Below are positions 1 to 64,000 of a stretch of DNA of 64,000 nucleotides, in pieces. Origin of the DNA: Candidatus Sericytochromatia bacterium (GTDB lineage: Bacteria; Cyanobacteriota; Sericytochromatia; S15B-MN24; UBA4093); contig JAKFCT010000014.1 of the NCBI GenBank assembly GCA_036676495.1, forward strand, positions 101,893-165,892. Reading direction: 5' to 3'. The translations under genes and the position numbers were made by a program. The notes beneath the pieces are model-generated. The model ran no database searches. It saw only the letters and a list, made by a program, of their open reading frames with translations, and was not told where the DNA came from. Within the stretch, counting starts at the first letter, position 1; each line of letters opens with the position of its first letter.

Positions 1-794
1 CGGCCGAGCACCCGGCCCAAGGCGCGGGTGAACTCGGCATTCGTGACGGGGTTTGGAGCCGTGACGTTGACCGCTCCCTCCAGCGCCTCGGTGAAGATCG
101 CATGCTGGTAGGCCCCGATGAGATCGGCGAGTCCGATCCAGCTCATCCACTGACGCCCGCTGCCGATAACTCCCCCCACGCCCAGCTTGAAGGGGATCAG
201 CATTTGCGCGAGCGCTCCCCCGCGAGGGGAGAGGACGATGCCGGTGCGCATGTGAACGACGCGGACTCCCGCCTGACGGGCAGGCTCTGTGGCCGCCTCC
301 CAGTCGCGGCAAACGTCGGCGAGAAATCCCGAGCCGGGGGCACTTTCCTCCGTGAGGATCTCGTCCCCGCGATCGCCGTAGTACCCGATCCCCGACGCCG
401 AAACCAGGACCCGAGGGGGCTGACGCAACCTGGCGAGTGATTCGGCAATGAGCCGGGTTCCCTTCACCCGGCTTTCCAGAATCGCCGCCTTGCGCTCAGG
501 GGTCCAGCGCCCCCCGGCGATGCTCTCGCCCGCGAGGTGCACGACCACATCCACTCCCTCCAGGCGCTCGAGTTCGATCTCCGAACTCCTCGGATTCCAG
601 TAGATCTCATGGGCCTGTGGCGATCGCCGGACCAGCGGCAGAATCTCATGACCCCCGCTCGCAAGGAAGTCGGAAAGCTCCGCCCCGATGAACCCCGAGG
701 CCCCAGTGATGGCGATCCGCTGCCGCCCCACGGAGGCGACGCGCTCATGCCGGGAGTCGGCCTCACGGCTCCGAGACGGTCGATTTCGAAACAT
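1..794 (-). CDS. TIGR01777-family NAD-dependent epimerase/oxidoreductase (3' end runs off the window)
   Basis: Hand translation from ATG at 794 (AGGAGG upstream): IAITGASGFIG, VVHLAGESIAGGRWT, SASGIGYYG, GSGRQWMSWI, VNVTAPNPVTNAEF; open to the window edge. Confidence 0.9.
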   Translation of the reverse strand, partial: MFRNRPSRSREADSRHERVASVGRQRIAITGASGFIGAELSDFLASGGHEILPLVRRSPQAHEIYWNPRSSEIELERLEGVDVVVHLAGESIAGGRWTPERKAAILESRVKGTRLIAESLARLRQPPRVLVSASGIGYYGDRGDEILTEESAPGSGFLADVCRDWEAATEPARQAGVRVVHMRTGIVLSPRGGALAQMLIPFKLGVGGVIGSGRQWMSWIGLADLIGAYQHAIFTEALEGAVNVTAPNPVTNAEFTRALGRVLG

Positions 795-847
795 GGCAAT
801 CCTCCTGCGGGGACTCAACGGCGCACGGTCATGCGATCGGAACGACC

Positions 848-1171
848 CTAATGATAATGGAGCGCGAGCCAAACCGTCGGCTGCTTCGCGTCCGTCCATT
901 CCACCCGGTGGCGGCAACGCGAGGGGATCCAGACATAATCTCCCGGCGCGAGCACCTGCTCATCGTCCTCCCCCTCGAAGCGAAGCGCCGCCCGTCCCGA
1001 TAGTAGCAGGACCCATTCACTCCGTTCCTGCTGCAGCCACTCCCCGGGGGGCGTCGCTTGGCCCGTCGAGACGATGCGCTCCAGCGTCATCCCGTCGTGC
1101 TCCAGCAGCGGCTCGAAGACCTCTGAGTCACGATCGGTCGGCAATTCCACGAAAAGGTTTCGAGCGTTCAA
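848..1171 (-). CDS. Cupin domain protein
   Basis: LERIVSTGQATPPGEW...EWVLLLSGRA...LAPGDYVWIP...HRVEWT cupin signature; TTG start overlapping the TetR stop, GGAGG upstream. Confidence 0.85.
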   Translation of the reverse strand: MNARNLFVELPTDRDSEVFEPLLEHDGMTLERIVSTGQATPPGEWLQQERSEWVLLLSGRAALRFEGEDDEQVLAPGDYVWIPSRCRHRVEWTDAKQPTVWLALHYH

Positions 1172-1788
1172 TGACCTTCCTCCCGAGCGTACGGAGCCAT
1201 GCCCTGCAGGCGCCATGTCCATCCTGCGGCTTCTTCGGCCGTGAAGTACTGCGTATGGTCCAGCCACCAGACCATCGCTCCCAACAGGCCGCTCGCCAAG
1301 AGGCGAGCCGTCAGGGTTGGCGGCACCCCCGGCGTGTTGCGTGTGAGGGGCACCGTCGCGGGAAGCCGCGTCACATAGGTGCCGATCATCTGCTCCAGGT
1401 ACGCGATCATCTGCTCCCGGAAGAACGCGCTTCCCCCCGAGCCCAAGACCCTTCGGAAAAAGTCGCCTTCCTGTTCGACGCGGATGAAGAGGGCGACCAG
1501 GAAGGAGGGCGGCAACGCCGTGCGGAAATCCGGAATCTCGGACACGAATTGGGCCGCTTCGACGCTCATGAGGGCGACCAGGTCCTCCACGATGCTCGCC
1601 AGCATCGCCTCCTTATCCCGGAAATGCTGATAGAAGGTTGCTCGGTTCACTCCGGCCTGGGCCGTCAAGTCCGAGATCGTGACGGCTTCATAAGCGCGCT
1701 CTTGCATGAGCATCTTCATAGCGTTCTGTAGGGCGAGACGGGTCCGACGGACCCGTGGATCGGCTAGCTTCTTCGACATAATCAACAC
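1168..1788 (-). CDS. TetR/AcrR family transcriptional regulator
   Basis: DPRVRRTR...VTISDLTAQAGVNRATFYQHFRDK HTH; start could be 1779. Confidence 0.92.
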   Translation of the reverse strand: MLIMSKKLADPRVRRTRLALQNAMKMLMQERAYEAVTISDLTAQAGVNRATFYQHFRDKEAMLASIVEDLVALMSVEAAQFVSEIPDFRTALPPSFLVALFIRVEQEGDFFRRVLGSGGSAFFREQMIAYLEQMIGTYVTRLPATVPLTRNTPGVPPTLTARLLASGLLGAMVWWLDHTQYFTAEEAAGWTWRLQGMAPYAREEGH

Positions 1789-1860
1789 ATCCGTAGTTTA
1801 CCGCAACCAATATTAAACCCATTATACGCTGCGGTTTTCTACGGATCGAGGCATGATTAA

Positions 1861-1879
1861 AACAACAGATTGTTGGTTT
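1861..1879. promoter_or_regulatory. Candidate TetR operator (CAACA-N3-TGTTG) in the divergent tetR/cytochrome c intergenic region
   Basis: Imperfect palindrome AACAACAGATTGTTGGTTT in an AT-rich tract. Confidence 0.5.
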
Positions 1880-1964
1880 ACTATCCCCGCCACGGGTGGC
1901 GACTTTACCCCGGGGGGAAAGCTCTTTACCGCGTTCTCCTCATGACGATGGAAAGGAAGCGTGA

Positions 1965-2405
1965 ATGATCGCTCCGAACTGGAAGACCAAGGCCGCGCTG
2001 GGCATGCTCTTACTGGGCGTCCTGGGAGGCGCCGGCTGCAGTTCCGACTCGACGGAGTCGAAGGCCCCGGAGATACCCGCCGGCATCATCCACCACGATG
2101 CGCCCCCCGCGGCCGAAATCGAGGGCGAGAGAATCAAGCAAAAGCAGGCCTTGGGCGCCGGTCAGTACGAAAGCCCCAAGCAGATGTATCAGACCACGTG
2201 CGCCCAGTGCCATGACACCGGCGTGGGCCCCGTCCTCTTCGGCCGTTCGCTGGACGCGAACTACATCGCCTTCACGATGCGCCACGGACGGAACGGCATG
2301 CCCGCCTTCATGCCTAGCGATTACTCGGATTCCGATGTCCAGCAACTGGCCACGTGGATCGGTAAGCAGCCCAAGCCCGAACTGGCCGAAGGAGGTGCCC
2401 AGTGA
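1965..2405 (+). CDS. pchC: Monoheme cytochrome c, PchC-like subunit, probable lipoprotein
   Basis: CAQCH heme motif, GVGPVL, RHGRNGMPAF axial Met; N-terminal signal ending GAG-C; adjacent to a PchF-like gene. Confidence 0.8.
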   Translation: MIAPNWKTKAALGMLLLGVLGGAGCSSDSTESKAPEIPAGIIHHDAPPAAEIEGERIKQKQALGAGQYESPKQMYQTTCAQCHDTGVGPVLFGRSLDANYIAFTMRHGRNGMPAFMPSDYSDSDVQQLATWIGKQPKPELAEGGAQ

Positions 2406-3127
2406 ACTTCAACCGTCGTGAGTTTATCGCCGCATCGGCGGTTCTCGGCGCCGCGGCAGCCTTGGCTCCCAAACTGACGGGACCTTCCTCATGGTTTGGT
2501 GACGCCAAGTCTGCCGACCAATCCGTATCCGGCCTTCAGATCCTGCGCTCCGCCCAGGCGGAACCCGAAACGTTTGAAAAAGGGGTTCTCAGGTCGCTGG
2601 AGGCGGCAGGGATGGCCACCTCCAAGATTGCCACCCGCACGCTTTCCGGCAAGATGGGCTGGCAGGAATGGCAGTCCCTCACCGCCATGGCCCCGGGAAC
2701 GGTGCTCGTCGGGATGGTCTCGGAGGCGGAATTCATCCTCGTCAACGAGCTCTTCCGCGAAACGAGCGCCCGCGTCCTGAGCCAAGGCAACCACCAGACC
2801 GGAATAGCGGCTCATACCCGCCATGCGTTCAAGACGACCGATGCCAGCGCGGGACTGGGAGGCGTCTTCGCCCAGTGGCTGAAGCAAGCGCACCAGCATG
2901 CGTTCATTCAGGAAATCTCGACCCGGAAGGCGACGCTGTCTCTGCCGCGCTCTGGAAAGACCGACGCGCAGACGGGCGACTGGTCCGAACTACTTGGGCG
3001 CGCCCTGGGACAAGTCGCCCTCGGCCGCTGGGAGCCCGGCAGGATCGAGAGCCGTATCACGGTGGGCGCCGGTGATGCCTTCACCACGCCCAAGGCCGGA
3101 TTCGTTTCGTTCGTCGCCTCGGTTTAG
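2402..3127 (+). CDS. Tat-signal accessory protein, PchX-like
   Basis: NRREFI twin-arginine motif plus hydrophobic stretch; lies between cytochrome and flavoprotein as pchX does; 4-nt overlap with upstream gene. Confidence 0.7.
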   Translation: MNFNRREFIAASAVLGAAAALAPKLTGPSSWFGDAKSADQSVSGLQILRSAQAEPETFEKGVLRSLEAAGMATSKIATRTLSGKMGWQEWQSLTAMAPGTVLVGMVSEAEFILVNELFRETSARVLSQGNHQTGIAAHTRHAFKTTDASAGLGGVFAQWLKQAHQHAFIQEISTRKATLSLPRSGKTDAQTGDWSELLGRALGQVALGRWEPGRIESRITVGAGDAFTTPKAGFVSFVASV

Positions 3128-3178
3128 CGCCGTCGCTTTCGGGTTCGCTTCCGGCGGACTCGCTTGAAAGGACACCCC

Positions 3179-4717
3179 ATGGAACTCAAACCCACCTTAC
3201 CCAAGGGCGTCTCCAAGGCGCTTTTCACCCGGGCTGTTGGCGAGTATCGCGCCCTGCTGGGCGACGCGAACGTGATCGTCGACGTCGAGCGACTCGCGCC
3301 CTACACCAAGATCATGCTGGCGGTGCCCGAGGCCCGTCACCAGCCTTCGGGCGCCTTGATCGTATCGAGCGTCGACCAGGTGCAGAAGGTGCTCGCCATC
3401 TGCAACAAGTACAAGATACCCGTCTGGCCTATCTCGACGGGCCGCAACTTCGGCTACGGTTCGGCCGCCCCCGCGACGGCCGGGCAACTCGTGCTGGACA
3501 TGCGTAAGATGAACAAGATCATCGAGGTCGACCCCGAGCTGGGAACGGCCTTGGTCGAGCCGGGCGTCACCTACGTGCAGCTTCAGGAGTACCTCAACGC
3601 CAATAACCTCCCCTATTGGACAAGCTTTCCCTCGTCGGGCGGTATCGCGGGCCCGATGGGCAACATCCTCGAACGCGGCGCCGGCTACAACCGCACGGGT
3701 GAGCATGCCGCCAACTTCTGCGGCATGGAGGTCGTGCTGGCCGACGGAACGCTGGTGCGCACCGGCATGGGCGGCGTTTCAAACACCACGGCTTGGCAGG
3801 CCTACCGCTGGGGGCTCGGCCCCTGGGTAGATGGCATCTTCCTGCAATCCAACTACGGCGTCGTGACCAAGATCGGCGTCTGGCTGATGAAGAAGCCCCC
3901 CGCTCACCTGTTCTTCGTCGTCGCGTACCCCGACATGGAGACCATGGGCCGCGGGGTCGACGTGATGCGCGACCTGCGCCTCAGCAACATCCTCGAGACG
4001 GGTATCGTCGGCACGACGTCCTACGTCCTCGCCGCCACCCTCAAGCGTTCCGCCATCTACCGGGGCGAAGGCTCGATTCCCGAGGACGTCTACGCCGAGT
4101 TCCTCAAATCCCAGCAGCTTCCCCCATACGCGGGCCTGAGCGTACTCTACGGCACCGAGGAGCGAATCGCGGCCGACTTCAAGGTCGTCAAGGCAGCCTT
4201 CGAGAAAGTCGGCGGCACGGTCATCAATGAAGGGCCGCTGCTGGATGCCCCCGGAGTCTCCCACTGGCACCAGAACATGGTCGGCAACCCCAGCCTCGAG
4301 GAGTTCGGCATTTACAACTTCCGCGGGGGCGGCGGTTCGATGTGGTTCGCCCCGGTCGTCCCAGCCCGCGGCCACGAGGTCGTCAAGGTCCTGTCGCTGA
4401 TCGACGGGATCTTCCGAAAGTACGGCTTCGACGTCGCCGGAGGCCTCCTGGTGTACGGCCGCCACCTCGATATGGTCGTGGACCTGCTCTTCGATCGCTC
4501 GAATCCCGAGGAGATGAAGCGCGCCTACGATTGCTTCAACGAATGCCTCGAGGCCTGCACCCGCGAGGGCTACGGCCTGTACCGCGTCAACACCGCGTTC
4601 ATGGACAAGGCCAAGAAGGCCTTCGGGCCGGCCCAGCAAGACCTTCACATGCGCCTGAAGAAGGCGCTCGACCCCAACGGAGTCATCGCGCCGGGCAAGT
4701 CCGGCATCACCGTGTAA
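3179..4717 (+). CDS. pchF: VAO/PCMH-family flavoprotein (4-cresol/alkylphenol methylhydroxylase flavoprotein subunit)
   Basis: ISTGRNFGYGSAAP, VEPGVTY, CGMEVVLADG, EFGIYNFRGGGGSMWFAPV (covalent-FAD Tyr region), ALDPNGVIAPGKSGI; AAAGGA RBS before ATG 3179. Confidence 0.9.
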   Translation: MELKPTLPKGVSKALFTRAVGEYRALLGDANVIVDVERLAPYTKIMLAVPEARHQPSGALIVSSVDQVQKVLAICNKYKIPVWPISTGRNFGYGSAAPATAGQLVLDMRKMNKIIEVDPELGTALVEPGVTYVQLQEYLNANNLPYWTSFPSSGGIAGPMGNILERGAGYNRTGEHAANFCGMEVVLADGTLVRTGMGGVSNTTAWQAYRWGLGPWVDGIFLQSNYGVVTKIGVWLMKKPPAHLFFVVAYPDMETMGRGVDVMRDLRLSNILETGIVGTTSYVLAATLKRSAIYRGEGSIPEDVYAEFLKSQQLPPYAGLSVLYGTEERIAADFKVVKAAFEKVGGTVINEGPLLDAPGVSHWHQNMVGNPSLEEFGIYNFRGGGGSMWFAPVVPARGHEVVKVLSLIDGIFRKYGFDVAGGLLVYGRHLDMVVDLLFDRSNPEEMKRAYDCFNECLEACTREGYGLYRVNTAFMDKAKKAFGPAQQDLHMRLKKALDPNGVIAPGKSGITV

Positions 4718-4730
4718 AGGAGTGTCACCC

Positions 4731-5513
4731 ATGCAGAAGGACCTCAACTTCGAGGAGAAGGTTGTCCTCATCACCGGAGCCGCCACGGGAATCGGCCGCG
4801 CCACCGCCCTGGCTTTCGCCGAGCGCGGAGGCACCCTCGTCATCGGCGATATGAACGAGGCCGGAGCCCAGGAGACCGTCGAGCTTGCCAAGCAGAAGGG
4901 CGCAATGGCCACCTTTCTGAAGACCGACGTGAGCGATTACGCTGACGTCGCCAAGCTGGTCGAGATGGCCGTCAGCACGTATGGTCGCTTGGATTGCGCC
5001 TTCAACAACGCCGGCATCGCCGCTCCGGCCGCCTTGCTTCACGAGATGGACGAGGCCAGCTTCGATCGGGTCATCGCCGTGGACCTCAAAGGCGTCTACA
5101 ACTGCCTTCACCACGAGCTCAAGCACATGGTGAAGGCCGGAAAGGGCGCCATCGTGAACACGGCCTCCGTCGCCGGCCTGATCCCCGAGCCGGGCCTGGC
5201 CAACTACGTCGCGGCCAAGCACGGTGTCATCGGCCTGACCAAGACGGCGGGGCTGGACTACGCCTCCCGCGGCATCCGGGTCAACGCCGTTGCCCCCGGT
5301 TGGGTGGAGACCCCCATGACCCGCGGCATGGAAGACATCCCTGGCTTCTGGGATCACCTCACCCAGGGGGCCCCCATCCACCGCCCGGCGCAGCCCGAGG
5401 AGATCGCCGGCACCGTGCTCTTCCTCTGCTCGGAAGCATCGTCGTACACCACCGGCCAGACCTTCGTGATCGACGGCGGCCAGACCGTCAAGGGTCTCTT
5501 CCCCTACATGTAG
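4731..5513 (+). CDS. Classical short-chain dehydrogenase/reductase
   Basis: TGAATGIG, NNAG, YVAAK catalytic motif, VNAVAPG; AAGGAG RBS. Confidence 0.92.
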   Translation: MQKDLNFEEKVVLITGAATGIGRATALAFAERGGTLVIGDMNEAGAQETVELAKQKGAMATFLKTDVSDYADVAKLVEMAVSTYGRLDCAFNNAGIAAPAALLHEMDEASFDRVIAVDLKGVYNCLHHELKHMVKAGKGAIVNTASVAGLIPEPGLANYVAAKHGVIGLTKTAGLDYASRGIRVNAVAPGWVETPMTRGMEDIPGFWDHLTQGAPIHRPAQPEEIAGTVLFLCSEASSYTTGQTFVIDGGQTVKGLFPYM

Positions 5514-5540
5514 GCAGCCTCAGCGAGGCAGCACTCGTGA

Positions 5541-5575
5541 GACGTCCCGCCGGCTCTAAGAGCCGGCGGGACGTC
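5541..5575. terminator. Perfect inverted repeat with 17-bp arms between convergent genes (probable bidirectional terminator)
   Basis: GACGTCCCGCCGGCTCT-A-AGAGCCGGCGGGACGTC. Confidence 0.7.
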
Positions 5576-5593
5576 GCGATACCCGGACTGCGC

Positions 5594-7063
5594 CTAGAAC
5601 CAGCGGCTCATCACGACCTTGCGGTCGGTGTAGAACTCGATGCCATGCTTGCCATGGGCCTTGAGGTCCCCGAACATCGAGCCCTTGGCTCCCCCGAAGT
5701 TGAAGTAGCTCATCGGGGCGGCCACGCCGACGTTGATGCCGATCATGCTCGGCTCGGCCCGGTAGGCGAACTCCCGCGCCGTCTTCCCGCTCGCGGTGAA
5801 GATGGAGGTGGTGTTGCCGAAGGGATGAGCCTCGAGGATCGCCAGGGCATCCTCGAGCGACTCGGCGCGGAGCCAGGCCATGACCGGACCGAAGACTTCC
5901 TCGCGGGCGATCGTCATGTCGGGCTTGACCTTGTCGAAGAGGGTGGGCCCCAGGAAGTAGCCCTTGTTCTGACCATGGGACTTGCGGCCGTCGATCAGGA
6001 GCTCGGCACCCTCGTCGATGCCCCGCTGGATGAGGCCGAGGATGCGGTCCTTAGAGGCTTGCGAGATCACGGGGCCCAGCTCGGTGCCCGTGTCCATGCC
6101 GTTGCCGACCTTGATCCGCTTGATGCGCTCGAGCAAGGGAGCCTTGAACTTCTCGTAGGCCGCGCCCACGAAGATCAGGGTGGATCCCGCCAGGCAGCGC
6201 TGTCCCGCGCAGCCGAAGCAGGACTCGACCAGCGCGTCCACGCTCTTGGCCACGTCGGCATCCGGCATCACCACCACGAAGTTCTTGGCGCCGCCCAGGG
6301 CCTGCACGCGCTTGCCGTGCTTGGCGGCAGTCTCGTAGACGAACTGGGCCACGGGGCTGGACCCCACGAAGGAGACGCCCTGGATCAGCGGGTGCTCGCA
6401 CATGCCCTTGACGATCTCCTTGCCGCCGTTGACGAGGTTGACCACGCCCGGCGGCAGTCCTGCCTCATCCAGCAGCTCGAAGATCCGCTGCATGGAAAGC
6501 GGCACTTGCTCGGAAGGCTTCAGGACGAGCGTATTGCCGGTGGCGATGCAATGGGGAAGGAACCAGAGCGGCACCATCGGGGGGAAGTTGAACGGGGCGA
6601 TGACCGCGAAGACGCCCAGGGGACGGCGGTAGGCCACGCAGTCGATCCCCTTGCCGACGTCCTCCAGCGATTCCCCCTGCATCAACGAGGGGATGCCGCA
6701 CGCCACGTCCACAGAGTCGATGCCGCGCCGCAGGTCGCCGCGCGCCTCGGCCAGCGTCTTGCCGTGCTCGAGCGTGCAGATCTGGGCAATCTCCTCGAAG
6801 TTCTGCTCGAGCAGCATCTTGAACTTGAAGAGGTACTTGGCGCGCTCCGCCGGGGGCACCTGCCGCCAGCCGTAGAAGGCCTTCTGAGCGGCGCTGACGG
6901 CATCGTCGAGGTCGAGCATGGTCGACATCGGGATCCGGGCGAGGACCTCCTCGGTGGCCGGATTGACGACGTCGAGCAGTTCACTGGCCTTGGGCGCCGT
7001 CCACTTGCCGTTGAGGAAGTTGGAAAGCGTCTTGATCTGGGTTCCTTTGGACAACGTGGTCAC
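5594..7063 (-). CDS. mmsA: CoA-acylating (methyl)malonate-semialdehyde dehydrogenase
   Basis: IAPFNFPPMVPLW, SFVGSS, KRVQALGGAKN, FGCAGQRCLA, EEVFGPV, FGGAKGSMFGDL. Confidence 0.93.
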   Translation of the reverse strand: MTTLSKGTQIKTLSNFLNGKWTAPKASELLDVVNPATEEVLARIPMSTMLDLDDAVSAAQKAFYGWRQVPPAERAKYLFKFKMLLEQNFEEIAQICTLEHGKTLAEARGDLRRGIDSVDVACGIPSLMQGESLEDVGKGIDCVAYRRPLGVFAVIAPFNFPPMVPLWFLPHCIATGNTLVLKPSEQVPLSMQRIFELLDEAGLPPGVVNLVNGGKEIVKGMCEHPLIQGVSFVGSSPVAQFVYETAAKHGKRVQALGGAKNFVVVMPDADVAKSVDALVESCFGCAGQRCLAGSTLIFVGAAYEKFKAPLLERIKRIKVGNGMDTGTELGPVISQASKDRILGLIQRGIDEGAELLIDGRKSHGQNKGYFLGPTLFDKVKPDMTIAREEVFGPVMAWLRAESLEDALAILEAHPFGNTTSIFTASGKTAREFAYRAEPSMIGINVGVAAPMSYFNFGGAKGSMFGDLKAHGKHGIEFYTDRKVVMSRWF

Positions 7064-7091
7064 GGTTTGAACCTCCTATCGAATCGACGGC

Positions 7092-8408
7092 CTACTTCAC
7101 CCGCGTGAAAGCCGCGTCCAGCGCACTGATGGCTTCATCGACCTCGTTCATGGAAATCGTCATCGGCGGGGTCATGCGGATCACGTTGCCGTAGAGTCCC
7201 CCCTTGCCGATGACCAGGCCGTTCTCGCGAGCGGCTTCGACCACCCGCTGCAGCTCCTGCTTGGCCGGCTCCTTGGTCTTGCGATCCTTGACCAGCTCGA
7301 GGGCCTGCATCAGCCCCTTGCCCCGCACGTCCCCGATGAGCGTGTGCTTCGAGGCGAGTTCTTCGAGGCGCATGCGGAAGTACCCTCCGACGCGCGTCGC
7401 GTTGCCGGGGAGGTCGCGGCTCTCCATGGCGTCGAGGGTCGCGAGAGCGGCCGTCGAGGAGACGGGATTGCCCCCGAACGTGTTGAGATGCACCTTGCCG
7501 TTGAGGGCCGTCGCCACCTCTTCGTTGGTGATGACCCAGCCGATGGGAAGGCCGTTGGCCATGCCCTTGGCGCCGGTCATGAGATCGGGCTCGACGTCAT
7601 ACTGCTCGATCCCGAACCACTTGCCTCCCGTCCGGCCGAAGCCGGTCTGGACCTCGTCCGAGATGAAGAGGCCGCCGTATTTGCGGGCGATCGCCACCGC
7701 CTCCTTGAAGTAGTCCTGCGGAGGCGTGATGAACCCGCCCACTCCCTGGATCGGCTCGGCGATGAAGGCCGCGATTTCCCCGGAGGTGGTCGTCTGGATG
7801 ACCTCCTCGATGTCCTTGGCGCATTCCATGCCGCAGCTCGATGGGGTCTTGCCGAAGGGGCAGCGGTAGCAGTAGGCGTTCCGGGCATGGACGACCGGGA
7901 AGGCGTTGGGTTCGCCAATCCGCCACGGCGCATGCGCGGTCAGGGTCTGCACCCCGGCGGTGCCGCCCGAGTAGCAATGCCTCAAGGCCACCACCGTCTT
8001 GCGGCCGGTATGCGCCTGGGCCAGCTGGATGGCCTTCTCGTCGGCTTCCGAGCCCGAGTTGGTGAAGAAGCTCCGCTTGAGGCGGCCCGGGGTGATGCTC
8101 GCGAGCCGCTCCGCCAGCCGCGCCTGGGCCTCGATGGGGAAGAGCGTGCTCGTATGCTGAAGCGTGCGCATCTGGGCGATCGTCCGCTCGGTGATCTCCT
8201 CGTCGCAGTGTCCCACCGAGACGGTCACGATGCCGCCGAAGAAATCCAGGTACTCGCGGCCCTCGGCATCCTTGAGGCGGAAGCCCTTGCCCGAGACGAA
8301 GGGAAGCGGATCCTGATAATGCGAGCCCACGGACGGGAGCAGGTATTCCCGGTGCTTGGCGACGATCTCCTCGCGGGAGAGGTGGGTTTGGGTTTTTTCG
8401 ATGGCCAT
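7092..8408 (-). CDS. Class III PLP aminotransferase (beta-alanine/beta-aminoisobutyrate aminotransferase, AGXT2-like)
   Basis: YLDFFGGIVTVSVGH, FFTNSGSEA, EPIQGVGG, DEVQTGFGRTG, AKGMANG; context in the pyrimidine cluster. Confidence 0.88.
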   Translation of the reverse strand: MAIEKTQTHLSREEIVAKHREYLLPSVGSHYQDPLPFVSGKGFRLKDAEGREYLDFFGGIVTVSVGHCDEEITERTIAQMRTLQHTSTLFPIEAQARLAERLASITPGRLKRSFFTNSGSEADEKAIQLAQAHTGRKTVVALRHCYSGGTAGVQTLTAHAPWRIGEPNAFPVVHARNAYCYRCPFGKTPSSCGMECAKDIEEVIQTTTSGEIAAFIAEPIQGVGGFITPPQDYFKEAVAIARKYGGLFISDEVQTGFGRTGGKWFGIEQYDVEPDLMTGAKGMANGLPIGWVITNEEVATALNGKVHLNTFGGNPVSSTAALATLDAMESRDLPGNATRVGGYFRMRLEELASKHTLIGDVRGKGLMQALELVKDRKTKEPAKQELQRVVEAARENGLVIGKGGLYGNVIRMTPPMTISMNEVDEAISALDAAFTRVK

Positions 8409-8417
8409 GCTTCCCTC

Positions 8418-9287
8418 CTAGATCCGGACCATGTCGCCGTAGGTTTCCGGGCGGCGATCGCGGATGAACTGCCAGGTGTTCCGGACGTCCCGGATCAGGT
8501 CGAGGTCGAGGTCGGCCACGACCACCTCGTCCTTGTCGCGGCTGGCGATCGCCATGAACTCGCCCTTCGGGTTGACGAAGTAGCTCTGGCCGTAAAACTC
8601 GCCGATGTTCCAGGGCGCTTCGGTGCCGACCCGGTTGATGGCTCCGACGTAGACCTGGTTGGCCACGGCGTGCGCGGGCTGCTCCAGCTTCCAGAGGTAC
8701 TCCGACAAGCCGGCGACGGTGGCGGACGGGTTGAAGATGATTTCCGCGCCGTTCATCGCCAAGAGGCGCGCGCCCTCGGGGAAGTGACGGTCGTAGCAGA
8801 TGTAGACGCCGATGGTGCCATAGGCGGTTTTGAAGGTGGGATAGCCGAGGTTGCCGGGTTTGAAGTAGAACTTCTCCCAGAAGCCCGGAGCGCAGTGGGG
8901 GATGTGGTTCTTGCGGTACTTGCCCAGGTACTTGCCGTCGGCATCGATGACGGCGGCCGTGTTGTAGTAGACCCCGGGGAGGTCTTCCTCGTAGACGGGG
9001 ACCACGATCACCATGCGGTGCTTCTTGGCCAGTTCCTGCATCAGGACGATGGTCGGGCCTCCGGGAACGGGCTCCGCCGAGTCGTACCACTTGACGGTCT
9101 GCTCGGCGCAGAAGTAGGGCCCGTAGAAGATTTCCTGGAGGCAGAGGATCTGCACTCCCTTCGCAGCGGCCTCTTCGATCAGCTTCACGTGCTTGTCGAT
9201 CATGGCCTTCTTGATCTCGGCCACCGGTTTCTCGGGATGCTTGGGATTGCTCGCCTGGATGAGACCGCAACGAACGATTCTGGCCAT
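8418..9287 (-). CDS. Beta-ureidopropionase (nitrilase superfamily)
   Basis: CLQEIF, YRKNHIP, FWEKFYF, ICYDRHFPE catalytic E-K-C triad, RDRRPETY. Confidence 0.9.
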   Translation of the reverse strand: MARIVRCGLIQASNPKHPEKPVAEIKKAMIDKHVKLIEEAAAKGVQILCLQEIFYGPYFCAEQTVKWYDSAEPVPGGPTIVLMQELAKKHRMVIVVPVYEEDLPGVYYNTAAVIDADGKYLGKYRKNHIPHCAPGFWEKFYFKPGNLGYPTFKTAYGTIGVYICYDRHFPEGARLLAMNGAEIIFNPSATVAGLSEYLWKLEQPAHAVANQVYVGAINRVGTEAPWNIGEFYGQSYFVNPKGEFMAIASRDKDEVVVADLDLDLIRDVRNTWQFIRDRRPETYGDMVRI

Positions 9288-9360
9288 GTCAGCAATTCTC
9301 CATTCAGCGTGGGAAGGGAAGCGGGGGAAGCGGGGGAAACGCGAAAACTCCAGCCCGTGA

Positions 9361-10659
9361 TCAGGCCTTGTAGGCGTAGGCGGGCAATGACGCCTCTCCG
9401 GCCGTGAACTGCTTCCAGCTCACCGGCGCGAGGCCCCGGTCGACCTCGACCATGGAGATGCAGTGCTCCACCGGGCAGACCAGGGAGCAGAGGTTGCAGC
9501 CCGTGCACTCGTCATGGGCCACGTGAGGCACGCGGTCGAAGCCCGTATCCGGCGCCTTGCCGGTCCCGTCGCCGGGCAGGTAGATGCAGTGGTGGCTGCC
9601 GTCCTTGCAGGCGATGTAGCAAAGCTGGCAGCCGATGCACTTGGCGGGGTCGATGGCGGCAACCACCTTGAAGTTCATGTCGAGGTCTTCCCAGTTCACG
9701 AAGCGCGGGGAGGCGAGGCCCGCGAAGTCCTGGATGGTCCGGTAGCCCTTGGAATCCATCCAGCGGGAGAGGCCATCGATCATGTCCTCGACGATCCGGT
9801 AGCCGTGATGCATGACGGCCGTGCAGACCTGGACGCTGGTGGCTCCGAGGGCGATGAACTCGGCCGCGTCCTTCCAGGTGCTGATGCCGCCAATCCCCGA
9901 GATGGGAAGGTTGAACTCGGGATGCCGCGCGAGCTGCCCGACCATGTTGAGGGCGATCGGTTTGACGGCGGGGCCGCAGTAGCCGCCGTTGGTGGAGGCG
10001 CCGCCGACATTGGGAACCGGGATCATGGTGTCGAGGTCGACGGCCATGACGCTCTTGATGGTGTTGATCAGGCTCACCGCATTGGCGCCGCCGTGCTGGG
10101 CCGCCAGCCCTGGGCGCGTGATGTCCGTGATGTTGGGAGTCAGCTTCACGATCACCGGAACGGTGGAGTAGCGCATGACCCAGTTGGTGATCCGCTCGAG
10201 CACCATGGGTTCCTGGCCAACGGCCGAGCCCATGCCGCGCTCGCACATGCCGTGCGGGCAGCCGAAGTTCAGCTCGAGGCCCTTGGCGCCGTTCGCGATG
10301 GAGCGCTCGATGTTCTCCTTCCACTCGTCCTCGGTCTCGAACATCAGGGAGACGACGGTCGCGTGGTCCGGGTACTTGCGGGTGACCTCCCGGATCTCGG
10401 CGTAGTTCACGTCGAGGGGGCGATCGGTGATCAGCTCGATGTTGTTGAGGCCCATCATGCGCTGCGTGCCGTAGTCGTTGGCCGCGAAGCGGGCGGAGAC
10501 GTTGCGGATGGGGGTGCCCAGGGTCTTCCAGACCGCGCCTCCCCAGCCGTGGTCGTAGGCGCGCATGATCTGGGCGCCAGTGTTGGTGGGCGGCGCGGAG
10601 GCCAGCCAGAAGGGGTTCGGGGCCTCGATGCCCGCGAAGTTGATGCTCAAATCGGCCAT
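9361..10659 (-). CDS. preA: NAD-dependent dihydropyrimidine dehydrogenase subunit PreA
   Basis: NPFWLASAPPT, ELNFGCPHGMCERGMGSAVGQ, KLTPNIT, C-terminal CIGCQLC and CTGCNLC Fe-S motifs. Confidence 0.95.
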   Translation of the reverse strand: MADLSINFAGIEAPNPFWLASAPPTNTGAQIMRAYDHGWGGAVWKTLGTPIRNVSARFAANDYGTQRMMGLNNIELITDRPLDVNYAEIREVTRKYPDHATVVSLMFETEDEWKENIERSIANGAKGLELNFGCPHGMCERGMGSAVGQEPMVLERITNWVMRYSTVPVIVKLTPNITDITRPGLAAQHGGANAVSLINTIKSVMAVDLDTMIPVPNVGGASTNGGYCGPAVKPIALNMVGQLARHPEFNLPISGIGGISTWKDAAEFIALGATSVQVCTAVMHHGYRIVEDMIDGLSRWMDSKGYRTIQDFAGLASPRFVNWEDLDMNFKVVAAIDPAKCIGCQLCYIACKDGSHHCIYLPGDGTGKAPDTGFDRVPHVAHDECTGCNLCSLVCPVEHCISMVEVDRGLAPVSWKQFTAGEASLPAYAYKA

Positions 10660-10678
10660 GGTTTGGCTGCCTCCTTAC

Positions 10679-12040
10679 CTAGCGGGCGCTGACTTCGCGT
10701 TCGAGCTTGCGTGCGGTTTTGAGGTAGGCGTCGATGCCACGGGCGGCGCGCTTCCCTTCGGCGGCGGCATTCACGACCTCTTTGCCGCCGTTGGCGCAGT
10801 CCCCGCCGGCGAAGAACTTTGAAGTGCCCGCCTGAGCGGTGTGGGGGTCGACCGTGACGCGGCCGTTCTCTAGGGTGATGCCGGGAAGGCCCGCGAGCAG
10901 GCTCTCCAGCTTTTCCTGGCCGGTGGCCTTGACCACCAGCTCGGTCTCCAAGGTGAAGAAGCTGTTGGGGACGCGCTCTAGTTTGCCGGAGGGGGACAGT
11001 CGCGTGCGCTCGCATCGCAGGGCGCTCACGTGTCCCTTGCCGTCGAGGGCGACCGGAGCGGCCCAGAACACGAACTCGACACCTTCTTGCCGGGCGGACT
11101 TGAGTTCGTGGGCATAGCCGGACATCTTGCTCTCGCCACGCCGATAGAGCATGGTGACCTTGGGAACCCCCAGGTGCTTCAACTCCCTAACCACGTCGAT
11201 GGCCGTGTTGCCCCCGCCGATGACGACGGCATGCCTGATGTCGGGAAGGCGGAAGCCGGGGTCGTTCTTGATCCGCTCGATGAGGGCCACCGCTCCGAGG
11301 CATCCGGAGAGATCCTCGCCGGGCAGCCCCAGTTGCGAATCGGGCCCGAGGCCGACACCGAGGAAGACGGCGTCGTAATCGGCGGCGAGCTTTTCGAATG
11401 CGAGATCGCGGCCCACCTGGACCTGCATGCGGATCTCGAACCCGATGCTCTGGACGTACGCGACCTCGCGCAGGGCCTCTTCGGCGTGAAGCTTGTAGGG
11501 GGCGACGCCCGTGACGTTGAGTCCTCCCGGAATCGCGCGACCCTCGTAGACCACGGCCTCGTGACCCAGGCGAGTGAGTTCGTGAGCGCAGGCGAGGCTG
11601 GCGGGACCCGAGCCGACCAGTGCGACGCGCATGCCGGTGGGGCGGCCCTTCTGGAAGAAGCGTAGGCCGCGATCGTAGGCATAGGTCGTGGCGTGGCGCT
11701 GCAGGCGGCCGATCATGATCGGCGGCTCGCCCATCTGGTTGTAGACGCAGGAGCCGGCGCAGAGGACCTCCACCGGGCAAACCGAGGCACAGGAGTGACC
11801 CAGGATGTTGCTTTCGAGGATCGTTTGCGCGGCGCCTTCGACGTTGCCGGAGCCGATGCGCTTGATGAACTCCGGGATGTTGATGGCCGTGGGGCATGCC
11901 TGGATGCAGGGGGCATCGTGGCAATAGAGGCAACGAAGGGCTTCGGTTTTCGCCTGAGCCTCGGTGAGGAGGGGTTTCAGGTCCGGAATCCGGGATTCCA
12001 GTCGGTCTGCGGGCAGGGCCATGGGGAGGGAGTGGATCAT
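10679..12040 (-). CDS. preT: Dihydropyrimidine dehydrogenase subunit PreT (GltD-like)
   Basis: RCLYCHDAPCIQACPT, CASVCPVEVLC, VGSGPAS, VIGGGNTAID, FAGGD. Confidence 0.92.
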   Translation of the reverse strand: MIHSLPMALPADRLESRIPDLKPLLTEAQAKTEALRCLYCHDAPCIQACPTAINIPEFIKRIGSGNVEGAAQTILESNILGHSCASVCPVEVLCAGSCVYNQMGEPPIMIGRLQRHATTYAYDRGLRFFQKGRPTGMRVALVGSGPASLACAHELTRLGHEAVVYEGRAIPGGLNVTGVAPYKLHAEEALREVAYVQSIGFEIRMQVQVGRDLAFEKLAADYDAVFLGVGLGPDSQLGLPGEDLSGCLGAVALIERIKNDPGFRLPDIRHAVVIGGGNTAIDVVRELKHLGVPKVTMLYRRGESKMSGYAHELKSARQEGVEFVFWAAPVALDGKGHVSALRCERTRLSPSGKLERVPNSFFTLETELVVKATGQEKLESLLAGLPGITLENGRVTVDPHTAQAGTSKFFAGGDCANGGKEVVNAAAEGKRAARGIDAYLKTARKLEREVSAR

Positions 12041-12297
12041 TCAGGCGGCTCCTTCGACGGCGATGGCGGGGAGGGGGTCCTGCAGACGAGTTCCTTCATA
12101 TTCGTTTATGATGAATGATTTTCGTTTACACTTTACAACAAGCAAACAAGCATGGCAACCTAAAAAAACTTGCCTCACGGCAGATTAAGCGATCCCATGT
12201 CACGTCGCGCGTCATGAGCGAGGCTTTAGCCGTTGGGGCAGGTCCCGGAGACGGGGCGTTTTCCAAGGGGGGCCCCGCCGAAGGAAAGGAGAGCCGC

Positions 12298-13725
12298 ATG
12301 AGCCTTCTCATCAAGAACGGACGGATCGTCACGGCAGTGGACGACTACTTCGCCGACGTCTTGGTCGACGGGGAAGAGGTCGTGATGATCGGGCGGGACC
12401 TGCAGGTCGAATCGGCCCAGGTCATCGACGCCACGGGCCGGCTGGTCATCCCGGGCGGGATCGACCCGCATACCCACATGGAGATGCCCTTCGGAGGGAC
12501 GACCAGCGCCGATGACTTCGAGACGGGCACGCGGGCGGCCGCCTTCGGGGGCACGACGACGATCGTCGACTTCGCGATCCAGAGCAAGGGGCGCTCGACG
12601 CTCGAAGGGCTCGAGACCTGGCATGCAAAAGCCGAGGGCAAGGCCGCGATCGATTACGGCTTCCACATGATCGTGACCGACATGCCCGAGTCGCGGCTGG
12701 TCGAGATGGGGCGCTTGGCGGACGAGGGCATCACCAGCTACAAGCTCTTCATGGCCTATCCGGGCGTCCTTTACTCGGATGATGCGACCATCTACCGGGC
12801 CATGCGGCGGGCAGGCGAGGACGGAACGATGATCTGCATGCATGCCGAGAACGGCATCGTGATCGACGAGATCATCCAGCGGGCGCTCGCCGAGGGCAAG
12901 ACGGCGCCCAAGTACCATGCGCGGACCCGGCCGACCCGGATGGAGGGCGAGGGGGTGCACCGGGCGATCGCCATCGCTGAGGTCGCCGGAGTGCCCGTCT
13001 ACATCGTCCACCTCTCCAGCTCGGATGCCCTCGAAGAGGTCAAGCGGGCGCGCGACCGCGGCATTCACGCCTTCGCCGAGACCTGTCCCCAGTACCTCTT
13101 CCTCGACGAGACCTCCTACGACGCTCCCGGATTCGAAGGGGCCAAGTACGTCATGACGCCCGCCCTGCGCGAGAAGTGGAACCAGGACGAACTCTGGAAG
13201 GGACTACAGTTCGGCGACCTCCACACGATCGCCACGGACCACTGCCCCTTCTGCTTTTCCGGTCAGAAGGAGCTGGGGCGCCAGGACTTCTCGAAGATCC
13301 CCAACGGCGCGCCCGGCGTCGAGAACCGCATGAGCCTGCTTTACAACGGCGGCGTCGTCGGAGGGCGCATCAGCGTCAACAAGTTCGTCGAGTTGACCAG
13401 CACGGCCGCCGCTAAGATGTTCGGAATGTTTCCGCGGAAAGGCACCATCGCCGTGGGCTCGGATGCGGATCTCGTGATCTTCAACCCCGAGCGCAAGGAG
13501 ACGATCAGCGTGGCCAACCCGCATACCCACCACATGAACGTCGACTACAACACCTTCGAAGGTTTCGAGGTCCAGGGCTTCCCGGAGATCGTCATCTCGC
13601 GGGGGCAGGTGATCGTCGAGGACAACACCTTCCTGGGACGCTCGGGAGCGGGCCGCTTCATCAAGCGGGCGCGCTACGGGGATCTGCTACGACCCACCCG
13701 TTCGGGGCTGCTCGCGACCCGCTGA
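12298..13725 (+). CDS. hydA: Dihydropyrimidinase
   Basis: PGGIDPHTHME, SYKLFMAY, MHAENG, VHLS, ETCPQYL, TDHCPF; AAGGAG RBS before ATG 12298. Confidence 0.95.
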   Translation: MSLLIKNGRIVTAVDDYFADVLVDGEEVVMIGRDLQVESAQVIDATGRLVIPGGIDPHTHMEMPFGGTTSADDFETGTRAAAFGGTTTIVDFAIQSKGRSTLEGLETWHAKAEGKAAIDYGFHMIVTDMPESRLVEMGRLADEGITSYKLFMAYPGVLYSDDATIYRAMRRAGEDGTMICMHAENGIVIDEIIQRALAEGKTAPKYHARTRPTRMEGEGVHRAIAIAEVAGVPVYIVHLSSSDALEEVKRARDRGIHAFAETCPQYLFLDETSYDAPGFEGAKYVMTPALREKWNQDELWKGLQFGDLHTIATDHCPFCFSGQKELGRQDFSKIPNGAPGVENRMSLLYNGGVVGGRISVNKFVELTSTAAAKMFGMFPRKGTIAVGSDADLVIFNPERKETISVANPHTHHMNVDYNTFEGFEVQGFPEIVISRGQVIVEDNTFLGRSGAGRFIKRARYGDLLRPTRSGLLATR

Positions 13726-13790
13726 GGCGGCCCCCCGCGGGATCCGAGGGCGGCGATTCGGGCTTTTCAGCGCGAATTGCCGCCCTCCCC

Positions 13791-13819
13791 TTCAAGCCAT
13801 GCAGGCTTCGCCGTATAAT
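13791..13819 (+). promoter_or_regulatory. Sigma70-type promoter (TTCAAG-N17-TATAAT)
   Basis: Consensus -10 ends 7 nt before ATG 13827. Confidence 0.6.
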
Positions 13820-13826
13820 CGAGGAG

Positions 13827-14594
13827 ATGAGAAAACACCTGAGATTCAATACCCACGCCGGAAAGGACAAGCCGTTCACGATCGATGGTCGCGACACGGA
13901 GTGCCCGTTCTGCGACCGCAGCCGCCTGGTCGACATCCTGGATGAAGAAGGCCCGATCATCCTGCTCAAGAACAAGTTCCCCGTCCTCGAGGACACCTTC
14001 CAGACCGTGATCATCGAGACGGAGACCTGCGACGCCGAACTTTCGACCTATTCCAAGGAGCATCTTCACCATGTCGTGCGCTTCGGCGTGGAGAAGTGGC
14101 AGGCGATGATCGCGAGCGGGGCGTACCGCTCGGTGGTCTTCTACAAGAACCACGGACCGCACTCCGGGGGAAGCCTCCGCCATCCCCATATGCAGATCGT
14201 CGGCCTGAACCAGGTCGACTACCGCCAGAACGTCACCGACACCGACTTCCAAGGCCTGGTCATCGACCGGCAGCCCGGAGTCGAGTTCAACCTCTCGACG
14301 CATCCGCGCATGGGCTTCACCGAGCTCAACGTGCTGCTATCGGACCCGACACGGATCGATCTCATGGCCGATTACCTCCAGGTCGCGGCCCATTACGCGC
14401 TGCATCACTTCAACGCGCACTGCAGCAGCTACAACCTCTTCTTTTACGAGCGCGAGGACGGGATCGCAGCCAAGCTCATCCCCCGATTCGTCGTGGGCCC
14501 GCTCTTCGTCGGCTTCTCGATTCCCCAGGTGACCAATCGCCTCGAGGAGATCGTGGAGTCCGTTCGCAGGCACTACTTCGATCCTCAGGGCTAG
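13827..14594 (+). CDS. DUF4931-like GalT/HIT-type protein
   Basis: CPFC, NKFPVL, YKNHGPHSGGSLRHPHMQIVG (HxHxQ GalT-like motif). Confidence 0.8.
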   Translation: MRKHLRFNTHAGKDKPFTIDGRDTECPFCDRSRLVDILDEEGPIILLKNKFPVLEDTFQTVIIETETCDAELSTYSKEHLHHVVRFGVEKWQAMIASGAYRSVVFYKNHGPHSGGSLRHPHMQIVGLNQVDYRQNVTDTDFQGLVIDRQPGVEFNLSTHPRMGFTELNVLLSDPTRIDLMADYLQVAAHYALHHFNAHCSSYNLFFYEREDGIAAKLIPRFVVGPLFVGFSIPQVTNRLEEIVESVRRHYFDPQG

Positions 14595-14687
14595 CCACGA
14601 GCGCGCCGCCTAGTCTTGGCGGCGTGATCGTGCTAGATTGAGGTGTTTCATTGCATTCCACATCTTCCTTCAAGGGGTTTCGAGACC

Positions 14688-16379
<1,692 letters not shown>

Positions 16380-16408
16380 GCCCGAGTTGCGGCTTCGGTG
16401 AGGGGTAT

Positions 16409-16437
16409 GAGGCCAGACGAGCATCTCGTCTGGCCTC
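16409..16437 (+). terminator. Stem-loop after glnS
   Basis: GAGGCCAGACGAG-CAT-CTCGTCTGGCCTC. Confidence 0.6.
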
Positions 16438-16537
16438 TCCTGTTGCCGGGGGCCGCGACCCCACCGCGCTTGATCCCCATGGCGACATGGGACTAAGCTA
16501 GTTTCGGAGCCCTCTCGTTCACCCAGGAGAATGCGCC

Positions 16538-18679
16538 TTGGCCGTAACAACCGAAAGCCCGGTAGCAGACGATTCGGGCTTCAAGCCCTACGTCTCCCCC
16601 CATGAACACCCCCGCGAACTCACCGTGCGTGCGGTGGCCCTCGGCGCCTTGCTCGGCATCGTCTTCGCCGCCTCCTCGGTCTACCTCGCCCTCAAGGTCG
16701 GCATGACCGTCAGCGCCAGCATCCCCATCGCGGTGCTGGCCATTACCGTCTTCCGGCTCTTCGGCCGAGCCAGCATCCTCGAAAACAACGTCGTCCAGAC
16801 CACCGGGTCGGCCGGGGAATCCATCGCCGCCGGCGTGGCCTTCACCTTGCCGGCCCTGCTGCTCATGGGACAGGACCTCGAAATCATCCGCGTCCTCATG
16901 GTCGCCCTGCTCGGCGGCCTCCTGGGCGTCCTGATGATGATTCCCCTCCGCCAGGGCCTGATCGTCCAGGAGCACGGGAAGCTCACCTATCCGGAAGGCA
17001 CCGCCTGCGCCGACGTCCTGATCGTCGGCGAGGAGCAAGGCACCAACGCGAAGACCGTCTTCACCGGCTTCTTCCTGGGTGCGCTTTACAAGATCCTCAA
17101 CGCCGGAACCCACCTCTGGAAGGAAGCGCCCGGCTGGATGATCCCCGGCTACAAGGGCGGATCCGTCGCCGCCGAGGTCTCCCCCGAGCTCCTGGGCGTC
17201 GGCTACATCATCGGCCTGCGCACCGCCGCGACCATGCTGGCCGGCGGCGTGCTGAGCTTCCTGATCCTGATCCCGGCCATCAAGATCTTCGGATCGGGGC
17301 TCACCACCCCGATCTTCCCGGCGACCACCCTGATCGCCGACATGAGCCCCGCCGAGATCCGCAACGCCTACATCCTCTACATCGGCGCAGGCGCCGTCGC
17401 GACCGGCGGCATCATCAGCCTGATTCGCTCCTTCCCGACCATCATCCGCGCCTTCAAGCGCGGGCTTGGCACGCTGCTCGAATCCCGCAAGGGAGCCGAG
17501 GCCCAGGCGGCGACGGGCTTGCGGACGGAACGCGATCTGCCCATGACCGTGGTGCTCTTCGGCAGCCTCGCCATCGCGCTCGCGATCGCCGTCGCGCCGG
17601 TCCTGCAGATCCACCCGCTCTCCGCGGTGCTGATCGTCATCTTCAGCTTCTTCTTCGTCACGGTCTCCAGCCGGATCACCGGCGAGATCGGCTCGTCCTC
17701 CAACCCCATCTCGGGCATGACTGTTGCCACCCTGCTCATCACCTGCCTCTTGTTCCTGGCCATCGGCTGGACGGGCGTCGATTACAAGGCCATGGCGCTT
17801 TCCACGGCCGCCATCGTCTGCATCGCGGCCTCCACGGGCGGGACCACCAGCCAGGACCTCAAGACCGGCTACCTGGTCGGCGCCACCCCGAAGGCCCAGC
17901 AGATCGGCATCAGCATCGGGGTCGTCACCAGCGCCCTGGTCATCGGCTGGACGCTTCTCTTCCTCAACCAGGCCTACACAACCGTCGTGCCGCGCGCCTT
18001 CCCCGGCTTCACGGCCCCCGTGGCCGCCGAGGCGCAGACCCAGGCCGGCCCCGACGGCAAGACCTATCAGGTTCATTACCAGCGCACCATCGAAGGGTCG
18101 GTTCCGGTCGGCAAGTACCTGGTCGATGACGCGGGGCAGATCGCTTACCTGGTCGATCCCGGCATCGGTGGGGTCGTCACCGAGGTGGACGGAAAGCATG
18201 TCACCAAGCTCGACGCTCCCAAGGCCCGCCTCTTCAGCATGATCATCGACGGCATCCTCACGCAGCAGCTTCCCTGGGGGCTGGTGCTGATCGGCGTCTT
18301 CCTCGCCTTGATGATGGAGCTTTGCGGCGTCTCCTCGTTGCCGTTCGCCGTCGGAGCGTACCTGCCCATCGCCACCTCGATGCCGATCATGGTGGGAGGT
18401 CTGATCCGCCACTTCGTCGATCGACGCAACAAGGCTGCGAAGTCCGAGAACTCCGAGTTCGCCCCGGGCGTCCTCCTGTCGTCGGGCCTGATCGCCGGCG
18501 GCGCGCTCGCGGGCGTCCTGGTCGCGGGCCTCTCCGGGGCCAACCTCACGGACTTCATGAACCTCGCCCCGCTCGTCGGGCCGATTGCCGAGAGTGACGC
18601 CGCAGCGCTCCTGCCCTTCGGAATCCTGGTGGCCGTCCTCTGGATGACCGGCCGCAAGCGCTCGACTCCCACGGCCTAG
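16538..18679 (+). CDS. OPT family oligopeptide transporter
   Basis: [62 protein letters not shown]; many TM segments. Confidence 0.93.
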
Positions 18680-18688
18680 GCCTTCTCC

Positions 18689-18727
18689 ATCCCCCCTGCT
18701 CGGGCAATCGGCTTGAGCAGGGGGGAT
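18689..18727 (+). terminator. Stem-loop after OPT gene
   Basis: ATCCCCCCTGCTCGGGC...GCTTGAGCAGGGGGGAT. Confidence 0.6.
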
Positions 18728-18905
18728 TGGCTTGTCATGAGTGCGAAAGCTTTATTACTAGACCATCAGCAGGTATGATGATACCCATAAGGGCCGTCCA
18801 ATGCATGCTTTCGGACAGGAACCCACAGGCCGGGCCCGCTGAACGGGAACCGAAACGTCGCCCGATTTCACCGAGACCCCGTCGTCGAGGAGGTACGCAA
18901 CAGTC

Positions 18906-21011
18906 ATGGTTCATCGTCTCATCGCGGCCATCAAAGGCCAGCTCGTCGTCCGCATCGCGCTCTTCATCTTCATCGTCTTCGGGCTGTTCCTGACCGCGTT
19001 CAGCGCCTTCAGCATCCTGCAGTCGACGGCGAAGCTCGAAGAAGCGGCCACCCTCAAGGGGAAAGCGATGGCGCGGCAAGGCGCGACGATGACCCAGTTC
19101 GCCTTCGAAACGGCGATCCGCAACGGGACGATCACGGAGGCCGAGCTCTTCGACTCGCAGCTTCAGGAGATTCCCGGAAGCCAGCCCAAGAAGTACCATT
19201 CGCGCTACGACGCCTTCACGGACGCGACCTTGAAGCCCCTTCAGAACGTCTTCCTCGAGGATGAAGGGGTGGTCTTCGCGATCGCGGCCGAGCGGAGCGG
19301 CTACGTCCCGACCCATAACGTCCTTGAGCGCTCCAAGCGACGCTTCGACGATCCGGTAGGACTCGCCTCGGCCCAGAACACCCAGGGGCAGCTGGTTCAG
19401 GACTACCGTCGCGACAGCGGCGAGCGTATCGCGGACATCTCGAGCCCCATCACGGTGAACGGCCGCCACTGGGGGGCCTTCCGGGTCGGCCTCTCGAAGG
19501 AGGCGCTGGACCGGCATGCGCTCTCCGTCTGGCTCACCATGGGAATCACGGGGACGATGGTCGTCCTCATCGAGAGCCTGCTCATTGCCTACCTGCTGCG
19601 CGTCTCGCTGCGCCCCCTCGCGAAGATGGAGCGCGCCGTGGCCGGCATTGCCGCCGGGAACCTCGACCAGCGCATCGAGGTGACGAGCGAGGACGAGGTG
19701 GGCCGCATCGCGAAGAGCCTCCAGCTCATGGTCACCAACCTTCGCGGGATGATTCATGGAGTCCGCTCGGCCGCGCAAGTGGTCGAGGGCAACGTCCTGC
19801 GCATCGGAGACAGCGCCCAGCACCTCTCGGACTCGGCCAGCTCCCAGACGGCTATCGCCGAGGGCACCTCGCGCTCGATGCGCGAGATGGCCGGCAGCAT
19901 CCAGCAGGTCGCCCGCAACGCGGACGTGCTCGCGGGGAACGTCGAAGTGACCTCCAGCGCGATCGAGCAGATGGCGGCCAGCACGCGGCAGGTCGCCGCC
20001 AACGCCGAGACCCTGGGCTCGACCATGGACGAGACCTCGGCTGCCATCGAGGAGATGGCCAGCAGCATCCAGCAGGTCGCCCTCAACGTCGAGGAGACGC
20101 ACCATGTCTCGGGGCTGGCCGCCGAAGCGGCGCATGACGGCCGCCTCGCCGTCGACCAGACCTTGCATGGCATGCAGCGGATCGACCAGACCATGCGCGA
20201 CGTCATCGCCGCCATGGACCGCCTGGACAAGAGCTCGGCGGAGATCGGGCAGATCATCGAGGTGATCGAGGAGATTGCCGACCAGACCAACCTGCTGGCC
20301 CTGAACGCCGCCATCGAGGCGGCCCGGGCGGGAGAGGCGGGCCGCGGGTTCGCCGTGGTCGCCGACGAGGTGCGCAAGCTTGCCGAGCGCTCGGCGCGGG
20401 CCACCGGCGAGATCGCCACCCTCATCAAGGGCATCCAGCAGGAGGCTTCCCAGGCGATCGCCTCCACCCGCGAGGGCGACGCGGCCATCCGTCAGGGCAC
20501 CGGCCTCGCGGAAAAGGCGGAGCGCTCGTTGACGGCCATCGTCACCTCGGTGGACAAGGCCAGCGACCTGATGGGTCAGGTGAGCCTGGCCACCCAGGAG
20601 CAGGCCAAGGCGGCCAACCTGATCACCCAGGCCGTCCGTCGCATGACCGCCCTCTCCATCCAGGTCACGGAAGCCACCCGCGAAGAGGCCTCCGCCGCCG
20701 CCCAGATCATCGAGGCCGTCGAGACCATGAACCACATGACCCAGCAGGTCACCTCGGCCACCGCCCAGCAGCGGCAGGAATGCGATCAAACCGTCGCCGC
20801 CTCCGAGGAGATCCTGGCCGCGTCCCGCGAGACGGCCGGCGCCAGCCAGCTCATCTCGCGCGAGGTCGGTGACGTGAAGCAGCAGGTGAAGGCCCTCATG
20901 GACTCCATCGCCTACTTCCGGGAAAGCGCCGCTGAGTTGCAAGCGGCCATGCCCGGAAACACCGGCGAGCAGACCCTGCGCATCCCGGCCTCGCGCGTGC
21001 CGCAGGCCTGA
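18906..21011 (+). CDS. Methyl-accepting chemotaxis protein
   Basis: Two TM helices flanking a sensor domain, HAMP (DEVGRIA), [40 protein letters not shown]. Confidence 0.96.
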
Positions 21012-21026
21012 TGCGTCTTGCCAGCC

Positions 21027-21042
21027 TATACCGTTCGGTATA
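21027..21042. promoter_or_regulatory. TetR operator copy 1 (TATACCG-TT-CGGTATA) within a TTGCCA-N17-TAAACT promoter
   Basis: Palindrome directly upstream of tetR; second copy at 21645. Confidence 0.75.
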
Positions 21043-21052
21043 AACTGGCTGC

Positions 21053-21628
21053 ATGCTCGCGCTCGATAACCGCCAACGGCTGCTTCAGGTGGCCCTCACC
21101 CGCTTCGCCTCCCGCGGCTACGACGCCGCGGGAGTGCAGGAGATCGTGGCCGAAGCGGGGGTCACCAAGCCCACGCTCTACCATTACTTCGGCAGCAAAG
21201 TCGGCTTGCTCGAAGCGCTGATTCGCGAGGGGACCCGGGACTACCTGGAGGCACTAGCCGCCGCCACCCGTTACGCGGGGGACTTGACCCAGTCCCTCAT
21301 GCGGGTGACGGCATTGACCCTGGAGTTCGCCCAGCGCCGACCGGACCTCTACCGCTTCCTGCTGATGCTGCTCTTCCTCCCCGAGACGCATGAAGCCCGG
21401 CGGGCAGCCGCCCCGATATTCGATAAGCAGCTTCAGCTTCTCGAGGCGATGTTCGCGGACGCCGCGCGCCAGCACGGCAACATGGCCGGGCGTCAGCAGC
21501 GCTACGCCACGACCTTCCACGGCCACCTCAACAGCTACGCCGTGCTCGTCATGAACGGCGTCCTCAAGGACGACGACCGCCTGCGGCATGACCTCGTTCA
21601 CCAGTTCAGCCACGGGATCTACTCGTGA
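21053..21628 (+). CDS. TetR/AcrR family regulator
   Basis: FASRGYDAAGVQEIVAEAGVTKPTLYHYFGSKVGL. Confidence 0.93.
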   Translation: MLALDNRQRLLQVALTRFASRGYDAAGVQEIVAEAGVTKPTLYHYFGSKVGLLEALIREGTRDYLEALAAATRYAGDLTQSLMRVTALTLEFAQRRPDLYRFLLMLLFLPETHEARRAAAPIFDKQLQLLEAMFADAARQHGNMAGRQQRYATTFHGHLNSYAVLVMNGVLKDDDRLRHDLVHQFSHGIYS

Positions 21629-21644
21629 CTTTTTTTGCCCCCGC

Positions 21645-21660
21645 TATACCGACCGGTATG
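21645..21660. promoter_or_regulatory. TetR operator copy 2 (TATACCG-AC-CGGTATG)
   Basis: Near-identical to 21027-21042; upstream of the GH13 RBS. Confidence 0.72.
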
Positions 21661-21680
21661 TACCTCGCAAGGAGCGCCCC

Positions 21681-23009
21681 ATGGCCCACTGGTCCACGAC
21701 CGCCACGTTCTATCACGTCTACCCCCTCGGAGCGCTGGGCGCTCCCGAGCGAAACGAGGGGGGGCCGACGGTTCCGCGCCTCGAGCGCATGCACGGCTGG
21801 CTGCCGCCCTTGAGGGAGCTCGGCATCGACGCCCTCTACCTGGGCCCCGTCTTCGAATCGACCGCCCACGGCTACGACACCGCCGATTACTTCAAGGTCG
21901 ATCGCCGGCTCGGCGACCATGAGACCTTGGCCCGCTTCTGCGAGGCCGCCCGCGCGCAGGGCATGCGCGTGGTGCTGGACGCCGTCTTCCATCACGTGGG
22001 GCGGGACTTCTGGGCGTTCCGGGACGTCCTCGCGCGCGGGCAGGCCTCACCCTACGCCGGCTGGTTCCACCTCGACTTCAGCCGCCGTAGCCCTGCGGGC
22101 GATCCCTTTGCCTACGAGGGCTGGAACGGCCATTACGACCTGGTGAAGCTCGACACCCGCCACCCGGAGGTTCGCGAGCACCTCTTCGCGGCCGTGAGCG
22201 CCTGGGTCTCGGAGTTCGGGATCGACGGCCTGCGGCTCGACGCGGCGGACGTCCTGGATCGGGATTTCCAGCGCGCGCTCGCCGCCCATTGCCGGGCCCT
22301 GCGTCCGGACTTCTGGCTCCTCGGCGAGGTGATCCACGGCGACTACCGCCGCTGGGTCGGGCCGGCCATGCTTGACGCCGTCACCAACTACGAGCTCTAC
22401 AAGGGCCTCTACTCCAGCCACAACGACCGCAACTACCACGAGGTCGCCTACTCCTTGAACCGGCAGTTCGGCACGGAGGGGATCTACCGGGACATGGCGC
22501 TCTACACCTTTGCCGACAACCACGACGTGGATCGCGTCGCCAGCAAGCTCCACTGCGCCGCGCACCTCGTCCCCCTTTACGCCCTCTTGTTCACCGTGCC
22601 CGGCGTGCCGTCCCTCTACTACGGCAGCGAATGGGGCCTACCCGGCAAGAAGACCGGGCACTCCGATGCCCCGCTGCGGCCCGAATTCGATCCCACGGCG
22701 TGCTCGGGCCCGCGCGCGGATCTTCGGGGGGCGATCGCCCACCTGAGCCACCTGCGCCGCCAGCACCCGGCCCTCCGGCACGGGCGCTACCAGCAGCTTC
22801 ACGTCACCTCCGAGCTCTTCGCCTTCCTGCGCGAATCCCCCGAGGAACGGATCGTCGTGGCCGTGAACGCCGCGGATCAGGCCGCCACGCTGCCCCTGAG
22901 CCTGCCCGGAGCCGGGCCCTGGACGGATCTGAGCGATCCGCAGACCCCGGTGAGCGCGGGCCACGTGACGGTCCCACCCTGCGGGTGGCGCATGCTGCGC
23001 GCCGGCTGA
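21681..23009 (+). CDS. GH13 alpha-amylase family glycosidase (cyclomaltodextrinase/neopullulanase-like, cytoplasmic)
   Basis: HGYDTADY, VLDAVFHH, DGLRLDAA, GEVIH, FADNHDVDR, GVPSLYYGSEWG; AAGGAG RBS. Confidence 0.9.
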   Translation: MAHWSTTATFYHVYPLGALGAPERNEGGPTVPRLERMHGWLPPLRELGIDALYLGPVFESTAHGYDTADYFKVDRRLGDHETLARFCEAARAQGMRVVLDAVFHHVGRDFWAFRDVLARGQASPYAGWFHLDFSRRSPAGDPFAYEGWNGHYDLVKLDTRHPEVREHLFAAVSAWVSEFGIDGLRLDAADVLDRDFQRALAAHCRALRPDFWLLGEVIHGDYRRWVGPAMLDAVTNYELYKGLYSSHNDRNYHEVAYSLNRQFGTEGIYRDMALYTFADNHDVDRVASKLHCAAHLVPLYALLFTVPGVPSLYYGSEWGLPGKKTGHSDAPLRPEFDPTACSGPRADLRGAIAHLSHLRRQHPALRHGRYQQLHVTSELFAFLRESPEERIVVAVNAADQAATLPLSLPGAGPWTDLSDPQTPVSAGHVTVPPCGWRMLRAG

Positions 23010-23148
23010 GGCGCCCGGCGGCCGCATCGCCTGCGAAACGACGGAAATAGGGCATTTTTCCGTAGGAAGTACGGATGAGGCAAACCCGATCCGGGGGAAT
23101 ACTGCCAAGAGTCCCCATGGAGGCCGACAGGGGCGAGCGAGGAAAACC

Positions 23149-24735
23149 GTGACCGTCAATCCACTACCGACTTCCGACGTCCTCGAGGCCCGCCGCATGG
23201 TGGGCCTGCTGCACGAAGCCGCCTTCGCCTTCTCCCGGGCGACGCGCCGGATCACCGCCTGGAACACGTATGCGCAGGCGATCTTCGGGGTGAGCGAAGC
23301 CCAAGCCCTGGAGCTGGACGTCGAGGCGCTGCTGGTGCCGGAAGCGCCGTTCGAGGCGACCGGCGTGCTGGCTGGACCCATGCGGCTGGGGCTGCGTCGC
23401 CCGGACGGGGCGCTCGTCCCGGCGCAGCTCTCCTTCAGTCCGCTGGGGGAAAGCCCTGACGCCATGGTCCTGGCGATCGTCAGGATGGAAGAGCCTGCGC
23501 TCCAGGCCCGCGAGAACCTGTTTCGGAGCGTCTTCGAGCGGGCCGCGACGGGGATCGCCCTGACCGACCTGAAAGGTCACTTCCTCGAGTGCAACGAGGC
23601 CTTCCAGAGCCTGGTCGGCTTCAAGCAGCGCGAGCTGCGGCACCTGAGCTTCGACGCCCTCTCGCATCCCACGGATCGCGTCAAGGATTCCGCCGCCTTC
23701 CGAGATCTGCTCGAAGGGCGCCGGGACTTCTACGACGTCACGCAGCGCATGGTACACAAGGAGGGGAGCGTCATCTGGATCCATGCGACCCTCTCGCTCG
23801 TGAAGGATGCCGCTGACCAGCCGCTCTACTGCATCGCCCTCGTCACCGACATCACCGAGGAGCGGCACGCGGCTCAACGGGCGGCCATACAGCTGACCAT
23901 GACCAAGCTCCTGGCCGAGAACCCTCCGACCAACCTGGCCATCGTTCAGGTCATGCAGGCCATCTGCAAGACGCTCGACTGGCAATTCGGAGAGTACTGG
24001 ACGGCGGATGACGGCGACTTGACCTTGCGCCGGCAGGTCAGCTGGCAGGTCCCGGGTTTCGTGGCGACGGAGTTCACCATGATCGGGGAAGCCGTCACCA
24101 TGAACGTGGGGGAAGGCCTTCCCGGCAAGGTCTGGCTCGAGCGAAGGCCCGCGTGGTTCTCGGACGTGCTGAGGGAGAGCAACTTCCTGCGCAAGCGCAT
24201 GGCCGAGCAAGCAGGTATCAAGGGAGCGCTCGCGTTCCCGGTATCCAGCCCTACGGGGATGCTGGGCGTGATGGTCTTCGCCTACCGGGATTTCCGGCAT
24301 CCCGACCAGAACCTTCTCGACATGATGGCCGAGTGCGGCGCCCAGCTCGGGCAGTTCATCGTGCGCAAGCAAGCCGAGAGACAGCTCAAGCTTCTCGGAG
24401 CCATCGTCCATTCCTCCGGAGAGGCCATCGTCGGAACGGATCTCCAAGGCACGATCACCAGCTGGAACCCGTCCGCGCAGCGGCTCTTCGGCTACACCGC
24501 CGAGGAGGCGGTGGGCAAATCCTGCGTCAGCCTCTTTCCCCCCGATCGCCTCGAGGCCTTGGTCGAGGCCATGGATCGGGTTCGCCAGGGGGGCCCGACG
24601 CCGCGCGTGGAGCTGGTGGCTCTGAGCAAGTTCGGAACCATGCACGAGGTCTGGGTGACCCCGTCCCGCATCACGGACGACGGCGGAGCGGCCGCCGGCT
24701 TCTCGATCACGGTCTACGACGTGTCGAACCGCTAG
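23149..24735 (+). CDS. PAS-PAS-GAF-PAS sensor protein with no output domain
   Basis: FRSVFERAATGIAL..., GEGLPGKVW GAF motif, ITSWNPSAQRLFGY PAS; ends at the PAC (YDVSNR). Confidence 0.85.
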   Translation: MTVNPLPTSDVLEARRMVGLLHEAAFAFSRATRRITAWNTYAQAIFGVSEAQALELDVEALLVPEAPFEATGVLAGPMRLGLRRPDGALVPAQLSFSPLGESPDAMVLAIVRMEEPALQARENLFRSVFERAATGIALTDLKGHFLECNEAFQSLVGFKQRELRHLSFDALSHPTDRVKDSAAFRDLLEGRRDFYDVTQRMVHKEGSVIWIHATLSLVKDAADQPLYCIALVTDITEERHAAQRAAIQLTMTKLLAENPPTNLAIVQVMQAICKTLDWQFGEYWTADDGDLTLRRQVSWQVPGFVATEFTMIGEAVTMNVGEGLPGKVWLERRPAWFSDVLRESNFLRKRMAEQAGIKGALAFPVSSPTGMLGVMVFAYRDFRHPDQNLLDMMAECGAQLGQFIVRKQAERQLKLLGAIVHSSGEAIVGTDLQGTITSWNPSAQRLFGYTAEEAVGKSCVSLFPPDRLEALVEAMDRVRQGGPTPRVELVALSKFGTMHEVWVTPSRITDDGGAAAGFSITVYDVSNR

Positions 24736-24754
24736 CCCGAGGGCTAGCGGTTCG
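24725..24754. terminator. Stem-loop between convergent PAS gene and cheV
   Basis: CGAACCGCTAGCCC-GA-GGGCTAGCGGTTCG followed by CTTTGT. Confidence 0.65.
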
Positions 24755-24774
24755 CTTTGTCTGGGGCTTGAGAC

Positions 24775-25719
24775 TTAGGCTTCGACGGGAACCGGAGCCA
24801 CTCCGAAGAGGATTTCGTCCACCATGTTGACCAGCTGCGGAAGGTCCGGCTTCCGGATCAGGTCGAGGGCTCCGAGTTTGAGGGCCTTGTCCCGGTTCGA
24901 GTCGTTGCCCAGCGAAGAGAACATGATGACCGGAAGTTCCTTGAGAACGTCCGTGGACTTGATCCGCGAGAGCAGGTGCAAGCCGTCCATCTTGGGCATC
25001 TCGATGTCGGAGATGACCAGATCGGGGAGCGTCCCGTCCTTGGCGCCCTCCTCGAGCATGGTCCACGCCACTTCGCCGTTCTCGGCCGACTTGACCTGGT
25101 AGCCCGCCGCCGAGAGGGTGCTGAGGATGATCCGGCGGATGGCGCTCGAATCCTCGACCACCCAGATCTGCTTCGACTCGCGCGAGAGGTCGGAGGCCGC
25201 GGCGGCGGCTTCGCCCTTGAGGCGGATGCCCGGGTTGATGTCCGCGATGATGGCCTCGAAGTCGAGCATCAGGAGGATCCGGTCGTCGATCTTGACCACC
25301 GAGGTCAGGCAATCCCCCAGGCTCAGCGCGATATCCGAGGGAGGCGGGACGACCTGCTCCCAGGAGAGACGGTGGATGCGGGTGATGGCGTCGACGATGA
25401 AGCCGTTCACCACGCCGTTGAACTCCGTGACGATCACCCGCGACTTCTTGGTCACGGTGGTGGGGAGACCGAGCCATTTCGCGAGGTTGATCAGCGTGAT
25501 GACCTGGCCCCGCAGGTTGATGGCCCCGGCCACGGCGGGATGCGTCATGGGGATCGTGAGGATCTCCGGCACCATGACGATCTCCTTGACCTTGGCGACG
25601 TTGATCCCGTAGTAGCCCATGTGGACCTGGCCCTCGCGGGTGGGGGTATTCAGCTGGAACTCCACCACCTCCAGCTCGTTGGTTCCTGCATCGAGCAGGA
25701 TCCCGCCTTGGTAACTCAT
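24775..25719 (-). CDS. cheV: Chemotaxis protein CheV (CheW + receiver)
   Basis: ILLDAGTNELEVVEF, YGINVAKVKEI, VVEDSS, ISDIEMPKMDG, FSSL; AGGAGG RBS. Confidence 0.93.
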   Translation of the reverse strand: MSYQGGILLDAGTNELEVVEFQLNTPTREGQVHMGYYGINVAKVKEIVMVPEILTIPMTHPAVAGAINLRGQVITLINLAKWLGLPTTVTKKSRVIVTEFNGVVNGFIVDAITRIHRLSWEQVVPPPSDIALSLGDCLTSVVKIDDRILLMLDFEAIIADINPGIRLKGEAAAAASDLSRESKQIWVVEDSSAIRRIILSTLSAAGYQVKSAENGEVAWTMLEEGAKDGTLPDLVISDIEMPKMDGLHLLSRIKSTDVLKELPVIMFSSLGNDSNRDKALKLGALDLIRKPDLPQLVNMVDEILFGVAPVPVEA

Positions 25720-25913
25720 GTTGCCTCCTGGCCCGGTATGACGACGCGATACTGTTGACTCATACCACAAGGCCGAGGTCGCCTGCCAGCGAAGGAACTA
25801 CGTAATTCTCCCGGATCGGTGTCACGGGGAGCGCGGGACCGGTCGAATCGCCTTGACAGTGCAGCATGGGAGGGTTAAGGTGGCGTTGGAGTTTGGTGAT
25901 GGGAGGGCTGGCC

Positions 25914-26915
25914 ATGTTTGATCCGCGTCGGGCCTTGACCCCGCCGGCCTGGAGCAAGGTCCGCCCCCCGCAGCCGGCCCACGATTCCCGTTCCGAGAAG
26001 GGGCGCATCCGCAGCCTCACCCACGGGAACCTCGCCTGGATCGATCTCTCCGATCCCACTCCCGAGAACATCGCCTACCTCGAGGAGAACTTCCCGTTCC
26101 ACCCGCTGGACCTCGACGATCTCTCCAGCCGCCGGCAGCGCCCGAAGCTGGACGAGTACGACGACTACCTCTTCCTGGTCTTGCAGTTCCCGGTCTACGA
26201 CAAGCGCCTCAGGGTGACGACGCCGTCCGAGGTGGACGTCTTCGTGGGTCCGGACTTCCTGATCACCATCCACAAGGGGCGGGTCTGGCCGCTGGACCGC
26301 TACTTCGAGGCCTGCGAGCGTTCGGAGAAGATGCGCGAGGAAGACATGGGCATGGGCTCGGGCTACCTCTTGTACCGGATCGTCGACCAACTGGTCGATA
26401 ACTTCTTCCCGATCGTCTACAAGATTGAGCGCAACGTCCAGGAAATCGAGGACATGATCTTCACGCACGGCGGCCGCGAGACGGTCGAGGAGATCTCGGT
26501 CCTGCGGCGCGACATCATCGCCTACCGCCGGATCGTCAAGCCCTTGATGCCCGTCATCTCCCGCCTGGAATACCTCAAAAGCCGGCTGATCCACGAGGAC
26601 CTCGAGGTGTACTTCTCGGATATCGGTGACCACCTCGCCCGGGTCTGGGAGTCCCTGGAGGACCAGAAGGGCATCATCGAGGCCCTCAACGATACCCATG
26701 ACTCCTTGATCTCGCACCGCACCAACGAGGTCATCCGCGCGCTGACCGTCATCTCCGTGATCATCCTGCCCCTGACCCTGGTCTCCGGGCTCTACGGCAT
26801 GAACGTCCGGCTGCCCTTCGGGGAATGGGCCTACGCCTTCGAAGCCATCCTGGCCCTGATGGGACTGACCGCCATCACCATGCTGGTCTTTTTCAAATCC
26901 CGCCGCTGGATCTGA
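25914..26915 (+). CDS. corA: CorA family Mg2+/Co2+ transporter
   Basis: HPLDLDD, QRPKLDEY, LVSGLYGMNV signature, two C-terminal TM; TTGACA-N17-TAAGGT promoter upstream. Confidence 0.93.
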   Translation: MFDPRRALTPPAWSKVRPPQPAHDSRSEKGRIRSLTHGNLAWIDLSDPTPENIAYLEENFPFHPLDLDDLSSRRQRPKLDEYDDYLFLVLQFPVYDKRLRVTTPSEVDVFVGPDFLITIHKGRVWPLDRYFEACERSEKMREEDMGMGSGYLLYRIVDQLVDNFFPIVYKIERNVQEIEDMIFTHGGRETVEEISVLRRDIIAYRRIVKPLMPVISRLEYLKSRLIHEDLEVYFSDIGDHLARVWESLEDQKGIIEALNDTHDSLISHRTNEVIRALTVISVIILPLTLVSGLYGMNVRLPFGEWAYAFEAILALMGLTAITMLVFFKSRRWI

Positions 26916-27004
26916 CTACCAAACCCACCGATCGGCGTGCTATCATTCAACCATGCGACCCTTGAGAGTCGCTCCCCACGCGCGTTTACCGGAGGTCTTC
27001 TTTA

Positions 27005-27619
27005 ATGCCCAAGCGGCTCGCCTTGTCCATGGTGTTGCTCTTCGTTCCGCTGCATGCGTGGGCGGTTCCGAACCCCGATGCCATCTACCGGTTGACCGCC
27101 GACGAGGAGCGCCGGGTGCAAAAGGGCGAGATCATCGTGCATGTCGAGGAGACGGGCGAGCCCATCAAGCGCACCATGGTGACGGGCTTGATCGACGCGC
27201 CTCCCGAGGTGGTCTATCCCGTCTACACGGATTTCGAGAGCTACCCCGAGCTTTTCAAGAGCGCCCGCTCCTCGGACGTGATCAAGCGCGAGGGCAACGT
27301 CCTCACCTGCAAGGTGGTCATGGACTTCCCCTGGCCGCTGGGTAGCCGCTGGGTCAGCAACTACACGTACCTGGATCCGGCCAACACCTCCTTCACCTTC
27401 AAGAAGTTCGAGGGATCGGTCAAGCTCTACGAAGGGGCCCTCAAGGTCCTTCCCGAGTCGAAATCGCGCAGCCGGGTGGTGTACACCGCCAAGGTCGACC
27501 CCGACCTCCCGGTGCCGGCTTGGCTGGTGAACATGATCTCGGCGCATTACTTCCCGATGGCCGTGCAGCGTGTCCGCGACAAGGTGGCCAAGTCCGGAAC
27601 CCGCAGGGCGGCGGAATAA
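27005..27619 (+). CDS. Secreted SRPBCC/START-like ligand-binding protein
   Basis: Signal peptide (AWA cleavage site), IDAPPEVVY..TDFESYPE, DFPWPLGSRW, DPDLPVPAWLVN. Confidence 0.75.
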   Translation: MPKRLALSMVLLFVPLHAWAVPNPDAIYRLTADEERRVQKGEIIVHVEETGEPIKRTMVTGLIDAPPEVVYPVYTDFESYPELFKSARSSDVIKREGNVLTCKVVMDFPWPLGSRWVSNYTYLDPANTSFTFKKFEGSVKLYEGALKVLPESKSRSRVVYTAKVDPDLPVPAWLVNMISAHYFPMAVQRVRDKVAKSGTRRAAE

Positions 27620-27718
27620 GCGCCGGAATCGACCCGTCCGAAGAGGCGGCGAGAGGCGGTTGATCTCGGTCTCACCCTGAGCTAGGGTCGAGAATGCATC
27701 CGGGAAAGGAGGCCAGAG

Positions 27719-27904
27719 ATGGACCGCGAGATCCAAAGCTCCATGAGCAACGCCGATCTTTTGACGCCAACCACCTCCCAAAGCTTCAAGTGCACCAGGT
27801 GCGGCAACATGTACCCGGTGAGCCAGGAGACGTGCGACGTCTGCGGCAACCACTGCACCCCCGAGAGTTGCCGGGTGGTGGAAGCCAGCAACGAAGGCTA
27901 TTAA
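27719..27904 (+). CDS. Small Cys-rich putative zinc-ribbon protein (61 aa)
   Basis: GGAAAGGAGG RBS; CTRC-x10-CDVC-x3-C-x4-C. Confidence 0.7.
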   Translation: MDREIQSSMSNADLLTPTTSQSFKCTRCGNMYPVSQETCDVCGNHCTPESCRVVEASNEGY

Positions 27905-28030
27905 CCCAAGTCATTTTTAACGCTTCCTCCGCCGAACCTTAACCCCCGCTTTACCTGATTGCGGCGCGTCCCTTCGATAAGAGACGTGTACAAACTTAAA
28001 ATCACGTAAAGTGGAGGATAAATTAACCCC

Positions 28031-29299
28031 ATGCAGAAGCAAGTCAAGCTGCTTTCGGCGACCTTGGCGGTGGCGGCTCTCCTGGCGGGCTGCGGCCTCA
28101 ACCCGATCGCGTCGCTCTCCGGCGGCGACGGCCCGTTCCGGGGAGCGTCCGCCGGAGCTCCGTGGTCCCTGTTGACCTTCTTCGCACTCGACAACGACCT
28201 CGATCACGGGACCGGCATCGTGAACCGCCTGCATGCCGCTTCGCAGCGCGCCGGCAACGTCGCCTCGGTGACGTTCTACGACGGAGCCAAGAACAACGAC
28301 ACGCTCTACGTCTACGAGACCGCTCCCGGCGTCAGCGCCAAGACCGTCAACCAGCGGGAGGCCGATTCCGGCACCGCCGCGGCGCTCAATGCCTTCGTGA
28401 CCTTCGCGGGCCAGAACACCCCGGCCCAGCGCCGCGCCCTCTCGATGGCGGACCACGGCGGCGGGATCGTGCGCGGCATCTGCTCGGACTGGAACGGCCC
28501 CGGCGGCAAGAAGATCATCCACATGAACGAGGTCGCCCAGGTCCTGGAGCAGAACCCCGTCGAGATCATGCTCTTCGATGCTTGTTTCATGCAGATGGCC
28601 GAGGTGGGCTACGAGCTCCGCAAGGGCGCCAAGGTGTTGATCGCCGCCCAGACGACCACGCGGGGCGACTTCCCCTACGAGAACATCGTCAAGGTCCTGG
28701 ATGCGAACCCCAAGGCGGAGAGCCGCCAGATCGCAAGCGAGCTGCTGAACGTGATCGCCGACAACGCGCGCTACGAGGTGGCGTTCGGCGCGATGGACAT
28801 CACCAAGAGCGAGGAGCTCGCGCGCCGGATGGCCGCGCTCTCGGACGTGCTCCTGGTGAAGATCAAGGATCGCGGGACCAAGAAGGCGATCGCCAGCGCC
28901 ATCCGCGGCTCCATGGCCTATGCCAACGAGACCTCGCCGGGCCTGACGATGTACAACCACTACCGCGACTTGATCGACGTCATGGCGAACCTCGCCAAGG
29001 TCGGAGACGCGGAGATCGCAGCCGCCGCCCAGGCGGTCACCGTGGCGGCCAAAGCCTCCATCATCGGGGAGCGGCACCGCGGTGCCGGCTTCTTCGGCGG
29101 GGAGCTGAACCTGGACAAGGCTTCCGGCCTCGCAATCTACGCCCAGGTCGATGGGCCGGTGGAGTCCAAGTACCTCCAGCGCGCCTGGAACCGGGACACC
29201 CGCTGGGGTGATTTCCTCGCGCAGCTGAACTCGGGCGGTTCCTGGGGCCCCGCGGTCCAGCAGGACAAGTACCCGTACGCCTTCCCCTCGCGCAACTAA
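28031..29299 (+). CDS. Clostripain-like (C11) cysteine peptidase lipoprotein
   Basis: LAG-C lipobox, ALDNDL, DHGGG (His) and LFDACFM (Cys) catalytic motifs, ASGLAIY. Confidence 0.85.
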   Translation: MQKQVKLLSATLAVAALLAGCGLNPIASLSGGDGPFRGASAGAPWSLLTFFALDNDLDHGTGIVNRLHAASQRAGNVASVTFYDGAKNNDTLYVYETAPGVSAKTVNQREADSGTAAALNAFVTFAGQNTPAQRRALSMADHGGGIVRGICSDWNGPGGKKIIHMNEVAQVLEQNPVEIMLFDACFMQMAEVGYELRKGAKVLIAAQTTTRGDFPYENIVKVLDANPKAESRQIASELLNVIADNARYEVAFGAMDITKSEELARRMAALSDVLLVKIKDRGTKKAIASAIRGSMAYANETSPGLTMYNHYRDLIDVMANLAKVGDAEIAAAAQAVTVAAKASIIGERHRGAGFFGGELNLDKASGLAIYAQVDGPVESKYLQRAWNRDTRWGDFLAQLNSGGSWGPAVQQDKYPYAFPSRN

Positions 29300-29317
29300 C
29301 CCTCAAGTCGAAGAGAG

Positions 29318-29347
29318 GCCCGGGACTCCACGCGCGGAGTCCCGGGC
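29318..29347. terminator. Stem-loop between convergent genes
   Basis: GCCCGGGACTCC-N6-GGAGTCCCGGGC. Confidence 0.6.
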
Positions 29348-29348
29348 T

Positions 29349-29750
29349 TCACGCGTCTTGATCCGGCAGCAGCCGCATCACCGCTTCCGGCACCGGGGCG
29401 GGACGCCCAGTCTTGGCGTCGAGGATCAACCCGACCTGCCGGGCATCCGCGACCACCTCGCCGCTCTTGCGGCTCCGGAACGTGGCTTCCAGGGTGAGCG
29501 AGGTCCGTCCCGCCTCCACCAGGCGCATCTCGCCGCGGACATGATCCGGGAAGCGAACCGGCGCACGGTAGTTGATGGTCGTGTGGACCAGCGTGGGGAA
29601 GAGTTGCTGGGAGACGAGGTCTTCCAGGGACATGGCCGAACTCAGGTAGGCCATGCGGAGGTCTTCCAGCCATCGCAGGTAGACGAGGTTGCTGACGACC
29701 CCCGCGAAATCGATGTCGTAGGTCTTGACCTCGATGTCCAGGGCGATCAC
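29349..29750 (-). CDS. Acyl-CoA thioesterase (4HBT/YbgC hotdog fold)
   Basis: YDIDFAGVVSNLVYLRWLE motif; GTG start overlapping the upstream stop. Confidence 0.88.
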   Translation of the reverse strand: MIALDIEVKTYDIDFAGVVSNLVYLRWLEDLRMAYLSSAMSLEDLVSQQLFPTLVHTTINYRAPVRFPDHVRGEMRLVEAGRTSLTLEATFRSRKSGEVVADARQVGLILDAKTGRPAPVPEAVMRLLPDQDA

Positions 29751-29959
29751 GCGTTGACTTCCTCGCTGAGCCAGGTGACGGTCGCAGGACGCTGCGCCGC
29801 CGGTTCGGGATCCATGTCGCGGCGACCGCGGAGGAGTTCGCGGTCGATATCCTCCTGGGTGATCGTGAGGCCTTCGAACCAGGTGGGGCCGTTGAGGGGC
29901 TTTCCGGCGATCCAGCGGCGGACGGGGCGGAGCAGTTTTCCGGGGCGGATGAGTTTCAT
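29747..29959 (-). CDS. Small hypothetical protein (70 aa)
   Basis: AAAGGA RBS, fills the gap between tetR and thioesterase, GTGA coupling. Confidence 0.6.
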   Translation of the reverse strand: MKLIRPGKLLRPVRRWIAGKPLNGPTWFEGLTITQEDIDRELLRGRRDMDPEPAAQRPATVTWLSEEVNA

Positions 29960-29971
29960 GGCTTTTCCTTT

Positions 29972-30595
29972 CTAGGGGGACGTCGGGGCGAGCGTCGGTT
30001 TCAGGTAGCCCAACAAGGCGTTGAGGCAGTGGTTGCGGTAGCGTTCGAAGGCGGCCGGATCCGGATCGAAGAGCATCTGGATGCACATGCCGTCGATCAC
30101 GGCCCGGCCGAATGCGGCGGCCTCCGCGAGATCCACCTCGCGGAAGCAGCCCTGACGGATGCCCTCGGTGAGAATGGCTTGGTTGATGTCGCGGCAGAGC
30201 GCATAGAACTCGGCGTTGACCTGGCCGAAGAGCGGGTTGCGCGCGCCCTGGCTCAGGAAGTCCAGGTAGATCGTGTAGAAGTCACGAAGCTCCGACGCTC
30301 CCTGGAAGACCGAGTCGACCACGGCGGTGAGGGCTTGCTCGGGATCGGCGACGGCCAGGGCGCGGGCTTTCATGCGGCTGCCGATGCGGGCGATCAGCCA
30401 GCTCCAGCAGGCCCGGAAGATCTCCTCCTTGGTGTGGAAGTAGTAGACCGTGACTCCCTTGCTGACTCCGGCGCGCTGGGCGATATCCTCCAAGGTGATG
30501 TCCTTGAAGGGCTTGGTGAGCAGGACCTGATACGCCGCCTTGAGGAGTTCCTCGCGGCGAAGCGCCTGCTGCTCGGGATCGACCTTGCGCGCCAT
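29972..30595 (-). CDS. TetR family regulator (BetI-like C-terminus)
   Basis: ITLEDIAQRAGVSKGVTVYYFHTKEEIF; AGGAGG RBS before ATG 30595. Confidence 0.92.
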   Translation of the reverse strand: MARKVDPEQQALRREELLKAAYQVLLTKPFKDITLEDIAQRAGVSKGVTVYYFHTKEEIFRACWSWLIARIGSRMKARALAVADPEQALTAVVDSVFQGASELRDFYTIYLDFLSQGARNPLFGQVNAEFYALCRDINQAILTEGIRQGCFREVDLAEAAAFGRAVIDGMCIQMLFDPDPAAFERYRNHCLNALLGYLKPTLAPTSP

Positions 30596-30607
30596 CGCGG
30601 CCTCCTT

Positions 30608-30655
30608 TATCTGACCAGTTAGATAGTTTATACGCCAGCCGACCGGAGCCGTCAA
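30608..30655 (-). promoter_or_regulatory. tetR promoter (TTGACG-N17-TATAAA) with imperfect palindromic operator TATCTGACCAGTTAGATA at 30608-30625
   Basis: Consensus hexamers on the minus strand; palindrome overlaps the predicted TSS. Confidence 0.65.
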
Positions 30656-30684
30656 CCGGGTTTTCTTCGGATCCCGGCGTGGGA

Positions 30685-30713
30685 TTGACCTGTCAATTGA
30701 CAGGTGGTAGACT
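30685..30713 (+). promoter_or_regulatory. Promoter TTGACC-N17-TAGACT containing perfect palindrome ACCTGTCAATTGACAGGT (30688-30705)
   Basis: Read directly; ATG 30720 lies 6 nt after the -10, no SD. Confidence 0.7.
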
Positions 30714-30719
30714 CGGACG

Positions 30720-31226
30720 ATGTTGATTGATGCCGACGAGTTGCGCCAGTTGATCCGGGGGCGCATCCAGAACCTCGAGACCATCGGATCCGAGATCTCG
30801 AACCACCTCGACCTGATTGACCGCGCGGCGCGCGGTCTGCCCGTCGACCGCGAGCAGGTTCTTCACGCGACGGGCCTGATCCTCGACAACCTCTACCGCG
30901 GCCTGCTGAGCCCGCGCATGACCGTCCCCAAGGATTTCTGGTTCTCGGCGCTGGGCCTCGCCATCGCCCGCGCGCATGCCCATGTCATCCGCGACGACGA
31001 AGTCATGAGCCAGGCAGATGCCGCCCATGCCCTGGGCGTCTCGCGGGAGTACATCTCCCAGCTGGTGGAATCCGGCAAGGTCGCCACCGTGGTCCGGGAG
31101 GCCGCCGCCCCCCGCTCCCGGAAACAGCCCCGGGAAATGCTCTACCGCAGCAGCGTCGAGCGGCTCCGGAGCGCGGAGCGATCGCCCAGACGACAGAAAG
31201 AGGTGGCGCTTGAAGGTCGTCCATAG
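30720..31226 (+). CDS. HTH protein (C-terminal excisionase/MerR-like HTH, unrecognised N-terminal domain)
   Basis: MSQADAAHALGVSREYISQLVESGKV...LYRSSVERL. Confidence 0.8.
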   Translation: MLIDADELRQLIRGRIQNLETIGSEISNHLDLIDRAARGLPVDREQVLHATGLILDNLYRGLLSPRMTVPKDFWFSALGLAIARAHAHVIRDDEVMSQADAAHALGVSREYISQLVESGKVATVVREAAAPRSRKQPREMLYRSSVERLRSAERSPRRQKEVALEGRP

Positions 31227-32226
31227 CCCCACCCACCTGATTCACAACCCGCGCTGGGAGTTCACCCGGGGACGCCGCATCTTCAGCAAGGACATCCCCT
31301 CCCGCGCCACCATCATCCGAGAGGCCCTGCTCGCCTCGGACATGGCCGTCACGATCGTTTCCCCCGACCCCCATCCCCTCTCCCGGATCGAAGCGCTTCA
31401 CGGCTTCGTCGGTTTCCTGCGCGATGCCGCCGCCACCCTCGACGACGACGCGCTCATCTATCCCGACGTCTTCCCGGTCCGCCGCAAGGTCAACCGCCCC
31501 GAGCACCAGCCCGCGCTCGCCGGCTATTACTGTTTCGACACCGGCACTCCCATCACCCGGCATACCTTCGAGGCCGCCAAGAGCTCGGCCGATTGCGCCC
31601 TCACCGCCGCCTCGCTGCTGCCCGAGGAAGGGGTGATCTATGCCCTCTGCCGTCCTCCCGGGCACCATGCCGAGCGCGAGGTCTTCGGAGGCTACTGCTA
31701 CTTCAACAACCCGGCCCTGGCGGCCAACCTCCTCGCCGAGCACGGCCGCGTCGCCGTTCTCGACATCGACTACCACCACGGAAACGGGACCCAGGACATC
31801 TTCTACTCCTCGTCCCGCGTCCTGACGATCTCCCTCCACGGCGACCCGGCCGTCACGTACCCCTATTTCTCCGGGTTCGCCGACGAGCGGGGCGAAGGGG
31901 AAGGCCTCGGCTACAACCTGAACCTCCCGCTGCCTCCCGGCACGCACCCCACCCTCTACCTCGCCGCCCTGGACGAGGCGCTCAGCGCCATCAAACGCTT
32001 CGATCCCCAGTACCTGGTCGTCGCGGCCGGGTTCGACACCTGCCGGGGAGACCCGGCGGGCAGCTTCGATCTCTCCACCCGCCACTACCCGGTGATCGCC
32101 TCGCGCATCGCGGGGCTGGGCATCCCCAGCCTCATCGTCCAGGAGGGGGGCTACCGCACGCAGACCCTCGGCAAGAACGCGGTGGCCTTCCTTCGTGCAT
32201 TCAGAAAGGAGCTCACGGATGATTAA
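31210..32226 (+). CDS. Histone deacetylase family / acetylpolyamine amidohydrolase-like enzyme
   Basis: RPPGHHA, GGYCYFNN, LDIDYHHGNGTQ, SLHG, AGFD, QEGGY all intact; TTG start at 31210 with GAGG RBS. Confidence 0.92.
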   Translation: MKVVHSPTHLIHNPRWEFTRGRRIFSKDIPSRATIIREALLASDMAVTIVSPDPHPLSRIEALHGFVGFLRDAAATLDDDALIYPDVFPVRRKVNRPEHQPALAGYYCFDTGTPITRHTFEAAKSSADCALTAASLLPEEGVIYALCRPPGHHAEREVFGGYCYFNNPALAANLLAEHGRVAVLDIDYHHGNGTQDIFYSSSRVLTISLHGDPAVTYPYFSGFADERGEGEGLGYNLNLPLPPGTHPTLYLAALDEALSAIKRFDPQYLVVAAGFDTCRGDPAGSFDLSTRHYPVIASRIAGLGIPSLIVQEGGYRTQTLGKNAVAFLRAFRKELTDD

Positions 32227-33280
32227 AGACCCGATCTCCCCGTTCGAGACGCCCTCGGAGGCGCTCGACGTCGACGGATCCTCGGATCTCCGCGCTGACG
32301 TTCCCCTGGACGCGTCCCCTCAGGACGAGATCCCCCAGGACGTCGCTCCCGCCTCCTCAGAGCCCTCGAACAAGGAAATGGGCGTCATCGACCTCACGCT
32401 CGACAAGGGCGTGGATATCCGCGCCTACGGCAAGGTCTATGCCCTGGATTACAGCATCCGGGAGGAGGGCTGCGAGATCGATCTCACCATCGACTACTAC
32501 AACCGCCGCCTCAAGGTGCTCAACTTCGAAGGCGATCTCCCCGACATCTGCCGCCGACTCGATTACCTCGCCAACAAGAACCAGTTTGATAAGATCTTCA
32601 TCAAGGCCACGGCCCAGGACTGGCAAGGCTTTCTGGCGCATGGCTACATGCTCGAGGGCATCATCCTTCACTACTTCAACGGCGAGAACGCTTACGTCGT
32701 GAGCCGCTTCCTGAGCCGCGACCGGATCACCAGCCCGACCCTCCTCGAAGAGTCCGCGCTGATCCAGGAGTTGATGCACCAGCCCCGCAAGAACCGCCCG
32801 CTGGACCTTCCCGAAGGCTACACCCTGACTCTGGCCACCGAGGACGACATCCCGGGGCTGGTCATCCTCTACAGCCATGTCTTCGAGTCCTACCCCTCGC
32901 CCCTGACCATGCCGGATTTCCTGCTCTCCACCATGCGGCGCAACCTCGTCTACGCGGTGATCAAGGACGGTGACGGCAACATCGTGAGCGCCGCCTCCGC
33001 CGATCTCGACACCAAGCATCGCAACGCGGAGATGACCGACTGCGCCACCTTCCCGTCCGAGCGCGGCAAGGGCCTCATGCGGATTCTGCTGGTCCGCCTC
33101 GAGGACGAGCTCCGGCGCCGGGGCATCCGCTGCGCCTACACGCTCGCGAGGGCCACCGCCCCGGGCATGAACAAGGTCTTCTACGACCTCACCTACGAGT
33201 ACTGCGGCAGGCTCATCAACAACTGCGACATCTCGGGCGGCTTCGAGGACATCAACATCTGGTCCAAGCGTCTCGCCTGA
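32219..33280 (+). CDS. Putative beta-lysine N-acetyltransferase (AblB/YodP-like GNAT)
   Basis: DYYNRRLKV, KIFIK, VFESYPSPL, NAEMTDCATFPSERGKGLM, YTLARA..PGMN, GRLINNCDISGGFEDINIW. Confidence 0.85.
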   Translation: MIKDPISPFETPSEALDVDGSSDLRADVPLDASPQDEIPQDVAPASSEPSNKEMGVIDLTLDKGVDIRAYGKVYALDYSIREEGCEIDLTIDYYNRRLKVLNFEGDLPDICRRLDYLANKNQFDKIFIKATAQDWQGFLAHGYMLEGIILHYFNGENAYVVSRFLSRDRITSPTLLEESALIQELMHQPRKNRPLDLPEGYTLTLATEDDIPGLVILYSHVFESYPSPLTMPDFLLSTMRRNLVYAVIKDGDGNIVSAASADLDTKHRNAEMTDCATFPSERGKGLMRILLVRLEDELRRRGIRCAYTLARATAPGMNKVFYDLTYEYCGRLINNCDISGGFEDINIWSKRLA

Positions 33281-33355
33281 GACCCGCGATTCAAAGCCCG
33301 TCGTTTCTACAGGTCAGCTACGCTGCCTTTCGAAACAGCCGCGGGCGCTCGTGCC

Positions 33356-34801
33356 TTAGCTACCGACCACGTAAACGGGATCGGCCTCGAGATCCAGGCT
33401 CAGCGATCCCTGCGCGAAACTGGCGCTCTTGGGCTTGCCCAGCTTGTCCAGGACCTGTCCCGAACCGAGGGGAAGCGACAGCGAGGTCTTGGCGCCCGTG
33501 GACCAGAGCACGTAGAGGGGCTTTCCGTCAGCACGCTTGAAACGGTAGCCCTGCACGTCGCCGCGGGTCAGGTCCGCCTCGAAGCGGGCTCCGGTGAGCT
33601 GCCCCGTCGCGATCTGATAGGCGTGGTAGCCCCGGGTCTTCTTCGAGAGGGTCGCCTGATCGATCAGGCCCATGTTGCGGTGCCCGGGATTGGTGAAGAC
33701 CGCCCATTGCACGGCCTCGACGTCCCCCTGGGCGATCGCCGCCGCGAAGAGCTTCGGCACGTAACGCGCCTGCTCCTCCGCGTTGTCGGAGGTGAAGCCC
33801 GTCTCCGAACATGCGAACGTCTTCCCGGAGATGCCGTGTTTCGTCAGGGTTTCCTTCATCGCCCGGTAGCGGCCCAGAAAACCCCAGTCCGAATTGAGCA
33901 CGCCGTTCGAGCTGCTCGCATCCGACCCGTAGGCGTGGAAGTCCACGACGTCGAAGTAGCGGGCGCCGCCATGCGCCAGGATGGCCTCCAGATACCCCTC
34001 GTAGCCCAGACCGCCGAGGGTGATCTTGGCCTGCGGGTCGATGCCCTTGACGATGGTGTGACCGACCTGCAAGAGCCTCACGTAGTCCTGGACCGAGCCC
34101 GTCCAGTAGCGCTGGCGGCCGTCCGAGGTCTTGGCTCCGGCCTGGAGGTCTCCGGAGGGGTAATCCGGCTCGTTCCAGATCTGCCAGTACTGGATCTTGC
34201 CCCGGTAGCGGGTCGCCATGTCGAAGAGGTAATCGGCGAAGTAGTTGTCGGGGTTGCTTTTGACGCCGGGCTTGTAGACGTCCGTCCCGTCGGAGAAGAT
34301 GGGAAGCTTCAGGCCTGCCGGGACCGTGTACTTGCCCGGAGAGTTGGCATCGAAGCCCGTCTTGGAGGCATACTTGGGATCCGACGAGGCCCAGTCGGGA
34401 GTGTCCGTGACCATGGCCTGGACTTTGACGCCCATCTGCGCGAAGCGCTCGGCCTTCTTGTCGAAGTAATCCATCCACTTGACGTTCTGGTGCTTGGAGA
34501 CCTCGACGTACTTCCAGTTCCAGCCCTCGCGCAGGGTGCTCATCCCGAGGTCGCGCATCAGGGCATAGCCGGCTTCGTGGGTGTCGTCCTTGCCCCGGGG
34601 CACGCTCTGGTTTCCGAAGCGCGTCATCAGGGCGGGATCGTCGACACGCCCACCTCCGTCGAGGTTCGGGATGCCGCTGGGGGTGATGCGGGGGACGTTT
34701 CCTGCAGGATCGGCGGCGAACGGGGCGGTTCCGCATGCCGGGATGGCGATCGCCCCGGTCAGGATCAGCAGCATGCGTCGAAAGTGTTTCATGGTGGTCA
34801 T
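33356..34801 (-). CDS. Clan GH-A glycoside hydrolase lipoprotein (GH39/GH5-like)
   Basis: Signal ending IPA-C, WQIWNEPD acid/base, DVVDFHAY, SETG nucleophile. Confidence 0.75.
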   Translation of the reverse strand: MTTMKHFRRMLLILTGAIAIPACGTAPFAADPAGNVPRITPSGIPNLDGGGRVDDPALMTRFGNQSVPRGKDDTHEAGYALMRDLGMSTLREGWNWKYVEVSKHQNVKWMDYFDKKAERFAQMGVKVQAMVTDTPDWASSDPKYASKTGFDANSPGKYTVPAGLKLPIFSDGTDVYKPGVKSNPDNYFADYLFDMATRYRGKIQYWQIWNEPDYPSGDLQAGAKTSDGRQRYWTGSVQDYVRLLQVGHTIVKGIDPQAKITLGGLGYEGYLEAILAHGGARYFDVVDFHAYGSDASSSNGVLNSDWGFLGRYRAMKETLTKHGISGKTFACSETGFTSDNAEEQARYVPKLFAAAIAQGDVEAVQWAVFTNPGHRNMGLIDQATLSKKTRGYHAYQIATGQLTGARFEADLTRGDVQGYRFKRADGKPLYVLWSTGAKTSLSLPLGSGQVLDKLGKPKSASFAQGSLSLDLEADPVYVVGS

Positions 34802-34878
34802 CAGCATTCCTCCGAGCTTTTGGTACCCGGATCACCCGCGAAACTGAACCCCAACTCACCCGCTTGCGCCCATGCGAA

Positions 34879-34909
34879 ACGGCCGGATCCCCAGTGGGGA
34901 TCCGGCCGT
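34879..34909 (-). terminator. Intrinsic terminator after lpdA
   Basis: ACGGCCGGATCCCCA-G-TGGGGATCCGGCCGT, short T tract on the minus strand. Confidence 0.7.
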
Positions 34910-34924
34910 CCGCGATTTGAACTT

Positions 34925-36331
34925 TTACGCGTGGATGGCGCGCTTGTCGACGGCGAGTGCCGCTTCCTTGAGCACCTCGGAGAGCGTCGGGTGCGCGTGC
35001 ATCGTCCGGGCGAGATCCTCGGCGGATCCCCCGAACTCCATCACGGCGACGGCCTCGGCCAGGATCTCCGAGACGTTGGGCCCGATCATGTGGACGCCCA
35101 GGATCCGGTCGGTCTTGGCATCGGCCAGGACCTTGATGAAGCCGCGGGTGTCGTTATGCCCCATCGCGCGACCGTTGGCCGCGAACGGGAAGCGGCCCGC
35201 CCGGTAATCCACGCCTTCGGCCTTGAGCGCCTTCTCGGTCTTGCCGACCCAGGCGATCTCGGGCGACGTGTAGATGACCCAGGGGATGGTCTCGTAGTTC
35301 ACGTGACCGGCCTGGCCGGCCAGGATCTCGGCGACCGCGATGCCCTCGTCTTCCGCCTTGTGAGCGAGCATGGCGCCGCCAATGACGTCGCCGACCGCCC
35401 AGACTCCGGGCAGGTTGGTCCGGTAGTGATCGGTCACGATGAAGCCGCGGGCGTCGAGCGCAAGACCCACCGCTTCGGCTCCGAGGCCATTGGTGTTGGG
35501 CACCCGGCCGACGGAGACGATCAGCTTGTCGACCTCGAGGGTCTTGGCCTCGCCGCCTTCCTGGTAGCGGATGACGACGCCGGATCCGGAAGCGTCGACG
35601 CTTTCGATATTGACGCCCATGTGGAAGTCCAGGCCCTGGGCCTTGAACTGCTTGAGGGCTTCCTTGGCGACCAGCTCGTCGGCAGCCGCCAGGAACTCGG
35701 GCATCGCCTCGAGGACGGTGACCTTGGCGCCCAGCCGCCGCCAGACGCTGCCGAGCTCCAGGCCGATGACGCCGGCACCGATCACGCCGAGGCGCTCGGG
35801 GACGGCCTGCATGTCGAGGGCTCCGACGTTGTCCAGGATCTTCTGGTTGTCCACGGCCGCGAAAGGCAGCTGACGGGGCGAAGAACCGGTGGCCAGGATG
35901 ACGTTCTTGGCGCCGATCTCGGTGTCTCCGGCCTTCACGATCCAGGTCTCGCCCTCCTGGCGCACGAGCGTGCCGCGGCCATGGATGGGGGTGACGCCGT
36001 TCTTCTTGAAGAGCATGTTGATGCCGCCGGTGAGCTTGGAGACGACCTGGTCCTTGCGGGCGATCATCTTCGCGACGTCCAGCTTGACGCCCTCCACGGA
36101 GATGCCGTGGATGTCGAGCTCATGGAGCTTCTCGTAGTTCTCCGACGAGTCGAGAAGGGCCTTGGAGGGGATGCAGCCCACGTTCAGGCAGGTGCCTCCG
36201 AGGCTGAGCTTTCCGTCCTTACCGGTCATTTCGTCGATGCAGGCGGTCTTGAAGCCGAGCTGGGCGCTGCGGATGGCGGCCACGTAGCCTCCGGGCCCCC
36301 CACCGATGACGACGACGTCAAATACTTGCAT
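34925..36331 (-). CDS. lpdA: Dihydrolipoyl dehydrogenase (E3)
   Basis: [28 protein letters not shown]. Confidence 0.97.
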
Positions 36332-36432
36332 GAATACCTCTTGATTCCGTATCGGGGTCGCTTGAGTCGAAAATTGAAGGAAAAGGCAGTAGGCCTCGCG
36401 GTCTCCGGGTGGAAGCCGCGAGGCCTAGACGC

Positions 36433-37638
<1,206 letters not shown>

Positions 37639-37683
37639 GGGTTCTCCTTAGAATACGCTGCAATCTGAATTCGGATTCACCGG

Positions 37684-40470
37684 TTAGGACCGGCCCAGAG
37701 CCTTGTTGATGATGTCATCCTGCTGCTTGGCGTGCTTGGACGCGTAGCCGACGGCCGGCGAGGACGAGCGCGGACGGCTCGCGTAGTCCAGCGTCTGCCC
37801 CTCGCTCACGCAAGCCTGCAGGCTGTCCCGGATCCAGAGCCAGGCGCCGTTGTTCTGCGGCTCTTCCTGGGCCCAGATCACCTGGGCGTTGGGATACTTC
37901 GCCAGCTCCGCGCGGATCTCCTCCTCGGGGAACGGGTAGAGCTGCTCGACGCGGATCAGCGCGACGTTGGTGAGACCGGCCTTCTCGCGGGCTTCCGCCA
38001 GCTCGAAGTAGAGCTTGCCGCTCACGAGCACCACCCGATCGATGCCCGTGGCGGGGCGCGATTCCGGGATCACCAGCTGGAAGGTGCCGTTCGCCAGCTC
38101 TTCGAGGCTCGAGGTCGAGTTCTTGTGACGCAGGAGGCTCTTGGGGCTCATGATGATGAGCGGCTTGCGGAAGTCCCGCAGCATCTGCCGCCGCAGCATG
38201 TGGAACATCTGGGCCGGGGTGCTGGGCACGCAGACCTGCATGTTCTGCTGGGCGCAGAGGCTGAGGTAACGCTCCAGGCGGGCCGAGGAGTGCTCGGGGC
38301 CCTGGCCCTCGTAGCCGTGGGGAAGCATCATCACGAGGCCCGAGAGACGCTGCCACTTGGCTTCGGTCGAGCTGATGAACTGGTCGATGATGGGCTGGGC
38401 CATGTTGGCGAAGTCGCCGTACTGGGCCTCCCAGATGTCCAGGGTATTGGGCTCCGCCAGCGAGTAGCCGTACTCGTAGCCCAGGACCGCGAGCTCGGAG
38501 AGCGTCGAGTCGTAGACATCGAAGCGGGCCTGGTCCGGCGCGAGGTGACGCAGCGGGATGTAGCTGCGGACGGCGGCTTCGGGGTTCTGGTTATGCATCT
38601 GGGCATGGCGATGGAAGAAGGTGCCGCGCCCCGAGTCCTGACCGACCAGCCGGACCCCGTAGCCCTGGGTGACCAGGGTCGCGTAAGCCAGGTTCTCGGC
38701 CATGCCCCAGTCGAGCGCATGCGTGCCTGCGGTCATCTCCTTGCGGGAGTTGAGGATGGCGCCCACGCGCTTGTGCGGCTCGAAGCCCTCGGGAAGCGCG
38801 GTGAGGCGTTCACCCAGCTCCTTGAGACGGGCCACCGGCACGCCGGTGTCGACGGGAGCGCGCCAGTCGGTGGTGCTGCGGACGTACTTCGCCCAGCCGC
38901 TGGCATGGGGCGAGGAGGTGTCCGTCTCGACGGGCTCGGCGACCCGTTCGCCCGCATCGAGGGCGTCCCGGTACTCATCGACCAGCTTCTGGGCCTCGGC
39001 GGCCGTGACGACGCCTTCGCGCTCCAGGGCCTCGACGTAGAGGCCGCGGGTGCCGGGGTGCATGTCGATGAGACGGTACATCATCGGCTGCGTGGCGCGC
39101 GGCTCGTCGGACTCGTTGTGGCCATGGCGGCGGAAGCAGACCAGGTCGATGAAGACGTCCTTGTGGAAGGCCATCCGGTAGTCCATGGCCAGCTGCATCG
39201 CGAAGACCGACGCCTCGGGGTCGTCCCCGTTGACGTGGAAGACCGGAGCGTCGACGAACTTGGCGATGTCCGTGCAGTAGCGGCTGGAGCGGGCATCCTG
39301 GGGGTTCGAGATGCTGAAGCCCACCTGGTTGTTGATGACCAGGTGAACCGTCCCGCCGGTGGCGAAACCGCGCAGCTGCGAGAGGTTGAGGGTCTCGGCC
39401 ACGACGCCCTGGCCGCCGACGGCGGCGTCCCCGTGGATCACGACGGGCATGACCAGGTCGCGGGTCTCGTCGTGATGGCGATCCTGACGGGCCCGGACCG
39501 AGCCCTCGACGACCGGGGCGATGATCTCGAGGTGAGAGGGGTTGAAGGCCAGCGCCAGGTGGACCGGGCCGCCTTCGGTCGGCATATCCGAGGAGAAGCC
39601 GAGGTGGTACTTCACGTCGCCGGAGATGTCGCCGGGAAGGACGTTCTTGCCCTCGAACTCGTTGAAGAGGTCGCGGGGCTTCTTGCCCATGATGTTGATG
39701 AGGACGTTGAGGCGGCCGCGGTGGGCCATGCCGAAGACGATTTCCTTGACGCCCTGCTTGCCGGCGCGGCGGATCAACTGATCCAGCATGGGGATCACGG
39801 AATCGCCGCCCTCCAGCGAGAAGCGCTTCTGACCGACGTAACGCTTGTGAAGATAGCGCTCGAGGCCTTCGGCCGCATTGAGCTTGTTGAGGATCTGGCG
39901 TTTGGTGGCGGCGTCGTAGGTCGCCCGCCCCTTCACCGATTCGATGCGCTGCTGCAACCACTCGCGCTCGACCCGGGGGAGGTAAGTGTACTCGAACCCG
40001 ATGGAACGGCAGTAGGTTTCCTCGAGGGTCTCCAGGATCTGCTTCACGCTGCCGCTCAAGGCACCATCGCTCGCCGGGCTCGCCAGGTCCGCATCGGTCA
40101 GGCCGTAGTACTGGGGCTCCAGCTCGGCGATCCGGGCTTCGGGGCGTCCCAGCGGATTGAACTGGGCCTTCAGGTGGCCCATCGAGCGATAGGCATTAAA
40201 CAGGGCGACCACGCCCGCCCGGGCATAGGACGGGGGCTCGGCAGCGACCACGCGACGGCGGCCGTTCTGGGCCAGCTCGGCGAACGCGCGCTGGACCGTC
40301 GAGTGCACCGGCTCAGGCCCGCGGGCCGAGCCCCGGACCCCTTCGAAGTACGCCCTCCACTCGGGCGAAACGGAGAGGGGATCCGTCAGGAAATCCTCGT
40401 AGAGGGCTTCGACGAAACTTGCGTTTCCTCCGTACATGACGGTGGGATCAGCGGTAATCTTCAGGTCCAT
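37684..40470 (-). CDS. sucA: 2-oxoglutarate dehydrogenase E1
   Basis: GQKRFSLEG, GMAHRGRLN, GDVKYHLG, HGDAA, LPHGYEGQGPEHSSARLER. Confidence 0.97.
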   Translation of the reverse strand: MDLKITADPTVMYGGNASFVEALYEDFLTDPLSVSPEWRAYFEGVRGSARGPEPVHSTVQRAFAELAQNGRRRVVAAEPPSYARAGVVALFNAYRSMGHLKAQFNPLGRPEARIAELEPQYYGLTDADLASPASDGALSGSVKQILETLEETYCRSIGFEYTYLPRVEREWLQQRIESVKGRATYDAATKRQILNKLNAAEGLERYLHKRYVGQKRFSLEGGDSVIPMLDQLIRRAGKQGVKEIVFGMAHRGRLNVLINIMGKKPRDLFNEFEGKNVLPGDISGDVKYHLGFSSDMPTEGGPVHLALAFNPSHLEIIAPVVEGSVRARQDRHHDETRDLVMPVVIHGDAAVGGQGVVAETLNLSQLRGFATGGTVHLVINNQVGFSISNPQDARSSRYCTDIAKFVDAPVFHVNGDDPEASVFAMQLAMDYRMAFHKDVFIDLVCFRRHGHNESDEPRATQPMMYRLIDMHPGTRGLYVEALEREGVVTAAEAQKLVDEYRDALDAGERVAEPVETDTSSPHASGWAKYVRSTTDWRAPVDTGVPVARLKELGERLTALPEGFEPHKRVGAILNSRKEMTAGTHALDWGMAENLAYATLVTQGYGVRLVGQDSGRGTFFHRHAQMHNQNPEAAVRSYIPLRHLAPDQARFDVYDSTLSELAVLGYEYGYSLAEPNTLDIWEAQYGDFANMAQPIIDQFISSTEAKWQRLSGLVMMLPHGYEGQGPEHSSARLERYLSLCAQQNMQVCVPSTPAQMFHMLRRQMLRDFRKPLIIMSPKSLLRHKNSTSSLEELANGTFQLVIPESRPATGIDRVVLVSGKLYFELAEAREKAGLTNVALIRVEQLYPFPEEEIRAELAKYPNAQVIWAQEEPQNNGAWLWIRDSLQACVSEGQTLDYASRPRSSSPAVGYASKHAKQQDDIINKALGRS

Positions 40471-40807
40471 CGTCTCTTCTCATTCAAGGTGGGGGCGGGA
40501 ATCCAGTGTGGAAGCAGGTTAGACCCTCGTACGGCTGCCCCCATGGGCGCCAAGTCGCGAGAGCGGGCAAGAATTCAAGCGGTTAAAACCATCAGTGTAC
40601 TCCATCCTGCCGAAAATCTCACCCCGAAAAGGCAGGAATCGCGGCAATCCGTCCCAGGATCCGCCGCGCGGTCCCCTCGACCCGGCCGAAATCGTTAGGA
40701 AACGGACCTCCCCGATGTCCCTCCATCCTACGCCGCAGGCGGAAATCAAGAAAATGAATCGTTTGAATCAGATGTATTCGGGGGATGAATCCTACGGAGG
40801 AAAGGCG

Positions 40808-41731
40808 ATGACCACCGATCAACTCGAACTCGGCCCCCTGGAGATGCTCGTGGCGATCGCCACCTACGGGACCGTCACCGAGGCCGCCCGCCGGCTGCAC
40901 CTCAGTCAGCCCGCGGCCACCCATCAGATCCACCACCTCGAACGCAGCCTCGGCCATGCGCTCTTCGAGCGCCGCGGACGGCGCCTCGAGCTGACCGAGG
41001 CCGGACACCTGGCCGTCGCCCGGGCCCGCCGGATCCTCGGCGAAGTGGAAGGCCTGCGCGCCGACCTGCGCGCCTTCGAGACCCTCGAGACCGGCGAGGT
41101 CCGCCTCGGAGGAGGCGCCACCGCCACCGTTCACCTCCTGCCGCGCCTGATTGCCGACTTCCGCGGCCGCTACCCCGGAGTCAGCTTCTACCTGCGCGAA
41201 GGCACCGCTCGAAACACGCTGTTGGCGATCGCCAACGGTGAGCTGGACCTCGGCATCGTCACCCTGCCCTCGCAGCGCCCCGGCCTGATCGTCGAGCCCT
41301 GGCTCGAAGATGCCATCGTCTTCGTCGCCTGGCCCGGAGCCCCGCTGGCCGGAAAGCCGTTCCCCAAGGAAGGCCTGAACGGGGTGCCGTTCATTCATTC
41401 CGGCCCCGACACTCCCCTGCGAAGCCTGGTCGAAGCCGGCCTCTCCAACGCCGGCCTCAACCCGCGCGTCGTCATGGAGCTCGAAAGCGTCGAGGCCATC
41501 AAGACCCACGTCGCCGAAGGCCTGGGCTACTCGGCCCTGGGCATCCGAGCGGTCGAACGCGAGCTCAACGAAGGGCGCCTCGTCCGCGTGCAACCCGAGG
41601 GCCTCTCCCTGACGCGCTGCCTCGCGCTGGTCTACCGGGAGAACATGGCCTTCTCTCCGGCCGTTCGCGCGTTCCTCGACGAGCTCCGCGCCAAGCACGA
41701 GCCCCTGCGCCGTCCCGTCCTCGCGCCGTGA
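40808..41731 (+). CDS. LysR family transcriptional regulator
   Basis: TVTEAARRLHLSQPAATHQIHHLERSLG HTH plus substrate-binding domain; GGAGG RBS. Confidence 0.92.
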   Translation: MTTDQLELGPLEMLVAIATYGTVTEAARRLHLSQPAATHQIHHLERSLGHALFERRGRRLELTEAGHLAVARARRILGEVEGLRADLRAFETLETGEVRLGGGATATVHLLPRLIADFRGRYPGVSFYLREGTARNTLLAIANGELDLGIVTLPSQRPGLIVEPWLEDAIVFVAWPGAPLAGKPFPKEGLNGVPFIHSGPDTPLRSLVEAGLSNAGLNPRVVMELESVEAIKTHVAEGLGYSALGIRAVERELNEGRLVRVQPEGLSLTRCLALVYRENMAFSPAVRAFLDELRAKHEPLRRPVLAP

Positions 41732-42868
<1,137 letters not shown>

Positions 42869-42877
42869 CCGCACGCC

Positions 42878-43210
42878 TCAGGGGCGCTGCTTGGCGTCGA
42901 GCTTGGCCCGCATCACTTCGAGCGGCTCCCAGAAGGTCCCCGGAAACTCCTCGGAATCGCCCGGGTTGACGAGCTCGTCGGGCCACGGGCTGCGATGATT
43001 GAAGCCGCGTCGCACCATCTCCGCGGCCAGTTGATCATGCCGACTCCGCATCGCCTTGCTATGGCCCACCCAGCGCTGCGTTTCCGGGTGGTTGCGGTAG
43101 CCCCGGTTGAGGCCCGCGATCGCCCGGGCCATGATCAGCAGTTCGTTGTGTTCCGCCAAGAGCCGCTTGTTGTCGAGCTCTTCGACGGGAATGGGATACC
43201 AGCTTCGCAT
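42878..43210 (-). CDS. Pyrimidine dimer DNA glycosylase / T4 endonuclease V-like protein
   Basis: MRSW..., LDNKRLLAEHNEL, GYRNHPETQRW, EMVRRGFNH; GAGGAGG RBS. Confidence 0.7.
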   Translation of the reverse strand: MRSWYPIPVEELDNKRLLAEHNELLIMARAIAGLNRGYRNHPETQRWVGHSKAMRSRHDQLAAEMVRRGFNHRSPWPDELVNPGDSEEFPGTFWEPLEVMRAKLDAKQRP

Positions 43211-43339
43211 CGGGTCCTCCTCGAGGCCATGATAACGCGTGAGCCACCCGCGTCCACGCCGCATGGGCGGGAGCATGGTGTATGATCGAGGCGTTCAAGC
43301 GGATATCCCCCCTCCTCCTATGGGAAACGTGAGCTGCCA

Positions 43340-44464
43340 ATGAATCATCCAGTCGTGATCAGCGGGACCGGGCTATTCACCCCTCCCCATGCCGTGAGCA
43401 ACGAGGAGCTCGTCTCCTCCTTCAACGCCTACGTGGCGGCTTACAACCGCGAGAATGCCGAGGCGATCACCGCCGGCACCCTGGCGCCCCTGGCCGAGTC
43501 CAGCGTCGACTTCATCCTCAAGGCCTCGGGCATCAAGAGCCGCTTCCTCATGGATCGCGAGGGCGTGCTGGACCCCGCGCGCATGTGCCCCAACCTGCCG
43601 GAGCGAGACAACGAGACCCTTTCCATCCAGGCCGAGATGGCGGTCGCCGCCGCGCGCCAGGCGCTCGCGAACGCGGGTCGCGAGGCCTCGGACATCGACA
43701 TGGTGCTGGTGGCCTGTTCCAACATGCAGCGCCCGTACCCGGCGATCGCCATCGAGGTGCAAGGCGCCCTGGGCATCACGGGCTTCGGCTTCGACCTCAA
43801 CGTGGCCTGCTCCTCGGCGACCTTCGGCATCCAGACGGCCGTCAGCGCGATCCAGTCGGGCCAGGCCAAGGCCGTGCTCATGGTCAACCCGGAGATCTGC
43901 TCGGCCCACCTCAACTTCCGGGACCGCGACAGCCACTTCATCTTCGGCGATGCCTGCACGGCCGTCATCCTGGAGCGGGCGGATCTGGCCCGGGCCAAGG
44001 ACCGTTTCGAGGTGCTGGGAACCCGGCTCGCCACCGCGTTCTCCAACAACATCCGCAACAACTTCGGCTTCCTCAACCGGACCGCTCCCGAGGGGCAGGG
44101 CAAGCCGGACAAGCTCTTCGTCCAGCAAGGCCGCAAGGTCTTCAAGGAAGTCTGCCCGATGGTGGCCGAGCACATCACCGAACACCTGGCCGCAAACGCC
44201 ATCTCCCCGTCCGACGTGCGGAGATTCTGGCTGCACCAGGCCAACCTGAGCATGAACCAGCTGATCGCCAAGCGCATCCTGGGTCGGGAAGCCACCGAGA
44301 GCGAAGCTCCGGTGATCCTCGATCGCTACGCCAACACCAGTTCGGCGGGGTCGGTCATCGCCTTCCACCTGCACCACGACGATCTGGCCGCGGGGGATAT
44401 CGGGGTCGTCTCGAGCTTCGGCGCCGGCTACTCGGTCGGCAGCGTGATCCTCAGGAAACGCTGA
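43340..44464 (+). CDS. Beta-ketoacyl-ACP synthase III (long, PA3286-like type)
   Basis: DLNVACSSATFG (Cys), WLHQAN (His), YANTSSAG (Asn), RDSHFIFGD, SNNIRNNFGFLN. Confidence 0.9.
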   Translation: MNHPVVISGTGLFTPPHAVSNEELVSSFNAYVAAYNRENAEAITAGTLAPLAESSVDFILKASGIKSRFLMDREGVLDPARMCPNLPERDNETLSIQAEMAVAAARQALANAGREASDIDMVLVACSNMQRPYPAIAIEVQGALGITGFGFDLNVACSSATFGIQTAVSAIQSGQAKAVLMVNPEICSAHLNFRDRDSHFIFGDACTAVILERADLARAKDRFEVLGTRLATAFSNNIRNNFGFLNRTAPEGQGKPDKLFVQQGRKVFKEVCPMVAEHITEHLAANAISPSDVRRFWLHQANLSMNQLIAKRILGREATESEAPVILDRYANTSSAGSVIAFHLHHDDLAAGDIGVVSSFGAGYSVGSVILRKR

Positions 44465-44490
44465 TACGGCTCCAGGCCTCCCAAGACATT

Positions 44491-44525
44491 GGCCCGCCCG
44501 GTGGGGATTTCCCACCGGGCGGGCC
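44491..44525. terminator. Stem-loop between convergent genes
   Basis: GGCCCGCCCGGTGGG-GATTT-CCCACCGGGCGGGCC. Confidence 0.7.
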
Positions 44526-44540
44526 TGATGATTTTTGGTT

Positions 44541-45713
44541 CTAGGGAACGTCGCCGGTCTTGTGCTCCGCGTCCTTGGGCTTCTGGCTCGGGGGGCGGTT
44601 GGTCTTCGCCGCTTGGACCAGCCGCTTGAACTCGTCGTCGTAGGCCTTCACCAGTTCCGGGGCGTTGCGAATGATGAGCAGTGCCTCGTTGTTGTTGACC
44701 TCGGCGTTCTGAGAGAAGTTGAAGGATCCCGTGATGACGGTCGAATCGTCGATCAGGATCACCTTGTGATGCATGAGGGCTTCGTTACCGTCCAGCCAGA
44801 CGCTCATGCCACTGGCCCTGAACTTCGGATAGAGGCTGTAGCGGCTGGCGGCCAGCCAGCGGTCGAAGACGCCCTCGACCTTGAGGCCGGCTTCGACCTT
44901 GGAATGGATCAGCAGGCCGAGCTCGACGTCGGTGAGGGAGAAGGTCATCAGGCGAATCCGCTTCTTGGCCTGGTCCATCTCGTCGAGAACGGCCTGGCGC
45001 CCGCCCCCACGGGGCGAGAAGAACGTCTGGACCGAGCCGGACTTGAAGGGCATGATGCGGCTGGGAAGCACCTCGGGGCGCTGGGACGCGCCGAAGGCCC
45101 GGTCCGTGAACATGCGCTCGAATTCGGCCGTGAAGACGCTCGCCAGCTCGCGAGAGCGGATGGTCAAGGCGTTGTTGTTGTGATGGTAGAGGCTGGTGGG
45201 GGTCAGGTTGGTCGACCCGGTCCAGACGGTATGGCCGTCCAGGACCATGAACTTGTGGTGCATGAAGCCGCTGCGCTCATCCGACACGACGGGGATCCCG
45301 GCGGCCCGCAAGCGGCGAATCGCCTCGCGCACCTTGCTGGGATCCGTCTTGTCCACCAAGTTGTCGGAATCGGTGACCAGGCGGACGCGCACGCCGCGCG
45401 CCTTGGCCTTCAGGATCTCGTCGACGGCATCCAGGGCCTCGATGTCGAAGAACGCCCCATCGAGCGTCTCCTTGGAGCGCTGGATGATGCGGAAGAGCGT
45501 CTGGTGGGTGTTGTAGGGAGAGCGCTTCGCCTCTTCCTCGTTGGCGGAGATGCGATCGTGGTAGGCGATGTTGAAGGACGGAGCGATGGTCTGCTCGCTC
45601 CAAGCGGCCTCGAAGCCGGCCGTGGTCCGATCGAGGGCAGGCGCCGTCCCTCCGCAAGCGGAAAGCAGAAGGGAAAGAATGAGCGCCGGGACGCGTAAGG
45701 GCTTCGGTATCAT
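44541..45713 (-). CDS. Phospholipase D superfamily lipoprotein (two HKD motifs)
   Basis: LSA-C lipobox; HHKFMVLD..TGSTN and HHKVILID..TGSFN. Confidence 0.9.
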   Translation of the reverse strand: MIPKPLRVPALILSLLLSACGGTAPALDRTTAGFEAAWSEQTIAPSFNIAYHDRISANEEEAKRSPYNTHQTLFRIIQRSKETLDGAFFDIEALDAVDEILKAKARGVRVRLVTDSDNLVDKTDPSKVREAIRRLRAAGIPVVSDERSGFMHHKFMVLDGHTVWTGSTNLTPTSLYHHNNNALTIRSRELASVFTAEFERMFTDRAFGASQRPEVLPSRIMPFKSGSVQTFFSPRGGGRQAVLDEMDQAKKRIRLMTFSLTDVELGLLIHSKVEAGLKVEGVFDRWLAASRYSLYPKFRASGMSVWLDGNEALMHHKVILIDDSTVITGSFNFSQNAEVNNNEALLIIRNAPELVKAYDDEFKRLVQAAKTNRPPSQKPKDAEHKTGDVP

Positions 45714-45814
45714 CAGCATGGCCTCCGAAGAGGTTATCGCTGAATCTCCGGCATCCGTGCCCGAAAGCCCCGAGACTTAACGTAAAGCTATTGCAAGCAT
45801 TACCTGAGGCGGGA

Positions 45815-46090
45815 TCAGTACCCGTCGATGCACGCGCTCAGGTGGTCGTAGTACTGCGCGGACGACATGCGGCTGTCGGAGCCGCTGCGTTCGGCGTGTT
45901 CGGCGCATTTCAGGTTATTGGCGTGAATGGCGGCGGCCACCACCTTGGCGATCTCCACCCCCAGCTCCGGCAGCACGTCCGGCATCGGCTCGGAATCGGC
46001 CATGCGGGCTTGAAGCTGCTGAAGCGAGCCGTGGATCCGGCCCGTGATCAGATCGAGCAGTTCGGTTTCGGAGAGGCCCGGAGTTTTCAT
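45815..46090 (-). CDS. Hypothetical helical protein (91 aa)
   Basis: AGGTG RBS before ATG 46090; fills the intergenic gap. Confidence 0.55.
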   Translation of the reverse strand: MKTPGLSETELLDLITGRIHGSLQQLQARMADSEPMPDVLPELGVEIAKVVAAAIHANNLKCAEHAERSGSDSRMSSAQYYDHLSACIDGY

Positions 46091-46171
46091 GGTTTCACCT
46101 GGCATCATGGCGAGACGAGGGACATGGGGAAGCCTACCGCAAGGCGCGGCCCGTGGGTAGCGCGGTTTCCA

Positions 46172-46244
46172 CGGATCTTGGCCGCAGGCGCCGGATCTTG
46201 GCCGCAGGCGCCGGATCTTGGCCGCAGGCGCCGGATCTTGGCCG
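46172..46244. repeat. Perfect 20-bp tandem repeat (CGGATCTTGGCCGCAGGCGC), about 3.6 copies
   Basis: Read directly; no spacers. Confidence 0.95.
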
Positions 46245-46255
46245 GGGGGAGGCCG

Positions 46256-46284
46256 AAAAAAAGTGCCCCGGCTTAGGCCGGGGC
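46256..46284 (-). terminator. Intrinsic terminator after the DUF1292 gene
   Basis: GCCCCGGC stem with 4-nt loop followed by ACTTTTTTT on the minus strand. Confidence 0.8.
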
Positions 46285-46301
46285 GGTCGGGAACGATCCC
46301 G

Positions 46302-46544
46302 TTAGTGGTGGGCGTGGCCCTGCAGGTGGGAAACCACGTGGTTGAACTCGGTTTCGTCCTCGATGTTCACCAGGGTCTCGTCGACCACCTTGAGGATCAG
46401 CACTTCGGCCTCTTCCTCCGCGGCGCCGGCCGGGGTCAGAAGGGCATAAGACTGGCCGTGAATCTGCACCACTTCGACGACCTCGAAGTCCTGCTCCTTG
46501 CCGTCCTCGTCGATGAGCGTGACGAGGTTTTCGTTCTCTTCCAT
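46302..46544 (-). CDS. DUF1292 family acidic small protein
   Basis: VTLIDEDGKEQDFEVV...YALLTP...LVNIEDETEFNHV; AGGAGG RBS. Confidence 0.85.
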   Translation of the reverse strand: MEENENLVTLIDEDGKEQDFEVVEVVQIHGQSYALLTPAGAAEEEAEVLILKVVDETLVNIEDETEFNHVVSHLQGHAHH

Positions 46545-46548
46545 GTTA

Positions 46549-46679
46549 GCCTCCTAGGGGCAATCCCGACCCGGAGAGCGTCCTAAGCCCGCGCGGCATC
46601 GGTGTTGGGATGTGAGCTTCGTTCGGCAGTGACTCAGGCGACCCCTCGCCGGGGGATTGAGCGCATGGCCGTTCAAGGC
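46549..46679 (-). ncRNA. Candidate structured 5' leader RNA (unassigned family)
   Basis: Nested helices CAATCCC/GGGATTG, CCGG/CCGG, GAG/CTC, GTC/GAC, CTGAGTC/GGCTTAG with G-U pairs favouring the minus strand. Confidence 0.4.
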
Positions 46680-46737
46680 GATTCTCGATTATTCCGGATC
46701 TCCGCGCTGAAACACAAGTCAAAATGGGAAACTATTT

Positions 46738-47202
46738 TTAGCGCTTCTTCTTCGTCTTGAGGCGGGGCTTCTGCACCCGGCGGGCGCGCACCACGAGCAT
46801 CTTGGCGAGCAGGGACATGGCCGCGCTTTCGCTCGCCGGCACGTGAATCCAGGCCGGGTCCTGGCCGGAAGCCAAGGCCGCTACCTTCAGGCGATCGAAC
46901 AGGGCGCGCTCCTCGGGAGTCTCCGGCATGACGGCGTCCCATTCGTCGGCCTTGAGGTTCAAGCTGACCTCGAAGCCTCCATCGATGAGCGAGAGCGCGA
47001 CGAAGAAGCGATCGCCCGACAGGTAGGAGCGGTAGGACCATGCCCCGGTGGCCTCGGAGTGGGCCCACTTCCAGGTGGCGCCGAACTCGATGACGGTCTC
47101 GCGCAGGGCGTTCCAGTCGTTGAGGCGATCGCCGAGCGCTTCGGCGAGTCGCTCGCGGTTGGGGGGAAGGCCACGGGTGGGGGCGGGTTTGCTATCGGTC
47201 AT
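46738..47202 (-). CDS. DUF3788-like protein
   Basis: WKW...GAWSYR....RFFVALS....FEVSL...WIHV pattern. Confidence 0.6.
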   Translation of the reverse strand: MTDSKPAPTRGLPPNRERLAEALGDRLNDWNALRETVIEFGATWKWAHSEATGAWSYRSYLSGDRFFVALSLIDGGFEVSLNLKADEWDAVMPETPEERALFDRLKVAALASGQDPAWIHVPASESAAMSLLAKMLVVRARRVQKPRLKTKKKR

Positions 47203-47320
47203 GGGGCTGAACTCGCGTTTCTAAGCTGCGGAAGGGGGCGTGGTCGGCCTCCAGTGTACTTCAAAAGCGAGAGCAGGGATACGCTCCGCGCTCGGGAGCG
47301 ATGCCAGGTTTGGCGCCTTG

Positions 47321-48628
47321 CTAGGCGCTCTGCGCTTCGCACGAGGGGCGATCGCTTTCCGGCACCGGGTGGATCACCTTCTCGTAGGCCTGAAGGACCA
47401 CTTCCTGCTCGGCACGGCGCAAGCCGTCGATCGCGTCGTAATCGGCGATCAGCACCTCCAGGATGGCGGCGTCGATCTTCCCGCGGCCCGCCATGTCCTG
47501 AAGGATGGCGAGCACCTGCGCCTTTTCCATGCCCCGGCGGTAGGGCCGATCCTCGGAGAGGGCGGTGAAAATGTCCGCGACGCTCATGACGCGCGATCCC
47601 AGGGGCAGGCTGTCCCGGTCGTAATGAAACGGATAGCCGTCGCCGTCGAGGGTCTCATGGTGAAAGGAGGCCCAAACGTTGATGGTGTCGAGGCCGTCGA
47701 TCGTCTTGAGGGTCTGGTACGTGTAGTAGGTGTGCTTGCGGACGATCCGCATCTCCTCGTCCGTGAGGCGGCCAGGCTTGTTGAGGATCTCGGAGGCGAT
47801 CGCCAGCTTGCCCAGGTCGTGGAGGTAACCGGCGACCCGCATCAGGATGCCCTCGCTGCGCGAAAAGCCCATGCGGATGGCGAGCGCTTCGGCCACGATC
47901 GCCACTCCGCTCGAATGGGTGGCCGTGAACGGGGTCCGGAAGTCGATGATCTGCGAGAAGAGCTGGGAAATGCTGAGCAAGCTGTCGAGATCCAGCTCGA
48001 AGCCGAAGGTGGAGCTGGCGAGCGTCTCGTGGAGGATGGTATCGAGCCGCGGAGAGATCAGGTCGAGCCAGAAGGCCTCGCGCTCGGATAGCTTGACGAA
48101 GGCCTCGACCACTTCCGGCATGAACATGGTTCCGGAATGCTGGCGCGCCAGGGCCACGATCTCGGGCACCTGATGCAGGATCTCGCGCTGGTAGTCGATC
48201 ATCACCTCGAGCCGGTCGGCGAAGTGAAGCACGTGGTTCTCGATCGGGACGCGATCGCCGGGGAGGCGGTTCGCCTGGTCCTGCTCCCAGGCGACGTGAT
48301 GTGCCCGGATGATGGGGGCGACCTTGGCGAAGGGCGCGAAATCCCGGATCAGGCGGTAACCGATCTCGGCATGGTCACCGTTCGCCCGGCCCTCGAAGTC
48401 GTGGATCCGCTGGACCTCCTCCAGCGACAGCGCACCGATGTCGTGGACCGCCGCAGCCAGCGTCACGTGGTATTCGAGCTCCTTGTCGAGTCCGAGCGCG
48501 CTGGCGAGGGTGGCGGCCAGGTAGGCCACCCGCTTGTGATGATGGACGATGCGAGAATCGACGAGATCGAGCGCGAAGGAGAGGCTCATGATCATGTCGA
48601 ACGACGAAACGGTGATCTTTCGGTGCAT
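47321..48628 (-). CDS. Tandem HD-GYP domain phosphodiesterase
   Basis: N-terminal HHKRV/VHDIG; C-terminal THSSGV, LHDLGK, HHETLDGDGYP, EDRPYR; GAGGAG RBS before ATG 48628. Confidence 0.9.
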   Translation of the reverse strand: MHRKITVSSFDMIMSLSFALDLVDSRIVHHHKRVAYLAATLASALGLDKELEYHVTLAAAVHDIGALSLEEVQRIHDFEGRANGDHAEIGYRLIRDFAPFAKVAPIIRAHHVAWEQDQANRLPGDRVPIENHVLHFADRLEVMIDYQREILHQVPEIVALARQHSGTMFMPEVVEAFVKLSEREAFWLDLISPRLDTILHETLASSTFGFELDLDSLLSISQLFSQIIDFRTPFTATHSSGVAIVAEALAIRMGFSRSEGILMRVAGYLHDLGKLAIASEILNKPGRLTDEEMRIVRKHTYYTYQTLKTIDGLDTINVWASFHHETLDGDGYPFHYDRDSLPLGSRVMSVADIFTALSEDRPYRRGMEKAQVLAILQDMAGRGKIDAAILEVLIADYDAIDGLRRAEQEVVLQAYEKVIHPVPESDRPSCEAQSA

Positions 48629-48913
48629 AAGCTCCTCGGACGACGGCTTTCCCTGCGCGACGCGGATCTCGCCGACGGGAAGGGGGATGAAGGGTGTCCG
48701 AGTGGAAGCTTGGGAAATAGAGGCCAAAATCATCATACAATCCCATGTCAACCCGATTTCAGGAACGATCCGTCGACTGAAAAGCATAAAAGCGCCCGCT
48801 TTTCAGACGAGATTTCGAGTTTTGATGCGGTTTCCGGGCCGCCGAACCCAGGCTTGATAATGCTTGGCCGCTTGCCGGACGCCCCCTTTCGCGGTCAATG
48901 ACGGCCTCCGTCA

Positions 48914-49732
48914 TCAATCCTTCAAGCCCGTCGTGGCCACCCCCTTGATGAAGTGGCGCTGGAAGATCACGAAGACCAGCAGCACGGGCAGGGTGTTGAA
49001 CATGGATCCCGCCATGATGAGGGTCCACTTGGTGATGTAGAGCCCCTTGAAGAAGTTGAGGCCGATGGGGAGCGTGAAGAGCTCGGGGGAGTTGAGCACG
49101 ATCAGCGGCCATGAGAAGGCGTTCCAGCTCCCCATGAAGCTGGTGATGGTGATGGTCGCAAGGACCGGACCGCTCAAGGGGACGATGATCCACCGGAACA
49201 TCCCGTAGCGCGAGAGGCCGTCGAGCGTTGCGGCCTCTTCCAGTTCGCGCGGCAGGTTCTTGAGGAATTGCGCGACCAGGAAGGTCCCGGAAGCCAGGCT
49301 TCCGACGACTCCTGGGATCAGCCCCCAGTACGTGTTCACCCAGCCCAGGTGCGCGAGGGTGACGTAGTTCGGGATCCACAGGACCTGGCCCGGGATCATC
49401 ATCGAGCCGAGCAAGGTCACGAAGAGGACGGGGCGCCCGGGAAAGGCGATCCGCGCGAGGGCGAAGCCCCCCATCATGCTCACGAGAACGAGCAAGACCA
49501 CCGAGATCGCCGCGATGAACAGGCTATTGAGCACCCATTGCAGAAAGAGCGGGGTCGACCTCATGACCTCCACGTAGTTCTCCAGGGTGGGCGGGCTCGG
49601 CAAGAGGCCGGGTGCGAAGGCTTCGCTCGGGGCCTTCAGGGACGTGAGCAGGGCGAAGACGAAGGGAAATATCGAGAAGAGGGTGAAGGCCACCAGCACC
49701 GCATAGAAGCCGAAGCGCTTGAGGGCTTGCAT
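48914..49732 (-). CDS. Carbohydrate ABC transporter permease (MalG-like)
   Basis: LPRELEEAATLDG EAA loop, WNAFSWPL, FQRHFIKG. Confidence 0.93.
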   Translation of the reverse strand: MQALKRFGFYAVLVAFTLFSIFPFVFALLTSLKAPSEAFAPGLLPSPPTLENYVEVMRSTPLFLQWVLNSLFIAAISVVLLVLVSMMGGFALARIAFPGRPVLFVTLLGSMMIPGQVLWIPNYVTLAHLGWVNTYWGLIPGVVGSLASGTFLVAQFLKNLPRELEEAATLDGLSRYGMFRWIIVPLSGPVLATITITSFMGSWNAFSWPLIVLNSPELFTLPIGLNFFKGLYITKWTLIMAGSMFNTLPVLLVFVIFQRHFIKGVATTGLKD

Positions 49733-49736
49733 AGGC

Positions 49737-50630
49737 TCACTCTCCCAGCAAGCGCTTCTGACCCATGGTGGCCAGGAAGATCAGGGTGGCCAGGACGAAG
49801 GCGATCGCGCAGGCGTACCCCATGTTGAAGTGGACGAAGGCTTCCGTGTACAAGAGGTACGCCATCGTCATGGTGGCCTTGAGGGGGCCGCCGTTGGTCA
49901 TGATGAAGACCTGGTCGAAGACCTGAAACGCGCCGATCAATCCCATGGTGCCCACGTAGAAGAAGGTCGGCTTCAAGAGCGGCAGGGTGACGTACCAGAG
50001 CTGCGCCAGCGTCCCCGCGCCGTCGAGGCGCGCGACCTCGTAGAGGGTCTCGGGGATGTCCTGGAGGCCGGCCAAGAAGACGATCATGAAGAAGCCCGCC
50101 GTCGACCAGACGTTCATGGCCATGAGCGACGGGAGGGCGGTATGCAGGTTGCCCAGCCAGTCGACCGGCACGGAGAGGCCGGTGGCCGCGAAAAGGCGTT
50201 CCAGACCGATCCAGGCCAGAGCCTGGTTGAGGATGCCGTTCTTGAAGAAGATCGCCATGAAGATGAGCGAGATGGCCACCGAGCTGGTCACGGAAGGCAG
50301 GAAGAAGGCCACGCGAAACACCGTCTTGCCCCGGATGCGCTGATCCATCAAGAGCGCCAAGAGGAATGCGAGCAGGGTTTGAGCGATGACCACCCCCGCC
50401 GTGTAGAAGACGGTGTTGCGCAGGCTGATCCAGAAATCCCCGTGCCGGAGCAAGGTTTGATAGTTCGAAAGGCCGACCCAGCGAGGACTGCCGAAGAGAT
50501 CGTACGCGTGAAAGGAAAGCCAGAACGCGTTGAGCAGCGGCCAGAGGACGAAGACCAGGAGCAGGAGGAGGAAGGGGGCGAGAAAGACGAGCGCGGCGAG
50601 GATCTCCGTCCAGTAGCGGCCGAGGTTCAT
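49737..50630 (-). CDS. Carbohydrate ABC transporter permease (MalF-like)
   Basis: VGLSNY, LQDIPETLYEVARLDGA, FQVFDQV, GYACA. Confidence 0.93.
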   Translation of the reverse strand: MNLGRYWTEILAALVFLAPFLLLLLVFVLWPLLNAFWLSFHAYDLFGSPRWVGLSNYQTLLRHGDFWISLRNTVFYTAGVVIAQTLLAFLLALLMDQRIRGKTVFRVAFFLPSVTSSVAISLIFMAIFFKNGILNQALAWIGLERLFAATGLSVPVDWLGNLHTALPSLMAMNVWSTAGFFMIVFLAGLQDIPETLYEVARLDGAGTLAQLWYVTLPLLKPTFFYVGTMGLIGAFQVFDQVFIMTNGGPLKATMTMAYLLYTEAFVHFNMGYACAIAFVLATLIFLATMGQKRLLGE

Positions 50631-50650
50631 CTCCACCTCCCCTTTCGACC

Positions 50651-51901
50651 CTAAAGTTGACCGAGCAGATCGATGTCCCTGGCGGCGTCCTCCAGGGCCC
50701 GAGCGGATGATTTGACGCCCAGGAGGACCTCTTGGAGCGCGACGCCGAGCCGGTCGTTGATCCGGGGCCCCTGCGGTCCGAAGTCATAGGGCTGCGCATA
50801 GACCGCCGCGTCGAGGATCGGCTGGTACTCGGGATGGGCCGCGACGTACTTCCGGCTGATCGCGCTGCGGCTGGGCAGCGCGAAGGTGACCTGGCTTTGA
50901 GCCTCTTCGCTGGTCAGGAACTCGATCAATTGCCAGGCCGCATCGACGTGCTTCGACCTCTGGGGAATGACGTACGCCACGGTGAAGAGGAAATTGCTCC
51001 GACCGGCAGGCCCCCTGGGCAGCTGGGCGACCCCGTAGGGAAGCTTCGGGAAGGTGGTCTGAAGGTAGGGGGTCAACCAGGATCCCTCGAAGGCCATGGC
51101 CGCATCCTGGCGACCGAAGGCATCCCCGGAAAAGCTGCTGCCCACCTCGGAGGGAAAGATGGCCGCATGATCGACGCGCTTGAGGCCGGCATAGAAATCC
51201 AGCGCCCGGATGCCTTCCGGGCTTGCGATCGTGCACTTGCCGTCCGGCCCGAAGAGCGTCGCGCCGAACATGAAGGCGATCGGCAAGAAGCGGTCGGCCG
51301 TGTCCGGGGTCAGGGCGAAGCCGTACTGAGCATGAGGCCCGCCCCGCCGCGTCAGCGCTCGCGCAGCCTCGCGGAAGCGTTCGAGATCCCATTCGCCGTC
51401 CGGGTAGGCGAGGCCGGCGCGGTCGAAGGACTCGCGGTTGAAGTAGAGGCCCAGGGTGTTGAAGTCCTTGGGGATTCCATACGTCGTCTCCCCCTCGCGA
51501 AAGGCGTTCATGAGAGAGGGGATGAAATCGGCCGGGCGGATCGTGGAGCGGGCGAGCAAATCGTCGAGGGGCCTGAGGATCTTGCGCTTGGCCAGGAACG
51601 GCTTGAAGTAGAGGATATCGAGGTAGAGGACGTCCGGCGCCGTCCCGCTGGCCAGCATGGTGAGGACCTTGGGGTAGTAATTGCCGGGCACGGGCTCGTA
51701 GCGGGCGTGGATCGCGCTCTGGGAGGCGTTGAAGTCCGCCACCAGCTTCTGCATGAGATCCGTCTCGGCAGGGTTGCCGGCGTAGCCCGAGAAGCGGATG
51801 GAGACCTTGCCCTCGGAGTCGGTTGCGGAGGGCAAGCAGCCCGCGAGAACGCCCAAGAGGACAAGGAGGGCCGTCAAGGGGCGGAACAAACGTGCAGCCA
51901 T
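50651..51901 (-). CDS. Sugar ABC transporter substrate-binding lipoprotein
   Basis: LAG-C lipobox, GTAPDV, YGIPKDFNTLGLYFN, AMAFEGSW. Confidence 0.9.
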   Translation of the reverse strand: MAARLFRPLTALLVLLGVLAGCLPSATDSEGKVSIRFSGYAGNPAETDLMQKLVADFNASQSAIHARYEPVPGNYYPKVLTMLASGTAPDVLYLDILYFKPFLAKRKILRPLDDLLARSTIRPADFIPSLMNAFREGETTYGIPKDFNTLGLYFNRESFDRAGLAYPDGEWDLERFREAARALTRRGGPHAQYGFALTPDTADRFLPIAFMFGATLFGPDGKCTIASPEGIRALDFYAGLKRVDHAAIFPSEVGSSFSGDAFGRQDAAMAFEGSWLTPYLQTTFPKLPYGVAQLPRGPAGRSNFLFTVAYVIPQRSKHVDAAWQLIEFLTSEEAQSQVTFALPSRSAISRKYVAAHPEYQPILDAAVYAQPYDFGPQGPRINDRLGVALQEVLLGVKSSARALEDAARDIDLLGQL

Positions 51902-52075
51902 ACCTCCTCGTGCGGCGGATGCGCCGCGCTGTGACGCCGTGACGTCCCCACGCTAGCAGACCGACGGAGAGCGAGAAAGGGCCCGATTGAGAAAAATCCC
52001 CTCGGAACGAAAGAAAGGCGAAAGGCAAAGGCTCCCCGGCTCGCGGGGAGGCCTGACGACGCGCGTCGAAGCGGG

Positions 52076-53203
52076 TCAGGGAGCGTCGATCTTGACGTTG
52101 GTGAACAAGACCGGGTGATCGGTCGTTTTCGCGATGAGCCCGCCCCGTTCGCGCCGGAACTCCCCGAACTGGACGTCCTTGGTCCCGAAGATCCAGTCGA
52201 TGCCGCTCTTGCGGGTCGGGTTCGCGGCCTTGACGGGGGCCTGCGACGTGAAGATCTCCCGGGCCTCGCCCACCGAGTTCATGTCCCCCACGAGGAAGAC
52301 CGGCAGTCCCGATTGCTCGAATAACTGCTTCACCAGGGCGGCCTCTTGCCGAGCAGCAGCGTCCCGGTAACGCTCTTGGTGGTGATGGCGGCGCGTGTTC
52401 GCCGGGTTGTGGACATCGACGAAGTAGGCTTCCTGGCCCGTTTGCTTGTTTCGCAAGCGGACATAGGGCACCTTGGACTCCCGGCCCTCATACGAGGGAA
52501 CGGTGATGGTGTCGCCCTTCACCAGCTTCCAGGTATCCTTGCGCCACGCGAGCGTGGTGTCGTGGTAGCCGCGGATGCCACTGGAGCCCGCAAAGGTGCC
52601 GTAGGTATCGCCGGTCACCTTCTTGAACTCGGCGAGTTGCCGGTGATCCATCTCCTGGAACCCCACCACGCTGACCTGATTGGCCCTCAGGATCTCCGCG
52701 ACGGCGTGCATGCGCTCGGGCCCAGGAGCAAAGCCTTTGCTCTTCCCGGCCGAACTGCTCAGGACGTTGAACGAGCTGAGGACGAAGCGGGTCGGGCGGG
52801 GACGGGACGGAGCCTGGGGATCGGACGAATGCTGGGGAGCGGGCGCCGGCTGGGGAGCGGGCTGGAACGCGAAGAAATCGGCCACGGACTGGCAGAATCG
52901 CGTGACGGCACTCCCGCCTTGCTGTGCGGCGGATCCCAGGCGCGCGAGCAATTGGTCGATCGTCGACAGGATGCCCTGATAATCGAGCTGGGGGGCGAGG
53001 GGTGCAAGCGGCTGAACCGGGTAGGCGGGGATCGTAGCGATCGCATGCGTGGGGAGCCATGCATCGTCGATGCTCGGCAGGGCGCCGTAGGCACCGGCTG
53101 CGGGACCCGGGATCGCGGGAACCGGCGACACAGCGACCGCCCCCGGCCCGGCGGGGTAGGGCGGTGACGCGATCAACAGCGGTTGGCCGATGGTTCCGGA
53201 CAT
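52076..53203 (-). CDS. Endonuclease/exonuclease/phosphatase (EEP) domain protein with Pro-rich N-terminus
   Basis: SFNVL, GFQE, VH, GDMN, IDWIF, TDH; GAGGAGG RBS before ATG 53203. Confidence 0.8.
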   Translation of the reverse strand: MSGTIGQPLLIASPPYPAGPGAVAVSPVPAIPGPAAGAYGALPSIDDAWLPTHAIATIPAYPVQPLAPLAPQLDYQGILSTIDQLLARLGSAAQQGGSAVTRFCQSVADFFAFQPAPQPAPAPQHSSDPQAPSRPRPTRFVLSSFNVLSSSAGKSKGFAPGPERMHAVAEILRANQVSVVGFQEMDHRQLAEFKKVTGDTYGTFAGSSGIRGYHDTTLAWRKDTWKLVKGDTITVPSYEGRESKVPYVRLRNKQTGQEAYFVDVHNPANTRRHHHQERYRDAAARQEAALVKQLFEQSGLPVFLVGDMNSVGEAREIFTSQAPVKAANPTRKSGIDWIFGTKDVQFGEFRRERGGLIAKTTDHPVLFTNVKIDAP

Positions 53204-53383
53204 GGAGCCGTCCTCCTCTCTGTCCCTATCCGTCCCTTTTCGACCTGACTTTCTTATCGTGAGGTTATGCTTCAAAAAAGTCCCAGGGTCGGGATGCCAA
53301 CCAGCCCGACGTCTGCTGCGTGAGGCTAGGCCGAAGCGGTCACCGGGTGCGACGGCGCTCGGGGCGTGGCCATGAGCGATGGC

Positions 53384-53422
53384 TTGACGGCTCTCAAGTC
53401 ATGTAATATTAATAGTTACATG
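53384..53422 (+). promoter_or_regulatory. Rrf2 promoter (TTGACG) with inverted repeat CATGTAA-N9-TTACATG overlapping the -10 and start codon
   Basis: CATGTAATATTAATAGTTACATG at 53400-53422. Confidence 0.65.
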
Positions 53423-53956
53423 AAAACCGATACCCGACTCTCTTCGATGCTCCACCTGCTCCTCCACATGGCGCATGCCGGAGGACCGCTCACCTCGGAA
53501 GAACTCGCACGCATGTTGGGCACGAACCCCGTGCTGGTGCGTCGGACCCTGGCGGGACTCCGGGAGCGCGACCTCGTATCGTCCGAGAAGGGCCATGGCG
53601 GGGGCTGGCACCTCGCGCGCCCCCTCGACGCCATCACGCTCTACGATGTCTACGAGGCCCTCGGCGCCCCCGAGCTCTTCGCGATCGGCCATCGCCGCAC
53701 GCCGTCCCCATGCCAGGTCGAGAAAGCGGTGCACACGGCCTTGGATCGGACGCTCGCGGAAGCGGAGGCCCTGGTTTTCGCTCAGCTGCGCGAGGTAACG
53801 CTCGCCGTGCTGTCGGAAGAGCTCCATCGGCGCCCACCGCACTCCCACCATGGGAGCGATCATGGCCACGACTCCGAACCCGGAGATGAAGTCCCTTCTC
53901 CGACCATGCGCGTCCGGAGTCGCTCCGAAGGGGAAGCCAAGTCGAAAGTGCGCTGA
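53420..53956 (+). CDS. Rrf2 family regulator (single-Cys type) with His-rich tail
   Basis: TSEELARMLGTNPVLVRR, SEKGHGGGW.LAR, ITLYDVY, PCQVE. Confidence 0.9.
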   Translation: MKTDTRLSSMLHLLLHMAHAGGPLTSEELARMLGTNPVLVRRTLAGLRERDLVSSEKGHGGGWHLARPLDAITLYDVYEALGAPELFAIGHRRTPSPCQVEKAVHTALDRTLAEAEALVFAQLREVTLAVLSEELHRRPPHSHHGSDHGHDSEPGDEVPSPTMRVRSRSEGEAKSKVR

Positions 53957-54026
53957 CGGGTTTCGCATCCGGCGGTCCATACCGAGACCAGGGCCCGTCG
54001 CTCGGACGGGAGAGACAGGAGGCAAG

Positions 54027-54659
54027 ATGAACCACGAACACGATCACCCCTCTGATGCGGCGTTCTGGGATCAAGCGTACCAGCACCGCCCGCACCACGC
54101 GGCGAGCAACGGCGCGCCGAATCCCGTCTTGGCTCGGGAAATCGCGGGCCTGGATCCCGGGAGCGCCCTGGACCTCGGTTGCGGTGAGGGGGCGGATGCC
54201 CTCTGGCTCGCGAAACGCGGCTGGCAGGTGACCGGGGTGGACTTCTCGAAGGTGGCACTCGACCGCGCCCGCGCGATTGATACGGCCCGCCAAGTGAACT
54301 GGGTGCAAGCCGACATGCGCGTTTGGCAGCCGCCGGCGGACGCCTATGACCTGGTCTCGCTCCACTACGTGCACGTTGCGCCCGCGGAGCGCGCGGAACT
54401 CTTCGGTCGGGTCGCGCAGGCCGTTCGCCCCACCGGCACGCTCCTCATGGTCGCCCATCATGCCTCCGATCTGGAGACCACGATCGGCCGACCGCCGATG
54501 GCGAGCCTGTACTTCACGGCAGACGAAGTGGCCGCATGGCTGGCACCGGGCCGCTGGGAGATCCTGTTGAGCGGAACGCAGTCCCGCACGGCCACGGATC
54601 GGCACGGGCATGCGATCACCATTCAGGACACGGTATTGAAGGCGCGTCGCATCGCGTGA
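54027..54659 (+). CDS. Class I SAM-dependent methyltransferase
   Basis: ALDLGCGEGADALWLA..GWQVTGVDFS; AGGAGG RBS. Confidence 0.9.
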   Translation: MNHEHDHPSDAAFWDQAYQHRPHHAASNGAPNPVLAREIAGLDPGSALDLGCGEGADALWLAKRGWQVTGVDFSKVALDRARAIDTARQVNWVQADMRVWQPPADAYDLVSLHYVHVAPAERAELFGRVAQAVRPTGTLLMVAHHASDLETTIGRPPMASLYFTADEVAAWLAPGRWEILLSGTQSRTATDRHGHAITIQDTVLKARRIA

Positions 54660-54721
54660 GGAAGGGCCTCGTCCCTCGCTCCGGATTCCAAGGCGGGCGC
54701 GTCCAGAACCGCGCGGAGCGA

Positions 54722-56518
54722 TCAGGACGAGACGACCGCCTCGCCCAACGCCATCGCGTTGTGACGATACAGGTCGGCGTAGCGCCCTGCGGCCGCGAGA
54801 AGCTCGTCATGGGTCCCTCGCTCCACGATGCGGCCATCGGCCACCACCAGGATCTGGTCGGCATGCCGGATGGTGCTGAGACGGTGAGCGATCACGATGG
54901 CCGTTCGTCCCTCCAGCGCCGTGGTCAGCGCCCGCTGGAGCGCCGCTTCGGTCGCCGAATCGACATGGCTCGTGGCCTCGTCCATCAGCAAGGTCGGGCG
55001 GTTCGCGAGCATGGCACGGGCGATCGCCAACAGCTGCCGCTGCCCGTGGCCGAGACGCCCCGCGCCCTCACCGAGCGGCGTGTCGTACCCCTGAGGCAAG
55101 GCCTCGATGAAGTCGTGGGCGCCCACGGCCTTGGCCATTGCCACCAGGTCGTCGCGCGTCGCGTCCGGCCTGCCGTAGGCCAGGTTCTCCGCGACCGTCC
55201 CGGAGAACAGGAACGGCTCCTGGGAAACCACCGCGATCTGCGCGCGCAAGGCCGCCCGTGACAGGTCCCGCACATCCACTCCGTCCACGAGGACCGCTCC
55301 CTCCGACGCCTCGTAAAACCGCGGAAGCAGGTTCGCAATCGACGTCTTGCCGGCCCCCGTCGGCCCCACGATGGCGATCGTCTGACCCGGCTCCGCGACG
55401 AAGCTCACTCCGCTCAGCACCGGTCGACCCGGCATGTAAGCGAACGTGACGTCCCGGTACTCCACCCGGCCGGTTCCCCGCGCCAGCGCCTCCCCTCCCG
55501 TTTCCGCCTCGGGCTCCGCGTCCAGGATCGCATAGATGCGTTCGGCCCCCGCCAGGGCTGCTTGAAGTTGCGCCGACACTTGGGAAACCACCTGAATGGG
55601 CCAGAAGAACTGAGCGATGTACAGCATGAACGCCGCCAGCAGACCGAGCGTCAGCGCCCCCTTCAGTACCAGCCAGGCCCCGATCCCGATCACGGCTGCG
55701 CTCGTCAACGCGCTCATCACGTCGACCGCCGGCGAGAAGACCGAAGTCGCCACCGCCGCCCGAAGGTTGGCCTCGCGGTTCGCCCGATTCCGCTCGCGGA
55801 AGCGGGCCTCGCTCTCGCCTGCTCGGTTGAACGCCTGCGCCTCGCGCACGCCGCCGATTTCCTCTTGCAGCTCGGCCATCACCGCCCCCGTGGTCTGCCG
55901 CGCCTCCCGGTAGGCAAAGCGCGCCCACCGCGCCAAGATCCAGATGGTCAGGCCCATCAGCGGCAGCGTGGCAAAGCAAACCAAGGCGAGCAAGGGATTC
56001 AAGAAGGCCATGGCCATCAGGATGCCCACGATGCCGAAGACGGCGCCAATCGATTGGGTGAGGCCATGTGCCAAGAGTTGGTTGAGGGCGTCCACGTCGT
56101 TGCTGACGCGGCTCATCAGGTCTCCGATCGGCCGCTTGTCGAAGAATCCCATCGGCAGCTCCTGAAACCGCGAGAAGAGCCGCTGGCGTAATTCCGCGAG
56201 AACCCGCTGGCCAACCGTGCCGATGATGAAGATCTGCTTGCGCTGGGCCAGCGCTCCGATGACGTAGACGGTGGCCATGAGGGCGAGCGTCAATCCCAGC
56301 CCACGCCCGTCCTGGTGCGCCACGTTCACGTCGATCGCCCGGCCAACGAGCCAAGGCCCCAGCGCTTGGCAAATCGCGACGATGAGGATCAGCACTGCTG
56401 CCCCCATGAGGGTGCGGCCATGCGGACGCAGCTCTCCGAGCAGCCGAGCCGCGGTCGCGCCTCGGCGCTCCGGCTTGGCGTCGAGCCCTTGCAGGACTCC
56501 CTGAACGCCTCCGATCAT
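54722..56518 (-). CDS. ABC exporter TMD-NBD half (signature degenerate: LGHGQ)
   Basis: GPTGAGKT, LGHGQRQ, MDEATS, IAHRLST. Confidence 0.92.
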   Translation of the reverse strand: MIGGVQGVLQGLDAKPERRGATAARLLGELRPHGRTLMGAAVLILIVAICQALGPWLVGRAIDVNVAHQDGRGLGLTLALMATVYVIGALAQRKQIFIIGTVGQRVLAELRQRLFSRFQELPMGFFDKRPIGDLMSRVSNDVDALNQLLAHGLTQSIGAVFGIVGILMAMAFLNPLLALVCFATLPLMGLTIWILARWARFAYREARQTTGAVMAELQEEIGGVREAQAFNRAGESEARFRERNRANREANLRAAVATSVFSPAVDVMSALTSAAVIGIGAWLVLKGALTLGLLAAFMLYIAQFFWPIQVVSQVSAQLQAALAGAERIYAILDAEPEAETGGEALARGTGRVEYRDVTFAYMPGRPVLSGVSFVAEPGQTIAIVGPTGAGKTSIANLLPRFYEASEGAVLVDGVDVRDLSRAALRAQIAVVSQEPFLFSGTVAENLAYGRPDATRDDLVAMAKAVGAHDFIEALPQGYDTPLGEGAGRLGHGQRQLLAIARAMLANRPTLLMDEATSHVDSATEAALQRALTTALEGRTAIVIAHRLSTIRHADQILVVADGRIVERGTHDELLAAAGRYADLYRHNAMALGEAVVSS

Positions 56519-58329
56519 GCCTCACCTCCCGGCAGGCCGGCGGCCGCCATCTTCTTGGAAAGCTGCGTGCCCACGATGTCCTGGTAAACCGGACTCGCGA
56601 TCATCAACTCGTCATGCGTCCCCTGGGCTACCAAGCGCCCTTGGTGGAGGACCAGGATGCGGTCGGCTTCGCGTACGGTACTGAAGCGATGGGCAATGAC
56701 CAAGCAGGTCCGCCGATGGTCGCGCATCAGACGGTCGAGAGAAGCCTGGATCGCCGCCTCGGTCTCGGCATCCACGGCCGAGGTGCTGTCGTCGAGAATG
56801 ATGAGGCGCGGGTCCACCAGCAGCGCACGGGCAATCGCGATGCGCTGCCGCTGCCCTCCCGACAACCCCACTCCGCGCTCGCCGATGATCGTGTCGTAAC
56901 CGTCCGGCAGCGCGCAGATGAACTCGTCCGCCCGGGCGGCCTTCGCCGCCTGGACGATCTCCGCGTGGGTCGCCGAAGGTCGACCATAGGCGACGTTCTC
57001 GGCAATCGTGCCACCGAAGAGCAGCGGTTCCTGCAGCACGATGGCAATTTGGCCCCGAAGCGAGGCGAGCTTGACGTCCCGAACATCCTGGCCGTCCACG
57101 CGCACGTGACCCGACGTCACGTCATAGAAGCGCGGCAGCAGATGCGCGAGCGTGCTCTTGCCCGAGCCGGTCATGCCCACCACGGCCACCGTCTCGCCGG
57201 CCTTGATCTCGAAGGAGACGTCCGTCAAGACGGGCTGCTCGCCGCCCGGATAGCGGAAGGAAACCTGCTCGAAGCTCATCTTCCCGGCAAGGGGGGGCAG
57301 TTCCACCGCGTCGGCGCGGTCCGTCACGTCCAGCGGCGCGTCGAAGAGTTCCGCGATACGCGCCGCCGACACGCTGGCTCGCGAGAGGATCATCGTCGAG
57401 AAGCCCAGGGTCATGATCGGCTGCAACAGGAAGCCCAGGTAGTTCGTGAAGGCGAGCAGGGTCCCGATCGTCAGGTGGCCGCCCATCACTTCCCAGCCTC
57501 CCAGTCCCACGATGGCAAGGGTGCCGAGATTGGCGAAGAGCATGATGATCGGGAAGGTGTTGGAGCCGGCACGGGAGGCGGCTATGGACTGGTCGAGCAG
57601 CCCCATGTTCAGGGTTTCGTAGCGCTGAGCCTCGTGCGCCTGCCGCCCGAAGGTCCGAACGATGCGCAAGCCTGCGAGAGACTCGCGCATGAGGGTGTTC
57701 ATCTGACCGACATGGTACTGGATGCGCCCGAACATCGGCCCGATCATTCGGGCAAAGCGCCCAAGAACCCAGACGATCGGAAGCAGCGTGCTCAGCGAGA
57801 CCAGTGCCAGGCGCCAGTCGAGCACCATGATCACGGTGACGCTCACCACGAACATGATCAGCGACTGCACGATTTGCACGACGCCCGAGCCGAGGAAGGT
57901 GCGCACCTGATCGACGTCGTTCGTGAGGCGTGTGAGCAACTGCCCGGTCTCGTTGCGGTCGAAGTAGCTGAAGCTCAAGCGCTGGACCTTGGCGAATAGC
58001 TCGTCGCGCAGCTGGTAAGCGATCTGATGGGAGATCCGCTCGCCGAGATAGACGTGCAAGAAGCCGAAGACCCCGCGCAGAACGGCGAGGAGGAGCATGC
58101 ATGCCAGGGCGAGGCCCAGCGCTCGAGAGTCGTGCTTGCCGATCCCGTCGTCGATGGCATAGCGGATGAGCAGGGGACCCGAAAGGTTCGCCAGCAGGAC
58201 CAGCAGCACCGATCCGAGAGCCCCGGCCACCAGGGGGAGATGGGCCCGCAGATAGCCGAGCGGTCTTCCCAACACCTTGAACCCGGGGCCAGCCGGTGGA
58301 GCCCCGGGACGATTCTTGCCGATTTGCAT
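56515..58329 (-). CDS. ABC exporter TMD-NBD half (Walker B degenerate: LDDST)
   Basis: GMTGSGKS, LSGGQRQR, ILDDSTSAVD; GGAGGG RBS before ATG 58329; 4-nt overlap with partner. Confidence 0.92.
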   Translation of the reverse strand: MQIGKNRPGAPPAGPGFKVLGRPLGYLRAHLPLVAGALGSVLLVLLANLSGPLLIRYAIDDGIGKHDSRALGLALACMLLLAVLRGVFGFLHVYLGERISHQIAYQLRDELFAKVQRLSFSYFDRNETGQLLTRLTNDVDQVRTFLGSGVVQIVQSLIMFVVSVTVIMVLDWRLALVSLSTLLPIVWVLGRFARMIGPMFGRIQYHVGQMNTLMRESLAGLRIVRTFGRQAHEAQRYETLNMGLLDQSIAASRAGSNTFPIIMLFANLGTLAIVGLGGWEVMGGHLTIGTLLAFTNYLGFLLQPIMTLGFSTMILSRASVSAARIAELFDAPLDVTDRADAVELPPLAGKMSFEQVSFRYPGGEQPVLTDVSFEIKAGETVAVVGMTGSGKSTLAHLLPRFYDVTSGHVRVDGQDVRDVKLASLRGQIAIVLQEPLLFGGTIAENVAYGRPSATHAEIVQAAKAARADEFICALPDGYDTIIGERGVGLSGGQRQRIAIARALLVDPRLIILDDSTSAVDAETEAAIQASLDRLMRDHRRTCLVIAHRFSTVREADRILVLHQGRLVAQGTHDELMIASPVYQDIVGTQLSKKMAAAGLPGGEA

Positions 58330-58366
58330 GTGATCCCTCCGTTGGCCCATCTTGACGTAGCCAAAT

Positions 58367-58384
58367 CTTGTAGTCAAGTACAAG
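58367..58384. promoter_or_regulatory. Candidate TetR operator CTTGTA-N6-TACAAG
   Basis: Palindrome in the short divergent ABC/tetR intergenic region. Confidence 0.5.
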
Positions 58385-58418
58385 CTTATGCTTTAATCCA
58401 CGTTTAGGGAGGGGACGA

Positions 58419-59057
58419 ATGGAAGGCTTACGCGAGCGAAAGAAGCGCCAGACCCGGGAAGCGATCGCCAAGACGGCATTGCGGCTCTTCGCGGAGCGCG
58501 GCTACGACGAGGTGACGGTCGCGGACGTCGCCGCTGCGGCGGACGTGGCGGTCACGACGGTGTTCAACTACTTCAAGACGAAGGAAGACCTCTTCTTCAG
58601 CGCGTTCACGCCCCCTTCCGAGATCCTCGCCGAGCGGCTCCGCACCCGTCCCCCGCAGACGGGCCCCGTGGCGGTGGTCCGGGAGCTCCTCATGGAGGCG
58701 CTCGACCACATGGCCGAGCAGGCGGGGGAGGATCACCACACCCGCATCCGAGCCGCGCTGGCCACCAGCCATTCCCTGCAGGTCGAGGCGATGCATCGCT
58801 TCCGGACTCGGCGGCTCGAATGTCTGGACGAGGTGGCGGCGGCGTTGACGGCGCCCGAAGCGCCGGACGCCTTCGCCCACCTGGTCGCGACCCAATTGCT
58901 GGCACTGGTGGACGGAACGATGCGGGAGGTGGAGCGACGCTGCCGGACCGGCGAGGGGGTAACGGTGGTATCAGACTCCGTGCGCTCGGCCGTCGAGCGA
59001 GCCTGCAGCGCCCTGTCCACGGCTTTCGAGGACTTCGGCAAGCGCTCGAGGCCTTGA
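58419..59057 (+). CDS. TetR family regulator
   Basis: GLRERKKRQTR...VTVADVAAAADVAVTTVFNYFKTKEDL. Confidence 0.93.
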   Translation: MEGLRERKKRQTREAIAKTALRLFAERGYDEVTVADVAAAADVAVTTVFNYFKTKEDLFFSAFTPPSEILAERLRTRPPQTGPVAVVRELLMEALDHMAEQAGEDHHTRIRAALATSHSLQVEAMHRFRTRRLECLDEVAAALTAPEAPDAFAHLVATQLLALVDGTMREVERRCRTGEGVTVVSDSVRSAVERACSALSTAFEDFGKRSRP

Positions 59058-59119
59058 CGTCACCTTCGCTTCCGGTCGAGGCCCTCCGGGCAGGTCACGC
59101 CCGTCCCAGCTGTCCGCGG

Positions 59120-61555
59120 TCACGGGAGCTTCGGAGTCTCGGACGGACGGTGCTTCACGTACTTCTCGAGCCACTGATCGGTTTCGTAGAGCATGTGCAT
59201 GATCGATTCTCGTGCCCGGTACCCATGCTCCTCATGCGGCAGGATCACCAAGCGCGTCGTCGCGCCGAGTCCCTTGAGGGCCTGGTAGAAGCGCTCGCTC
59301 TGCATCGGGAAGGTCCCAGGGTTGGAATCCGCCGCGCCGTGAATCAAGAGCAACGGCTCATTGATGCGGTCGGCATTCACGAAGGGCGACATCTTGAAGT
59401 AGGTGTCGGGCACCTCCCAGAGCGTGCGCTCCTCGGACTGGAAACCGAATGGCGTCAGCGTGCGATTATACGCACCACTGCGCGCGATGCCGGCCGCGAA
59501 GAGATCCGAATGAGCCAGCAAGTTGGCTGCCATGAACGCCCCGTAGGAATGGCCTCCGATCGCGATGCGGCGAGGATCCGCCACTCCGCGCCGCACGACC
59601 TCGTCCACGGCTGCCTTGGCACCCGCCACCAGTTGCTCGACGTAGGTGTCGTTGGGTTCGGCCTCCCCGTCCCCGAGAATCGGCAGCTTGGGATCGTCCA
59701 GCACGGCGTAGCCTCGCGCCAGCCAGACCAGCGGCGAGTTGTGCGAGACGCGGTCGAAAACGAACGGTGAGCGATCGACTTGCCCCGCCGCCTCCGCGTT
59801 CTTGAACTCGCGCGGATAGGCCCACATCACCAGGGGCAAGGGCCCCTGCTTGGCCGGATCGTAGTTCGGCGGCAGGTAGAGCGTTCCACTCAGAGGAAGG
59901 CCGTCCGCACGCTTGTAGGTGATGAGCTCCTTCCGGATCCCGGCAAACTCGGGCGAAAGGTTGACGAAACGCGTGATGAAACGTTCCTGATCGCCGTCGC
60001 GCAAGACGTAGTTAGGGGGCTCGGTGGGAGACTCCCGGCGGATCAAGAGGCGCTTGCCCGACGAGTCGAAAACATGCGCCACCACCGCATAACTGGGGGC
60101 CTGGGACTCCCAGAGCCGCTCCTGGCGACCTGTCTGGATATCGAGGCGATCCAGGAAGGGCTTGTTGCCGGTGGGAGAAGCGCCCTCACCGCTGAAGAGC
60201 AATCCCTTTCCGTCGTCGGAAACCGTCATGACGTAGGTTCCGCGCGCCGTGCGACGCCGAACGGGGTTGCCGGGGTCGCCGTAGCGATCTTCGTAAGAAC
60301 GCTCGAAGAGCTTTCGGGGCGCCGCGGGGGCGTCCGGAGCGAGCACCCAGGTGCGTTCCTGGCGCGTCTTCCGCCATCGCTCCCGGACCAAGGCCAGCTG
60401 ACCAGTCGCCCAATCGGCTCCCGAGAACCGGTAGCTCAAGTCGACGAGCGGAGTTGGCTCCCCCTTGAAGGGCGCCGCCAGCATGAAGACCCGGTCGCGC
60501 ACGGAAGCCGCTTTGCCAGGATCTCCGCCGTCCTGGGCCTCGGCCCAGTACAAGGACGCATCGGCATCCGGTCGCCAGGCCAGATCACGCGGTCCCTGGC
60601 GGACGGCGTCGAAGGAGATGGGCACGACCTCGGCGAGCGGCAAGTCCGCGACGCGCCGGATCAGATTGCCCGCCCGATCCCAAACTTCGGACCGAATCGG
60701 AAAGCGGCTCAACGGCACCAGGTAGGAGTATGGGCGATGTACCGTCTCGACGAGCACGTACTTGCCGTCGGGAGAGGGACGCGCATCCAGGATCAGCGCC
60801 GGCTGCCCGAGGGGCTTCGCACGACCGGAGGCATCGAGCACGAGCAGTTGGCTCTTCAGGTAATGCTCGAAGAGCGCCTCGTCATGCGGGCCCTTCAGCA
60901 AGTTCGGGTAGGTACGGGCCGGCGCCTTCTGGCCGAGGTTTTCCTGTACGATCGGGCCGGCGGAAGCCTGGGGCTCCTGAGGGGCCGCGGCGCGCTTCAC
61001 CGGCACTGCCTGACAGAGGATCGTCTGGCTGTCCGAGAGCCAGGCATACGGCATGCCCAAGACCGCGTTGAGCCGCATGGTGCCGTGCCGCATCGCCCGG
61101 GCCGTCGTGACGTCCGCCGTCCATAACTCGATGCCGGACTCCCGGGTCAGGGTGAACGCGAGCTTCTTGCCATCGGGCGACCAGGTGACGTGGGCAATCC
61201 GGGGCTCCTGGGGCAGCCCCGTGATCGCGCGTGCTGGGCCGCCGGACAGCGGCTGGATGGAGAGCCCGGAGAAGTAGGCCGTCCGCGCCTCACCGTTGGT
61301 CATCGGGTTGATGGAGAGGCCGGCCAGCTTGAGCTCGGGCTGGCTGATCTCGGCGATGCCCGGCAGCGGGTGCCGCTCCATGAGCAGCATCGTGCGCTGG
61401 TCGGGGCCGATGCTGACGGCAGGCGTGAGCGGGGCGTCGACGATGCGTGCCAGTTCCGACACGGGCATCTGATAGGCATGGGGCATGGCCAGAGAGGGTG
61501 TAGGCATGGCAAGCAATAGGCTGGTCAGGGCGAGGGCGCGAACGAACGATAGCAT
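59120..61555 (-). CDS. Secreted S9 family peptidase (glutamyl peptidase/CGEP-like)
   Basis: Signal peptide, propeller region, WAYPREFK, GGHSYGA nucleophile, DSNPGT, HEEHGY. Confidence 0.9.
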   Translation of the reverse strand: MLSFVRALALTSLLLAMPTPSLAMPHAYQMPVSELARIVDAPLTPAVSIGPDQRTMLLMERHPLPGIAEISQPELKLAGLSINPMTNGEARTAYFSGLSIQPLSGGPARAITGLPQEPRIAHVTWSPDGKKLAFTLTRESGIELWTADVTTARAMRHGTMRLNAVLGMPYAWLSDSQTILCQAVPVKRAAAPQEPQASAGPIVQENLGQKAPARTYPNLLKGPHDEALFEHYLKSQLLVLDASGRAKPLGQPALILDARPSPDGKYVLVETVHRPYSYLVPLSRFPIRSEVWDRAGNLIRRVADLPLAEVVPISFDAVRQGPRDLAWRPDADASLYWAEAQDGGDPGKAASVRDRVFMLAAPFKGEPTPLVDLSYRFSGADWATGQLALVRERWRKTRQERTWVLAPDAPAAPRKLFERSYEDRYGDPGNPVRRRTARGTYVMTVSDDGKGLLFSGEGASPTGNKPFLDRLDIQTGRQERLWESQAPSYAVVAHVFDSSGKRLLIRRESPTEPPNYVLRDGDQERFITRFVNLSPEFAGIRKELITYKRADGLPLSGTLYLPPNYDPAKQGPLPLVMWAYPREFKNAEAAGQVDRSPFVFDRVSHNSPLVWLARGYAVLDDPKLPILGDGEAEPNDTYVEQLVAGAKAAVDEVVRRGVADPRRIAIGGHSYGAFMAANLLAHSDLFAAGIARSGAYNRTLTPFGFQSEERTLWEVPDTYFKMSPFVNADRINEPLLLIHGAADSNPGTFPMQSERFYQALKGLGATTRLVILPHEEHGYRARESIMHMLYETDQWLEKYVKHRPSETPKLP

Positions 61556-61861
61556 CTGAGCAACCTCCGGCGTTCAATCGTCGACCCAACCATCATACAC
61601 GGCACCGGAGCGTTCCTCCCTTCCACGGCAACCCCGAGCTTGGGGCCCCATGGGGTGATACCCAGCAACACCCCCCCTAAACCACATTTCGCATGCGATC
61701 CAGGGGGGCTGATGAAAAGAGTGGGCTTGGCTGGACGGGCTTAGAATATTTGGTTGTAGCTCGTCAGGTTCGAGGCTTGTCGGGTGTGGCTGGAGAGAAT
61801 GAAGATCATCACGCAGTGAGAAACACCTCTGCGATCGCAATGGATCGCCAAAGGCCCCCTG

Positions 61862-63097
61862 CTAGACGCGCTCGATGATGGTCGCAATCCCCTGGCCCCC
61901 ACCAATGCACATGGTGACCAGGCCGGTCGCAAGGTCCCGCCGCTCCAACTCGTCCAGCACCGTCCCGAGCAAGATGGCACCGGTCGCACCGAGGGGGTGT
62001 CCCAGTGCGATGGCGCCCCCGTTCACGTTGACCCGCTCGGGATCGATCTCGAGCGTCCGGATCACCTGGATGACCACGGCCGCGAACGCCTCGTTGATCT
62101 CCCACAGGTCGATGTCTCCAACGCTCATTCCCGCCAATGCGAGCGCCTTCTTGGTGGCGGGGGTGGGCCCGGTCAACATGATCACCGGCTCGCTACCCTG
62201 GGTTGCGAAGGCCCTGATACGCGCCCGAGGCTTGAAGCCGTGCGCCTTCACGTAGTCTTCGGAGGCCAGCATGACCGCTGCGGCCCCGTCCACGATCCCG
62301 CTCGAATTTCCCGCCGTGTGAACGTGGTGGATGGCCCGGACCTGCGGGTAGCCCAGCATGGCCATCTGATCGAGCGTCTCGCCGTTCGGCCCCACCTCCG
62401 TGCGACCGACCGCCGCGAACGAGGCGGCGAGGGCTCCCAGGCCCTCCATGGTGGTATCGGGACGGGGGAACTCCTCATTCGTCAGCGCGATCGCGCCCGT
62501 TAGCGGATCCTGGACCGGGAACAGGCTTCGGGAGAAGCGGCCTTCGCTGATGGCCACCGCCGCGCGACGCTGGCTGTCGAGCGCGACCCGATCCAACTCC
62601 TCCCGGGAAAAGCCCTCGAGCGTGGCAATCAGGTCCGCACTGATGCCCTGCGGTACCTGGAAGACGCTGCGACGCAAGGCGTGGTTGTGGCCGTCCACCA
62701 TGGCATCGTCCGAGCCCATGGGCACCCGCGACATGCTCTCGACGCCGCCGCCCACGACCAGCTGTTGCATCCCGCTCATCACCCCCATGGCCGCAAAGTT
62801 GACGGCTTGGAGGCCCGACGAGCAAAAGCGGTTGAGCGTCACCCCCGTTACCTCCTGGGGCCAGCCCGCCGCGATGACGGCCTGGCGTGCCAGATTGGCA
62901 CCCTGCTCCTTGACTTGAGAAACGACCCCGAGAACCACGTCATCGATCTCAGCCCGGGCGACCCCCGCGCGCTCGGCGAGCACGTTCAGGGTCTGAGCCA
63001 TGAGCTCTTGGGGGTGGATGCCCGTGAGCGCTCCCTTTCCGGCCTTGCCCCGGCCACGGGGCGTTCGAATGGCATCCAGGATGTAAGCGGTGGTCAT
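61862..63097 (-). CDS. Acetyl-CoA C-acyltransferase (thiolase)
   Basis: [27 protein letters not shown]. Confidence 0.95.
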
Positions 63098-63165
63098 GAG
63101 GGGGCTCCCTTCTTTGATATCGCCAGGCACGGCCGCGTCGCAGCTTGATGTCTTTTATATGGCGA

Positions 63166-63186
63166 GTGTAATATTACACATGTAAT
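63166..63186. promoter_or_regulatory. Overlapping palindromes GTGTAATATTACAC and ATTACACATGTAAT (candidate TetR operator)
   Basis: Read directly, between divergent thiolase and tetR. Confidence 0.6.
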
Positions 63187-63232
63187 TTTTAAAGGCATGC
63201 TTGTCAAGGCGCCGTGGAACAGGAAAGGGGCC

Positions 63233-63820
63233 ATGAAAAAGTCGAAGGAAGAAACGCAGAAGACCCGACAGACGATTCTGCGCACGGCTGCGCGGGCGTT
63301 CCGAGAGCATGGCTTCGGCAACGTCTCGGTGAAGGAACTCATGGCGCAGGCAGGGCTCACCCATGGCGGGTTCTACGCCCACTTTCCGAGCAAGGAGGCT
63401 TTGTTCGCCGAGATCTGTGGCGAGGCTTTCGCCGAGTCGGTGGGGCATCTGACGAGTGCCGCGGAAGCGGCCCCCGCCGGACACGGCCGAGCTGCCTTGA
63501 TCGAGGCCTACCTGAGCCCGGCTCATCGAGACCAACCGGGGCACGGATGCATGATTCCGTCACTCGGGGCCGAGGTCGCACGCGCATCCCAAGAGGTCAA
63601 GCAGGCTTTCACCCTCAATCTGCCCCCCATGCTCGCGCGGATCGCCGAGCAGATGGATGACACCGAGCCGCAAGCACGCCAAACCCGGGCCATGGCCCAG
63701 CTCGCTCAGATGGTGGGCGGCCTACTGCTCGCGCGCGCCGTGGACGACCCTGAATTGAGCGATCGCATCCTGGAGGCATGTCGAGCCAGCCTGTTGCCCG
63801 AAGAGAAACCGAGAGGATGA
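63233..63820 (+). CDS. TetR family regulator
   Basis: VSVKELMAQAGLTHGGFYAHFPSKEAL, YLSPAHRD..GHGC. Confidence 0.93.
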   Translation: MKKSKEETQKTRQTILRTAARAFREHGFGNVSVKELMAQAGLTHGGFYAHFPSKEALFAEICGEAFAESVGHLTSAAEAAPAGHGRAALIEAYLSPAHRDQPGHGCMIPSLGAEVARASQEVKQAFTLNLPPMLARIAEQMDDTEPQARQTRAMAQLAQMVGGLLLARAVDDPELSDRILEACRASLLPEEKPRG

Positions 63821-63834
63821 TTAGGGGAAAGAAT

Positions 63835-63874
63835 AAACCCCGGAACGGCGAGGTGAGTCGCCGTTCCGGGGTTT
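63835..63874. terminator. Bidirectional terminator between tetR and the tRNA cluster
   Basis: AAACCCCGGAACGGCGA-N6-TCGCCGTTCCGGGGTTT. Confidence 0.8.
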
Positions 63875-63879
63875 GCGAG

Positions 63880-63953
63880 TGGGCATAACTGGATTCGAAC
63901 CAGTGACCTCGTCGATGTCAACGACGCGCTCTAACCAACTGAGCTATACGCCC
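63880..63953 (-). tRNA. tRNA-Val (GAC), CCA not encoded
   Basis: GGGCGTATAGCTCAGTTGGTTAGAGCG-CGTCG-TTGACAT-CGACG-AGGTC-ACTGGTTCGAATCCAGT-TATGCCCA cloverleaf. Confidence 0.97.
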
Positions 63954-63957
63954 CCAG

Positions 63958-64000
63958 AGGCGGCACCCAGATTCGAACTGGGGGTGGAGCTTTTGCAGAG
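63958..64000 (-). tRNA. tRNA-Cys (GCA), 3' half only (truncated by the window edge)
   Basis: CTGCAAA anticodon loop, CCCAGTTCGAATCTGGG T arm, TGCCGCCT 3' end. Confidence 0.9.

Follow-up and report, generated by a model that had tools for sequence, protein, structure and literature searches.

N-epsilon-acetyl-beta-lysine is a classic compatible solute, whose synthesis by AblA and AblB is known. An AblB-like GNAT acetyltransferase is also encoded in a gene cluster of Bacillota, whose genes we take to be those named yodTSRQP-kamA. As summarized in PMC9049628 and PMC3543383, AblA and AblB constitute the pathway to N-epsilon-acetyl-beta-lysine in methanogens and some bacteria (Pfluger et al. 2003). 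According to PMC9049628, yodP-kamA produces N-acetyl-beta-lysine, which in Bacillus subtilis is reportedly not osmoprotective (PMC9049628, citing Muller 2011). In the literature searched, no enzyme has been described that breaks down N-epsilon-acetyl-beta-lysine. The same searches gave no description of an HDAC-fold deacetylase paired with an AblB-like GNAT, in agreement with the original prediction that this combination had not been reported before. Here we describe a three-gene operon of a soil bacterium of the Sericytochromatia that encodes such a pair together with a helix-turn-helix (HTH) protein, and which we consider, with a little less than even confidence, to be a regulated switch between beta-lysine and N-acetyl-beta-lysine that branches off lysine fermentation.

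Among 37 Bacillota loci with AblB-like genes, an M20 deacetylase is encoded in 35, a class-III aminotransferase in 34, the two CoA-transferase subunits in 34 and 33, and KamA in 32, which bears out the earlier statement that the Bacillus-type cluster carries an M20 deacetylase and not an HDAC. The operon described here shares with this cluster the association of an AblB-like GNAT with a deacetylase. It differs from it in that the deacetylase is an HDAC, the GNATs fall into a separate clade, and the aminotransferase, CoA-transferase and KamA genes are absent beside the operon.

Operon structure and regulatory signals

The window, i.e. the whole 64-kb stretch of DNA that was analysed, belongs to contig C14 of a genome referred to as G000 and contains three co-directional genes in the order HTH, HDAC, GNAT (Table 1). 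These genes had been predicted to overlap by 17 and 8 nt, and both the list of open reading frames and the reading of the DNA confirm this for the HTH/HDAC (31210-31226) and the HDAC/GNAT (32219-32226) junction, respectively. Shine-Dalgarno-like motifs, AAGAGG and AAGGAG, are located 6-9 nt 5' of the HDAC and GNAT starts, respectively, and residue 1 of the HDAC as read from its TTG start (MKVVHSP) aligns with the N-terminus of solved acetylpolyamine amidohydrolases (APAHs). The HDAC is predicted to be translationally coupled to the GNAT. When compared with the orthologues in G002, a related genome, each of the three genes differs mostly in third positions of codons (57 of 91 differences in the HTH gene, 117 of 173 in the HDAC gene and 108 of 164 in the GNAT gene), and purifying selection therefore acts on every one of these frames. 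No Rfam family matched positions 28000-35000 at gathering score. The sequencing runs containing the stretch are soil-metagenome DNA only, with no RNA run listed; the sequence described here may itself derive from one of them.

Table 1. Features of the operon and its promoter region, with positions in the window
Feature	Position	Strand	Length or sequence	Assignment
HTH gene	30720-31226	+	168 aa	Open reading frame list
HDAC gene	31210-32226	+	338 aa, TTG start	APAH-type HDAC fold; PF00850
GNAT gene	32219-33280	+	353 aa, ATG start	AblB-like; TIGR03827
Sigma-70-type promoter	30685..30713	+	TTGACC, 17 nt, TAGACT	
Perfect palindrome	30690..30703	no strand	CTGTCAATTGACAG	In promoter spacer; predicted operator

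The sigma-70-type promoter is the only promoter-like site within positions 30400-33500 (mean in shuffled sequence, 0.2), and its -10 element ends 6 nt 5' of the ATG of the HTH gene, so that the mRNA would be leaderless. The promoter block is kept in G001, G002 and G010, and the DNA 5' of it is not conserved. The palindrome CTGTCAATTGACAG in the promoter spacer is likely the operator of the HTH protein. It is present as one exact copy in the window and as one exact and one single-mismatch copy in the 4.1-Mb genome, and among 114 loci it was found in only the six with an HTH gene. Promoter and operator are repeated before a GNAT2-CN_hydrolase operon in G000 (on contig C62) and in G002. The HTH protein (64-85% identity across four homologues) appears to be composed of an N-terminal helical hairpin and a putative C-terminal HTH_17/excisionase-like winged helix (approximately residues 95-150). 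Its HMM matches to AbiEi_4, HTH_3 and excisionase are weak and all below cut-offs, HTH_17 is found in 13-45% of the members of its Atlas neighbours, and Foldseek yielded matches to Xis and BldC (E 0.05-0.3, TMt ~0.75 over ~56 residues), among them Xis 4j2n (E 0.05, TMt 0.75).

A TetR gene upstream of the operon (29972-30595) was considered as part of the unit and excluded because it is not found beside the operon in four relatives (G001, G002, G010 and G021); the operator, by contrast, accompanies the HTH gene in every case. In G000 and G001, a gene for a 4HBT-type thioesterase is located just upstream of the operon.

The deacetylase and the acetyltransferase

The deacetylase matches PF00850 with an E-value of 3.7e-67 (227 bits), and its best solved relatives are the bacterial APAHs 9gkz, 6phr, 3men and 3q9b. 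It is ~45% identical to these polyamine deacetylases in full-length alignment and resembles them in its single-domain size and in the presence of all catalytic residues. All 10 aligned sequences share H152, H153, D187, H189, D276 and Y315, with the spacing seen in classical HDACs; we take these residues to represent the His-His dyad, the Asp-His-Asp zinc ligands and the catalytic Tyr. The earlier assignment as an APAH-type enzyme with intact motifs is thus well founded. What distinguishes the enzyme from the known APAHs is its gene context, which is related to beta-lysine and not to polyamines.

A similar context is found among its relatives: 24 of the 80 closest metagenomic HDACs are encoded in clusters of KamA, two ATP-grasp ligases, HDAC and a small GNAT, in some of which HDAC and GNAT are fused, and this particular APAH branch is therefore tied to beta-lysine genes as well. 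The HDAC described here is 44-55% identical to these KamA-linked HDACs and hence roughly as close to the solved polyamine deacetylases as to them, which speaks against a beta-lysine substrate. In the HDAC tree, whose rows do not include the solved APAHs, the Sericytochromatia HDACs lie on the same side as the 69-row clade of this module. In both systems a deacetylase and an acetyltransferase occur together, as a pair or as a fusion, in the setting of beta-lysine genes. However, the GNATs of the KamA clusters are small RimI-like domains, whereas the GNAT described here is AblB-like, and the extra N-terminal domain of the KamA-cluster HDACs is absent from our HDAC. Directly upstream of the latter there are no genes for KamA and two Ddl-like ATP-grasp ligases, and a tblastn search of G000 with these ligases gave only one match, of 24% identity, on contig C8. 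We also considered that the N-terminal domain of the ~580-aa KamA-cluster HDACs might be AblB-like, which would make the pair a split fusion. This found no support: an hhalign comparison of 29 such N-domains with 53 AblB-like GNATs gave a probability of 0.2%, and the alignment was confined to the general acetyl-CoA loop; in one of these proteins (L124), Pfam had no match within residues 1-270.

The acetyltransferase scores 291.2 bits against the curated TIGR03827 equivalog model (GNAT_ablB; cut-off 205.1), covering model positions 4-266 of 266, and the genome search gave the same result, which substantiates its description as AblB-like. The first 45 residues of the protein are disordered; they are followed by an N-domain rich in beta structure (~55-190) and the GNAT domain (~200-353). 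No solved relative was found by sequence; in the structure model (pLDDT 86.5), the C-domain matches RimI/SpeG-type GNATs in fold. Prediction of an HDAC/GNAT complex gave a score of 0.00, which speaks neither for nor against a complex. In a quick tree the GNAT clade comprises 38 rows (SH-aLRT 98). Other members of this clade are encoded beside an Amidohydro_3 enzyme, beside a sodium/solute symporter or beside a true AblA, and adjacency to a genuine AblA-type aminomutase is seen at 3 of 43 loci (L044, L055 and L062, with 668, 677 and 534 bits; cut-off 525). The operon thus shares with the AblA/AblB pathway a GNAT that passes the AblB model and whose clade members adjoin AblA-type aminomutases. 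It differs in having no aminomutase, but a translationally coupled deacetylase and a dedicated HTH regulator; in addition, ~88 extra N-terminal residues precede the AblB model in the GNAT, and the KamA of G000 is divergent, scoring 257 bits where the AblA model has its cut-off at 525, and encoded in a catabolic cluster.

These properties bear on the possibility that the operon serves polyamine or diamine homeostasis, with a GNAT that acetylates putrescine, cadaverine or spermidine and an HDAC that is an ordinary acetylpolyamine amidohydrolase. The nature of the four best solved HDAC relatives agrees with this, as does the resemblance of the GNAT C-domain model to SpeG-type spermidine acetyltransferases (among many other GNATs), and the CN_hydrolase encoded in the other operon with this operator shows a distant similarity to N-carbamoylputrescine amidase (67 bits vs a cut-off of 410). 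Yet the model that the GNAT passes is the AblB equivalog and not one for polyamine acetyltransferases, ablA-adjacent proteins are found in its clade, and the closest of the large HDAC clades is KamA-linked. The gene context favours beta-lysine derivatives over polyamines as substrates, and a role in polyamine homeostasis is unlikely.

Beta-lysine metabolism and proposed function

The original prediction had emphasized the absence of a lysine aminomutase. This is correct for the operon and the 64-kb window, and contig C14 contains no KamA-family match, but it does not apply to the genome, in which such matches are found on contigs C46 and C7 only. On contig C46 the lysine-fermentation genes (kamB, kamDE, kce, kdd, kamA) form a complete cluster, of which KamB, KamD, KamE, Kce and Kdd are all above NCBIfam cut-offs and the KamA-family protein scores 231 on TIGR00238 (cut-off 199). 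Beta-lysine is therefore a resident metabolite. The match on C7, considered as a second type of aminomutase, turned out to be a fragment at the end of its contig that shares 92% identity with the gene on C46. KamD scored above cut-off in 8 of 10 genomes with a GNAT-amidase pair and in none of the 14 controls. Inside the order to which G000 belongs, KamA and KamD matches occur in 25 and 24 of 27 genomes, respectively, with or without the GNAT, and their co-occurrence within this group is uninformative because it is near-universal.

We propose that beta-lysine would be made by the KamA of the lysine-fermentation cluster, elsewhere in the genome, and would be acetylated to N-acetyl-beta-lysine by the AblB-like GNAT. 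The APAH-type HDAC would hydrolyse the acetyl amide and return beta-lysine to the KamDE-Kdd-Kce catabolic route. The HTH protein would bind the palindrome inside its own promoter and repress the operon, and would also control the second acetyltransferase/amidase operon on contig C62. Gene order and overlaps, family membership, conservation, the operator and the presence of the beta-lysine pathway are observed; which compounds serve as substrates, which way the net flux runs, what ligand the regulator responds to and that it acts as a repressor and not as an activator are inferred. The operon may represent the first known route for the breakdown of N-acetyl-beta-lysine, and if so, lysine fermentation would be linked to stress physiology in these little-known non-photosynthetic relatives of cyanobacteria. 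Against such a switch stand the two Elusimicrobiota genomes with the pair, which have no KamD and only KamA-like genes below threshold, and the reported lack of osmoprotection by N-acetyl-beta-lysine in B. subtilis. Coupling of GNAT and HDAC would be a futile cycle unless their activities are controlled after translation.

This problem would be removed if the two enzymes were never opposed, as in a catabolic route with acetyl-protected beta-lysine, in which the GNAT acts first on beta-lysine and a later intermediate (such as 4-acetamidobutyrate or its CoA ester) is deacetylated by the HDAC, which would stand in non-orthologously for the Bacillota M20 enzyme. The beta-lysine route of Pseudomonas proceeds via 6-N-acetyl-beta-lysine and 4-acetamidobutyryl-CoA; the gene set found with AblB-like genes at the 37 Bacillota loci looks catabolic, and the thioesterase just upstream in G000 and G001 agrees with this reading as well. 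However, in 43 non-Bacillota loci there is no recurrent aminotransferase or CoA-transferase beside the GNAT, and in G000 the best homologues of these enzymes lie apart, on contigs C14, C5 and C63, the one on C14 pairing with a methylmalonate-semialdehyde dehydrogenase 22 kb away. Moreover, the genome already possesses the KamDE route for beta-lysine. An acetyl-protected catabolism thus appears improbable.

Distribution of the HDAC-GNAT pair

HDAC orthologues with at least 65% identity are present in exactly 5 of 41 related Sericytochromatia genomes, namely those with a GNAT directly downstream, and the stop/start overlap between the two genes is 4 or 8 nt in all five. The pair was also found in two Elusimicrobiota loci (L051 and L052) in the order symporter (SSS)-HDAC-GNAT, with 4-nt overlaps read in L052, in Bacteriovoracaceae (L054), in another MAG in convergent orientation (L064), and on three metagenome contigs. 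The neighbourhood, whose conservation had been suggested as a check on the prediction, is thus kept in a few relatives and recurs across phyla. At four loci an Amidohydro_3 gene lies directly 3' of the GNAT gene, and the occupation of the same place by non-homologous amidases in other lineages strengthens the case for the deacetylase candidate.

A broader proposal, to which we would give rather less than an even chance, is that the HDAC is the first N-acetyl-beta-lysine deacetylase and forms with the AblB-like enzyme a regulated acetyl switch between beta-lysine as a catabolic intermediate in the fermentation of lysine and a neutral solute for stress or storage; that such switches were assembled repeatedly, with two separate APAH subfamilies, Amidohydro_3 and M20; and that in this genus one repressor co-controls a second acetyltransferase/amidase operon. 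A coupled deacetylase beside AblB-like genes in several phyla is a cheaply testable candidate for the missing breakdown step, and if the proposal is true, a physiological substrate would be gained for a large branch of the bacterial HDAC-fold enzymes that is as yet unassigned.

The Elusimicrobiota loci would fit a different role, in which the module serves not an endogenous pool but an acetylated amino compound that is imported from outside and then processed, for example N-acetyl-beta-lysine, beta-lysine or N-epsilon-acetyl-lysine. There the symporter forms one overlapping operon with HDAC and GNAT, and the two genomes have no evident beta-lysine pathway (no KamD, and KamA-like genes below threshold only). 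An SSS-family sodium/solute symporter adjoins the GNAT at 13 of 43 non-Bacillota loci, and a 57%-identical symporter is encoded elsewhere in G000. This homologue, however, is unlinked to the operon, none of the five Sericytochromatia genomes has a transporter gene within or beside the operon, and G000 itself can make beta-lysine, which renders the uptake of an external substrate quite unlikely here.

A writer/eraser pair, the term used in the original prediction, if understood as acting on protein lysines, or a resistance mechanism that acetylates antibiotics containing beta-lysine, such as streptothricins, is highly improbable: although members of both folds modify proteins, RimI-type enzymes are among the fold matches, and the small GNATs of the related KamA clusters match a streptothricin acetyltransferase model weakly (E 2e-4, far below the cut-off), the HDAC groups with small-molecule APAHs and not with protein deacetylases, the GNAT belongs to its own curated small-molecule family, no recurrent target-protein or antibiotic gene is located nearby, and protein modification finds no support, with both enzymes in small-molecule branches of their families. 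Should the operon indeed encode a beta-lysine/N-acetyl-beta-lysine switch, a simple regulator-operator pair would be available for study; in G010, the palindrome is present as two tandem copies.

Organization of the operon and its products

The operon combines an HTH gene, a gene for a histone deacetylase-fold (HDAC) protein and a gene for a GNAT acetyltransferase, and both the ORF list and the DNA bore out the overlaps of the three co-directional genes in the original prediction (17 nt for HTH/HDAC, 8 nt for HDAC/GNAT). AAGAGG is located just 5' of the HDAC start and AAGGAG just 5' of the GNAT start; the TTG start of the HDAC gene is supported because its product can be aligned from its first residue (MKVVHSP...) to solved acetylpolyamine amidohydrolases (APAHs) at their N-termini. 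Differences to the orthologues in the related Sericytochromatia genome G002 occur mainly at third codon positions (57 of 91 in the HTH gene, 117 of 173 in the HDAC gene, 108 of 164 in the GNAT gene), which indicates that all three frames are real genes.

The active-site motifs of the HDAC are intact, as had been proposed: the protein matches PF00850 (E 3.7e-67), and all 10 aligned homologues share the His-His dyad, the Asp/His/Asp metal ligands and a catalytic Tyr, to which we assign the roles usual in the HDAC family. The four solved proteins closest to the HDAC (9gkz, 6phr, 3men, 3q9b) are all APAHs and align end to end. The AblB-like nature of the GNAT was likewise confirmed by its score of 291.2 bits against NCBIfam TIGR03827 (putative beta-lysine N-acetyltransferase, AblB; cut-off 205.1). 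A sequence search found no solved relative of the GNAT; its confident structural model (pLDDT 86.5, 53 sequences) comprises a disordered stretch (residues 1-45), a beta-rich domain (~55-190) and a canonical GNAT domain (~200-353). For the HTH protein, HMM searches returned sub-threshold HTH matches only, its language-model neighbours are HTH_17 clusters, and the C-terminal unit (~56 residues) of its model (pLDDT 77) resembles excisionase and BldC (Foldseek E 0.05-0.3, TMt ~0.75).

Features of the operon, its surroundings and related loci (plain coordinates refer to the window; C, contigs of the source genome G000; L, fetched gene neighbourhoods)
Feature	Location	Strand	Remark
HTH gene	30720-31226	+	ORF list and DNA
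HDAC gene	31210-32226	+	start TTG; ORF list and DNA
GNAT gene	32219-33280	+	start ATG; ORF list and DNA
TTGACC-17-TAGACT	30685-30713		sigma-70-like site
Lipoprotein (SRPBCC/polyketide-cyclase-like) and clostripain-family (C11) peptidase	27005-29299	+	upstream of operon
4HBT-type thioesterase	29349-29780	-	divergent from operon
TetR regulator with BetI-type C-domain	29972-30595	-	divergent from operon
483-aa protein	33356-34807	-	convergent with GNAT gene
Methylmalonate-semialdehyde-dehydrogenase-like gene and class-III aminotransferase	5594-8408	-	22 kb from operon
kamB, kamD, kamE, kce, kdd and divergent kamA	C46:55019-68406 (L110)		complete lysine-fermentation set
KamA fragment	C7:48778-49560		contig end
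Second promoter/palindrome	C62:25019-25043; L204 ~3020-3044	-	25-nt repeat
GNAT, 283 aa	L204:2148-2999	-	C62, 3' of second promoter/palindrome
CN_hydrolase, 300 aa	L204:1178-2080	-	C62, after 283-aa GNAT
Amidohydro_3 enzyme	L038:11022-12599		example
KamA/ATP-grasp/HDAC/GNAT cluster	L124:708-6338; L186:1703-7431		examples from L124-L201

Conservation and partners of the acetyltransferase

The AblB model was passed in 8 of 41 related genomes. HDAC orthologues with at least 65% identity are present in five of the 41 (G000, G001, G002, G010 and G021; next best ~45%), always directly 5' of the GNAT gene with overlaps of 4 or 8 nt, and the HDAC-GNAT neighbourhood is thus conserved in relatives, with the HTH gene missing in G021. 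The pair shows a patchy distribution, as the five genomes cover three families of the order, yet the seven further genomes from the family of the window have neither gene. In the remaining three AblB-positive genomes, all of one genus, an SSS-family sodium/solute symporter follows the GNAT instead of an HDAC.

Among the best 80 of 490 GNAT relatives from a scan of species genomes (seven Sericytochromatia loci coincide with those described here and were counted once), a quick midpoint-rooted tree without two short rows separated a 38-row clade (SH-aLRT 98) from 41 Bacillota rows. Genes that recur beside the GNAT in the 43 non-Bacillota loci of this set encode a symporter (13 loci), an HDAC (8), a MerR regulator (5), an Amidohydro_3 enzyme whose gene begins 17 nt downstream of the GNAT gene (4) and KamA, the lysine 2,3-aminomutase (3; AblA model passed at 668, 677 and 534 bits). 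The eight HDAC-GNAT loci belong to Sericytochromatia (4), Elusimicrobiota (2), Bacteriovoracaceae (1) and another MAG (1, genes convergent); in one Elusimicrobiota locus symporter, HDAC and GNAT each overlap by 4 nt. The Amidohydro_3 enzymes (~525 aa; L034, L038, L068 and L072, from MAGs labelled deltaproteobacterial/Myxococcota), assigned by Pfam on one locus and by blastp clustering for the rest, occupy the position held by the HDAC in the G000 operon. The 37 Bacillota-type loci of the same set encode an M20 enzyme (35), a class-III aminotransferase (34), CoA-transferase subunits (34 and 33) and KamA (32). Three unrelated amidase folds therefore accompany this acetyltransferase family. KamD exceeded its cut-off in eight of ten examined genomes with a GNAT-amidase pair, the exceptions being the two Elusimicrobiota, and in none of 14 control genomes.

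Among the best 80 of 530 HDAC relatives from a metagenome scan, an almost identical HTH-HDAC fragment accounts for one, three adjoin an AblB-like GNAT, and 24 have a KamA-family gene 3-5 kb upstream, by our estimate about half of the contigs with sufficient sequence on that side. In these 24 clusters KamA is followed by a pair of Ddl-like ATP-grasp genes, then by a ~580-aa protein with an N-domain and the HDAC, and by a small RimI-like GNAT, which in ~755-aa variants is fused to the HDAC C-terminus; no such ATP-grasp genes were found in G000. An AblB-like nature of the N-domain was rejected on comparison. A quick tree built from 87 HDAC rows places the five Sericytochromatia enzymes on the same side as a 69-row KamA-cluster clade, and a separate 8-row clade (SH-aLRT 95) holds seven other AblB-linked HDACs and one unlinked relative. 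The AblB-HDAC pairing thus appears to have had two or more origins, as judged from a tree that includes neither an outgroup nor a solved APAH.

Lysine fermentation in the source genome

The proposed lack of a lysine aminomutase holds for the window's contig, where none was found, but not for the genome. C46 encodes a 464-aa KamA-family protein (TIGR00238 231, cut-off 199; AblA model 257, cut-off 525) together with KamB, KamD, KamE, Kce and Kdd, the latter five exceeding their respective NCBIfam cut-offs. By its gene content this cluster is a lysine-fermentation route through beta-lysine, which makes beta-lysine a resident metabolite. The KamA fragment on C7 shares 92% identity with the C46 gene and probably stems from another strain or from contamination of the bin (assembly rated 6.7% contaminated). 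Of the 27 genomes in the order, 25 have a KamA-family match and 24 a KamD match, with or without the GNAT; neither match discriminates within the group, and the KamD matches suggest that lysine fermentation via beta-lysine is a general trait of this order.

Regulation

The sigma-70-like site is the only one in 30400-33500 and ends 6 nt before the HTH ATG, from which we infer a leaderless transcript. The perfect palindrome CTGTCAATTGACAG sits within the promoter spacer. The promoter-palindrome block is kept in G001, G002 and G010 (in the latter with two tandem palindrome copies), the DNA further upstream being unalignable; among 114 loci the core palindrome is confined to the six that bear the HTH gene, and G021 lacks it along with that gene. 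One additional copy with one mismatch exists in the 4.1-Mb G000 genome; in context it is a repeat of the entire promoter/operator with two differences (TTGACCTGTCACTTGACAGGTGATA), ~30 nt 5' of the GNAT/CN_hydrolase operon on C62. G002 has the same arrangement before orthologues of this pair (79% and 89% identity). Whatever binds the palindrome, in the simplest case the HTH protein, thus appears to control two acetyltransferase/amidase operons, and the C62 operon may be a second member of the predicted regulon of the HTH protein.

A predicted side-branch at beta-lysine

AblA and AblB are described as a two-enzyme synthesis of N-acetyl-beta-lysine; in Bacillus subtilis yodP-kamA overexpression is reported to yield this compound, which is described there as lacking an osmoprotective role (PMC9049628, PMC3543383). 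An article on compatible solutes in cyanobacteria (PMC11505929) does not mention lysine. The literature searched, which includes few subscription journals, contains no description of an AblB-HDAC pair or an N-acetyl-beta-lysine deacetylase. Compared with the known system, the operon carries in addition a coupled deacetylase of the HDAC fold and a regulator of its own; with its predicted substrates, it is a new form of the AblB system.

By gene context both enzymes are independently tied to lysine 2,3-aminomutase, and the organism is predicted to make and degrade beta-lysine. The simplest account is that the operon represents a regulated side-branch at this metabolite: the GNAT would convert beta-lysine and acetyl-CoA to N-epsilon-acetyl-beta-lysine, the HDAC would hydrolyse the latter to beta-lysine and acetate, and the HTH protein would gate expression. 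The observation behind the original prediction of an opposed acetylation pair stands, the missing aminomutase stands only locally, and the reading was partly right. A weak point is that translational coupling co-expresses both activities, so control of the net direction would fall to the enzymes themselves.

This difficulty would disappear in the main rival, a degradative route suggested by analogy to the Bacillota cluster, in which the HDAC would act on a later acetylated intermediate and the two enzymes would no longer be opposed. However, the companion enzymes of that route lie beside none of the GNATs in the 43 non-Bacillota loci (best 80 of 490 relatives), and their homologues are scattered in G000; the best match to the Bacillota aminotransferase (38% identity) is the class-III enzyme in the window, which with its dehydrogenase-like neighbour looks like an ordinary beta-alanine/branched-chain catabolic pair. 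The symporters beside the GNAT suggest that the module might instead serve an imported compound, which fits best in Elusimicrobiota. A polyamine substrate would be compatible with the similarity of the HDAC to APAHs; the AblB score of the GNAT and the gene context argue against it.

Flanking genes

The upstream lipoprotein and C11 peptidase showed no connection to the operon, and the TetR regulator is not conserved beside it. The 483-aa protein starts with a sequence resembling a signal peptide, is without a Pfam match, and is kept downstream in G002 (83% identity); the thioesterase also adjoins the operon in G001 (78% identity).
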